NCBI GenBank assembly: GCA_904063045.1
Contig: CAJFCJ010000012.1
Coordinates: 1,116,001-1,180,000, forward strand
Reading direction: 5' to 3'
Source: Dimorphilus gyrociliatus
Lineage: Eukaryota; Animalia; Annelida
DNA length: 64,000 bases
Under the pieces are notes generated by a model, which was not told the DNA's origin, ran no database searches, and was given only the letters and a program-made list of their open reading frames with translations. The first letter of the stretch is position 1; each line of letters starts with the position of its first letter. The translations under genes were made by a program, and so were the position numbers. This document shows positions 1 through 64,000 of this stretch, piece after piece.

Positions 1-3000
1 ATGGACAGAATGTCATTCGCGTTAGTTCAGGTAGGCAAATTACTTTATTTGCATTTAAATTAGTAAACGCTTGTTTCCTTATGTTTCTTCATCTTTCATC
101 CTATAAAATTTGTAATTGCTATTCGGTCTACTTTATATGCATGAAATTCACCAATCAACCATTAAGTATTAGAATTGAGTCCAATAAAGCTAAAAGTTAA
201 CTACATTTTTTAGCTAGTTTAGAGGATTCTGCTGCGAAATTCTGTTATGGACAAGTGGCTTTATCGCATCATAAACGTCTGTGGATCAGTAAGTATAAAT
301 TTATGGGTATTAACAAAATCCAATATTTGTCAGTAGGGCAATCACTTAGTTTTCTAATAATCCCAATTTGAATACGTTAAATTGGTAAGATCTAATCTCT
401 CAAAAAGCTTACAATGTTTGCTGTTACGCAATTTTGTTGATTACATAATATATCAAATAGGCTAAGGAGATGAGATGTGTCGCGTGTATAAATACTTTTG
501 CTCAGCTTTTCTCTTTATTAACGTTATTGTTACTGCACATAGTCGATCAGCAACGTTCCTGGCTCCCGTGTCCTAAACTCGGTGGATATTTGTTCGAAAT
601 TATTGGAGGAGAAAAGGTAAATTTGAGCATCTTCATTATAGTCTATAATAATTTAATTACGTATCCTTCTTCGGGTAATTATTAGTCTTCGTGCCCGAAT
701 TCCAGGAAATATTCAAGATTGGAAAGTGAGTGTTCGTCTACGGAGGGATTACTCATGTTTTTTCGAGCAGCGGAATGTAACCCATTCTCAAATTACAAGC
801 ATAAATTTGCAAGATTTCTCTGTTGGGCTGATTGGATTGAAAACAACTATATTCATATCGTTTTAGGCTTTCATTCAAATTCAGCTCGTTACTTGCTTGT
901 AAGTTATTTATTATAATTATCCCAGAGTAGCACAACAATCTTGAAACTCATTAGTAATTGAGATTATTCAAGTGAGCATATAATTGTATAAAGTAACCTT
1001 TTATAAGTAGAATTTTTTACTTTCCTTAAACAACCTTACAATAAAAGCAACTCTCAGCGCGAGATCGTACCTCGAAGCTTTTTCCTCTAAGGCTTTAACT
1101 AAGCCTAATTATGAGAAGAAAACTTTTTTAAGGGTAATAAATTCTATAAAATAATACAAATAAGTAAGAGGGAAAAAAGCGAAAATAGACTGGAAAACTT
1201 AAAAGTTCTATATAAATACATTATCGGAAAGCATATACTGATTTTTAAATAATACATATTAAATGAATATTTCTAGAAAATACCACGCCACCTATCTAAT
1301 TCTCCGAATCACGTTACAAATGCAAAGGTATTTACGAACGTGATAATTCCTAAAGAAGAAGAGGAAGAATCACTAGAAGTTCATTTCTTTCGGCTACGTT
1401 TAAAAAGGAGTGATAATGGTCCCTGTTTTGACAATAATATTGACTGCAATAAGATAGTCAAAAAGAAAAAATGCAATATTAAAAGATTTGCCCGTCACTG
1501 TCAAAAATCCTGTGGTTTTTGTCAATTCCTTCTTCCCCCTGAGTCAAAGTGTGAAATGCCAGAAAATATTATAGGTTCGTGGACGTGGTACGAATCTCAG
1601 TTTTACGAAACAGTTAAGTTTCTAATAAATTCCCAGTTTTTTTTTCTTTCGGCTTAGCGTAAATCTCATTAAATTTTTTATTATTAAATTCAAACTTAAC
1701 AGGTTAATATTGATAGAAATAGTATTAAATTTGATAAATTCGGCACTTTTACTTGTAAGTCAATTAGTTTTGAAAGGAATTTGTTTATTGCTGTCGCGAA
1801 CTCTGAACATGGATGGTAATTAGTTTTAACTTTCGTAGTTTATTAATTATTCATGATTTTTGCTGCAAAATAGCTCAACAAGATATGTCTGCTTTAATAT
1901 AAAAAGACTGGATTATGATTTACTTTCCTTAAGAATTTGTAAGTTAAGCTAAGCGCCATCTGTTTTTTTCTACAATCCTTACTCGAGAGCAATAATGTTT
2001 TCTTTTGTTAAATAGCTCATACAAGTTTCGATAAGCGGGCAAGTTTCGATGAAATGTGTTTGTTTAGAGATGACCCTAAACCAATTGGGAGAATAATACA
2101 TTCAAGTAGTTCTAAAATTTTGTTACCAGATAGCAAAATTGCCATTAAAAGTTGCGGATTAGACGGAACCATTATGACGACGTTTAATTTCGCAAAAGGG
2201 GGTATCCACTGTGATGGAACATTATCAGATTGGAATAGACAAGAATGCAATCCGTCGAATACACTTCAAATGAAAACCAAATCTTGTTCCGATACAGAGC
2301 AATATAATTTAGGTATAGCATAAGCTGTTTACGTTTAGTCAATTCATTTTTAAGAGAAAATAGGCGATTTTATAATTAATAAATTGATCAAATAATAATC
2401 AGATTTTAACTGCGAAGCTTATTATAAGATAAATAAAGATAAAAGTTATCTGATCACGAGCTATGGAAAGCATAAACCTCTCCATTATAATTGCTGGGTT
2501 ATCGATTTGACTCCCATTAGAGGCTCTCAGTTTTCTTGGATTCAAGCAGTTCGTATGAGAGACGCTCAATGTAGCTTATTGCATGCGAGAGAGCTAATCG
2601 ATGTTTCAACTGTCGACGTTACAGTATGGTTGCAAAAAGGTAGTTTTTATTTCTTAAGTCTTATAAAAAATGAGTAGGCCTACCGCTACTGAAAATTTTT
2701 CCCATAGATTACAGAGAAAAGATGTGCGGAAATTTGAGAAATGATTCTACGACCAGAAAAAGCATTTGTAGGTATTTATGACACAGGCTTTTTTATTGAA
2801 ATAGAATAATTTTGATTTGAATAGACACAAGGAATGATTCGCATACAATATCTATGAGACAAGATAAGGATCCAACAATTTATGAGAAGGTAGATAGAGG
2901 CCTAGGAAGAAATTCAGCACGTCAATATCGTTCAAAATTAGTCTACACACTCTTTCAACAAATGGCTATCATTCAGCTAATAAACGAGTTTTGGCAGCTA

Positions 3001-3039
3001 AAATGGTTAATTTATACGAATTCCTACGAAATAACTTAA
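1..3039 (+). CDS. ShKT-domain, Cys-rich repeat cell-surface protein, copy 1 (multi-exon, probably 5'-partial)
   Basis: GT-AG exons join in frame at about 214-288, 543-616, 686-898, 1277-1611, 1702-1814, 1874-1938, 2017-2311, 2403-2639, 2709-2768 and 2825-3039. Six-Cys ShKT-like motif CFDNNIDCNKIVKKKKCNIKRFARHCQKSCGFC. Collinear similarity with the gene at 34161-37956 (SRLESECSSTEG vs SRMESECMSGEG; GCSTRYVC vs GCRPRYSC; DFNCEAY vs DFTCVGF). The reading frame of bases 1-30 is uncertain and no signal peptide is seen in the window. Confidence 0.8.
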
Positions 3040-3235
3040 GAATGTAGCGTTAAAGACGAAGATAAGGGAAAATTGAGAGAGAAAGAGACAAATTCTTCAG
3101 CAAGTTCCAAGTTATGCGCATTGAATATTTTAATTACTGAGATAAATTATAATTATAAAATTTTAATGTATTAATGACGTCAAAGACATTTTTAAAGAAA
3201 ATCAGTGAAAATATACACAGTATATATATACACAC

Positions 3236-3236
<1 letters not shown>

Positions 3237-3293
<57 letters not shown>
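3237..3293. repeat. (TA)n microsatellite
   Basis: Near-perfect TA dinucleotide run visible in the sequence. Confidence 0.95.
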
Positions 3294-3294
<1 letters not shown>

Positions 3295-3373
3295 AATGCT
3301 TTAGTATTTTGATATTTATTACAATAATAAGACCTAATTCATTACATAGTACACAAAAGATAAAATATTAATT

Positions 3374-3792
3374 ATGCTAAGATACGATAAAAATTCAAGG
3401 ATCAGAAATGTGGAACGTCGAAAGGATATTAAAAAGTAAATTTTATGTTAATTAGACCATCAACATTCAATTTTATAACGTTTATTCAAAAATAATGTCT
3501 TAGAGCAAGGGGAGAATCTTCAGAAGCATTTAAAAGAGCTTTTGAAGAAAGAGATTACACGGAATGTTGCTATATGCCGTCCGGTTCAGCCCATTTAGGT
3601 CGAATGAACAATGGGCGACAAGAGGGAGTTACCGACCGCGTCTCTTCAGCTGGCTACATGAAAAGTGACAATCAGCCGTTAAGGCAACAACAAAGGGAAT
3701 TTATGAGTCGAAAGAATCGGATGACAAGTACTTTGCACACGAAGAACACTTTTAATTGCTTGGATAAAAATGGTCCAAAGAGCGAGAATTGA
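3374..3792 (+). CDS. small orphan protein, about 116 aa, 2 exons
   Basis: ATG at 3374; exon 3374-3435, 68-bp GT-AG intron 3436-3503, exon 3504-3792. Phases match: MLRYDKNSRIRNVERRKDIKK-ARGESSEAFKRAFEERDYTECCYMPSG... No family recognised. Confidence 0.45.
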
Positions 3793-4136
3793 CGGCGTCC
3801 AATATTAAAAGAGCGTAGAATTTTTGTATTGACAGTATTGATTATCGATATACGATTATAGCGCCTTGTGCATTTATAAAGCCAACGTTTCAAATTGTTG
3901 TGCTATTCACACAGCAATTAGTGTACCACCACCACAGCTTTCGCTCTCTTTCTCTATCATTATTCTCAGCTAGAGTTTCGTCCACGTTTTATAAACATGA
4001 AGATAAAAGAAAACTTTGTGATTATTCTATTGAAATATTAAAATTATATATATATATTTATATATATAAATCAAAAGAAAATATATTATAAATAAGGAAT
4101 CGGGACGAAAAAATAAACTACTGAAAAACTTTTCCT

Positions 4137-4950
4137 ATGTTGAGAATGTTAAATAGTTATTGCTTTTTACCTCCGATTAGGAAAGGAGGTGGACGGTTCA
4201 AAAAGAAATACGAAAAGAAATTAGAGAAGGAGAGAAATTTTATGTATCCTTCTCTTCCTCCACTTCCATCGAAAGGAAGATCGATTGAAGAGGAAGTTAG
4301 AAGTTTTAAATTATGGAATAGCTTAAAACCTACTGTTACTAAAGTACACGATAGTCTCCCAACCTTAGAAGGTAAATATTTCTCTTATTTTTCCGGCTTG
4401 TTTGCTCTAATACTCGAGTAAGCAGACTGCCTGTTAATTATAGAAAGTATACGTAAATGATATGTTATTTCTATAAAATGGAGACTCTTCATAGGGTTAT
4501 GCGAATGTAAATTAAGAGCATTTAAGAAAAATATTATCATCTTCAAGTATTTCAATCAAATTTTTCGGGCAATATTTACACCTCTTTCTATTTCTACACG
4601 AGACTTTTTTCTACTCACCAAAGTATGAACAACTTAAAGCATATCTTCTAATAATAATTATAGTATAAATACCACGTGACAAGCTGATTAAATAAACTAT
4701 TATTTATAAATAAAAAGCGTTATTTGTATATATTTTAATTAAATGAAACAATTTATCTTTTATAGTGGTATTAACCGAAAAAATTGAAATGAAAAGGAGC
4801 GAAAATAAAAGGAGAGGAACGGTTTGTTTAGCTGTTAATAGTCCAAACGTTGGACGGGGAGTTATTGATCCTCTAGCCCGGCGGGGCAGTAGAGCTCCTG
4901 CTCTCCCCTCTTTCCCATTTACACTTGATACTCCTAGAATAGAGGAATAG
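4137..4950 (+). CDS. basic orphan protein, at least 2 exons
   Basis: Exon 4137-4371 (MLRMLNSYCFLPPIRK...SLPTLE, donor GTAAAT) is phase-compatible with acceptor TTTATAG at 4765 and exon 4766-4950 (VLTEKIEMKRSENKRRGTVCL...RRGSRAPALP). Intermediate exons are possible. Confidence 0.5.
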
Positions 4951-5594
4951 AAAAACATTTAATTGAACATGGCTTTATTACATTGCTAATAAATTTTTAT
5001 AAATAAATAAATTGAATTTGAAATGACAGTTTTTCAATTTAATTAAGTTTTAATTGATATAAAATAAAATTAGATTAGATTTACCAAACAAACAAAATAG
5101 ACAAAACACATTCGATATATTTGAAAAATAAGATGAGAAACGAATCATTATAATCAGCGGTTCGTTTCTTTGAAGAAGTCTCCTTTTAATTCTTTTGGGA
5201 TAAAAATAAGATTACGCATTACGAATCACTTAAAAAGGGAATCAAAGATAAAATCCTTCGTAAGGGCGAAAAATTGGAAAGGTGATGAATCCCTTAAAGA
5301 GCTAAATCCTGTAAGAAGATATTGTATAACACTTGCACTTGAAGTCGTGTATGTTGCGGGGTTATGACTTTAAAGGGAAAAATTAGAAGGAAGGATTAAA
5401 AAGATATTTCAAGTCACACGATAAGTTATTTTTAACAGCTAATCCTGCTTTTATCGCCTCGAAAGTTATAACTGAAAATGTTTTTTTTGGTATTACGTAA
5501 TATCTTGTATTCAACATTATACAACTTGAATCATTGAACATTAGAATGAAAAATCGAAAAATTTAACTCAAAAGATTAGAGCAAAGATCTGCTC

Positions 5595-6626
5595 TTAGGA
5601 CAATTCGCAGAAACATTTGTCTTGGGGACAGTTGGGAGGGAAATGAGCGCAATTGAGTTCACACCATTTATCTTTGTTTGGATCTCCTAACCACTCTCCG
5701 ATTCCTCTACATCTTACACCTGAAAAATGAATAAAATTTTATTCAATCCTATTCATTAAGAAAGCGGGAGTTTTACCTGGAATTGATGACGGCCAAGGTG
5801 AAGGAGTTGGGTCTGTTGCTGGAACGGACGGTGTTGGACCTGCTGTGGCAGGTGGGGGGAAATTCTTACCTATAGCCACGTCAGAACATCCATAAAATTG
5901 TTCTTGAGGTCCGCAGCCAACGCATCCAGATCCTGATCCTGGATCCTGACCCCATGAATTACCACAATTCCACTTCCATTGTATGACACAATTTTGACAC
6001 TCAAGATTGTCGGGGAGCTTGACCTTAAAATGATATGGCTTGTTTTCCGATTGTAGAAGATGCCATCTCTTTGAGCCATCTTCAAATTCGAGGATATTGT
6101 TGTCAAAACATTCGTTGGTTATAGGACTATTTTGTAATGACTAATGCTTTAGTAATTGTAAAAGTGCCTATTAACAACAAAACTTACTTTCCAGCTGTGT
6201 CTTGACTACATATTCTAAATTCAAACCATCCCCTATGATTAGCGGTGATTTCAACAGTAATGTCTATAACTTGTCCTGTTTGATATAGTCTTGTAACAAC
6301 ACCATTACCAAATTTACCGCCGAATTCATTATCCCTTGGAGTAGGTTGATTCCACGGATCTCCACATGGACCGCATTTACCTTGCATAGGTCCGTGTTGA
6401 TGCTGTCGACATATTTTTTATAAATTACTATTGTTTTAATAAATGATATTGAATTGCTTACTCCTGCTCCTCCGCAATTCAATTCATTGTCATTGTAGTT
6501 AGGTGGATTATCAAAGCCGTCTCTCCACATACTGCTTCTCGACGGTGGTTCTCTTAGTCTACCATGGGCATTAATAGAACTTGGTATTACTGCTAACCCG
6601 AATAAAATACAATAAAATAACTTCAT
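5595..6626 (-). CDS. secreted lytic polysaccharide monooxygenase (AA15 / chitin-binding type-4 domain) with Pro/Thr/Ser linker and C-terminal 6-Cys module
   Basis: Exons 6626-6462, 6402-6188, 6126-5777 and 5719-5595 sum to 855 nt (284 aa). Signal peptide MKLFYCILFGLAVIPSSINA followed by His1 (HGRLREPPSRSS), second His in ITANHRGWFEFRIC, then CVIQWKWNCGNSWG and QEQFYGCSDVAI: the typical histidine-brace LPMO pattern. Confidence 0.92.
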
Positions 6627-7605
6627 CGTTATGGTTTAAAGTTATGTGAATAATGATAAATTGTGCATTTTATACTTTGATGGTGTGGGTTACAGCATCA
6701 GTTTATCTAGAAAAAAAAGCAAAACAACCGTAATTAAACGTACTATCTATCCTTTCAAATCTACAACAAAAAAGATTAATACATTTTACTAGTTCAATAA
6801 ATAAATAGAATGTAGAATATAAGAATAAAGGCAATTTCTAGAATATATAAATAGTATTAAATTATTAAAAGCATATAATCTCATTCAAAAGACTATAAAA
6901 ATGTGCAAAAACCTAAGAAGGAATAGAATAATACTAATTTTTTTTGTTGTGTTCTAAGTTAAAAATTATATTTTCTATAATTCTTTTCTACCATTCAAGC
7001 TCTAGGTGAAAAAAAGGGTGCTTAGGAGAAGTATATTTAAACGATTCTTTATTCTATTCACTCTGTTTAGACTTACATTCCGATAGTTTATAATTACTTT
7101 TGTTAGCAAGCTATTCGGAAAGAATAAGGTGAAAAGTTTCAATCATATAGCAATATTATTTGAATTCCAAAGTTAGTTAATAATCGACCTTCCTTTTTTT
7201 AGTTTTTCGTCAATCATTTTTTGCTTGAATAATTTAGTAGCATAAAAAAAAGAAGTCCATTGAAAATAGTTTTTGTAAAGAAACCCAATGCAAGTGCCCT
7301 TACATTGAAGTAATAATGTTTTCAAATTTTTTTTTGGGCTTGCCATACAACAGCAGGTGATATTTTGATAAAGAAATTGCGTTATCTTGAATATTTCTTT
7401 TTTTGAAATATGCGTTCACTTAAAAATAAATTGCCATGGTTTAAACAAAACTTAAGTGTTATCTATAAAATTAATAGAAAAAAATAGTCCTGTAATTTTC
7501 CCTCAATGATAAGATATTGATTACAAAGTTTCAAAGACTAAAAGGCATAGAGCAATTTATTTCTATTGTTTAAGTTACGCTAATAATTAGTGTTTATTTA
7601 TTTAG

Positions 7606-7906
7606 TCAATCGTCGTCATTATCTTGGAAATGTTGATCAATAAAAAACTCTAGGACTTGTTTATCATTTAATTCCTGTCCCATCTCAGGTTGAAGGTTAA
7701 AGTCTTTCGCGTCGTATTCTTCCCTTAGTCCTCTCATTCCGTGAAATTCTCCATTAAAATCCAATCTTCCCAACGGGGGCAGTCTTAAATAAACCATTTA
7801 ATGAATATAAACAAAACAGGCGATTTGAAATTGTGTACTACCTAGCTTCCGTTAAATAAAGAAAGAATAAAGATAAAAGCAGCGTGAATTTCAGAGCGCA
7901 ATTCAT
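7606..7906 (-). CDS. small secreted peptide precursor, 80 aa, 2 exons
   Basis: ATG at 7906; exon 7906-7842 encodes signal peptide MNCALKFTLLLSLFFLYLTEA; 58-bp GT-AG intron 7841-7784; exon 7783-7606 gives RLPPLGRLDFNGEFHGMRGLREEYDAKDFNLQPEMGQELNDKQVLEFFIDQHFQDNDDD. Confidence 0.7.
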
Positions 7907-8137
7907 CTCTAAATGACTGTAAACACGAACGACAAACAACGCCCCTTTTTTTGTGAAAACCTACCTTTTCGCATGCAAATATTGTGTTTTTGTATAGGCT
8001 GACCTAATTATATGGTTTATCTAGAATTAAAAGTAAAGGACGAATTCAAGCTTCAAAGTTCAAGATTATCAAATAAAGAATAAATAGTAGTTTATGTTCT
8101 AAATGTTAGGTCATTCACACAGTTACAAAGAGAAATT

Positions 8138-9217
8138 ATGGAGGAAGTAAAGAACATTTCGTTAACTTATCCAAAATTTATTCACAAAGCCTGGGAATAT
8201 CTATACGACGACTATTTCCAGGGAGACGAATATTCATTGGCAGTAAACGGTATATAGATTTATACATTATTCTTTAATCAAGTGATTTGAACTGTTCAAG
8301 TAAAATTGCATTCTGTTGACAGGAACATTTATTTCTAGCAATACTGTTTTCTTCACTATATGTGCATTATTCACATTAGTCGATTGCACTAATAAACCAC
8401 AGTTTATTAGTAAATATGTTATGCAATCAAGGGAAAAACCGGTAAATTATATTTAATATAATGATCATGTCAATGTTATAAAGGTATTTTAAAAAACTTT
8501 AGGTACAGTTACGCTCTGCTTTAAAAGCTTGGCTCTTGGTTCTATTCAATCAAATAATTGTCGCTTATACATTCCTACCACTTATGTATTATTCTTTTAA
8601 GTTAAGAGGGAACAGCTTTGCTAAAACCTTACCCAGCATACCCGAGACAATTTTACATGTCATAGGCTTTAGTGCCGTTGAGGAGATTTTCTTTTATTAT
8701 ACTCACAGGTATAATATTTACACAGTTTTGTGTCTATTTATATTCGAAAGAATGCCCGACTGACACATATTTTTTACAAACATCTTTTAACAGATTACTG
8801 CATCACCCAAAACTTTATAAACATATCCATAAAATACACCATGAATGGCAAGCACCAATTGCTATAGCTTCCCTCTACGCCCACCCATTAGAGCACTTAC
8901 TATCAAATCTGTTTCCAGCAGTATTGGGACCGATAGTTTTCGGCTCTCACGTATTATTGGCTATGGTATGGTTTACGACTGCTCTAATTTCAACTATAAT
9001 CTCTCACATGGGATATCACTTACCGTTTCTCCCATCAACCGAACATCATGATTATCACCATTTAAAATTTACAGACAATTTTGGAGTTTTTGGCATATTA
9101 GACAGACTTCATGGAACTGATAAGAAATTTAGAAAATCGGTACAATTTAAAAGGCATAAAATTTTACTTGGAATGGAGCCTTTAATTGAAACTATACCCA
9201 GTCTAAAAACACAATAA
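8138..9217 (+). CDS. FAXDC2: fatty acid hydroxylase / sterol desaturase family protein, copy a
   Basis: Exons at about 8138-8250, 8323-8441, 8503-8708 and 8794-9217. His boxes FYYTHRLLH, HKIHHEW, YAHPLEH, HMGYHLP and HHDYHHLKF, plus the NFGVFGILDRLHGTD C-terminal motif. Confidence 0.88.
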
Positions 9218-9646
9218 TTCTTAATATCGTATATAATCTAATAACATGATGACGTAACGTTTATTAGTAAATAATGATTTTTTTAAGTGAATAATCCAAA
9301 GGAATTGAAAATGATATGCTACTTATGTCTAATTTATAATTTTAAATACAATAAGACTATTTCTAATCCAAATTCTGATATATTTACTTTTTAAGAAGTG
9401 ATTTTTATGTACTCTTTATAAGAAGATTAAATATAATACTATAGTCTCAAAATCTAAGCTCAATAATAAATATACTTGAACTTTTCTGCAAGCAGATGGC
9501 GTCACTGAACTATTTCTAAAGAGGTTATCGATTTGTACTGTACCGGATTTCTCAATATTTTGCAAAAGATTATTGTAGATATATCAATCTAATAAATAAT
9601 CAGTTCAAAGTTTAGGGTGTCAGAAAGAACACATCATCTAAGTAAC

Positions 9647-10721
9647 ATGTTGCAGTCCATCTGGAATTTAGTTTATTCGGATATATTTCGTGAAAATCCA
9701 TTTAACGTCACAGTTTATGGTAAAGATATAGATTTAATTGCGTAGTAAAAGTATTTATTATATAAAAAACATATTAATATATACTTAATATGTACTATAG
9801 ATATATAAATTAATAAATATAGACCCTGTTATAAGCATAATTATTTTATAATTATATGTTGTTAGGGTCATTTTTAATCGGAAACGGTTTCTTTTTTGGC
9901 CTTTCTGCTATCTTATCTGTAATTGATTACACTGGAAAACCGAAATTTTTCACTAAATACAAAATTCAACCAAATCGAAATGCTCCGGTAAGAAAATAGT
10001 TCCGATATTTAGTATTACCATATTTGTATTTATTGTAATTTAGGTTGAACCAAAGACACTTTTAAAAGCTTGGCTTTTATCGTTATTTAACCTTATGATT
10101 GTTGGTCCTCTTTATATGATTGGGATGTTTTATCTTTTTCTCTGGAGAGGCAGCCAATTTTCTATCAAATTACCAGCCTATTCAACAATTATCAAAGAAA
10201 TGGTAATATTTATTGCAATTGAGGAGATTCTCTTCTATTATAGTCATAGGTGAGATAACTTATAAATTGCCATTATACTGTAAACAATTACAATGATACT
10301 TTTTTTTAATAGATTATTACATCATCGTCTCTTTTATAAGCGAATTCATAAAATCCATCACGATTTTCAAGCTCCGATGGCAGTGACTGCTGTCTACGCC
10401 CACCCAGTTGAGCACATAGTTTCAAATTTAACACCTATTATTGCTGGTCCATTAATCTTGGGTTCTCATATTGGAGTCGTCCTTCTGTGGTTTATAATAG
10501 CTTTGCAAGCAACAGTAATCGATCACATGGGATATCATTTACCATTTGTTAAATCGCCAGAATTCCATGACTATCATCACTTAAAATTCACCTGCAATTT
10601 TGGAGTGTTAGGATTCCTTGATTGGTTACACAAAACTGATTTAGCTTTCAGGCGTTCTAAGGCTCATCAGAGGCATAAAATCTTGCTTGGTTTTACACCT
10701 CTGAGCCAATCGATTCAATAA
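9647..10721 (+). CDS. FAXDC2: fatty acid hydroxylase / sterol desaturase family protein, copy b (tandem paralog)
   Basis: Exons at about 9647-9719, 9866-9986, 10043-10229 and 10313-10721. FYYSHRLLH, HKIHHDF, YAHPVEH, FHDYHHLKF and NFGVLGFLDWLHKTD. Same intron positions as copy a. Confidence 0.88.
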
Positions 10722-10771
10722 AGAAAAGAAAATTGTTTTTTAATATAAAGATTTCATATTTTTCCTTTGAG

Positions 10772-10784
10772 GTTGCTAAGATAC
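10772..10784 (+). promoter_or_regulatory. candidate RFX X-box GTTGCTAAGATAC
   Basis: Perfect GTTGCT half-site plus a degenerate second half, about 240 bp upstream of the ATG at 11022. Motif match only. Confidence 0.35.
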
Positions 10785-11021
10785 CTATTGAAAAGCTTCT
10801 AAAACTTGCGATTATTAGCATAAGCCTATAAACGACTTGTAAAATAAAATAAGCACAATAAGTTATTCCTGCTTGTAATAAATGGCCGGCAAACGTGTTG
10901 ACTTGTTTAAATTTTCGACAGGCTTGTCAATTTATAGGAGGAGTTTAAATGTTAGCGTTTGAATAGGAGATAAATATTTGCTATACTCGTTCCATAAGCC
11001 AATTATACATAATTCTTAACC

Positions 11022-12102
11022 ATGGACGAGGTAATAGCGGAAGAAACAGAAGAAGTTTCTCCAGATCATGAACAGCCAGTTTTAAGAGGAAAAGAGTTGT
11101 TTAAAAGTGCTATTTTACGAGTAATTGAAAAATATATTTTAGCTGGTAAGAAAAAGTCTAGATTAAGAAAGATTAGCAGAAAAGAACCAACAAATCTGAG
11201 TTCTTCAAGTAAAAATGCAGCAACAAACAATGACAAGAAACAAGTTCGAGTTAGAAAAATATCAGCTACTAAAGGTCCGTCATTACCGCAGATTACCAAT
11301 CAAAAACTTCCATCAGAGAAAAAGGTTAAGAAGAGTACAAATAATGCCTTAAATGCCCAAAATGGCTTTGGAAATATTGTAAAATTAGCTAGTATTAGAG
11401 ATAGAATGTTTGGAAAGAAGAAAGAGAATTCTAAGGAAGAAATCCAAGAAGATGAACCTAAAAAATTACCGTCAAGGTCAAGATTTGTTAGTAAACTTTC
11501 ACCGGAAGCGCAATATTCTATGTTGAAGGGATACGAGGACGTGATAGTAAAGGATTTGGGGAAGTTGTATCCAGAGCATTTAATTGCTTTTAATGAACAA
11601 AGAGCGGTTACACCAGCTAATAAGAAGTGCTCATTAAGCGAAATTGGGGAAAAAGTTAATGAGGGAGGAGCTAATGAACTCAAAGACCAAAGTACTCCGA
11701 AAACTTTAAAGACAAAAAAACGTCTTAACAAAGTTCATCTTCCCTTACTTCAAAATACTTCTGTCATTAAGCAAAAGCGGCTGACTTATAGGTAAGAATA
11801 ATGCGATGTAAATTATTCCGTTACGAAGTAATACGCATTTTCTCATCCTTTTGTACTTCTTCTATTAACTCTCTTTATGCCCTACTTATTAAGAGAAAAA
11901 CGTATAAAAATAGCATTTAATTTTTTTACCCAGATTCGAAACTGCACAGGATATAATTGACGCTTTAAAGAGTAAAAAAGGACTCATAGTCACTTCACCC
12001 AGATATAAAACCCAGCAAAAAAACCCAGTCAAAGATTTTGGCACGTGGAGTTATAATTGGACTAGAGAATTTGTTTTAAAAACAAGGCAGGGTGGAATGT
12101 AA
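11022..12102 (+). CDS. uncharacterised basic protein, tandem family member 1
   Basis: Exon 11022-11791, intron 11792-11933, exon 11934-12102 (RFETAQDIID...FGTWSYNWTREF...M). Shares RFxxxLSxExQYxxLxxYED with members 2 and 3, and TYRxExxQ...WSxxWxREF with member 2. Confidence 0.82.
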
Positions 12103-12799
12103 CCAAGAAGATAGTTTCATTCCCTATATTCTACTAGAATAAATATTAACCGAAAGTTTAAGTGCTTTATAAACAAACTAAAGGAGAATATTACATAATC
12201 AAACTTCACGTATCTTTAGACTCTTTTGATTTATTTCTATTCAAATAAAAAGATATATTGTATTTTATCAAAATCTATACTAATTAAATATAGTATATTG
12301 ATTACTGATTTTTGAAATATGATATGCCAATACCTTCTAAAAACTCTCTTTATTGTTGATAATGCGACTATCAAAACAAAATAGCAGCCTACAAATTAAT
12401 CAATGAACAGTGCATGACCCTTCTAGGGGTCAGGTATTTATAAACACATAAAGTGTCTTAACCAACTTTTAGGATTATCTTGAAAAAAGGGTAGCGGGTG
12501 GTGATCTTTATAGGACTATTCAAGATTGAATACATTATTGTGATTGGAGTTTACTCGTTTGGGTTATAAAAGGCTTGTTTCTCAGAGTAGGCTTTTTCTA
12601 TTATGGCAAGTCAGGCTCACTTACTCTCTCTCTCTCTCCTTCGCTTTCTCCGATATTTTACAATTATTGAACGTCGCAATTTCTACAAGATTAGAAAAAT
12701 TTAAGCCAAAATATAGGTTTATTAAATTTATTTTATCTTATCGAAAACATACAGCTATATAAATCTATTATCAACAGTCAAACAGAAGTAGCTCTAAAG

Positions 12800-13702
12800 A
12801 TGAAAGTTATTTCGGAAATTGAACCCGATCAAGAGATCGTAAAGGAGATGGAAAATATGGATGAAAGGAAAGAATTAGTTGGCCATTTAAACTCTATTAA
12901 TAAATCAGGTAAATTAATACTCTTTTGCAATCTATCACTTATTAGTTTTAATTTGGATAAAAATCAAACACTAGGAGCTGAGAGTCCAAGTTTATCACAA
13001 AAAGGCTTACATAGATTTCAACAAACTGGATTGAAAGTTATGGCGGGACTTGCTCTAAACAAGAATCTCAGCGGAAGTAATCCTTCCATAAATTGTACTC
13101 CACGAACAAGAAGACCCAGCCTTGGAACTATTGTTAAAGCTAAAACTCTTCACAACAGAGTAAAAAAGAAATTGCACGATGAAGAATCGCAAGAAAAGAT
13201 TCCAGAAAGGGTAAGATTTGGAGCTACACTCTCAACTGAAGGGCAGTATGCATTATTAAAATGTTACGAAGATCTGATAATCGAAGAATTGGATGTGAAA
13301 GTACCTCGGTCTGATACACCTAGTCGGGTTACGCCTCGCGAAACTACCATTGTTTCGAAACCACCCATAAAGCATACTCCTGCTGTAATGAGAGAGAGGA
13401 GTCAAAGCTTATTCCCTGAGGGCCCCCAACTTACAAGAGCAAGTCCTAAATTTGATAAAAGCATTAGAAGAATGTCCCTACCTGCTGATTTACCATCGAG
13501 AGAACTAAAAGTTACATATCGACTAGAAAAAGGACAACAACTTTTAGATGAATCGCGTCTTAAAAAGAATACAGTGACAGAGGAAAATTGCAAGAATCGT
13601 CAAAAATTCAACCTGTGGAGTACTACTTGGAGTAGGGAATTCCATACCGATGATATCTCTCAATCTTCAGAAATCCTTAGAAGATTGCAATTAAACGGAT
13701 AA
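12800..13702 (+). CDS. uncharacterised basic protein, tandem family member 2
   Basis: 300-aa ORF, probably containing a 66-bp in-frame intron at 12909-12974. Motifs RFGATLSTEGQYALLKCYEDLI, VTYRLEKGQQLLD and FNLWSTTWSREF. Confidence 0.85.
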   Translation: MKVISEIEPDQEIVKEMENMDERKELVGHLNSINKSGKLILFCNLSLISFNLDKNQTLGAESPSLSQKGLHRFQQTGLKVMAGLALNKNLSGSNPSINCTPRTRRPSLGTIVKAKTLHNRVKKKLHDEESQEKIPERVRFGATLSTEGQYALLKCYEDLIIEELDVKVPRSDTPSRVTPRETTIVSKPPIKHTPAVMRERSQSLFPEGPQLTRASPKFDKSIRRMSLPADLPSRELKVTYRLEKGQQLLDESRLKKNTVTEENCKNRQKFNLWSTTWSREFHTDDISQSSEILRRLQLNG

Positions 13703-14523
13703 AGGAATAACATTTATATTCCCCTTATCTCTTTTATTGTGCAGTGTTTCAGTTGAGTTATGCTATATATTCCGTATTTTGTGATATCTATGTTTTCATT
13801 GTTATATTACATTTTAATCTATTTTGTACCTATTTTATACCGGATTATGAATAATTATGGATTTAAGTAGGACCTCATACTATCGTTTGTTTATGTTTAA
13901 TAGAACATGCCCAAACAGATTCTATCAACATATCAATCTTAAATTTGCAATTAAAAAAGATAGGATATAGGCAAAAAGTACTGCCTCACTATCTTAAGCT
14001 GTTAGAATAGCCTTCTATTGATCATTCCATTTACAGAATATTTAACACTTCATTACCAAAAATTCTCCACAAAAGAGTATTATAGGCTTGACAATAATCA
14101 TCGATATAACAACGTTCATTTTAATAAAATTTCTCTAAAAGGAAAAACAAGATTAGAGTTAAACTAACAGAAAATTTAAGATTTAATATGGCAAATCGTA
14201 TGAGCTATTAAATTATCAAAGTAATGACTCCTCCTATCCTTTATCTGGTGATTGATTGATTAGATGTAACCAAGAGCAGCATCATTAGCTTTTGAATGTC
14301 TGTCGTTGCGGTTTATTAATTGTCCTTATTGTTGATATGAAGGCTGAATATTAGACAGTAAATATATCGGGTAAATTCAAGCCTATTATATCACTGAAAT
14401 CGTAGAATTTAGTCATCGATACGCAATCTTTGACCTTTTGGTAATAGCACGAACCTCAAACAAAGAAAAAATTTTGTCTTTAAAAACTCCAAAATCCATA
14501 GTGAAATTATCAGAAGATTAAAA

Positions 14524-14953
14524 ATGAATGAGAAGAAGGGACGTTTTCAGGGTGTTGCCCTTAAAATTTTAGCTAAAATAATGACGGAGGACAAGTCTGA
14601 AGATAATTATCAGGATGAAGAAACAAAATTAACTGCTAGAAGTAAGACTAAAATGGATTGGTCACCTAGAAGGATAAAGCGTAGTTCAGATTTCCGAACT
14701 GTAGTTAAATTAGCAAGTATGAAACATTTAAACAAAGTTATTAATGGAGCAAGGCCTCGTGATGTACTCGTTGAAGATCACACACCCAAGTTACCTGAAA
14801 AACCTAGGTTTAGTGCTACCCTATCTCCTGAGGCTCAATATGCAACTCTTCAATGTTACGAGGATGCTCTTAAAGAAAAAATAAAGAAAAACGAGAATAA
14901 TCAGGTAAGATCAGAAGAAGACGAGAAAAATATTGTTACAAAAATTGAACCGA
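14524..14953 (+). CDS. uncharacterised basic protein, tandem family member 3 (3' part lost in the gap)
   Basis: Open frame from ATG 14524 up to the N run. Motifs FRTVVKLASMK and RFSATLSPEAQYATLQCYEDAL. Confidence 0.8.
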
Positions 14954-15346
14954 NNNNNNNNNNNNNNNNNNNNNNNNNNNNNNNNNNNNNNNNNNNNNNN
15001 NNNNNNNNNNNNNNNNNNNNNNNNNNNNNNNNNNNNNNNNNNNNNNNNNNNNNNNNNNNNNNNNNNNNNNNNNNNNNNNNNNNNNNNNNNNNNNNNNNNN
15101 NNNNNNNNNNNNNNNNNNNNNNNNNNNNNNNNNNNNNNNNNNNNNNNNNNNNNNNNNNNNNNNNNNNNNNNNNNNNNNNNNNNNNNNNNNNNNNNNNNNN
15201 NNNNNNNNNNNNNNNNNNNNNNNNNNNNNNNNNNNNNNNNNNNNNNNNNNNNNNNNNNNNNNNNNNNNNNNNNNNNNNNNNNNNNNNNNNNNNNNNNNNN
15301 NNNNNNNNNNNNNNNNNNNNNNNNNNNNNNNNNNNNNNNNNNNNNN
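14954..15346. other. assembly gap (393 N)
   Basis: Run of N characters. Confidence 1.
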
Positions 15347-15556
15347 GGCCCAATGCATACTTAAGAATATCAAAAGACAACATGTTTTATTCCTATTAAT
15401 ATTTTAGAAGGAACAAAGACGAAATAATTTATTCAGTTATTTATCTAGAAAATTTTTTACATCCATGACAATAATACTGTTGTGTGCAGACGTAGCTTAT
15501 TATACCTTGTTTTAAATTATTTCTTTTTATCATATTTTAAGTCTTCTCTATGTTAC

Positions 15557-18500
15557 TTATTGGCCGGATAACATACTGCCACTTCTACTCCTGGCTGGAG
15601 AGGACTTTCCAAAGCTTCTACCTTCCATATCAACAATTCTGAATGCTTCAAGAAATTCATTAAAATCAATATGACCGTCTTTATTAATATCAATTGACTT
15701 TCCAAGATCCAAAATACTCTCTTTTGATAAGCTTCCATCAGTATGTCTACTCAAGATTTCGCATGCTTCAGCAAACTCTTGCATTGAAATGCTTCCTGAG
15801 TTGTCTTTATCCATCATTCGAAAAATTAATTCCAGATTATCTCTATTTCTATATAGCATTTCAGTCATTGTATTAGTTTCTCCAGAAGCCTTAGAAGAAA
15901 GAAAAAGGTTTTTTTGATTATTACGCAACTAAATTAATTAGAGGAATAACACAAAGCTTACTAATTTGGTATTTTTTATTGAAAGCTCTTCAAACGCAGT
16001 ATTATAAAGCACTTGTCCACCTTCTGCGTGTTTGACTAAGCTATGCCGTAAACTTCGCCAAGGTAGTTCCATCTCTAATACTGTATTCATACAATCACAC
16101 CATATCCCAGCTTCCAGCATACCAGTGTTTAATGGGTCATGTTTGACAAAGGCCGTTAGCAATTCAGATTTATGTGCTAATATTGTTGACTTTAAATCCT
16201 GCAATGCTGACTCTTCAATGTGACTCAATCTGATAAAAAAATTATATGTATATATATATTAGCAATATATAGATATATTTGCAAAGAACCTTTCTTTTGC
16301 ATATATTCTATTGATTCTACATACCTTTGTCGTGTAGTCAGTTTACGTCCGGCGTGTGCTTTGCCGGATGTAAATTGAAAGAGTTCGGGTTTGTGATTTG
16401 TGCCCATTTTTATATAGGCTCCCTTGTTACTTCCCTCTTCATAGTAATTTGAAGCAGAGAAAATTGTGAGTACTTTGTTTCCATGAGCGAATTCATATCC
16501 TTCCGGTTTACATTCATGGGATCGAATTAACAATTCCATGTCATGTTTTTCCAGGATCATTTTTGTTATATCAGGACCCCAATAAACACCTCCACCCCTA
16601 AAAGCATTAGGTGCACATCCCATATTCGGCCTGGGATCACTCCATAGTATATCTAAAATTTGTCTCCATTCTTTAACATCTACTTGTTCATCAATATCAG
16701 AATCGCCAGCTCTTGGATCGTATTGACCCCCGCTATAGGTTGGAGGTCGAAGAGCGGAAATATACTGTATAAAATATTCAATATAGAAATTATGAGAAGA
16801 ATATCTTGATATTAATACTAAACTATATATTCTAAGAAAAGGAAGGAGCAGAATCAAGTTATGAAAGAGGAATATAGAAAGAAATCTATTAATTATATGT
16901 TTGGGTAGCAAGAAAAAGTGGTATCCTATGCTTTATGGTTAAAACGGAAAATGTGCAAATAGAAGAGAGGGATTAAAGGCTAGACCTATAGAAAAAAAGG
17001 CTAACTTTATGTCTGTCGATATTTGCCAAATATTCCAAATCAGTCCTATCGGAAATACCACCATGAGCAACCAGAACTTTATCGTCAATCACGGTAGCGA
17101 GAGGTAACCAACTAAACACGTCGCTAAACAATTGTATTATTTTGGTTGCATGTTCTTTATACTTGTTCATAATTTCCTTAATGAAGCCATATCTGTTTTT
17201 GAATTGTATATTATATATCTTTAATGGTATTCAATAGTCAAAGCCCAAAAAGTGTACCTCATGTTAACTATATTATCTTCATGATTGCCGCGATTTATGT
17301 ATATTTCATTAGGAAAAATAACAAGGAAAGCGAATAGTAGGACGGATATTTCCACTGAATATTGGCCTCTGTCAACGAAATCTCCGTTAAATACATAAGG
17401 ATTATCCACAGCTGGTGGGTTATTCTATAAGATAATGAGATAAAAATTATATTAACATTGAATTTCAAATAGCAAATTGATGTTTAACCTTATAAAAGAC
17501 GATGAATAAGTCGTCAATTTTTCCATGTAAATCCCCACAAATAGTTATTTGTTTGGATATTGCTGTGGATGCATGCTGAACTGTTGGGCGTTTAATAAGT
17601 ATTTTCCTGGCTTCATGCAGAACAAGAAGTACATATTTAGCGTGCAGTTGCTGTGGAAAAGTACAGATTTCATTTTGTAAAATGATGTGACTTTAAAAAA
17701 AAAGACCAAGCTTTGTACCTGCTTTTTCTTAAAGGCGTTTATAAGGGAGTGAACTTGATTTAAATTCAATGGAACTGATAGTCGAGGACCTCTATAAGAC
17801 TGCGGAACATTAATATCTTCTGGATTGGTTTCATCTACTAGAGCTGCATCATCATCGTTTGACGGTTTGGGCGAATGACCTAAAAAATATAATATTTTTT
17901 ATTGTATTACACTAATAATATCTACGTGACATACATAAAACAATTGCATATGGACGATATTAAATACTAACCAATTAAGAAGTGTTTCCCATTGCTATTA
18001 CCATCTTTCGGCATATGCGCAATAAGATCAATAAAGAAGTTATAAAGCTGTAAAAAAAAATTCGCAACCATAGTAACGTATAGCTACTAGGCCTAAACTT
18101 AAGGAAAAGTTAATTGTCATTGGATATCATTTTACTTTTAATTTAAAATTACTTGATAGAATAAATTCTTATATTTGAAATAATAATTTGACGATGAAAT
18201 TATAAGGGAAGGTATTAAAAAATATCTAACCTTTAGTTGATTTTGCTCTCCTGAGTATTCTATAGTTTGAAAAATATTCCAGGTGCATCTTCTCCTAACC
18301 TCCAATTTCGCTTGATATCGTCTATACCATTTTTGAATAAGAACAGCGGCTTTCAATGCTGTTGAGTATAAATTTTGCACAATTAAATTAAACAGTCGAG
18401 GTGAATTTGATAAATAAAAAAACACCCTCTTTTAAGCTTTTACCTCAAAAAACAAGAGATAACTCTTTAATTATAAGAAAGTGCATGTTAAGATATCACT

Positions 18501-18742
18501 GTGCAGAGTTAGATATCTTTATAACGAACAAGTTAGGAACATGCAATATAACATAGCTGGTATTATGTTAAGATGTAAGGGTTTCAAGCCTAAAACTTCT
18601 TGCAGTTTATATTGGAAATAAGCTTATAAGAAAGAAGGGGTGTATTTACATATAAGTGCGGAGTGTTTTTGGTTTCTTTACGCTATGTACAATACATGCA
18701 TATACATATATAAACATATAAATATATATATATATATATCTT

Positions 18743-18823
<81 letters not shown>

Positions 18824-21204
18824 GTATAGATGCAAGTCTGTTCAAACTATATATGCAATAATAAATCACTTATTCGGATAGCACTTATAGAAAATACCGA
18901 CCATAAGAAGGGCGTCTATTAGATAATCGATCGGATCCTAATTTAAGCAAAATCAATTGAAATAATAAATAAAACTAATGGAAAAGAGTAGAAGCTTTTG
19001 TTTTGTTTTTTTTTCTTTTTATTTCTTAAAAAATAAAAGTTGAAATTTTTTTTTTCTGATCAGTAAATTATTATAAATAAAAGGTCTAAGGAAAAACAGA
19101 AATTCTTTAAATCAATAATAATTTGTCTAGAAAAAAAAAACAAAATAGACGCTACTGCAAAATAATATTTAGCAGCGGAAGAAGAAAAATATAATATTTC
19201 GAATTTATCTTTGTATGCATGTATGTATGTACGTATGAATGGTTTTTTTTAGAATCATATTCCTTTTAAATAGAACAAAATGAATAGGAAAGTAAACAAA
19301 GAAAAAGTTATATAGAGGAAGGTACAAAATAGAATTTTTAGAGACAAGTATTCAAAATCTATTCAAAAAAGTATTGGAGAGATTAAAACAAGAGAAGAAA
19401 CTATATAGAAAGAAAAATATACTATTTATAACAGTGATTGATGCTATTATTATTCGTAAATATTTATATGTAAACCATATTAATCTATATAGTAGATATT
19501 ATTAAATGAAAAAAGAGTAGTTTGAAACAAATAAAAGGTTGAAGCTAATTAATTCTTTTTCATATAAAGCAAATGGAAGGTAATAAAGCAAAGTACGAAA
19601 TATTATTAATAAAAGCGATATTATTAATAATGATATATAAATGATTTCTATGATTAACATATTTACGCCTGTATAAATTTATCCTGTATCTAATATATGC
19701 TGTATAAATACAATTAGAAATATAAATTCCTCCTACTCATAATAAATATGATATAAATATTTTCATTTAGCTGAAGTGATACAAAATTTGCAAACTGTCT
19801 TCAAGATAATTAATTTTACACATATGGAATAAATAAATTGAAAAGTATCAATCAGTTTTTCATAACCAATGTTTATGATAAAATACCTATATATAGGTGT
19901 CTTTGTTACTAGAATAATATACCTTTCGTTGTAATTTTTTCAATTCTGCTACTTTTAATCTTGTTGTCATGGAAAAGTGATTTGATTTGTATTTAATTCT
20001 CTTTTCTCTATATACAAGATTTTCTAAAAACTATTTTCCTATCTTTGCTTTATCTTTCTCTAGAAATGTGCCAAAACGATTCTTATTGTCTATTACGCTT
20101 AAAATTTTCTACAAAAAAATGTACTTGCCTTACTGATATTCTATTTGTAGTATATTATACAGTATTAAATTGCATTATAGAGTATATAAAGCAAGAAAAA
20201 AAACTAGCATCCTAGAATGAAAAGCTTCGTTAAGTGCATAGGAAGATATTTGGACAAATAAGAGAAAAAATATCTCATTTAGACTCGTTAAAATATGAAA
20301 AGAGTATATATTTTTATTGTTGTTGATAGAATTGTTTCTCTTTTCCTTATTTTAGATATAATTATTACGCTAAAAGGTTTGGTATTCTCAATAAAGTAGA
20401 TAATAATGAGTTTATAAAATATTTTAAAAAGAGAATTTAATTAGTCAAAAACTACCTTTAAACTTTTAATTATATTATAATATCTGTAATATTAATCAAA
20501 TATATCATGATTAAAGGGAAACAAATACTTCAGTAAGTGAGAAATTGTATAGAGAATAGGTAGGAATTAAAGTAGCGGAAGTAATCAAATTTCTCTATAG
20601 CTCACCTGAACTAATAATATGTATATATTTATGCAAGTTAATACTTAATTTAACTGACCATATTGTATGTAAAATATACACACGTATATATGCATTATAT
20701 ACTTAATATTCGAAATTTAAATAAATAGGTGACATATCTTAGCAAATAAGCGTCTATTTTACGTTCGCTTATAATTGTGCATAGTCTATAATTTTAATAT
20801 CTCAATATAGAAGAAAAAGGAGGGGTGATGAGATAAAATAATTAGTGAACAAAAAAACAATAATAGAGAAATCTATAGGGATGGAAAAACTTAAAAACAG
20901 ACATGTAATAGTTTAATTTTTCTGTCTCTCTGTCTCTGTTTCCTTCGCCCCTCGCCTTCATCTGTCTATCTCTATCTCTCTCTCTCTCTGTCTGTCTCTG
21001 TCTATTCTGTCTGTATATTTTATCTTCAACCTATTTTATGCCAATTAACAAAAAAAGAAATAAACTAATCTAGCAAAATTATTTTAATTACTCCGTAACT
21101 TAAAACTACTAAAAAAGAACTAAAATATACATCTCTCTCTCTTTCTCTCTATACATATATATATATATATTAGATTTTATATATATATATATAGTTATAT
21201 ACTA

Positions 21205-21245
<41 letters not shown>

Positions 21246-22114
21246 TAATATATTTAAATATAAAAAAGATTGAGTTAAGAAAAATTCATGCTTTTAAAAA
21301 GAAAAAAGAAAAAATTGTTTTATAAATTTCAATTTTCTTACCATTGGCTAATTTATTTTTCGAGGAATATTTCTCTGAGAAGCATGACATGATAAATTAA
21401 ACCATAGAAAAAGTAAAACCAAATAATAGTAACATAAAAAAATAAAATGATGAAATTGATGATTAAATGAAAAAATGAAAAAATTCAATCAACAATCACG
21501 CTAGAGGACACAAATAAAAGGTAACTTTATAAGTTTTGTCTCTTCTCTCTCTGATCGAGAGATTGAATAGTAGTCTGCTGAATGACAAAACTAAATAACC
21601 GCACAAGAGAAAAAACTCGCTTATAAAACAAATTGTAATTGGTCATGCTTAAGGTTTTAGTTTACAATTGAATATGAGAATTATTTGATACTTATTAAAT
21701 ATGATGACACGATATTAATCTTTTTTACTTGTTTTAATCATCATTTTAAAAAGGGAGAGCAGAGAAAGAAAAATAAGTTTTTAATGGAAAAAGTTTTCTT
21801 AATTTTCAATTTGGTTTATGCTTTTGATCTATTTAAGGAATATCCTAAAAAAAGATTAAAATATAGTTTCGTTCGATGGAGAATAGTACTTTTAGAGATT
21901 TTGGTAACATAGACAGAATGCTATAGTCTGACCTATACGAATAAGTCTTTTTATTTTCATTTGAAAGTGCATGAAATATTAGTATAGAAAAAGACACACC
22001 TTTTTTATCGTCTACGTCTTTCGACGAATTATGCTTGGCAACGTTATTCTTACCATTCGTTCTTTCACTACTACTAGAACTTTCCTTAGAATTATTAGAT
22101 GTTCCACAACCCAT
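15557..22114 (-). CDS. PPEF: serine/threonine protein phosphatase with EF-hands (PPEF / rdgC family)
   Basis: Exon 1 at 22114-22000 (MGCGTS...), 3.6-kb intron, IQ-motif exon from 18358 ([21 protein letters not shown]). PPP motifs [38 protein letters not shown] and [10 protein letters not shown]-terminal EF hands [13 protein letters not shown] and [13 protein letters not shown]. Stop at 15557. Confidence 0.95.
18700..18819. repeat. (TA)n microsatellite in PPEF intron 1
   Basis: Long, slightly interrupted TA run. Confidence 0.95.
20920..21245. repeat. (CT)/(CTGT)-rich and (TA)n low-complexity tracts in PPEF intron 1
   Basis: Visible ctctctct/tctgtctc stretches and TA runs. Confidence 0.8.
21342..21390 (-). 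CDS. candidate alternative first coding exon of PPEF ([16 protein letters not shown])
   Basis: ATG at 21390, 49 nt open, then a strong donor G|GTAAGA. Phase 1, the same as exon 1, so it joins the IQ exon at 18358 in frame. Confidence 0.45.
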
Positions 22115-22168
22115 AATTTGATGTATTTCGGTTTTCTTATATAGATCTGTAAAATAACATAATTTTAC

Positions 22169-22182
22169 GTCGTTATGGAAAC
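22169..22182. promoter_or_regulatory. X-box (RFX site) GTCGTTATGGAAAC upstream of PPEF
   Basis: Exact match to the GTHNYY-AT-RRNAAC X-box consensus, 55 bp upstream of the PPEF ATG. Confidence 0.5.
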
Positions 22183-25100
22183 CAGAACACGCCAATAAGT
22201 GAAGGCGACAGAAGAAGCATCTGGTATGTATAGTATTGATTAATTAACCTTTGATTATGTTACTTTGATGTCTTATCAGGCATGCTGTGGAATAAGTAGT
22301 GAATAGAGTTTAAGCTGAGAGGGAAGAGTAGAACACAAAATAAAGACTAAGGCATTTTATGTCTATCTAATAATCTATTTTAACTTTTTTCCTTAGCTTT
22401 GGAAAAAATTCTCTCTACCTTTTATGCATTTCAAAGTACGCACCTGATTTTCAGGTACGGAGAAATTTGATAAAAACAAAGTAATTATCTAGTTATACGA
22501 TACTTTTGAATAGACTATTTTATAAATATATGAATATATGTAAACACATAAAAGATATGTTCAATATTGTCATATTCAGTTTTCTTTCTTTATTTTTCAC
22601 TCCAATGTTGCAATCAATTAAAAACCCCTAAACCCTTTAATAACAAATTACGAATAAAAATCAATGTTAATCGAAGTACTCTGACACGTTTGTCATTCAA
22701 TTGGTCTTGACTGAAATTTTACAGTCAACTGAACTGCATTAGAATTAACTTTATCGAATGATTTTTATGATAGGTAATGTTGCTAAAATTAGTTATTCTA
22801 TTCACAGAAATCGTATTTGAAAAGACAACTATTTAATCTTACTTCAGATACCTTTCGTTTTATTAGTCATAAAAAGGATTTTTCATATAAGATTCAATAG
22901 AAACAATACAATTTATTTTATGCTATTGAGGTTTTAGCATTTTAGCAAGTACACTAATTAACTTTTTCTTTAATTCTAATAACGAAAATTAACAGCGTAA
23001 AATAATTTTATAGATGTACTTTGTAAAAAATTATAGTATGAATAAGTAATGAATTATATTACAGCTATTTTCTACTGTTGCTATAACTTCGATCTTAAAA
23101 TTTGTTTTGAAGCGTCTTTCTCTGTTTCTTTGCGTCTCTTTCAGTCTCTTTTTCTGTTTCCTCGATATAGTTAACAAAGAAAAGAAAACACTAACAACTA
23201 AGAGATATTGAGCTTATATCATACTTGAAATTCAGAATGTAAAATTTTAAACACAAATCAGCTTTGAGATTTTAACATATTAAGAGGGAAGGCGAGGCGA
23301 AAATGCTTATATTACTTATATAACAAAAACTCATCATTATAAACTTCATTTTAATAAAATAACAGCATTGAATATCGTCCTTTACAAATGTAATAATTAT
23401 TCGTTCATCAAATCATGATATTATAAAATTGAAACATGCTTTTTATTGATGTATTTGCAGTTAATCTTTTTCAAAATATCGATATTTCGGTTAAAAAATA
23501 TATAAATAATTTATTCCATTACCTCATTTTAAATACAAATCCTTAATTGTCACCTACGGTAGAATCTTCCCGGATGAAACCTGCGGGATTCGGTTGTCTA
23601 CCTTTGCTGCCATGACACTACAACATAAACTAGTGTGGCACCCTTAGTATGATTTTCACAATGTATCATACCCTAAAACTTGAGCACTATGCCATGCTAT
23701 TATAGATTACAACGAGCTCTTATAAGTTACTCAATATAAGAAAATTAACAGAGAAATATAGTTAAAAGCTTTCTTAAAAATACGAAATAGACTTTCTTAT
23801 TTTATCAAATTCTATTTTCGAGCAAATATCTATAATAATAGATTAAAACATAATACAACTATGCGTATAAATAGTACATTTATAACTATAAATAGTGAAA
23901 TAAAATATGGTCTTAAAAAATTGACATATTTCAATTAATACGATATTATAATAAACTTATCAAAAAGAGTATAAATATCATATAATGATACTAAACAGTG
24001 AAATAATGAAAAATAATAGCAAACTATGCTTTTTTCGTATTGGAATAACATAATTTTCAATAGAATCTAACCAAGTATTATATATATTTTAATTAATAAA
24101 GAAATAAATATTATTTCTTTGTTCAGAGTATATATAGTTTATTTATAGATATAGACTATAAACTTATCCTTAATTCCTTGTTTATTAAATTACCATACAT
24201 CAATTTGAGAATATTCAATTATTCCGTTCTCTTTTTATATATTAAAAGTTAATTGAAAAAGAAATATATATGTATAGCATATAAATATAGATATATGAAA
24301 CATACATCATTCCTTACCATCGTTAAATGGTATATCATTAAGAATTTATAATAATAAATAGCAACTAACTTCAAAGAACTTTTTTATTCTTTCTTCTTAA
24401 TATATTATTTTTCTCTATTTTTCTCTCTTTCTTTTTCCTCTCTTTCTTCCCCTCTTTTCCTATTAACTCCTAAAACAAAATATTTTTCTTTTACTGTTAA
24501 GCAATAAAGCAATATTTTTTATTATAATGTATAATAAGCTGAAAAGAGAGATATTTATACTATATATACTTATTTACTAGTACAGACAGTATAGGTTTAA
24601 CATATTATTTTACGTTGATGTGTTTATAAGAGATTATTTTAAAAAAGTAAGTTTTCATTTATATTCAACTATATATAATCTATTGTATTTTAACCGGATT
24701 TAATAGCTAATAATACTGTTTATGTATATAATTCTCCATTTTTTTTTATAAGTTTATTAATTATCTTACTTGTTATCCTTCCTACTTTTCTCTTTCTTTT
24801 CTCTCTGTCTCTTTAAACACATATACAGGCAGCCAGTTTTTGTTTCCTATCATTATTTTTTATCATTTTTTAGTACGTAATAAATTTATATTATAAATTT
24901 ATTTAATATGAAAAAATTCTGCAAGATCTATAATCAATGAATCAATTTTCTTTTCAACGCTATCATTGATCTGTCAACTATTGGTCGTAAATATATTGAA
25001 TGAATTGGTGATTAGGATATTATAATATATGATTAAATACGATATAGGATTCTCTAATCAGTAAAAAAATAAAGATAGTATTCACTCTCTCAAATATGAA

Positions 25101-25209
25101 TAACTTATAGACGTATCAGCGTGACCTTCACCTTCACCAGCAAAGTTTAGAGAATAATACTGCGTGCTACTACTATATTCGTAAAATCTGAGGCCTTAAT
25201 TCATTCAAA

Positions 25210-26927
25210 ATGGAGGATAGTGGTAGAAAAAAATGCGCGCCAAAGGTCAGTGTACTTCTTTGTGGTTTTAAAATATGAGATGACACATAATTAATACCGT
25301 AGGTCCAACTGCATATTCACCTTGATGGATCGGTCCGAGTTCAAACTGTAATCGATCTCGCCCTCGAGTATGATATTCCTCTACCTACATATGACGTTGA
25401 TAAATTGAAATCTTTATTAGAAAGTTACACTGGAAGCTTGACAAAATTTTTAGAAGCATTTAAGATATTTGCTCCTGTGTATACAGGCAAACTGAAAGCA
25501 TTAAGAAGAATTGCGCTTGAATTTGTTGAAGACTGCGAAAATTGCGGTCTTTGGTATTGTGAAGTACGATATTGTCCATTTCTCCTGACAGGTGATTCTT
25601 TAAGTGTATATGAAGTTATGGACACGATTGAGAATGCTTTAAAAGAAGGGTCTGAAAAATATAATGTAAAAATAAAATCGATCTTGAGTATAATGCTCCA
25701 TCTACCGGACACTGCCATGAAAACAGTTGAAATAGCAAAATCGTACGAAAACGTTGTAGGTATTGATATAGCAGGTGATGAAAATACCGTCCCAAAAACG
25801 GGCTATGATGCTCGTTTCAGAAAAGCATTTGAGGAAGCTAAGAACTTGAACATTAGTAGGACAGTTCACGCCGGAGAAAACGGTCCGCCTTGGCATGTCG
25901 AGTTTGCCATCAGAGATTTAGACGCCCAAAGAATAGGGCATGGCTACGCAACCGTTAAAGATGAAAATGTGATAAAATTATGTCAACAAAAACACATTCA
26001 TTTGGAAACATGCCCACTGAGTTCACGGGCAACGGGATCTGTAAGTGGGGATTGGAAGAATCATCCTTTGAAGAAAATTGTTAAATTAGGAATTTCATTC
26101 TCAGTTAATTCAGATGACACGATTATGACAGGTAAAGATGTTAGGGGAGATTTCCGAGTATGCTTGGATAAGATCGGTTTAACAAGACAAGATCTTATTT
26201 CGTCGGTTAGTTAACTATTTTATTAGATAAGGTATAATTACTAAGAGAAAGCTAGACAATATTTTGCAACATCACATCGCAAGGTCTGTCATTAGCACAC
26301 CGCTAACCCAATTGAGTTTTGAAGATGGTAAACTTTACAAATGACGATTTGTTAATTAAATCCCATCAACAGATGGAGCGCATCGATTTTCTATTGTAAT
26401 CGTAACAGAGTAAACTTTAAATAGGCCACCCAAGTTAAATATTTTCTCAGTCTATTTCCCTTTAACAGAACTAATCAATTAGTTCGAATTATTGCTGATT
26501 ATGCTTTTTATTTTCCATTTTACAATTATTAGTTTAGTTATTGTATACAATTATTCATACAAATTGCACCAAAGGTGTAACTTTTTACTTAAGATATATC
26601 ACTTCTTTACAAAAAATAATCTCAACTTTACAGATAGAAATAATGTATTTATTCTCTAATGGCAATCTTTTATTTATATCTTTCTATTCTATTTTTTTCT
26701 TCCCTAAATAGAATTTTTACGGGGCCAGTGCTTCTTTTCAGTCAGAAAAGGACAAAAAGAAATTATTGGAAAGGCTGAAAAGATGGTTTGGTAACGAGAC
26801 GCCTAAACAATACAAACAACCTGCAAGTTGGAATATTTTGTCTAAAAGTTCTCGCCGTTTGACTCCTTTAATTCTAGTTTCCTTTCTTTGCTTTATATCT
26901 GGAGTTATTGTGTGTTTTGTTGTCTGA
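25210..26927 (+). CDS. ADA: adenosine deaminase (ADA1-type) with C-terminal hydrophobic tail
   Basis: Exons 25210-25245, 25303-26205 and 26712-26927 (384 aa). Zn/catalytic motifs LHIHLDGS, DIAGDE, VHAGE, RIGHGY, ETCPLSS and NSDD are intact. The last exon NFYGASASFQSEKDKKKLLERL matches the ADA final helix, followed by LTPLILVSFLCFISGVIVCFVV-stop. Confidence 0.92.
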
Positions 26928-27190
26928 GAGAATATTTTCTTTATCTTGTCAACTGAGAAGCAATACCTGCATAAACTACCCGTTTTTTTTCTCTTCCACA
27001 AACTGTTTTGCAATACATGTTTAACAATATTTTATATGTAATAATAAATAAGCATGTTAACTCACATAGGACAAAGGAAAAACCGTGCAGTGTTTTGAAT
27101 ATTTAAAAACAATTAAAAACAGAGATTTATTAAGAATGAAATTGAATTTGTTTATTATTTAATAAACTTTCTGCTTGAATTTCTTACAAT

Positions 27191-27541
27191 ATGCTTAACG
27201 TTGTTATCAAAACGATACTATTTCTAAGTTATCTTACTATATTTACATTATCGATTAAAATTCCCAACTCTACAGAAGAAACGAAAGTGAAAGAACGAAC
27301 AGTCATAACAGAGGATGATTTCTCTAGTCCGAATGCGTATCATTGGATTGCTCTAATTATTCCGTTGACTATTACACTTTTGGTAGGCCTATCGGCTTTC
27401 TATTCCATCTGTCTTATGTTAAATTGTTTCGAGTTTTCAACAAGTCGGAGTACAAAATCAAAGGAACAGTTAACAATGAAAAATTTCACGCATAGGATGA
27501 CAAGAGGGGAATTAGTTTCACATTACGCACCAAATGACTAA
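27191..27541 (+). CDS. small single-pass membrane protein, 116 aa
   Basis: N-terminal signal-like segment, short polar ectodomain with an NST sequon, hydrophobic helix WIALIIPLTITLLVGLSAFYSICLML, basic tail. Confidence 0.6.
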   Translation: MLNVVIKTILFLSYLTIFTLSIKIPNSTEETKVKERTVITEDDFSSPNAYHWIALIIPLTITLLVGLSAFYSICLMLNCFEFSTSRSTKSKEQLTMKNFTHRMTRGELVSHYAPND

Positions 27542-27997
27542 TGAACGTTGACCATATTCCATCTTACTGAGATAATTTGTGTGTTATAAATAATAAATAG
27601 TTTTGCAAAATGATAAAAAGAAGGAGCAACTTTCTCATGTAGATTAAAAAGGACGGAATAATAATAAATTCGGTCTTATATTGATATAGTGGAATATATA
27701 TATGTAGGTAGGTATATACCTACATATACATAAGAATTGAATAAAAACTTTATGTGATATACATTTAAGGTAAATCTGTTGAACATTTTAACAAAAAAAA
27801 AATAGCAGACTGTTACTATTTATCCTGTTTAGTCTAATAAAATAAAGTTTTGATTATTTAATTGATTTATTAATAAAGAAAAAGGTATAAGAGAAAGGAA
27901 AACAACTAAATACTAATTGAACGGAAAAAATACTTTTAAAAATATTTAAAATGAATAATAAACAATTTCTCTTTAATAACTCAATATTAAAAATATT

Positions 27998-28609
27998 ATG
28001 TTATTAATAATATTTACTCAACAATATTCAACTACTACTAATACTATAAAGGATACAAATTTTTCTTTATCTACACAATATAATGATTCTTTCGTAGAAT
28101 CGAAAATCGGTGTTACTTTAGCCTTAACAATAGCCTGCCTTTTACTTGTTCTATTCTCTCTTTTTTTCATTAAACTGATGCCACGGTAATAATATAAAGA
28201 GATAGGCCTAATTTTCGTCTTTTCTCTTACTTTTATTTTAACGTATTAAAAAAATCGCGTAAGGAAACAAAGAGAAAGAGAAAATAAATAATTAAACTTA
28301 TTTATTTGTAATTTATTTTAGCTACTTTATTTACTTTCCTCTATCTTAAAGCTAATTTTAGCTTCTATATTCTCATATCATAGAAATAGAGATGCTAAAA
28401 AAATACAAGTGAAACGAGCTCTAGAAGCGAATTCTCATTTTAAAGATAAACTAATGGAATCCAATGGTGGTAGATCGAATATTTCTATTAAAATCACCAA
28501 TGTTAAAGAGATTTCTGGAGAAAATTACGACTCTGATATTTTTGAGAATAGTTTCAGCTCTCAGAAAACATCACCGTTGTCATTACTAATAGATAAATTG
28601 GTCACGTAA
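27998..28609 (+). CDS. small single-pass membrane protein, 2 exons
   Basis: Exon 27998-28185 (Thr/Asn-rich N-terminus, TM IGVTLALTIACLLLVLFSLFFI), intron 28186-28383, exon 28384-28609 in compatible phase. Confidence 0.55.
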
Positions 28610-29876
28610 TACATACTATTATGCAATAGCTTTAAAAAAGAAATTTCTGCTGATAAAAAAGATTTCAATTCTGTCTTTATCTTCTTTTATATTTTTCCTT
28701 TATGAGAAGAAAAAAACAGTCATCATAAGATCTATTGTATCACTCCTCTCCCATCTTTTCTTTTCTACGTGAACTCTTGTGCATTTAGACGCTAGAAGAG
28801 TGATGTAAAAAAGAAAAAGAGCGTAGGTAGAAAAGCTCGTGTATCAGGCCTATTAGACAAAAAATCCTGTGATTTAACAATATGTATTAAATTGCATCGA
28901 GTTCCTCCCTTTTAACGAATTTATATACTGTTTAGTTTGATAATACTAAAATACCAAATGTAATTTTTTTTGTTACCGACTAGGATATAAGCAATATACA
29001 AATATTCTTTTTTAATACAAATGAATATACTATTCATATTATAAAATAATACATATGAATGTAATTTTACAACTGATGGTTAGGAGTTCTTAGACATTTT
29101 CAACCTTAAATAATTTTTGACTATTCTTAGCTAAAAAAAGAAAATAGATGGAAAATGACATGAAAAAAGGCTTATTTCGTCTAAAATTTTTCCTCTATTA
29201 ACGATGACTATACCTTTTTTTACTAGTAGCAAAAAACTATAAAATAAAATTCGAATAGAAGAACATTCAAGTCTAATAAACTTAAAAGATTAGTATTTAT
29301 CTATAAAATTCTACTTGCTGCTATGTTAGGTTATCAATTTTTAGATTATAATATAGGGGAGAGCCTCTACAGTTGCATTCAACTGTTGCAACTGCAAATA
29401 TCTTAATAGATTATCCGTATAAGACAAACTTGATATGAACTTAAAGTACACTTGTATATTGAACACATTTACTACCAAGTACTATGTTTATATATTATTC
29501 GACATATTGTTTAAATCTGAAATTATATATCAGCTTTAAAAATAGCTTTTTAAGATAAGTACACTGCTAAATAAGCTGTTGTTTTTAAGTAGAATTATTA
29601 CAACGCTATTTACTGTAGTAGCGTATCTATACAGTTTGAATTTTTTACAAGTTGACATATTGAAAGGCGTGATTAACCTTTTTTGGAAGAAAATACAACG
29701 ACACTTTAAGAAGTCAATAATATAATAAGTGGGACAAAATAAATTATACTGTAGGTATTAATCTCTTCATTACGTAATTAAAAACCTTCGACGTTTTTAA
29801 GTTGTAAACCAACTTTAAATTATTTTAAATGAATATTGAACCTTTGATCTCAATTCTTCAATAGCTTTAGTGTAAA

Positions 29877-31665
29877 ATGGAAACGAAAATGGGTCGGGCT
29901 TTCTTTGGTGTTTTATTCTTTGTATTTATTATAAAAGTATTCGCGACCTCCAAACCTTTTGATGAGGAGAAATTAGATAAAATAATCGAAAAAGTAATGG
30001 CGTGTAGAAAGAACGTTGCATTCAATTTGGCTATCGTAGAGAGAGAGCATATTATTCTTACTAAAGGTTATGGTATTTCCAATTTAGAAAAGAATAAAAC
30101 GATGACTGCTAATACACAAATAGGTAATTAAACAAAAAACTGATTATACATTCCAACTAGTTTTTCCTTCGTTACTAAATCATTAAATAAATGTACTTTG
30201 AACAGGTATAGCATCTTTAACAAAAGCCTTTACGACTCTCTTACTCTCAGATATTCTTAGACAGTCAAAGTTCACTTGGGGTACACCAATTAAGCAGATT
30301 TTGAAAGAAAAATTTAGTCTCTCAGACTGGTTCAGAACAGAACAAGTTACATTGAGAGATTTAGCAGCCCATAAAGTTGGTATTCAACCCGATAATATGG
30401 CACGATTAAATCCAAGACTAAATAGGAAGAGTGTAGTTAAATTTCTTCGATTTTTAAAACCCATAAGGGAATATAGAAACAGTTTCTATTATAACAACAT
30501 ATTGTATGGATTTTTATCAAGGTTGACTGAAGTTGTTGACGGAGATGAAAAAACTTGGGAAAGACTTATGGAAGATCAAATTTTTACTCCCTTAAATATG
30601 ACAAACACAACATTTGGGCATACCACAAATTTAAATGATTCAAATATGGCTCTTCCTTATCTAAATTATAATGGCAAATTAAGGAAGGTAGACCCTTTTA
30701 TTACGAAACGTTTTAGTTCTATTGGTGGCTCTGGATCTATCATGAGCACGGCGAATGATATGGCAAAGTGGCTTTCCTACTTATTAAATCCTAGTCGATT
30801 TCCAGGAGCGCCATTCAATAAAAGTTTGACTGAAACGTTTGAAGAATCAAACGTTATAAAAGAAACTTCAAGTTCTAAATTATATAGGCGTCCACTTTCT
30901 CCTGTAACTTATTCATTTCATGAATATGGTCTAGGTTGGAGGACTGGATTTTATAGAGGTTATAAACAAATCCTACACACAGGAACGTCCTGGGGATATG
31001 GAGCGCTTTTAACGTTAATCCCAGATCAATCTATTGGAATTTATACAGGCGTTACAAATCCTGAATCTGGTTATCATGGCCGTCGCGCTGTTCATATGTA
31101 TATAATGGATCAATTGCTGGGAAAAGAGTCGTTTTTAAACGAGAGTAACATCTGCTCTTTTCCAGTTCCTTACAAACGTCCAAATAAGTACAAGACAATG
31201 CAAAGTTTCCCAACTGCTTTCTCTTCTTCAGACACTGAGGGAACATATGGTAATTTTGCTTATGGTAATCTAACGATAAAGTCGTCAAATAACCAATTAA
31301 TATTGATCTATGGTGATGCTCAAGCAAATATAACTGAAGGCTATTGGAAGTTAAAAACAACTTCTGGTTCAACGAACCTTAAACTTAATATGGCTGGAGA
31401 GGGTGAAAAAGCCCTATGGCCAATAGTCATGCGTTTGACATTAAAACGATCAAGAGCATCTGAAAAATTTCAAAATATAGTAGTTAGTTCCTTCGATAGA
31501 AATAATCCGCCAGTATTCATAAGAGACTTGAAATTTCAAGATGCTCCACCACCCCCAACCTGCCCTTGTTCTCCGACATCTTCGATAAGTGACTCACTTC
31601 ACCCATTTTCCATCTTAACACTACTCTTCAGTGGCCTTTTGATAAATTACTACACTTTAATTTAA
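29877..31665 (+). CDS. secreted, probably GPI-anchored beta-lactamase-fold serine hydrolase (class C / D-aminopeptidase-like)
   Basis: Signal peptide; single intron 30124-30205. SxxK motif (IASLTKAF), LRDLAAHKVG, YxN motif (FYYNNILY) and HTG triad (LHTGTSWGY). C-terminal Ser-rich site followed by a hydrophobic tail. Confidence 0.88.
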
Positions 31666-34160
31666 TAATTGAATGCTGTAAGTAGGAGAATATATATTCG
31701 TTCAGTAGTCATTTATTTAAATCTATATATCTCAATGTAAATTAATTGTCAAAATGTCATAAAATAGTTTACGTATTTCATCTCAGGAGAAATGACAAAC
31801 AATGCGACTTAGCTAATGTCCGCTTGAATAAATAATAACTTTTCTGCCTACTTATTAATGTCCTGTTGATTTTTGGTAAATATCTAACTCGATCAATGTT
31901 TATGGGTATGCGTGAGATTTGTTTGTAAAATATTAGTACAGTTCATCATGCATAACTTATTAGTTATTCTAATCAGTGGAATTAAATTGAACAAATACAT
32001 TAGGTAAGTGAAAGTAAGGAAACGCAACAATCTGATAAAAGGAAACAAAATTGTAAAGAGGAAAAGGTGAGGATGACCACACTACCTGCTATAACCCTGC
32101 CTGTTAAAGATCGTCTATTTTTTCTGATGTAATTATCGACTTCTCGCTTTACAGTCGCCTCTTTTCGGAGAGGGCGTCGAAAGCTATAAAAGCCGTTAAG
32201 AATTCGATCGAAAACGTTAATAAATTGATGCATTCACAATACAACTGTCCAATAACGGCTTTCTCCCGCTGCGACGTTTAGTATAAATCACTTTCTTCTC
32301 AAAACTACTTTTGACCAGCCAAAAGTAGGCTTGAAGAAGCTTGTGAAAAACATTTGCAATTATTGCTCTCACGAAAATCGGTCTATTCTTCTTTTACATT
32401 TCGTGTCCACTCTCTCAACCGTCTCATTCATTTCTTCTTTTTTTTCCTTTTCTCCCTATCCATAACGGCGTAATACGAAATGGCGAGAGGCCAGTGATTA
32501 AGGGATGATGGCCATGCTATCCCGCTCCATGCATATAAAATTCATAATAAATGCCGATCTAGTTGTGATGCATATCAAACAGGCCAACTTAAACGAGGAA
32601 TAGGGTAAAAGGGTTAGGAAATATAAGGTTAAAAAGAAAGAAAATTATTGAATTATTTTAGTAAGATGCTTATCGCGTGTTTCTATTAATTAATACGAAA
32701 GAAAAGTGAAGGAATCGATCGAAACGTACGCGAATAATTATGTAACTGGCCGTCCAACACGATGAAACAAAAAGCCACTTGCAATAACGCTATTTATATT
32801 CATTCGGACGTCACTGGCGGTTTTACTTCTATAGACTATCGTTAGGGAACTCTCATATAGGTTATTAATGCCAGCCAGCTTTCTTTTCTTACTTCTTATG
32901 TAAAAAAAAAAACATAACGCACTTAAAATTGTTTCTTCATCTTTTGTTAAGAGGTGCTATTAATTGCGCCTATAGCATCCATTAACAGTCTTTAATTTAA
33001 AACCTAGAGCGTTTTTTGTCACTATCTTACTGTTTATACAGTCAGGATCGTCTAAGTAATGCTTCAGCTCGACGTTTTACCAACTATTTACTTTCGACGC
33101 TTTTGACATATTTATGAGCGTCTAACAGTGTTTTAGGAGATTATTCGACTGCCCGACATCGCGTGTAAACCTTAAGACTTTTATGGAATTGATGGCGGTT
33201 TTCTATAACGAGGACCTAAATTAAATTTAGCAACTTTTTCCTTGTTCTCTATTTCTCAACCGGCTTCCCGACGAAGTGATTATTCTGTCAGATAGACGGC
33301 GCTTCGGAAATTTGCAGAGAGAAAGAAACAAAACACTGGGCTTCTACAGGCGTTACTGCTCTCGGACCGAATTGGCTATAATAAACGAGAGTAAATTTGA
33401 ACGCTTCCCCACAACAACAAAAAAGAGGTTTGTTATGACTTTTTCATACTCCCCTCCCTATTTTGTTTCTCTATAAAACCATATTTACACAATAAAAACT
33501 ATACTCAAACTTTGAGTACATATTTATCTATTATATAAATATTATAAAACATAGCTATACAGTATATAAATGATTGTTAATTACTTTATTTTTAGTGTGT
33601 TTTATACCGTTGTTTGCCTAAACAATATATACATCGAATTATTAGCCAACTCCTCCGACAAGCATTTGTTTGAAGAGACAAAGACTACACAGGAGAACCG
33701 CACCTTCTGACGAACTATAATCGAAACTCTTTTTTTTTTGATCAATGTGTCGAACTGTTGGGTCTTGTTCACCGTGTCACTTGCAGACGCGTAAATCGAA
33801 CGTTTTTATAAGATTTCCAACCAGTCGATAAAAGTACGATTTATTTTTTTCCTTTTTTCTTTTATTTTCGCATTTCACTCTCTTTTGTTGAAATTATGCT
33901 TTAATGACAAACAACAAAAAGAAAAAGACCTATATCCTACTACTCTACTGGAATATTGCTTTTTTCTTTCAATCAGACTTTAGGAGTTTCTCAGAGACGA
34001 CGTCGCTTCCGGTAGCTTCCTCGTCTCTTTAAGTCTATAACAGTGTAATGTAATGTAATAGGCCGAATGCGTAAACTGTTAATAAAGAGGTTTTCTTTTT
34101 TGATTTCATTAACACAACAGAGCTGAATCATTCAAAAATGAGATGGGAAAGAGGCTGACC

Positions 34161-37100
34161 ATGCCATCGAAGTTGCTGATGTTACTTTTGCTGTCTTTGT
34201 CCAGTATCATCAAAGCTACAGGTACAGCCTTAATAGCTTCTTCTTTATAATTAACCTTGATTCATTTACATTATTGAAATTAGAAACCTATGACTAGTTT
34301 TTTTTTTCATTCTTTTTAATCTTTTGTTGAAAAGTAATACAATGACATATAGAAAGAGAGGTAAACTAAAGATTAAAATAAAGGCAAGTCTTTAAAAACA
34401 GCCTCCACCTCCTGCGAATTTCCTGAATTCTTATGGAAATCGGATAGAGGAAAGCAGACTTGGATTGGTGAGACGGTTTATGACGAATATGCTGAAGATT
34501 GGAAGGAGCAAAAAGTCTACACAGTCGATAAGTGAGAAAGAGAAATAAATTCATCATTTTATATCAAGAAAGATGGCTATATTTCGTTTTGTTATTATTT
34601 TTTATTTTTCACTTAGAAACTCGATAACACTTCATAGAAAGAAGAATAATGCAAAATGTTTGGAGGGGGATAGACCGCCTTGCTATTCGGAGACAGTCAT
34701 TTGGACTAAAGAGTGCCACAGTTGGGCGAACAGTTACAAAGCCTATTTAGTCTATTCCAGACAACACAAGTAAGGAAGCAGCACGTTAACAAAGGGAGCA
34801 GTGTTGCGAATAAAACGAGAACAGATACATAAATATATAGATCGTATATAGACGTAAGGGAGTCTTCTATTCACCATTAATTTCTAAATGCTGCGTTCAA
34901 AAGAATAGACGCTATACAGAACTTTGATCTCTGGAATAAAAAACAAACGCCCCATAAAATGTATTTGTATTACAAACGACAAGCCTTTCAGACCAGTCAA
35001 TATATACCAACGAACACGTTAATTAGTTAAAACCTTTGACTATGCATAACTTATCAGACCATCCTTCATTTTCCCCAACAGAAAATATACCTGTATCAGA
35101 TTTAAAAAAATGCATGAACAAATTATCATTTTTGAGCAAGGAAAACTTAGTCAGACACCAAGTAAGCTTCTTGACTTATGCAAATAGAGAGAACATATTT
35201 GAAAGTTCATACTCTTCATTTATTTATATCATAGCATTCCTGGACTATTCAACAGCAAGCGAAGCCGAATTATCATGTACACACTTGGAAAAGTCTAAAC
35301 ATCCTTGGATAAGTACGTTTAAAAGGATTATACGGTTTAATTATTTAGATATTTCATCTTGTTTACCAAACAGTTTGGCCCATGAAAACCTATTCTCCTT
35401 GTCCAATTATCGGTTCTTGGGACTTTAGGTCATATTCTAAAAAGGATTCGCAATTAAAAGTGGTAACTATCATTCGATTTTTCTAAAAAACATCAAAAGC
35501 AGATACAAAATAGATTAATCATTTAAAAAAAAATTCATACACTCAATAGTAATAATAAAAGCTTAAATAGGTAGATGAAAGTAAAATGTGTATACAATCC
35601 ATTTTGTATACGGTGTATTATAAAGAGAAATGCATATTATATATACAGAGAACACAATTTTGCCCTTCTGAGAGAATACCATCAAGAATGGAAAGTGAGT
35701 GTATGAGTGGTGAAGGTATTCAATTCATATTCCCGAATAAGTCATGTGATTTTATAACAAATGGAAAATCAAGTATGTTGACTTTATTAACAAAAAAGTT
35801 CATTTTTAATTTATTCAAGTTAAAATAAAAATGAAATTCGATATACAAAAAATTACTAATTTACATATATATACATAATCTTTTTAACAGAGGAGATTAG
35901 ACTATACAATTGGGGAAATTGGACAGAGGGGGACGTTATTTATTTCGTCTTGGGTAGTGCCCATCACGCCCATTATATAATGGTATTTAAACTATAAATT
36001 ATGACATTTACACAATTTATATTTTATTTTATATGATATTTAATTATTAATGTTAATTTTACGAATCAGAGTTTTCGGGATATGAGAACATTATCTAGAA
36101 ATGCAACGGATGCTTACAGTAACGAGGTAATGATTCATTTTTACTCTTATCCGGTTCTACCATCGGAAGTAAACCACGTTCCCCATATCCAATTAAGAGC
36201 GAATAAGAGCAGTAAGTTTGTTTACATTATAATTATTAATTTATTTATTTAATAATCAAAATATTATAATTAGGTACTGGTATGCACGGGATTTGTTTTG
36301 ATGTTGACAAAAATTGTAAAGAAAGAGCTGAGAAAGGTCTCTGTAGTAAAGAGAAATTCTATTGTCAACTTTCCTGCAAGTCTTGCAGTGAGTAGGAAAA
36401 ACACAGCTTATAAATATGCATTATCTATTTATTATATTTTATTAATTTACTAATATAGATGATAGATATTCCAACTTTAATGAATGCCAATTTGGTAACG
36501 TAGATAAAACAAGGGAATGGTACTTTTATAGGGGTGATAAAAAGAAAAAAATAATAATTAATTCCAACGGAATAGCCCGTATAGACGACTTTAAGCAAAA
36601 GTTCTTTTGTAAAGCTTGGAATCCTAATTCAGGTCAAGACTACCCACAATATAAAGTTATGACAACCTTTAATAACGGATGGTCTGTATTAATCGATGAA
36701 GAAACTTTTAAGCATTCTACTTATATTTCAAATTATTACAGTCGGCCTAGATACAGTTGTCTGGAAATATCAACGTCTATTACTGACGGTCAACTTCATT
36801 CTTACCGCTTATGTAAGAAGATGAGACATTTAAAGTCGACTTTAATAAAGTATTTAATCATTTCTAGCCTCTAGCATTATTAATAACTATTCTTCCGATG
36901 TCGTCTGCAAAAAATTTAAAGACGACTCGACGCCATTAAAAGATGAAATTCGTAGCAAAGAGAGATTATCTTTGTTCCGTTAGTATAGTTTTTATATTAC
37001 TTCATTTTATGTCTATATTTTATGTCATTTTAAAGCTACAATTTAAGTAAAAAGGAATATTTCCATTCACTTTTACAGCCGTTAATGACGCTCGTTACAC

Positions 37101-37956
37101 TCCCAACATGTGCTCTTTAAATGGCACATTTCGAGTAGCCATAGTGGCGTACATGAACGAATTAGTTAAAGGAAAATCTGGTCATTGTACTGGAACAATA
37201 AGCGATTTAAATCCGTCTTGTTCTCCAACGAATCGTTTAAGGCTTAAGACGGAACCACCTTGTTTGCAAAACAATTTTTCTCAAGAAATTGGTAAGTTAT
37301 ATCTTATAGTTTATATATTTTTCTATTTATTAATAATTTATTCTAACAATGCTTTGTGAAACGTTATCGTAATCAGTCAATAGAAACATAATAACCTTTT
37401 GCAGACTTTACTTGCGTTGGTTTTACTCAAGTAGGTAAGCACACACTGCTAATTACAAAGGAGGATAGTTTTGCTGCTAAGTTTATATGCTGGGTAATAT
37501 AATTCTAAAATACACTTTTCTAACATATATATATATATATACTGTATATATTTACATGCAATTTTCATTATAATCAGATAATCTTTCGAGGAGTCTCTGA
37601 TGGTGTTACTATTTATAAATTAAAGGATGCTAATTGTGGAGCTAATATCGAAAAAGAGAGGAAGAGTTTTCGTTTGCACTTTACTCCTCATGGTAAGCGT
37701 ATGCATCTTTTCCTTATAAATCTATCTTTAACTATCAATTCATTATTTTTCTAATATAAAAGCTGAAAAAGTCACCTGCATAGCTAAATCTCCTGAAGCG
37801 GAAAGAAGAAATGAAGGTGGAATTAACAGTGACTACGTAAACGACGATGTTGAAGATAGACGTTATAGACAAAGTTATGGAAATAATGCCGTTAAGACAT
37901 CTGCTTTACTTGCCTATTTGCCTATTTTTTTCTTACTACTTAAAATTTTTATTTAA
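34161..37956 (+). CDS. GPI-anchored ShKT-domain, Cys-rich repeat surface protein, copy 2 (about 17 exons)
   Basis: Signal peptide MPSKLLMLLLLSLSSIIKA; chain of short GT-AG exons joining in frame (CEFPEFLWK..., KYTCIRFKKM, SPCPIIGSWDF, CPSERIPSRMESEC, ShKT CFDVDKNCKERAEKGLCSKEKFYCQLSCKSC, GCRPRYSCL, DFTCVGF...FICW). Ends GNNAVKTSALLAYLPIFFLLLKIFI-stop (GPI-like signal). Confidence 0.85.
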
Positions 37957-38220
37957 TCAGAGATTTTTTTTACTTTTAAGACAAAAAACAAAAAAAAATG
38001 AAAAAGAAACAAAACTCAGAAAATCTGTCTAAAGGAAAAATGTAATATGCAAATTTTCTTTCTTGCTTGAAAAGTTCTCTATTTTAAAACTACAAAAAAA
38101 GATATAATAAAAAATATACAATTTCATAATAAATATATAAAATATATTGTAGAAAATACAATTATAGCAGAACGAGGAGAGGTTTTGAGATAAGAGTTGA
38201 GAAATAAAGAGATAATAGGC

Positions 38221-40647
38221 TTAGTATATTTGCTTAGTCCGATCTAACTCTTTAAGACAGAGTGCCTTCTTCATAATTTTTTCTTTATAATCTTCCCATT
38301 CAATTTTCGTATCTAAGCTGCATAATAAATTTTCTTCAGTTGGATAGGGTTTGTGCTATTTAGTTGAAATTAAGTATAATTAATTAGTGGAACTATAGAT
38401 TGATTACAAACAGAAACTGAAAGATTAATTACACTTACGTGCATTCTAATTAAACCTATTAAAGAGTCGTTCATAAACTTCGAGAGAAATTTTTTACTAA
38501 TTTGTAATATAACGCAGCCGCCACTCACAAGGCTAACGCTGGCTCCTCTCTCTTCTTCCGGTAATAATGAACGAAGTCCCTATAGTCATGCGTTTTGGGA
38601 TTTGTTATAGTTTTAAATTTTTAATGAATATTCTTACGAAAACTCTTCCGGTTGTTAAGGAATCCAGTTTGACATAGGATGGAACTTTATACATTCTAGT
38701 ATCTTTCTTTTTTATTGTCTCCTTTGCAGTTTCTAAGAAAGAAACTGTACTCTTCGGTCTACGTAATTTCTGTTCAAACCTATTTAATTCCTCTGTTTTG
38801 GCATTTGAACAGGGGTGAGCAGTCTTTGGTCTCAGAGAATTATCTTCTTTAACCTTATAAGCTCTGGTCAATTTTTTAAGATTAGCACTTTTCGACCTTC
38901 TTGGAGCAACCGTTGGTGCTGATAAGGCCCTTGATTGCCTTATCCAATTAGTAGTCCGTTCATCTGACTCGTCCATCCGAACAAGAGAAGTTGATTTAGC
39001 TGAGGAAACACTATATCTATTGCTTTGTCTTGAGACTGGAGGATTATAACTATTTTGCGTATAATATGAAGATACTAGACAAATAAACAGAGAAGGATGT
39101 CATTAATAAGCGAAATATATAAAATTAAGCATTCATTTGTGTATTACTATTTGTAGTGCCTGACGTAAATTGAAATAAGCGCTTCTTATAATCTTTATGC
39201 GTTTCCGTTTCTCTTCTAGCTTCTAACAAACTTTTCCTCTCATCAACTTGGACGTATTGAGTTTCCATTCGTTTTAATACTTTGGCCTCTCCCTGTTAAA
39301 TGATTAGTACTACTTGATAAGTTTAAGACTAAGAGAATTTTAAGAAAATGAATATTGACCGATTTTATAACGTAAATCCATTCAGTTTCGTTGCAATCTT
39401 TCGATATAAGACGACCGAATCTAGGGTAAGAAGAAAACGAACGGCTTCGAATTAATACTAAAGAATGGATGTCATTTACTTATAAGATAAGACTGTCCAA
39501 ACACCAGGGTTCTCTTCTAATTTCTCAATGGGAAAGTTTTGAAAGAGGACGTCATGCTTACACACTTCCAAGTGTCTATAGTCGCTAGAATCTTCGGCCA
39601 TATTAAAAATAGCTCTGTAGTCTTGACTATGAAGCGATAATATTTCACATTTGGTCTTTGTTAAAACGGTAGATTTTCTACTCGATCCACATACTAAATC
39701 TTCTTCCTATCGAACAAAACAAGAGATTGACTGATAAGAAAAAGAAAAATTTTCTCATTCATTGACTAATCCGTTTAATAAATTAACTGAAGATCAGAAA
39801 GGCGAGTAATAACTCTCGAATAATTAACAAAACCTGAAATATTAATTGAAAGTAAAAAGAAAATATACTTACACCAATTAATCTGCCAGGTCTGATATCT
39901 TGTAGTTGTCTCTTTTCATCAGACTTTTCAACCACTAAAAGTGGGCATTGAATTTAATTTTAATACAATTTTTAATGGTATTAAAAGCTCCTAATTTCAT
40001 TTTATAAAAAATATAATGATATGCAAATTTATGTAAAATAAAAAAAAGGAAAGTTAATTTAATTAACTAACATGTTCCCGACAACAATATATATATTCCA
40101 TCAGACATTAGATTCTTACGAATTATTACTCTATTTGGGTTATAACTGTTTAGAAAAGAGAAAGTTACTTGCATATAAATTATAAATATAAATTATTTAT
40201 TATACAGATCATAAGTCATAACTTTGCACATATCCTTTTGCATTTCCAATGAAAATCCGTTGAATTGTTCACAAATTTGCCTTAAGCAGATTAAAACCTG
40301 TTTACGTTAACCTTGTTTAACAGGAAATTCGATTTTTACAGAGTTTTTTTTTTATATTAGATTGGTTGTTTGAATCGATTGATGAAAGCAATAAAACTAT
40401 AAAATTAACATTAACAGTTTCTTACATCGTTTATTTGATCGCTGTTCCTTTCACACGACTTCATACGAAGAATTTGTCGGATATCATCAGTTAGAAGATG
40501 CTAAAAATTGATTATTTAAAAAAAAGAAAGATCTTAATAGAAGTAAATGAGGTTGGTTGATTATATTTAAAATTCATATCAATTAAACAGTGTATAAATA
40601 TATATATATATATTAAGTATATATTTATATGGCATGCAGTAAATATA

Positions 40648-40678
<31 letters not shown>

Positions 40679-41417
40679 GTTTGAATATATACAGTATATG
40701 CTAATATATTGAATTATTAAAAACAAACATTTGAAATATTGATAGTTATTTATTTCTTAACAATTTTAAACTTACTTCGGCTTTAAATTCCCTTGAATAT
40801 TCACTTTGATCAAAAGAGATCTTCTCAATTTTTTGACTATCATTTATTATTATGGCAGTAAAAGGTCGCGGTCTTGTAACCGTTGAATGAGAATCAGACA
40901 ATACGTCCTCGACCTGCTGATACCAAGGTTGGGAAGTAACCCAGGCAGATTGCATGCTAAAAAGAGTATTCAATAAAATCTTAGTAATTCACTACTAGAA
41001 AAGTAAACTCACTCTCGACAAACTTTACAAACATTTAGAACTAGGGAAATTGCCTTTGCAGCCAGCCTAAATCGAAGGAGTGGCTGGAAAAATTAGCGAG
41101 TAGGACTATTAGGTTAATAGGTTTTTTATAACTTCTTACAAAGAATTAACATATATTAAATTATAAGAATAAGTGAACGATGACGGATTCGTTATTTGAA
41201 CTCTTACTGTTAATCCTTTTCGCCATGGCTTTCTTCTATACATAGCCTCTCTTCTCCGAAAGTTCCTTCTCTTCCATAAAGCACCAAGTTTATTAGCAAC
41301 ACTCTGCATTGTTTGAACTTCTTTCGGAGTTCGATTTTGACTCTTTGATAATGCGCTTTTCAACTTTGCTCCGGCTAAAGCATCCAGATTGCTTCTATTC
41401 GCTGACTTTGAAGCCAT
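38221..41417 (-). CDS. cyclic nucleotide-binding domain protein (CNBD1/CNBD2-like), copy A
   Basis: About 13 exons join in frame: PLLRFRLAAKAI, ISFDQSEYSRE, LEMQKDMCKV, NRVIIRKNLMSDGIYILLSGTLV, GRLIGEEDLVCGSSRKSTV, FPIEKL, EWIYVIKSGEAKVLK, SVSLVSGGCVILQISKKF, KPYPTEENL. Collinear with copy B. Confidence 0.85.
40600..40680. repeat. (TA)n microsatellite in a CNBD-A intron
   Basis: TA runs visible. Confidence 0.85.
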
Positions 41418-42900
41418 AGTCTCTTTATTTAAAAAAAATGGAACTTGTTCTGATCTCCTTGTAATCCAAGTGATATTTACTGTTTTGAAATCTCCTTACT
41501 CTTTTTAATCCAAATATCAATTATTCAATCATATTAGAGCAGTAGCCACACCTGTTTTAAGGCCTGACACTCCACACAAGTATATTCTTTTGTGATTTAT
41601 GGCGGTGTTAATACACATGTATCGAAAGATATTTAATTACTATAATTTGTCCCGAATAGGTAAATCCACTAAGTCGCTAGAAATCTTGAAGAAATTACGC
41701 AATATTATATGAATTTGTTAGAGAAAAGGTGTAAAATATACACTGGTAATAGGAGAGACATTTAGCGCCAACCAGACATTCGTTGGCAAATAATTCCCAT
41801 ACACGAAACTTGCTTAAGACTATTGACATGACGGCAGCTTGATAAATATTGAGTTTGTCTAAATCTTTTATCTTTTTAATAGCTTATAGGCAGCGATTTA
41901 ATCTTTTCCTATTAATAGTCCTATAATTTAAAAAAATCCTCAACTTTCAATTACAATTGAACAATAATCTTCATTCAATACCTTTCATTTCTCCTTTTAT
42001 TCTCAACGGAAATCCTATAACAAACTCTCACTGAGGTATTCAAAACGAAAAGTTAAAATCCGCTCGGGCAATCACAATAACCACACCAGAGATGGCGCTC
42101 TGAGAGCGCTAAAGATGGCGTACTGCAAAAGTGAAGTAGGAATAGGCTTATATTCTTTGGAGATATTTTGCATATCGAATAAGGGACGGTAAACAGAAGT
42201 TTATCGAGTGGGATGTTTGCAATCATCTCTGGACTTGTATATCGACACTGAGAAACGGTCGAATCGATGAAAATAACGTGACTGCTTAAATGCACCTTAT
42301 TTCTCTTTTTAAAGCAAATGTCCGCTCTGTAATTAAACGCGGATTGAAATACTAGAGAGAAACAAATATTCAACCATTTCAGACTCTTGGTTCATTAAGT
42401 TAAATTATAGATTACAGTACGGTTATAAAATAAAAGGTAAGACTGACAGCTCTTTCTCAGAGAAGAGCTAACAACTAAAATATTTACATCGATAATAGTA
42501 ATAATATATTTTAGTTTTTTTCTTTATATAAAGGCAAGTCAGCAATTATATATTTGCATAAATATAATCCGTCTGTTGTTCAGAAAACTATTATTCAATG
42601 GATTTATTCGAATTATAGAAGGTGGAATTACTTGATTCGATTGCAATGAATCTTTTCTTCGGCCCACCAGCACAGTTTTGATCAAAGTTCGGCTTGAAGT
42701 TTTTTTTTAATTTCTTCAGGATATATTATTTCATATCTCGATTATTCTGTTCAAAAGAGCTTTCTTGTTCGATTAATGAAACTTATTCAATTTATTTTCT
42801 TTTTGTAAAGTTAACTTTACATTATCGTACTGTTGGACATTTGTTCTTTATTTGGCAACCATTTCAACCGGATTATCTGCAACAAATTCAGATTTAAAAT

Positions 42901-44000
42901 ATGTCTGTAACTTGGAATGAAGACTATAAAATATTTAAACAAAAAAGTTTCGTCGAACGAACCAGACCGAAACCTGTTTTACAAACTTTAGACTATATAT
43001 TCGAGAGTACAAGAAAGGTACCTGCCGTACTACAACGCCACCTGACTGATATAATAGAAACAAATGATAACCAACGTTACCGTGTCCGACAAAGGAGACG
43101 AAAAACAAAGTCAACAGGGTTAGTGTTTTACAAGTAGTGGAAAATTAAATAGAAATTATCTAATGAGTAAGATACAAAAGGTATACTGCAAAAAAGCATA
43201 TAGAATTTATAGAGTATTTAAAAAAAGGGAAGAAGATAGAGAACAAATTGAGTATTGATAAAAAAATATTATTAAATACTTCATAACAAGCAAATTTATT
43301 ATCATTTTGTTTACAAATCATAAATCACATAATAAAAAAGTCTATTATTACTGTCTAACCAACTACAATATTTTATGATCCACCATTTTTACTTATCACA
43401 ATAATTTTAATCCTTTTTAAGTAAGTTTTTTCAACCGATTACCTTAAAAATTTTACCTCTGTTACGCAATGTTTTACAGGTAACTATTTTTAACATTTTA
43501 TAGATAATCACCAATTTTAATACACATATCATTACTAAATACAAAGTTGTTATTGCTATTCTCCTTTTAATTATACAACATACCTTTCAACCAGGTTTGC
43601 ACCGAACTTCAATGAACATGGCAAAGAAACATTGCTTACCGAACCGGATCTCATTAAAACTATTCCAATTCCGAAAGTGAACGACGATGTTCTACCTCCA
43701 ATTTCTCAGACAACGAATAATATACAACCAACACTCACAATAACAAGCCCATTTATAGAAAGGAATAATATAAATGTAAGTATCACTAATTGATTAATAG
43801 ATGAAAGTAAAAAAAGTATAAAATTTCAATTAAAAGGAGTAAAAATAAAGGAGATTTAGGAGACTTATATTTTTTGTTTAAAAATTGGTAATTTTATTGA
43901 TTCTTCTAATGATTTTTTATCAAATTCTAACAAGAGGCCATTAGAAGTGAACAAGTTAAAAAATGGGAAACTTTCAAATAAGAGTTCCATTGATCATTAA
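42901..44000 (+). CDS. orphan protein, about 154 aa, 3 exons
   Basis: Exons 42901-43118, 43595-43775 and 43935-44000 are phase-compatible through GT-AG introns. No family recognised. Confidence 0.5.
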
Positions 44001-44084
44001 ACGATTTTATATTTGTAAATTTCACGGTCTGCTCATTTGAAAAGGCATAACGTTACTAGTAAAAAGTTTGTAATCCATTTAATA

Positions 44085-44799
44085 ATGAGTGAAGAAAACT
44101 CTATTCCATTATTCTTGTGGGATAAAGCTATATTAAAGAACAAAATAAGGAAAATAAAAGTTATTCATCCACCCGATTTATTCTCTCTTTACGCTGTGCT
44201 GCATCATTTAAAGGAGAGTGAAAGAAGATTTGTCGCCTATTCATTAAATACATCTGGAAAAAATTTCCAACAAACGACTAAAGACGATTTTTACGTTAAA
44301 GAATTAAAAAAATTAACTAATAAATATGATGAAGGAGAAGAAAATCTAGAGGATACCTTCAAGCCAGGCTCTAATGTTGCCATATATACGGCAAACCTAC
44401 TTAAACCTAAGACAGCTCATGAATTATCAAAATGGAAAACAGCTGGTAAAATTTTGACCAAACAAAAAAGGAATAAGACTATTGCCGATATAACTCAAGA
44501 ATTCCTGAGGCGTGTAGCTATTAAGAAGAATAATGAAAAAAATACAGAGACGGCTTCAGTTTCATCGCTTGACGAATTAAACCAATTAAAAGCGGAAAAA
44601 TCTATTGATAGGCCTACACTTAACAACGAGGTAATATCTTTATAAGATAGTTGTTAGATTAGTTCAACTATTTTTGACTATTTCGAAGGTTATAAGTCAT
44701 ATTAATGCATTGAATAATATCAAGCCTATATACACAAACAAGAAGTGGGCGAAGGGTGATTTTGTTGACATTGGTGGACGAATAAAGACAAATCTCTAG
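44085..44799 (+). CDS. basic orphan protein, about 218 aa, 2 exons
   Basis: Exon 44085-44630 (long open frame), 58-bp intron, exon 44689-44799 (VISHINALNNIKPIYTNKKWAKGDF...). Confidence 0.6.
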
Positions 44800-45007
44800 T
44801 TTTTATGCGTTTTCTGTAAATTGATACGGCTATGTCGCATTTACAAACAATATAGCATATTTTTTGAAGAGTGTTTAAAATCCTAAAGAAGAAAATTTGA
44901 CAGAATTTTCTTATTCAAGTGTTTGTTGAATAGAGAGAAAGAGATTTCCGTTTTCCCCCCTGAAGTCCATAGAAATTTACAATAGGATAGTCTGTTGAGA
45001 TAAAAAC

Positions 45008-48000
45008 ATGAACAAAATCCCTTATAATCCACCCACTTACATGAAAGGAGACGAAAACTTAGATAAAAAGGAAAAACGGTTTATTAAAGTGTCTAGCCGA
45101 TCTCAGACTTTATTCTCCAAATCTTCGGATTATAAGACCAATAATGAAGTTGACGAAAAGCGAGCAAGAAGTGCTGGAAATGGGAGACGAATCAGAAATT
45201 TCGAAAGACAAGGAGATAATCAAAAATCCTGTACACCTTTGACTAAAGATTTATGCTCAAGTAGAGAGGCAATAAACCAACATATATTATTTAAAAAACG
45301 TCAAAATACCATCGGAAACTGCATAGAACGATTTATAAAGCATGAAGGAAAATGTCAACGGAGATACTCTGATAGTGCAATTATAATTAAAAAGAAAATT
45401 GATGTAAAAAAGCGTCTAAATACAGCATGTATTTCAACTATAAGAAGATCTGTTCGACTTATTTTCGTAAGTAAGGATATACGTAATATACAATAGACAT
45501 ACAGAATTTCTATATATATTTCTATACATAGTCTGCATGTCATATGAACTTTTTTGAAAGCGAAAAACTAATAGAAAATGAATTTTTCTTCGTTTATTTG
45601 CCATTAATTATTGAAATTTTCGATATTGATGAATTTTCAGATGATACGCAACCAGTTGTCGTATGAATATTTCATGCTTTTTCTTTAATTAATAGTAAGA
45701 ACGAACAAAATTGCACTCTACTGCATATAGTTTCGCATAAGGCCTTACTTGAATAACCAAGGAGCATAATTTGATATGTCAGTTTATATATTGAATATAT
45801 ACCGGTTTATATAGTGTTCAGTGAATTCAATTCAATCTACCAACAAGATATTTACTATACATATTAGCTTTCGAATGGGTTGTGATTTATTCCCCATTAT
45901 TCTTTTAAAAAAGAGAAGTCACTGGAATATTTTAATAATAAACTTCGCTCTGTTCATATTTTTTCTGACTTTAACTCTATTTTATTATTAAAGGAATAAC
46001 GACTTCCTCACTCTCTCACTCTCTGTTATCATTAGAAAATTGATTGAATTTTAATAGAATTAATGAAAAAATAACATTTAAATTTTTATCAAATCAACTA
46101 TATATCTTGAATAATCAGAAAAAAACAACATATAAGAGATTAAAGCAGCTTATCGATTCATACTAAAAAATATTATCAAATATTCAAAGAAGATTTAGAT
46201 CGACCATTTCGAATAAACTGTCAGTTTGAATGGGATAAACGTAAACTTGCGATACGTACATTTAAAAGAATGTCTCGATCTTTTGTTAGATCGCCTAAAA
46301 ACAATTTGAAATCAACGAATGAGGAGTACAATAGATTGCTGACGAAACGAAGGAAAAAACATCAGATTTATGGAATGAGATTAGAACCAATTACAGAAAC
46401 TCGTCTCCTTTCAAGAGAAAAATCTAATATTAGTGGTGTACTTTCGGAGAATTCGTTCAATGGCGTCTTATCTAGCCCCTCGCTTTCTCGATCGAAAAGT
46501 GCTCTCCTATATAGAAACATTGATCAGGTTTTATATACATAGGGCAAACAAATTATATACATTGTTCTTAATATAAAAGTACTCCTTTTGATATATTGTT
46601 ATCTAAATAATTAATCTATGTATTTACTTATATCTAAAAATGTGTTAAAGTAAGATTTTTCATCCAGAAAACGCTTGTTAAATTCTTTTTTATCTTCTTT
46701 CATTAAACAGCCACTCCTCCATTTTAGAAAGGCGGTGAGAATGATTCAACTCTTACTAAAAGCCACCACATCAAGCAGGTAAAGGGGGTGGGAGATTTAG
46801 ACAATTATCTACTAATACAGTATAACATAGTACGTAAATATATAAATATAATAGTTTCGTAGGAATAACCAATTATCTGCTAGTTTCTATTAAGATCACT
46901 GCTTCTATATTTCCATTTTATTTATCCAAATCAATCTCTAATAGGAAATATGATCATAATTTGAAATTTTTTTATTGTTTTAATATAATGATTTTATATT
47001 TCACAAACTATGAAAAAATAACGAAACATCACATAAATTTTACAGAAATCCTACTAAAACGAAAAGGTTCTACTTTTCTTTTTAAAAAAACAAAACAAAC
47101 GAAAAACAAAAAAAAAACCAAAAAAAAAGAAAGAAGGCTTTGTCAATTTTTCTTTTAATTCTTTTAATTTTTAGTCTTTTTTTTATTTTATTCGTGTATT
47201 AAATATTTTACGTTTTCTTTGTTTTTGTATGAATATCGTGCTTAACAAATAAGCGAACAAGCAAACCTATTATAAAAGATAACTAATAACAATAGCAATT
47301 GTAACTTTAACAAAGTTTTGTTTGCAAATGAACAAAAGCAGCAAAATAATAATGTTACTGCCATTATTTGTTATTATAAAGATTTCTATCATTTTGCACA
47401 ATTTGAATGTAATTTCTTAATTATTATTATCATTTTTGAGAAGATAACAAGAAAATCGCATTTAGATTTTTATTATTTATGCACGATTATTATCAGGGGT
47501 CCGTATGATTTGTCTTCCATAAATTGCACCGGCTTTTAGCCTTAACCCATTTAATCCTCACTGAATTTATCCTTGATAATGTATTTCTATCCATTCTCTA
47601 TGATCGTTAATCACTTTTTCTCTTTTTTTTTGCAAATAATCTTACGTAGAAGGGATAAACAAAGAACGGAAGCTAAGCTACTCTCATTCGCTCAATATCA
47701 AGATGAAATTACTCAATCTAGACGGGGTAATTATGGACCAGGATTAATTTTCGATCCAAATGCCTATAAAGCCCAAAGGGAGGTCCAATTAAGTCAGGAA
47801 GCCAAACTGATTTTATGCATGGATCCAAAAATTCGAAATGACGATCAAAGACACATTGCCCTAGTTTCTCTAAGTCAAGCTGTCAAAGCATTTAGGTTGG
47901 TAAAGAACGATGATTGACAGTTTCTTAGATTAATGTCCTTTGTTATTCTTAGTGAATTTCCTCTGCATATGCAGCAGAAATTGGTTAAAGTTGGCTGGTA

Positions 48001-49651
48001 CGAGAGATTTGAATCAAAGCGAGTTATTATTCGACAGGGGCATAAAGCTGATAATTTCTATTTAATCTTGTCTGGAACTGCAATTGTAACTGTACTTGAC
48101 GTTGACCCAAAAACAGGCCAATCTTTCAGCAAAACCGTTGCTTTTCTAGGGAAGGGTAATAGCTTTGGCGTAAGTAGAGAAAGATCAAACATACTTTTCA
48201 AAATAAATATAGACTTTATAGCCTATTTAATTAACTTTTAAACCTAGGAATTGGCTCTCATGCACGGAGGAACAAGGAGTGCAACTGTCACCTGTAAAAC
48301 TGGCGTTGAATTATTAGCTGTTGGCAGAGAAGATTTTGTTGACATATTTATGCACATTGAAAAAGATAAAGAGCCAAGCCATATAGAATTCTTAAGGATA
48401 ATAAATGAATTTCGAGATTGGCCTATTGAGAAACTTCCGTGGAATGATCCCAAGATCTGCTTATTTACTTTTTTTAGACGAGGTGTTGTCATGTGTCCTG
48501 ACAGTAACAAATCCGACTGGATATATGTCATCAAGTCAGGATCTTGTAAAGTATTAAAATCGTTAGAATACACTCAACCTAACCTCTCCGGTTTAAAACA
48601 AGAAGAGTATTCATCGAACCAATCAACCCCTCGGCGTAAGTCGTTTCTAGTCAATTTTTTTTGTCGTTTTGTGTACGATAAAGTTTAAAGAAAGAGAATT
48701 TAGAGCTAAACTACACGCCCATTAATTCAATGTTAATGCGTCGGTAGTGATTACAATTTAAATAGAGTTTGTGAAAAGGGTTATTTACTCTAATCAATGT
48801 TTCTTTTTTGTTATAAGTAATTGCACCACCTCGTTTAAGAGCTGGATTAACTCAACAGAAAAATCTTACAAGCTTGTCAAAAGACTCCTTAAATGCTGTT
48901 CAACAGCTAGATGCATTGTTGACATCAAGGAAAAGGGATGGTCTTGCAAACAAAGCATTACTTCCACCCATTAAAACTTATAATAAACATAAAAAGAAGT
49001 ATAAAGGTATCTTAGCGTATTTTGATTTACGTTATTTAAATGAATATCAAACAAAACTAGAGATAATATTTGAAAAGGAATTTTTATTGTAGATTATACT
49101 GAGGATATAAAACATAATCAACAATTAGAAAGTTTATTGCGAGAGCGATTATCAAATTCACAGAGTATTCCAAAAATTCGTATAGAAGACGACGAAGAAA
49201 AAAGCCAAGAAGCAGTCAAAAAAACAAAAATATTTGTGCAAATTGCATCTCTGGGCCATAAAGACACATTTGTTAGTAGAATAAAAGTTTTTAAAAATAG
49301 CTGCAGTTGTTTTGTTATTAACATTTCCTTTTTTCTAATTTAATCAGGGATTAGAACATCTGGTTTTTAACGTAATGAGAAAATGTACAAGTGTAACTTT
49401 GGTATCTGATGGTGCAGAAGCTGTTTTAGTTAGTAAGAAATTTTTCCAACAGCATCTTAGCGATGATTTTTTAAAGATACTCAGGAGAACGGTTAGTTTG
49501 ATATATGAATATTTCATTTTGTTTACTCGATTTATGATATAAATTTTAGATAAGGCCCTATCCCACTGAAGATTCTCTTCAAGTAAAATTACAAGATAAA
49601 ACAAATTGGGATGCATATAAAACTATGGCCATTAATAATCAAATATTATAT
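45008..49651 (+). CDS. cyclic nucleotide-binding domain protein (CNBD1/CNBD2-like), copy B; 5' end uncertain
   Basis: Exons include PLLHFRKAVRMI (about 46710-46778), LIFDPNAYKA, FPLHMQQKLVKVGWYE, KRVIIRQGHKADNFYLILSG, GNSFGELALMHGGTRSATV, WIYVIKSGSCKVLK, TLVSDGAEAVLVSKKFF and RPYPTEDSL. Linking the 45008 and 46190 exons to the rest is plausible but not proven. Confidence 0.88.
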
Positions 49652-50859
49652 AATCACTTTGTACATGATTTATTATTTACATAGGTAATTTCTATTTTCA
49701 ATCTAATAAACTATCAGATCAATTTGGAATAGATAAAGTAAACAAATATATTTTTACTTTTACTTATAGTTAAAAATTCTTAAGATTTTTGAAGGACAGC
49801 AATTTCTACTGCAAAATCTAATATTTTCAAATTCATTTACATAGTTTTCGTATAAAATCGTAGAAGCTATCTAGAAAGAAGATACTCTCAAAATCGTTTT
49901 ATAACGTTTTCCCTTTCATTACTCTATACTTTTTGCTGATACCCAATATTTATATCTCCATGTCAGTTTTCGTTTGGGTTAATTCTGTGTCAATTTTCTT
50001 TCCTGTCTATTGTAGGGACTTAACTTATTTAAGCTATACACTTCTACATAGTTTAAATTAATCTATAATATAAATATACTTCAATATTTGATGGAAAACG
50101 CAATTTATAGTTTATTACATAGATTTTCTCGACATTAAAAAGTTTACGAGAAATTTTAGAAACAGATTGCCTCTAAAATGGGATAAGACGGACAAAAAGC
50201 ATTTATTAATTTATATTAGAATTTATAATTTATCAATTAGGAATCCCTCGTTAACTGCTTTATTCTCCTTTTTTGTAGTTTATCAAGAAGCTATGGCTAA
50301 CAACTCCTCTTGTTTTCTTTGATGCATGATAATTATATTACCAAAAGAGACGTATAGAATAAATACAAATGTATTTCTATATAAAATTAAAGCTGAGTAT
50401 ATTACTACTAAAATTTTCTATAGCAAAAGTATCTTTTATGTTCATTATATCCTATATATAAATAAAATATTTTCCTCATATCCACAAGATGGCCCTAGTA
50501 CTCATACGCTTACAAGAAATTTAAAAAAGAACAACTGATCTTCAGTTAATGGAGCTGCGATTTTGTAAAAAAAAAAGAATGTAAGGCGTATTTTATTCAT
50601 TGAAAACAAGAATCAAACTAATGATAACATCAATCTATGCTATACTTAGGAAAAGATTTGATAGTGCTTTATATAAATCAAAAAAACTGATTGGCAGCTA
50701 AAGGAAAACAAATATTTTTTTATTTATTAGACCGTTATTCTCTTTTTCACGCTTTTCAGATTTTATTACTGAAAGAGTAAGAATCTTTTGAAAATATATA
50801 TTTCACTAGGATATGAAAGAAAGAATAAATAGAAAAAGAATATAGAAAGAGAACTAGAG

Positions 50860-50945
50860 GGACAGAGACAGAGAGAAGGTGTAGCGAGAAAGAGAGAGAC
50901 AGAGGGCGGGGGAGGGGGGGCGGGGGAGAGGGAGAGAGAGAAAAA
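50860..50945 (+). repeat. purine-rich GA/G-run tract
   Basis: agagagagacagagggcgggggagggggggcgggggagagggagagagag. Confidence 0.85.
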
Positions 50946-53900
50946 AGCATTCTATAAAAGAAGAAAAAAACCAAAGAAAATCGCTTTTTCTTCTTACGCT
51001 TAAAGAAGTGCAACAAATTTTAGTCGCTTTACAATAAAACTCATTCAATTATAGTAACTGTTAAGCCGCATAGAAGAAATAAAGTTCAATCATAATTTTG
51101 TTAGTGTTGTTAAAAATTCTTCGCTTTTTTTAAACGTGACGTTGTAGCGGATGATTATTTCAATAGAGTAAGGTTCTTAAGTTTTTCCTTCTTTAACATT
51201 TCTAATGCCCTACTCTTGAAATAAATGCACTGTTATCAAGATTCTTTTGGTGAATAGTACTTACCAGTTACCTTACTCTTGTAATTACTCATGTAATAAC
51301 CTTTATAATACTTCAATATCAACAATAGCATAACAATTAGCAGTTATTCCTATCGTGTCCGTAACTTTACATAAATTAAGGTTTCAGTAATTAAAGCAAA
51401 TATGATTAAGATTAATGAATAATTCATTCAAACGAAAGACTTTTTATATTTGAATGTTTCTTAAAAAATCCATACAATATACTCTTTTCATAACAGATAG
51501 TCTATTACAAGTAATCATTCTACGTTTCTATTATTTAGCTTTCTATAGCGTAAAGAGTCATCCTTAGAGTGTATGTCTTTAAAGTATAGTATTGTAAACT
51601 TTTAATAGATATTAACTACTTTATTAAGAAGATAAATCTTTGTTCTTCACTCAGTAAAATGAGTTATTATCTTCTACCCATTGCACTTTTTCGCGCCACT
51701 ATATTCTTATCTCTAAACATTGTTTAGTTTTCTATAAACTCTATTTTTATCAAAATTGTAAATAGACGAAATTTTATAGTCAGTTTGTTTATATCTTATC
51801 TTTAATATATTTCCCAAGCTCAATTAGGAAACAGAACTGTTCTCTTATCCTAGAAATCTGCTTAGTGTTTTTTCCAAAATCTAGAATGAATTAATTATAT
51901 TAAATAAGAGAAGTATACAATAATGACCTACTTATTTTGCTTTGTATGCAAAGTAAAAATCGCATTTCTTTCAATTTGTTTCTGTAGATCTATTGCATTT
52001 CTCTCTGTCTCTGTCTCTCTGTTTAGATTCCTATTTCTCTCTCTCTCTTTTTTTTTCTCTGTTCTGTCTTTCCTAGTCTTCTTGCTGGACAATCTCTATT
52101 TCTTTCTTACACCTTTTTGTTTCTCTCTTTTTTGTTCTGAAATTATATTAGCCGAATGATGAAAAAAATCTTACATAGCGATAGGAATAATAAAATTCTC
52201 TTCGTACGACGCAGAAAACAGTCCACTTATAGAAATAGTTACAGTGTATATTGTGAATAGGAAGATATTGATAAAACAAAACTAGCTGATATATAATCGT
52301 TATTAAGAGGCTTTAAAGTTTGCATTTTGTTGATATTAATCTTGAAGATTATTGAAGAATAATATTACATTGCATTATTATCATTTCATCTCCTTAGTTT
52401 CATACAGTAAACAATACGTTTCTGCAATATATAAAATATCTAATTTGTTCTCATTTATTACTAATAAAAAAATAATATATTAGTAATATTTAGTACATCA
52501 AAAGAAGTAATTCTGCAATGATTTTATACTGCCTACACGTTGTATTTCCTATTAGACATTTCTTATAATATATTAAATTCTTCAATATTTAGCCGTCTTA
52601 ATCAAAGAGTGATTGCTTAAATGTCGATAGTTCAATAATTAATACTACCAACTGAATTAAATACTAAAAATAGACAGTTTTCCCACTCGAGGGTTTTACT
52701 TTTTAAATTAACTAGCTAATCTTCATTTCGTGACAGTTGTCTATTACTTATCATACAGTAATTACTGATTGAACCGTCATTTTCCAAGTACGAAATAAAG
52801 TCAATTTCATAGTACAAAAGATTCAAGATCACAGATAGATAATAAATAATTAGTTAAAATGTTAACTCTGTCTTTTATAAATAGTAAAAAGTCCTAAAAA
52901 GTAAGATAGAGATACTAGGGAATGAAAAACAAGCATTTTTGCCTCTAAGCATGTATATTATTTTAATGGATGACAATTAAGTGTATTTCTATGAGTATAT
53001 TTTATTCTGTTTTTGATTGAAAATAGTTGTTTTCTTTTTATATAAAAAAAAAGATTCTTTCCTGTAAAACTTCAATCAGAAATATTTTTTATATCAAATA
53101 AAATAGAATAAAGTAAAAATTGACACAAAAACTCCTTTAATGTTATTTGATTTCTACATTTTTTAACCACATTTCCATTGATGTGGAAAGATGAAAAATT
53201 TTTCTAACCAAATTATTTACATTCATGGCATAGCTGTTCTTTTTTCGTTTCTTTCTCACTCGCCTTTGCTCTCTTTCTTTCCCTTTCTATCATCTTAACT
53301 ACAACCAAATGTTGTTATTTTTGTATATTTATTAGTGTTTATTATAAATAATTGTATTGTATTCAAATTGATGAAGATGATTTCATATTCTCAATAATTT
53401 TTTTTCTTCATTATTTTTTAACCTAACCAACATAATTTCCTATAAATGTGAAGGTTGATTCGCTACCTTTGCTAATTTAATATGTAGTAGTCGATAGATG
53501 GCGTTACTCTAACAACAAACTTTTCTACTTAGGAATGTTGAAGATTTGAAGGATAGTAGTAAAACAAAAAAGGTTAATAAAAGTACAACCAATACAAATT
53601 CTATTAGCATAAAATAGAATGGTTTTTTAATAGAATAGAAAAGGAAATGTAGTAGAATGGCTTTAATCAATGTATAATTTAACCCAAGAAGAATAGAGTC
53701 AAACGCTGCAAAGAAGTTTAGCCAAGTGTGCCATAAAAATGCGAGTTTTGCATGTCGACGTTTAATTAGCCTTAAACGAAGCTGGCTATTTGTTTACTTT
53801 AGCTGTAACTATCGAAAAGAGGCCTATCAAGTCCAATTATTTACAGTTATATTTTCCCCCTGTTACCCGTTTTAGTTACCTATTTACGACCTACTTTGGG

Positions 53901-54492
53901 TTCATTTGTAAAGAATAATTTGAATAGGCAAACAAATATTTAATAACTTTCGAATCATTAGATAAATTGAAAAAAAAAACGAAATGAATTAATGTAGGAC
54001 AAACCCAGATCATTTATCGTGATTTTATTATTACGGTTATTATTGTGTTATTCTTTTTATCCAGTTGTATAGCGTCTGCATATCGTATTGTGCCTGGAGC
54101 GTCACATTCCCCTCACCTATTCGATGCGAGTTCCACTCCGCAGATCTTGTTTATGTAAATCAATCGAAGCGTACTATTTCCTTCTTTATTTCGAGCACGA
54201 TTATCACCAACTCATTAACGGCACTATGCAGAAATGGCGGCGGGGCGGGAAAATTATCGGTAGAGATATATAGAGTAATTGGATTCGTAATGAGTTCCGA
54301 ATGATCAGATAGAGGACTGTGACAAGATGGCAGTTGACAGACACAATCCGCGCTCAGCTCTCATTTCGCCCAATTTCGTCTCCAACAAACAACGCTTTTC
54401 CTCTTTTTCTACTTATTATTTTCCTCTTATTTAACTCCCGAAATCCTTATTGGTATATATATATATGAGTGTACGGCTATATATTGTATATA

Positions 54493-54495
<3 letters not shown>

Positions 54496-54526
<31 letters not shown>
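54496..54526. repeat. (TA)n microsatellite
   Basis: TA run. Confidence 0.9.
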
Positions 54527-54530
<4 letters not shown>

Positions 54531-56039
54531 TTTATATGTGCGTGTGTGTGGGAGCCTGTGTGGGAAATACCCGAGATCGTGTATATTTCCAGTTTACACT
54601 GTAATAGCGAATTGTGAGTAGGTTTACTGGTTTGTTGGAGGGGTGGAAAACATCAAAAACCGATCCCTTTCGGCCGAGTTTTCTTTCCTTTTAACCCTAT
54701 TTTCCACTCCCCTTAGAATATATAATACCGCAATATAAACTAACGCTATCTATAGGCTTTATGACATGTTTGTGTATGTAGAGATTAATAAATCAAAGCA
54801 CGTGTAAGCGAGAACGCACGCTGACAAACTGGTTTCGTGCAAAGTTTTTAAAAGCAGACAGGCAGGCAGGATTAGGCATTTATTTTCTTTCCATTAAATC
54901 GTGCCGTTCTTAAATGTCGTCCGTGATGTAAGATTGCGTAATTCGTCTGATCTGCTTTTTTTAATACTTTTTTTTAAAAATACAACTCTCTTTTGTGTCA
55001 TCGGTAGTGCTTTTTTTTGTTTTTATCTCTCCTCCCTCCCCACTTCCTTTTGCGCTCTTTCCTTCTCTCATCTTATTTGCTCCTTTCTATTATTTTTCCT
55101 AGTGGGCGAATGGTTAGAGAGGCGTAAGAAAAATATGCACGCCCCTCGTCACTTTACACTAGGCCTGATACTGGAATAGTGTAGATGGAAATGTAAAAGT
55201 CGAAAATTTCTCGTATAGGTGAAATATGCCTAAAAAGAGCTGATTGGACGAGCCGTTGGTTTAGAACTCAAAGGTTACGCATCGGTAAAAAACTGATAAG
55301 GTTTCCTTCAATTCGACAAACGTAAACCTTTACCTCTTTTGAAGCGCATGCACCTGCAAAGCACACGTTTTCTACCCTCGAGACAGACTTTACTTGCTTG
55401 CACACTATGATAAAAAGCATAAGAGGTGATTTATAGCCTATGACAATACCATTTAAATATATAATGCATATTTTTACTTATGCGATTAATCTTTATTAGT
55501 AATTTGTATGGCAAGTATTTCTCCTACTAGTTTAATAGTATTTACTTTATTTCTCTTAATAATCATAACAAGTTTGATGATAAATAGTAAATCACGATAT
55601 GTTCCTTGAACTCTTGAAAAACTTACTTGTGTACATTACCTATAGAATTTATAGATTATTGATTTCTTATTTTCTATTGTGGACAAATAGGCCTAGAAAT
55701 ATTAAATTACAAGAAAATTTATTCCTTATAACCTCTCAGCAAAAGGCTGAAATATATAAACTTGAACTTCAAAGAATTTTTTAAGTGCCAATATTTGTCC
55801 AAAAAACACCACTAGGTTTAAGTTTATTTAAAACTATTTTACATGAATAATTGAATGCATTGGTTGCATTTTTTCCCTCTCCCAATCCTTACTTTATCGA
55901 TTAGGCAAATTATTCAATTATCTTCTTTGTCGTGATTATCGTAAAGTAGAGGAATGGAATTATTTTCACGTACTCAAGCATATTTTATAAATTTCTTTTA
56001 CTGTATATATACAATATAATATGTATAGAGATAGTGGAT

Positions 56040-56043
<4 letters not shown>

Positions 56044-56071
<28 letters not shown>
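56044..56071. repeat. (GA)n microsatellite
   Basis: Perfect GA run. Confidence 0.95.
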
Positions 56072-57246
56072 CTAACAGCCCAAAAAGAGATACTTGAAGC
56101 ATGTCATATAAACCGCACCTGCATGCATGTATATATTAATAATTTATCAAATGTCTTCCCTGGTAACTGATGCATTTTAGTAAAGCACGCACCAAATGTA
56201 CAAACGTTCAAATAAGTTTGTTTTTAATAAAATACTACATTTCAAAAATTAATGATAATTAGAATACATTTTAAGAGAAGACCAAGTGAAACTTGGACAA
56301 CCCATTCCCATAAATAAACTATATACATATATATATATATACTTTATATATATGTATAAATAGCAAGAAATACTAGCACTCGTACTTTACTATATTAGTC
56401 GTTGAGAAAACGACACATAGAATTCAGTACCCTTTATTTTAGTGATTAGTCATTAATGAAATGTTATTGGAATCCTCGCTTTACTTTGTATAACTGCTTT
56501 TCAACACTCAAATCACTTTCTTGAGTATTTATTATGCCAATTTTTTATTTTTATCTAATCTATATATACTGTATTATATTATTATTGTTTGTTGTTTGTT
56601 GTCACTTTTATATAGGATATTATTTGGAAAAAGAAATAAAATTCTTTGACGCAAGAAAAATTGCGCGAAGAGAGAAATAGTGTAAATGTCTTGGTTTTTT
56701 TTCCTTTCATTATTTAGTGCATTTGACACTCTCCTCCTTATTTCAAAGTCGATCAACACCTGCCCTTATGACTTCTGCTTCCGGCGTCATTTATGTCATA
56801 TTATAAATGTTTATATATTTAAAAACGACCCAGTGACTTTGCATAAAAAGTGACTGAGTGAAAGAAGAATAATAAAAAAAGATTTGTAAGAGTTATTTGG
56901 CTCTGATATATGCATTATTCACCTTCACTTTCGTCCCTTTTTCTGTTAGAATTAGACGGTATTCTTTAAATTATTTACACTTTTCATGGGTAGTAACGCC
57001 CGCTTTGAGGTTTGTAAGCGGTTGGTTGAATAATTATGTAAGACTAAACAGGAAAATGTGTGAAATTAATCCTTTAAGGAATTTTAGGCATTCGTCAATT
57101 TTAGTTTATAAAAGTTATGCTTTTTACAATTCATTTACAGTAGTTAATTTAAAAGAAATTTGCAGAATATAGCAGATTAATTAGAGTTGCCTAAAAGTTC
57201 ATTCATTTGTCCCTCATAAATCAGTACTGGCCAAAAAAGAATAATG

Positions 57247-60200
57247 TCATACGATAATGTCATCGTCATGGTGGTGTAAATGCACTGAGTGTTGGTCGAT
57301 ATCATAGCTACCGGATGTTGCTGTGCTTTCACCGTCCCACTGATCGGAAGACATGGAGCCCCTCTTCCATTTACTCTGATTCTCCCCCTTGAGTGGCGCG
57401 AATCTCGTTGTCAATTTACCTTGTTGCGGTTGTCGATTAGAGAGTAGTCCGTCGTCAAATTGAAGTGGCGAATTGGAGCCATATCTATTAGAGATTTGTT
57501 CGAATTTACCGGGTGGTTTAAGAGAGCTCTTCTTTGGATTTTTTAATAAATTAGCTTTGGCGTCAGATACTGCAAAAGAAATGAAAAGATAATAGTTATT
57601 TTATTTTTATAATTAATAAATATAACTGATTACTTACGTCGAACCAAAGATGGGAATCCTTCCTCGCTTGGTCCCTTACCACTATCCGTATTTGAATTAT
57701 TTGAAAGATCCGATTGGTCGCTGTGAGAGTCGTGCTCTCGGCCGTACCATAAATTATTAGGCGACGTCACGGGTGTCGACGTTTTAGGTAATATCGGACC
57801 GTTTTTACAGACGTATCGTGGGGGCTGTTTGGAAAATTGATAACATATATAAAAAAGAAAGAAGAACTTTGTAAACAATCGTAAATTATTCGACTATCTA
57901 TACGCGCGACCGATGTAGAATAACAAAACAAACAAAACCCGTTAGAACACGTTTCAGTGAAGGGGCAACAAAACGAATTGTATTCGTTCTATTCCTTAAT
58001 TTCCAATTTGCCTTCTTTACCCCTTTCCCAGTACATTTTTCACGCTGGTTCGCCTAAGTATAATTAAAACACTACCCAACCCTGCTTACAAGGACATGCC
58101 GTCTATTTTCCGTTAACCGATTGACCTCTAACACTGTGGGTTCTGTTATACCCTTTAATCATTTTTCACGTGCGTCCCGCCTTCAAATTTTTTTTCCCAT
58201 CTTTTTTCTTTCTATAACCTTTTGGATTTTTCTTTGACACTCTGTTAATGATTTATTGTGAGCCTAAGCATATGCCTTATTTAAAGCCCTATTAGGACCG
58301 TGTCTCAAAATGCGAGTGGGTAAACAAGTTAAGCGTGTTGATTTTAACTTGACTTTGAAAAAGTTTATCCTTTGTAAAAGTCGCGTGCCCGCCCCCATTT
58401 TCCTTTCAATAGAGGTGCATTTTTAGTATATAAAATTCTATGCTTTTCGTAAATTAAGGATATTTTCTTTTATATGCTTTTAAATTAGCACCTTTTTGCT
58501 AAAACGATGAGTCGGTGCCGTAGAGGCGTCTCCATTCTTCCAAACTGTCAGGTAGACTGCTTACTGCGGGCGTCGGTTGCGAGTTATGTAATCAAATTAT
58601 TTCCCCCCTAACGCTTTTTCCACCCCACTATTTCATCCATAAAAGTCTATTCTCTCTACTGGAACACACTTTCCCTCTTTTCTATTACTGTTTCTCTCTT
58701 TCTCTCTCTCGTACGCTCGCTGTGTCTCTCCCTCTTTCTGTTTTTGTCCTATGTTTTTACTCTCCTTTTCATTGAATAAAAGTGGAATGAACATTAATAC
58801 AGTCGACTGTTTACATTTTTACTATCATAAAAAGCAAAGGAAGGAACTTGAATGACTGCTGACAGACGAAATACATGTTCAATTGGCTACGCTATTAGAA
58901 TTCCTATAGGGGTGTTGTCGAAGGTTATTTATTAGAGGTATTCAGGAGGTTAAACGATTTACAGAGCCTAAGAGAAGAACACAGAAGTCGGTAATAGTAC
59001 TTGAGAATAAAAAAGAAACTACATATAGGTAAAAAAGCATAACCTCTGCTTTATATTATAAGACCAAATGCAAAAATTCATTAGAATTGACAGGATCTTT
59101 TGAAAGAAGATTTTTTCAAGTACAAAAAACCCTTTGTCCATACTTTGAACGATAGGGACGACAGTTGCGTGATTAGTCTGGTATGGCGCCGTTTTTTTAC
59201 GTCTTCCAACTCGTCACTTCATTCATTCACTCAATTTTTTTAACACAACTTAGTGTATAAAAAAGAGACGAAGATTTCAACCCTTTCACTTTTTTTTAAC
59301 TATTTCAAACTTATTAGTAAGAATAACTTTTCCGCTTATGATTCTATAAAAAAAAAACGATTCGTTTCCAAATTGTAACGTTAATTCCCTACCCTTTTTC
59401 ACACGGTCTTTAACTGGTGCTAAATTAAAAGAGCGCGCTAATTATCCTAATTATTTCTTTACTTAATTAACTGTGACAAAACTTTTAATCCATTTTCAAC
59501 AACGCCTATTGAAGGAGGGAAAAGTATGAATAATCCGAAACGAATACAGATAGGATTTAAGCCATGGAAGCGTATTGAAATTACTATTAACATTTCTTTG
59601 ATCTTAATAAAAATTTTCTATTTTCAAGAAAGGTTAAAAAAGACTAAAGGATTTATGGGTGTGAGAATAGGCCTATGAAAATAGTATGTATATTTATAAA
59701 TATGCTATACAAAGATTAATTATAGCCAAAATATCTATTTCTTCCCTTGCAAGACTGCTTAAAGTGATCTCAATCGGCTTGATTACGTGTGGCTTATTTT
59801 GAATCGGATATATACGGCCAATGTTTACCCTTATTATTTATCTTTAGCCCGTTGAATAAATAGCCTACTAGTATAATTGGTGCATAACCCGATCAAAACA
59901 CTAATTTCTAACATCAAACAGGTTGAATTTCGGCGATTGTAGCCGATTAATATAAACAAAGCACCATAAATTAGCATATGTTTGAATAGTTTGATCGAGC
60001 GTTATTAAACGAAGACCTTAAAAGTATTGAAACCGTCAGAACGTAAAATGAGAATGTGTCGAAAATTGGGTAAACACTCGACTTTGTTGAGATTCAGGAC
60101 TCGTGAATTTTGTAGGTCAAATAGCGCATTTCGGCAAGCTGACCCCTGAACTTTAAATTTAGCGCGCTTTTTGATCTTACAGCACAAACGACCTGGCTAA

Positions 60201-63141
60201 TTGATATGAACAGAGACGGCTTTTGTTCGTCTAATCTTCTAGGAACACAACGAATTGTTTACGTAATCTGATGCACATGCGAGTAAGTTAAAAATAGATT
60301 TTCGAACTAACCTTGACATCTCCATCCCAATTTGAGACAACACTTGAATTATCCAGTTCAAAGGTTACCTCTTTTTTAAGTGGTGGACGCTTTTGGAAAT
60401 CAACAACTTGTACAGTCGTATTTGGCACCTCTTCTAAAACGTCTAATTCGCTTTTCGGCTGTGTTCGAGCCTCTTCCGTGCGACAGTTATATAATCTACC
60501 CTTTTTCTCTCGCGATTGGCGTTTCCGGATGATTAACATGGTTACGATAATTACGATGAAAACTAATGATATGCCTGCGCAAACGGCTATTATTATGATG
60601 ACGTTTTCGTCTTCGAATACAGAGGAAGAACCACTTGATTGGCTAGAAGTTGTATTTAGCCGAATTACCAATATCTCTGTAGCATGCAGCGGTGGTGTTC
60701 CATTATCTCTGACAAAGATTTCCAATTTAAATTCAATGTTATTTGAGGCGTCTTTCAGTGAACGTATCAATTTGATCTTGCCACTCCGTTCGTCAATTCT
60801 AAAATAGTTTTCACTATCTCCGGAAGTAATATGGTATTGAAGTCGTCCATTTTCATCTTTATCTTTATCTTCTGCAAGAATAGTACCAAAGAAAGTTTCA
60901 ATTTCTTGATTCCTTGAGACGAATAAAGTGTAGTTGTTTAGCGTTGGGAAAATAAAGTTTGGCTTGTTATCGTTAGCGTCTCGGACGTTAATGATAACAT
61001 CGACTGTTGCTGAATCATAATTTCCGTATTTTGATGTTGCCGTAACGGTTAGCACATGCTTATCAAATTGTTCTCTATCTAATTCTATATTTGTTTCAAT
61101 TTCACCAGTTGAACTATCGATTGTAAAATATCGATTGTAATTGAAAGAATATTCGAAAGGTTCCCCTTCTAATCTTGCCCTTTCATCATTTTCCGAGTCC
61201 ATGGCCTTTACTCTACCAGCGTAGTCACCTTTCATTCTACCTTCCGTAACGTTAAACTCGTATACAGTGGGAAATACAGGATGGGGATCCGGTTCATCTG
61301 AGACGATTATTTTCAGTTTCGTTGTAGAGTTTAGTCTCGGTTCACCGTGATCTACTGCAAGAATCAATAGTTCAAACTCTCTTTTCTCTTCGTAGTTCAA
61401 TCTGAAAGAGAAAGTTAAATGATCATCTTAATTAATTGGAAAGAACTTAGTTTCCCTCGCCTAGTCTATTATATTATTTAGTAGCATATTCAATGACCAC
61501 AATTGATTAACTTACCGTCTACTTGCCCATATATCTGCAAATCCGTTATTAATTTGAATATAGAAATAGTTCTCATATCCAACTTCTTCTTCAATAATTT
61601 CATAGTGAATTCTACCATTCTCTCCGCTATCCTTATCATTGGCTTTTAAAACTGTTACATACGTATCAGGCCTATTATTTTCCGTTATCTTTGCAACATA
61701 TATATCATTTTCAAAGGTCGGCTCTTGATCGTTAACATCGTCGATTTGCACCTGGATGTTGTAAAGGTAAGTTCTATGTAAACACTTTTAACAACTCGAA
61801 CTATTATTTACTTACCTCAATCACAGTCGTAGATGATAGTCTATTCTCTTCTGCTTTGTCTCGACAAATGACAACAACTTCCTCCTTTGGTCGAATTTCC
61901 CTATCGAAGGAGACAGAATTCTTTAAGTACATTGCCTCGTTTTCTCCTACGGTCTCCAAATAAAACTGATCAGCGTTGCTCGCCACTTCACATTTGAATT
62001 TACCATTCTCTCCACTATCCTTATCAGAGATTAATAGCAGTACTATGTTTCTGTCAGTTTCCGAATTTTCTCTAATTCTTACATTTCTTCCGTTGAGAAG
62101 ATTAACGTTAACTGCTGGCTCGTTATCATTAATGTCTAGAACATCGATAATAGCTTTACAATGGCCCTCGTACTTAACATTGCCTTCGTCTGTTACTATA
62201 ACGTCCAAAAGTATTTGTTTGGGATGTAAACTCTCATAGTCTAATTCTTCGGAACCAATTCGAATATCGCCTGAGCTTTTATCGATCGTAAAGTATTGCT
62301 GATTGTTAGAATGAGCTGCGAACGAATAGCTTATTTTTCCGTTATTTCCCTCGTCCTTATCCGTAGCGGATATAGTAAGTACTCTAGTTCCAGTTCGGCT
62401 ATTTTCAAGTATTGAGGTCTTAAATTCAGCCTGTGTACATGTTGGGCTATTGTCGTTTACATCCGTTACTTCAATTTTCACTTCCGTTTCTCCGATATTC
62501 CCCTGTGTATCTTCGGCTCTGAGTTTAAATGAGTAAGAATTCTGCTTTTCTCTGTCTAAATCTTGGACAATTTCCAAGTAGATTTCATTAACATTTTCTT
62601 GGACAAATTTATAGCTGGACGGTAAATTGACAACTGAGTATTTTTGTACCCCGAAATCAGGACTATCTTCATCTATTGCGAGATCAAGTTTAATCCTGGA
62701 TTTACTGTCTTCTGGCACAGATTTGCGAATAGGATTCCTTGCAAAAGTCGGTGCATTGTCATTTTGGTCGTCAATTTGTATTTCTAATGAAACCTTAGTA
62801 AAGCGTTGAAGGGGCGTTATGTGTACGTCTAAATTAACTATACATTTGACGAGATTAGGGCAAAGCTTTTCCCTGTCTATAGCTTTTGCAGTTGACAGTA
62901 TTCCACTACTATTGCCAACCTTGAATAATTCGGTAGGCTCTATGTCAAACTCGTAAGGGAAGCCCTTTTTTAAACTATATTGTAAAGTTCTATATACTTC
63001 ATTTTCCTTCCATTCGTCTCCCAAATACTGCCCAATATTTGTTAAATTAGGATAGTCTTGTTCCTCCATTATTGATAGTCGTACACCGTTCGAAGGTACA
63101 CGGTGCAACAGTAGTAAAAAAAGAATTAACTTGGCTGACAT
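57247..63141 (-). CDS. PCDH: protocadherin with 7 cadherin repeats, TM helix and cytoplasmic exons
   Basis: Exons 63141-61816, 61751-61516, 61401-60312, about 57824-57638 and 57569-57247 join in frame. Signal peptide; DRE/DYE and DxNDNxPxF motifs; IDREKLC...C in EC1; TM VIIIIAVCAGISLVFIVIIVTMLII; cytoplasmic DSGKGPSEE and DGESTATSGSY; C-terminus DDIIV. Confidence 0.93.
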
Positions 63142-64000
63142 GTTGGAATGAAAGCTGTCTGGTTTTTAATTAAAGGTGATTTGTCTGCAAAAAGAGAAGA
63201 AAAAAGGGAAAATGTATACAGTTTTCGGATATAAATAAAAGAAAGAGTACTTAATCAATTTTTTTTTGATGAATGCAATACAAATGTATAAAATATGCAA
63301 TATAGTTCAGTATGGATAGTGTTATACACGTTAATATAAAACCTTATATATTCTCTCAGTAAAGCCTAGGCATCTGACCCTATAAATCCTGTCAGACATT
63401 GAGCTGAAGGTAATGTTATGTTTTAGAAAACGATGCCTCAGGTCTGTATAGTTTACTGTCTGATAGAGTGTCAGGTTTATATTTGTGTTATTCTTGCACG
63501 GCTAACGGAACGCTGTGGAATCTCTTTCTCATTCTACCTTTCTCCTTTCACTCTCATTATTTAAACAGTAATGCAAAATTATTAGATAAACCGTAACCTT
63601 TCTCATAGTTATAGTATCGCAATGTTATGCCATTTTACGACATATATACAAGATGAAATAAGTAAATTTCCTTGTATACTATAATCTTTGAATTCTTGTG
63701 GAAAGATAATAAACCCTTTGGAAGTTTTTTGAATTCTTCCGCTATGTTGTTTATTTATTAATAGTTTGTTATTTACTTTTTTATGAAGTAGTAATTTATT
63801 TAAATAAAAATGATTAATGGTTTTTATTTTCATTTTGTAACACTATTAGGGGTGAAAGGTGTAAGCTTTCATCAAGAATTCTCTTCTATTTTTCGGTTGA
63901 GTAAAAAAGAGAAGAGGAAAAGGTGGAGGTTTCTATTCAAATTACATAGGAGAGGGAAAGAAAATTCTGTAATATCTAATAACTACTAAGACACTCCTAT

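What the first reader, a model, noticed from the sequence alone, without database searches (positions are those of the whole stretch)
25210..26927. Adenosine deaminase with a C-terminal membrane anchor
Seen: a complete ADA1-type catalytic set. The last exon continues past the normal final helix into NETPKQYKQPASWNILSKSSRR, then 22 hydrophobic residues (LTPLILVSFLCFISGVIVCFVV) ending at the stop. No signal peptide follows the ATG, and there is an in-frame TGA at 25189. Established: ADA1-type enzymes are soluble cytosolic proteins, whereas ADA2/ADGF enzymes are secreted via signal peptides. Inference: a tail-anchored ADA facing the cytosol on ER, mitochondrial or peroxisomal membranes. Alternatively, if an unseen upstream exon supplies a signal peptide, a GPI-anchored ecto-ADA. 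Either would localise adenosine clearance to a membrane.
Basis: partly seen in the sequence, partly recalled or inferred. Interest (0 to 1): 0.72.

Follow-up and report, generated by a model that had tools for sequence, protein, structure and literature searches.

The report
Adenosine deaminase with conserved membrane tail
The tiny marine worm Dimorphilus gyrociliatus makes an ordinary-looking adenosine deaminase whose real, spliced last exon (missing from the public annotation) adds a strongly hydrophobic tail, kept in related worms, which most likely pins this normally soluble enzyme to the cytosolic face of an internal membrane.

Summary
The window is Dimorphilus gyrociliatus. The gene has three exons (25210-25245, 25303-26205, 26712-26927) and encodes 384 aa.

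- **Enzyme type:** exon 2 is an ADA1-type adenosine deaminase (PF00962 6e-69, TIGR01430 above its cut-off) with all zinc and catalytic residues.
- **Annotation:** the public model (DgyrCDS8802, 315 aa) stops at a TAA inside retained intron 2, so it lacks exon 3.
- **Splicing:** RNA-derived contigs from two studies carry the 26205/26712 GT..AG junction.
- **Exon 3:** it supplies the conserved last ADA helix, a 23-aa linker and a 22-aa hydrophobic segment (GRAVY 2.7-3.0) that ends at the stop.
- **Conservation:** a relative at saturated synonymous divergence (dS 1.5) keeps the same exon layout, frame, stop position and a hydrophobic end. A ~95% relative does too.
- **Chance:** about 2e-4 per species.
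- **N-terminus:** no signal peptide, a conserved in-frame TGA 21 nt upstream of the ATG, and no trans-splicing reported for this species. A GPI anchor is therefore very unlikely.

Best reading: a tail-anchored ADA1 facing the cytosol, probably inserted in the ER. Localisation is untested.

Among 260 other ADA relatives, only one marine-protist cluster has a C-terminal membrane segment. No paper found describes an intrinsically membrane-anchored ADA1. I class this as a new variant of a known enzyme, of moderate interest.

The parts
25189..25191 (+). In-frame TGA 21 nt upstream of the start codon, inside a 5' UTR stretch of about 40 nt that is identical in the relative L001
25210..25245 (+). Exon 1: MEDSGRKKCAPK. 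A hydrophilic, ADA1-like short N-terminus with no signal peptide
   Evidence: It is 11/12 identical in L001. It is also the start of the annotated protein P0001.
25246..25302 (+). Intron 1, 57 nt, GT..AG
   Evidence: The junction is in X1 RNA contig record 1, with 26 nt on the exon 1 side.
25303..26205 (+). Exon 2: 301 aa, the ADA1 TIM-barrel core. It holds HxH (25312-25320), G170 (25774-25776), HAGE (25867-25878), GHG His (25939-25941) and SDD (26113-26118).
   Evidence: Pfam PF00962 6.1e-69. TIGR01430 233.5 bits against a cut-off of 216.55. PDB ADA1 2e-47. Residue coordinates.
26206..26711 (+). Intron 2, 506 nt, GT..AG, long for this genome (median 66 nt). It is partly retained in RNA. The public annotation reads 9 nt into it (VS + TAA, ending at 26214).
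   Evidence: PMC7854359
26325..26500 (.). Conserved non-coding block inside intron 2, about 90% identical to the relative against 80% for exon 2. Probably an intronic cis-regulatory element.
   Evidence: No Rfam match. No fold signal. Not repeated in the window.
26712..26789 (+). Exon 3, first 26 codons: the conserved last ADA helix region, NFYGASASFQSEKDKKKLLERLKRWF
   Evidence: It aligns to residues 352-377 of ADA homolog P0006, directly after the end of the exon 2 match. It is 22/26 identical in L001. AF2 predicts a helix at 9-27.
26790..26858 (+). Linker, 23 aa, GNETPKQYKQPASWNILSKSSRR. Polar, ends in RR, fast-evolving.
   Evidence: omega about 0.76; low pLDDT, no secondary structure at 28-39
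26859..26924 (+). Predicted transmembrane tail anchor LTPLILVSFLCFISGVIVCFVV, 22 aa, with no residue after it
   Evidence: GRAVY 2.67 over 22 aa and 3.02 over 19 aa. AF2 helix with pLDDT 83-95. The relative has ASIFFLSIAVIFSGVIISLV+N, GRAVY 2.56.
26925..26927 (+). Stop codon TGA
26928..27095 (+). 3' UTR as far as the spliced X5 contig reaches. AATAAA at 27043.

Best explanation
This is the ADA1-type adenosine deaminase gene of Dimorphilus gyrociliatus. Its true product is a 384-aa protein: a complete, catalytically intact ADA barrel, a flexible polar linker of about 23 aa, and a single very hydrophobic 19-22-aa helix that ends at the C-terminus. The hydrophobic helix leaves the ribosome only at termination and there is no signal peptide. 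The protein should therefore be inserted post-translationally as a tail-anchored protein, with the enzyme in the cytosol tethered to a membrane. The high hydrophobicity of the helix and the absence of any charged residue after it point to the ER, through the GET/TRC40 route, rather than to mitochondria or peroxisomes. The effect would be that adenosine and deoxyadenosine deamination in this worm takes place on a membrane surface rather than throughout the cytosol. Shown here: enzyme family and catalytic residues, exon structure, splicing into mRNA, conservation of the tail, lack of a signal peptide. Inferred: membrane insertion, topology, ER as the target, and any physiological consequence.
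For: - **Family:** PF00962 6e-69. TIGR01430 equivalog is above its cut-off. The best solved relatives are mouse, human and bovine ADA1 at 2e-47, against ADA2 at 2.5e-8 and ADAL at 8e-7, with all catalytic residues aligned.
- **Splice:** the GT..AG junction 26205/26712 is in the X1 metatranscriptome contig (153/271 nt flanks, no indel in the CDS) and in the X5 contig (depth 526, against 96 for the unspliced branch).
- **Continuity:** the start of exon 3 continues the homology exactly where exon 2 stops.
- **Conservation:** relative L001 has the same three exons, its exon 3 stays open to within one codon of the same end, and it has a hydrophobic end of GRAVY 2.56. This holds despite dS 1.54 in exon 2. 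The ~95% relative in X1 shows only conservative changes in the helix, I->M and V->I.
- **Chance:** 1.8e-4 per species.
- **No other hydrophobic segment or signal peptide:**
- **No trans-splicing in this species:** PMC7854359.
- **ER rule:** a hydrophobic TMD with low or no tail charge goes to the ER, and deleting the tail of a model TA protein sends it to the ER (PMC5450235).
- **Parallel case:** a marine-protist ADA cluster, P0195/P0262, also ends in a TMD.
Against: - No localisation, membrane-extraction or topology data exist.
- The X5 junction contig has only 29 nt on its short side. The exon 1 junction contig has only 26 nt, and no read shows the true 5' end.
- All run data were contigs, so isoform ratios are rough and an intron-retaining transcript is also present.
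- The tail sequence evolves fast (linker+TMD omega about 0.4). T-rich sequence readily encodes hydrophobic residues.
- The targeting rules come from mammalian and yeast proteins, not annelids.
- No dedicated TM, TA or GPI predictor was available. Hydropathy was computed by script.
Confidence: 0.68

Rival explanations
1. The protein is tail-anchored but sits on the mitochondrial outer membrane or on peroxisomes rather than the ER. Alternatively it moves on from the ER to another compartment such as the plasma membrane, still facing the cytosol.
For: TA proteins are shared out among these organelles by subtle features, and the published classifier misplaces 21-33% of known cases (PMC5450235). 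Two arginines sit just before the helix. The protist ADA with a C-terminal TMD carries a strongly basic KKYKK tail, the non-ER signature.
Against: The helix has GRAVY 2.7-3.0 with nothing after it (the relative has only N), so tail charge is zero or negative. High hydrophobicity with low or no tail charge is the ER signature, and tail deletion redirected a model protein to the ER.
Confidence: 0.15
2. The hydrophobic end is not a working anchor. It is a tolerated C-terminal extension, for example a former 3' UTR read after loss of a stop codon. It would leave the enzyme effectively soluble, or it would act mainly as a quality-control or degradation signal.
For: The tail evolves quickly (dN 0.67, omega about 0.4). 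T-rich DNA (56% T in the helix codons) gives hydrophobic peptides easily. Most ADA1 relatives lack any such tail.
Against: At dS about 1.5, a neutral stretch would have lost its frame and its hydrophobicity. Instead the frame, the stop position (within 1 codon), the length and GRAVY above 2.5 are kept in three lineages. Chance is about 2e-4 per species. A free 20-aa segment of GRAVY 3 on a cytosolic protein is not expected to stay soluble.
Confidence: 0.1
3. The main product is the annotated 315-aa protein from the intron-retaining transcript. It would be a soluble ADA lacking the last helix, and the tailed form would be a minor isoform.
For: The public annotation gives this model. An unspliced contig covering 26176-26644 exists in X5. 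Intron retention rises with intron size in this species (PMC7854359).
Against: The spliced branch has about 5.5 times the depth of the unspliced branch in X5 (a rough measure). The 315-aa form lacks the conserved N-x-x-A-A-x-S-F...L-L-x-x-L helix that all full-length ADA1 relatives carry. The relative's read-through into its intron gives an unrelated peptide, so the intron-encoded end is not conserved.
Confidence: 0.04
4. GPI-anchored ecto-ADA. An unseen upstream exon supplies a signal peptide, and the C-terminal hydrophobic stretch is a GPI attachment signal that is cleaved off.
For: The shape of the tail (small residues S-K-S-S, a short spacer, then a hydrophobic end) is compatible with a GPI signal. 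The 5' end of the mRNA was not seen directly.
Against: The ATG, the 12-aa N-terminus and the in-frame TGA at -21 are conserved in the relative. Exon 1 is joined to exon 2 in an RNA contig. The annotation uses the same start. The N-terminus has the normal ADA1 length before the HxH strand. No spliced leaders occur in this species.
Confidence: 0.03

Closest known systems
ADA1 (cytosolic adenosine deaminase of mouse, human and cattle; PDB 1a4l, 3iar, 1krm)
   Same: Same fold family and same zinc and catalytic residues. Same short N-terminus before the HxH strand and same last helix. About 37-40% identity over the whole barrel.
   Different: Mammalian ADA1 is soluble and reaches membranes only by binding other proteins such as CD26. 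That is the only sense in which 'membrane-bound ADA' appears in the papers found. The worm enzyme carries its own 45-aa extension ending in a transmembrane-type helix.
Tail-anchored enzymes that belong to otherwise soluble families, such as the FALDH/ALDH3A2 ER and peroxisomal isoforms described in PMC5450235
   Same: A catalytic domain in the cytosol, a single C-terminal TMD, and no signal peptide. Targeting is set by TMD hydrophobicity and tail charge.
   Different: No adenosine deaminase is among the described tail-anchored proteins in the papers I could search. Here the anchor is on the constitutive last exon rather than on an alternative one. No alternative 3' exon was seen.
ADA2 / ADGF / CECR1 secreted adenosine deaminases (PDB 3lgd; TIGR01431)
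   Same: Same superfamily and same reaction. They are another way of placing adenosine deamination outside the bulk cytosol.
   Different: ADA2/ADGF enzymes have a signal peptide and extra N-terminal domains. The worm protein matches them only weakly (2.5e-8 and 2.3e-11, against 2e-47 and 3e-69 for ADA1) and has no signal peptide.
Unnamed marine-protist ADA cluster P0195/P0262 (MMETSP transcript and ENA contig)
   Same: An ADA with the full catalytic motifs, a long C-terminal extension, and a single TMD close to the C-terminus.
   Different: It is unrelated in tail sequence and only 35% identical in the barrel. Its extension is longer (about 70 aa), its TMD is less hydrophobic (2.15), and a basic KKYKK tail follows the TMD. 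It is an independent origin and probably goes to a different target membrane.

Membership tests
ADA1-type adenosine deaminase (Pfam PF00962, NCBIfam TIGR01430) | Domain model matched above the curated threshold | tested here: met
   PF00962 233.1 bits against a cut-off of 27. TIGR01430 233.5 bits against a cut-off of 216.55, with exon 2 alone.
ADA1-type adenosine deaminase (Pfam PF00962, NCBIfam TIGR01430) | Zinc ligands (mouse H15, H17, H214, D295) and catalytic or substrate residues (G184, E217, H238, D296) | tested here: met
   All are aligned and identical in the alignment to 1a4l and 9vlv.
ADA1-type adenosine deaminase (Pfam PF00962, NCBIfam TIGR01430) | Closer to ADA1 than to ADA2/ADGF or ADAL | tested here: met
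   ADA1 chains 2e-47 to 1e-44, ADA2 (3lgd) 2.5e-8, ADAL (8qch) 8e-7.
ADA1-type adenosine deaminase (Pfam PF00962, NCBIfam TIGR01430) | Adenosine to inosine deamination activity | not testable with these tools
   Needs an enzyme assay.
Tail-anchored membrane proteins | No N-terminal signal peptide and no other hydrophobic segment | tested here: met
   The N-terminus is MEDSGRKKCAPK. The best 19-aa hydropathy in exons 1+2 is 0.98. The upstream in-frame stop is conserved.
Tail-anchored membrane proteins | A single TMD at the extreme C-terminus, with a very short segment after it | tested here: met
   The last 22 aa have GRAVY 2.67 (19-aa core 3.02), with 0 residues after them. The relative has a 20-aa TMD of 2.56 plus 1 residue. 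Hydropathy was computed by script; no dedicated TM predictor was available.
Tail-anchored membrane proteins | The tail-coding sequence is part of the mature mRNA | tested here: met
   Spliced contigs in X1 and X5 run through the TMD codons and the stop.
Tail-anchored membrane proteins | Post-translational, GET/TRC40-type (or other) insertion with the N-terminal domain in the cytosol | not testable with these tools
   Needs insertion and localisation experiments.
GPI-anchored proteins | N-terminal signal peptide for ER entry | tested here: not met
   no trans-splicing.
GPI-anchored proteins | C-terminal omega site, spacer and hydrophobic signal | tested here: inconclusive
   The tail shape is compatible, but no GPI predictor was available. 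The point is moot without ER entry.
Prenylated (CaaX) proteins | Cys at position -4 conserved among orthologs | tested here: not met
   The window protein ends CFVV, but the relative ends SLVN with no Cys.

The most novel reading that the evidence does not exclude
Dinophilid annelids have turned their housekeeping ADA1 into an integral, tail-anchored ER-surface enzyme. This would be the first adenosine deaminase known to carry its own membrane anchor. Marine protists have hit on the same design independently. If so, membrane-localised cytosolic adenosine clearance is a recurrent and selectable solution, for example next to nucleoside transporters or to methylation reactions on the ER that release S-adenosylhomocysteine.
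Probability: 0.5. Interest if true: 0.6.

Novelty: new variant of a known kind. Interest (0 to 1): 0.46.

Why it matters
ADA1 is a textbook soluble enzyme. Where it acts on membranes in mammals, it does so by docking to other proteins. An ADA1 with a built-in, conserved tail anchor would show that purine salvage can be fixed to a membrane surface by the enzyme itself. It would also give a simple natural construct (barrel, linker, TMD) for testing what localised adenosine removal does.

On the practical side, the public protein for this gene is truncated, because it stops in a retained 506-nt intron. Database surveys therefore cannot see the tail. The corrected model and the unannotated neighbouring gene are useful for the D. 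gyrociliatus annotation.

The case is limited in scope. It is seen only in Dimorphilus-like worms, plus one unrelated protist cluster, and it has not been tested at the bench.

Tried and rejected
- **Exon 3 as an artefact:** rejected. The junction is in RNA contigs, homology continues without a gap, and a relative has the same layout.
- **Prenylation through the terminal CFVV:** rejected. It is not conserved.
- **Alternative coding exon, or a soluble isoform, encoded in the conserved intron block:** rejected. A 1-nt indel between the species breaks any frame, and the possible frames hit stops within a few codons.
- **Intronic snoRNA or other known RNA:** no Rfam match in the intron. The only hit is a weak snoZ7 match inside exon 2 (E 0.23, below gathering). 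Fold z-scores are -0.84 and -0.16.
- **Tail or intron block as a repeat or transposon:** no other copy in the window.
- **PDB search with exon 3 alone:** only chance hits.
- **Scan of JGI metagenome contigs for more exon 3 relatives:** none confirmed.
- **Literature:** 'tail-anchored' with 'adenosine deaminase', 'C-terminal transmembrane' with ADA1, and 'membrane-bound adenosine deaminase' returned only unrelated co-mentions or CD26-bound mammalian ADA.
- **Earlier scan notes on this genome:** none concern this gene.
- **Bugula neritina ADA (P0032):** its 484-aa model has a hydrophobic low-complexity end that looks like read-through of non-coding sequence. I did not count it as a tail anchor.
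- No whole-protein fold or search of the 384-aa product was made.

Full report
**What is there**

The window is from the annelid Dimorphilus gyrociliatus. Exon 2 of the gene is 100% identical to the public protein DgyrCDS8802 (P0001), encoded on contig CAJFCJ010000012.1 of GCA_904063045.1. The DNA is about 30% G+C.

Reading the sequence and translating by reference gives three exons:

- Exon 1, 25210-25245: MEDSGRKKCAPK.
- A 57-nt GT..AG intron.
- Exon 2, 25303-26205: 301 aa beginning VQLHIHLDG.
- A 506-nt GT..AG intron.
- Exon 3, 26712-26927: 71 aa plus TGA.

So does the in-frame TGA at 25189. The full product would be 384 aa.

All searches were made exon by exon, by reference. The whole-protein fold and predictor step is left out.

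**What the enzyme is**

- Exon 2 matches Pfam A_deaminase at 6e-69.
- It exceeds the NCBIfam equivalog cut-off for adenosine deaminase on its own: TIGR01430, 233.5 bits against 216.55.
- Its best solved relatives are mammalian ADA1 (2e-47 to 1e-44). ADA2/CECR1 (2.5e-8) and ADAL (8e-7) are far behind.
- The zinc ligands and catalytic residues of mouse ADA (H15, H17, G184, H214, E217, H238, D295, D296) are all aligned and identical.

**The public model is truncated**

P0001 is exon 1 plus exon 2 plus 'VS'. It ends at the TAA at 26212-26214 inside intron 2. It therefore lacks the last helix that every full-length ADA1 relative carries.

The first 26 residues of exon 3 align to exactly that helix (residues 352-377 of homolog P0006, E 2e-4). 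They start at the residue after the one where the exon 2 alignment ends.

**Is exon 3 used?**

All four runs that could be laid were contig sets, so they show presence rather than levels.

- **X1.** In this marine metatranscriptome, a 424-nt contig from a ~95% relative joins 26052-26204 to 26711-26981. It has 153 and 271 nt on the two sides and no indel before the stop.
- **X5.** This run is 100% identical to the window. A 414-nt contig (depth 526) joins 26176-26204 to 26711-27095, and a sister contig (depth 96) runs unspliced from 26176 to 26644. The 29-nt side is just under the tool's 31-nt bridging rule, so on its own it is supporting evidence only. It is what a k-mer graph branch at the donor site looks like.
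- **Exon 1-exon 2 junction.** It is in an X1 contig with 26 nt on the exon 1 side.
- **Intron retention.** The genome paper reports a median intron of 66 nt and retention that rises with intron size (PMC7854359). That explains both the unspliced contig and the truncated annotation.

**Conservation**

Exon 1 is 11/12 identical and exon 2 is 85% identical.

Its exon 3 reads NFYAASSSFQSETDKKDLLERLKRWFGNDVPEKFDKTFWNRFTANTCQTASIFFLSIAVIFSGVIISLVN*. It has the same helix, a diverged polar linker with one codon less, a 20-aa hydrophobic segment (GRAVY 2.56), one residue and then the stop.

- Synonymous divergence in exon 2 is saturated (dS 1.54, omega 0.066).
- The linker plus hydrophobic segment has omega of about 0.41, yet keeps frame, length and hydrophobicity.
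- The substitutions listed for the X1 relative in exon 3 are four synonymous, four in the linker, and I->M and V->I in the hydrophobic segment.
- As a chance control, 5.6% of random frames in this window stay open for 40-60 codons, and 0.33% of those end in a 19-aa stretch as hydrophobic as the relative's. The joint chance is 1.8e-4.
- The downstream gene is syntenic.

**Topology argument**

- The best 19-aa hydropathy in exons 1+2 is 0.98. In the tail it is 3.02.
- The N-terminus is short and charged, and has the usual ADA1 length before the HxH strand.
- About 40 nt before the ATG, including the in-frame TGA, are identical in the relative.
- The species has no spliced leaders.

With no route into the ER lumen, a GPI anchor is very unlikely. 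A C-terminal helix that ends at the stop codon can only be inserted after translation. That is the definition of a tail-anchored protein.

AF2 on exon 3 alone gives a helix at 9-27, an unstructured stretch at 28-39, and a confident helix through the hydrophobic segment (pLDDT 83-95). This was a single-sequence prediction of a fragment, so it is illustrative only.

In mammalian cells, a hydrophobic TMD with low tail charge goes to the ER through TRC40/GET3, and removing the tail of a model TA protein sends it to the ER (PMC5450235). Here GRAVY is 2.7-3.0 with no tail. I therefore rank ER first, and mitochondria or peroxisomes second. This step is inference from rules established in other organisms.

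**How unusual it is**

- Among the 119 other nearest homologs, none has a hydrophobic C-terminus apart from a Bugula model that looks like read-through.
- An exhaustive HMMER scan of 1.84 billion representatives gave 150 best relatives.
- Across all 260 other sequences in hand, the median best C-terminal 19-aa hydropathy is 0.22.
- Only one cluster exceeds 1.8. It is a marine-protist ADA (P0195 from MMETSP, P0262 from ENA) with full catalytic motifs, a roughly 70-aa extension, a TMD of 2.15 and a KKYKK end. It is an independent case.
- One other relative (P0141) has an N-terminal signal-like segment.
- The paper searches found no intrinsically membrane-anchored ADA1. 'Membrane-bound ADA' means CD26-bound ADA.

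**Verdict**

The feature is a lineage-restricted new variant of a very well-known enzyme.

It is backed by splicing evidence and by conservation, but not by any localisation experiment. I could not establish whether the worm also has a soluble ADA1, what the relative species is, or where the mRNA starts.

Noticed in passing
window 26325-26500 (inside ADA intron 2): A block of about 175 nt is about 90% identical to L001:1678-1855, while exon 2 is 80% identical and the rest of the intron 50-65%. Parts of it also lie in contigs of two other runs: X3 'organism A' covers 26388-26562 at 93%, and X1 covers 26416-26633 at 97%. It has a 1-nt indel, so it is non-coding. It has no Rfam match and no significant RNA fold. 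It is probably one of the intronic regulatory elements that the genome paper links to unusually long introns.
   Followed up: partly
window 27191-27541 (+): An intron-less ORF of 116 aa looks like a small single-pass membrane protein: a hydrophobic N-terminus and a central TMD (IALIIPLTITLLVGLSAF). It is 62% identical to an ORF at the syntenic place in the relative (L001:2865-3254) and is covered by an X5 contig. No gene is listed between the ADA gene and the beta-lactamase-like gene in the gene table returned for the NCBI contig.
   Followed up: partly
window 29877-31665 (+): A beta-lactamase-fold (PF00144) gene has a first exon that looks like a signal peptide. Its last ORF ends in a hydrophobic stretch (...HPFSILTLLFSGLLINYYTLI*). 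That is a GPI-signal-like end on a secreted esterase or penicillin-binding-type protein.
   Followed up: no
P0195 / P0262 (MMETSP transcript and ENA contig; not in the window): A marine-protist adenosine deaminase has intact catalytic motifs and a C-terminal extension of about 70 aa. It ends in a transmembrane segment plus KKYKK. It is an independent, apparently undescribed, membrane-tailed ADA with a basic tail, which is the non-ER signature.
   Followed up: partly
P0141 / L005:938-2110 (Logan ERR12379728): An ADA1-type protein in an intron-less gene of an unnamed eukaryote starts with a hydrophobic signal-like segment (MISIYSVTIFFVSTVIFVVLS) directly before the HxH strand. It is a possible secreted or N-terminally anchored ADA1.
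   Followed up: no
window 25170-25209 and L001:511-550: The 40 nt upstream of the ADA start codon are identical between the two species, although synonymous sites are saturated. This is a conserved 5' UTR or core-promoter element.
   Followed up: no
window 26212-26214: The public annotation DgyrCDS8802 ends at this TAA inside the retained intron 2, so the deposited protein (315 aa) is C-terminally truncated by 69 residues net.
   Followed up: yes
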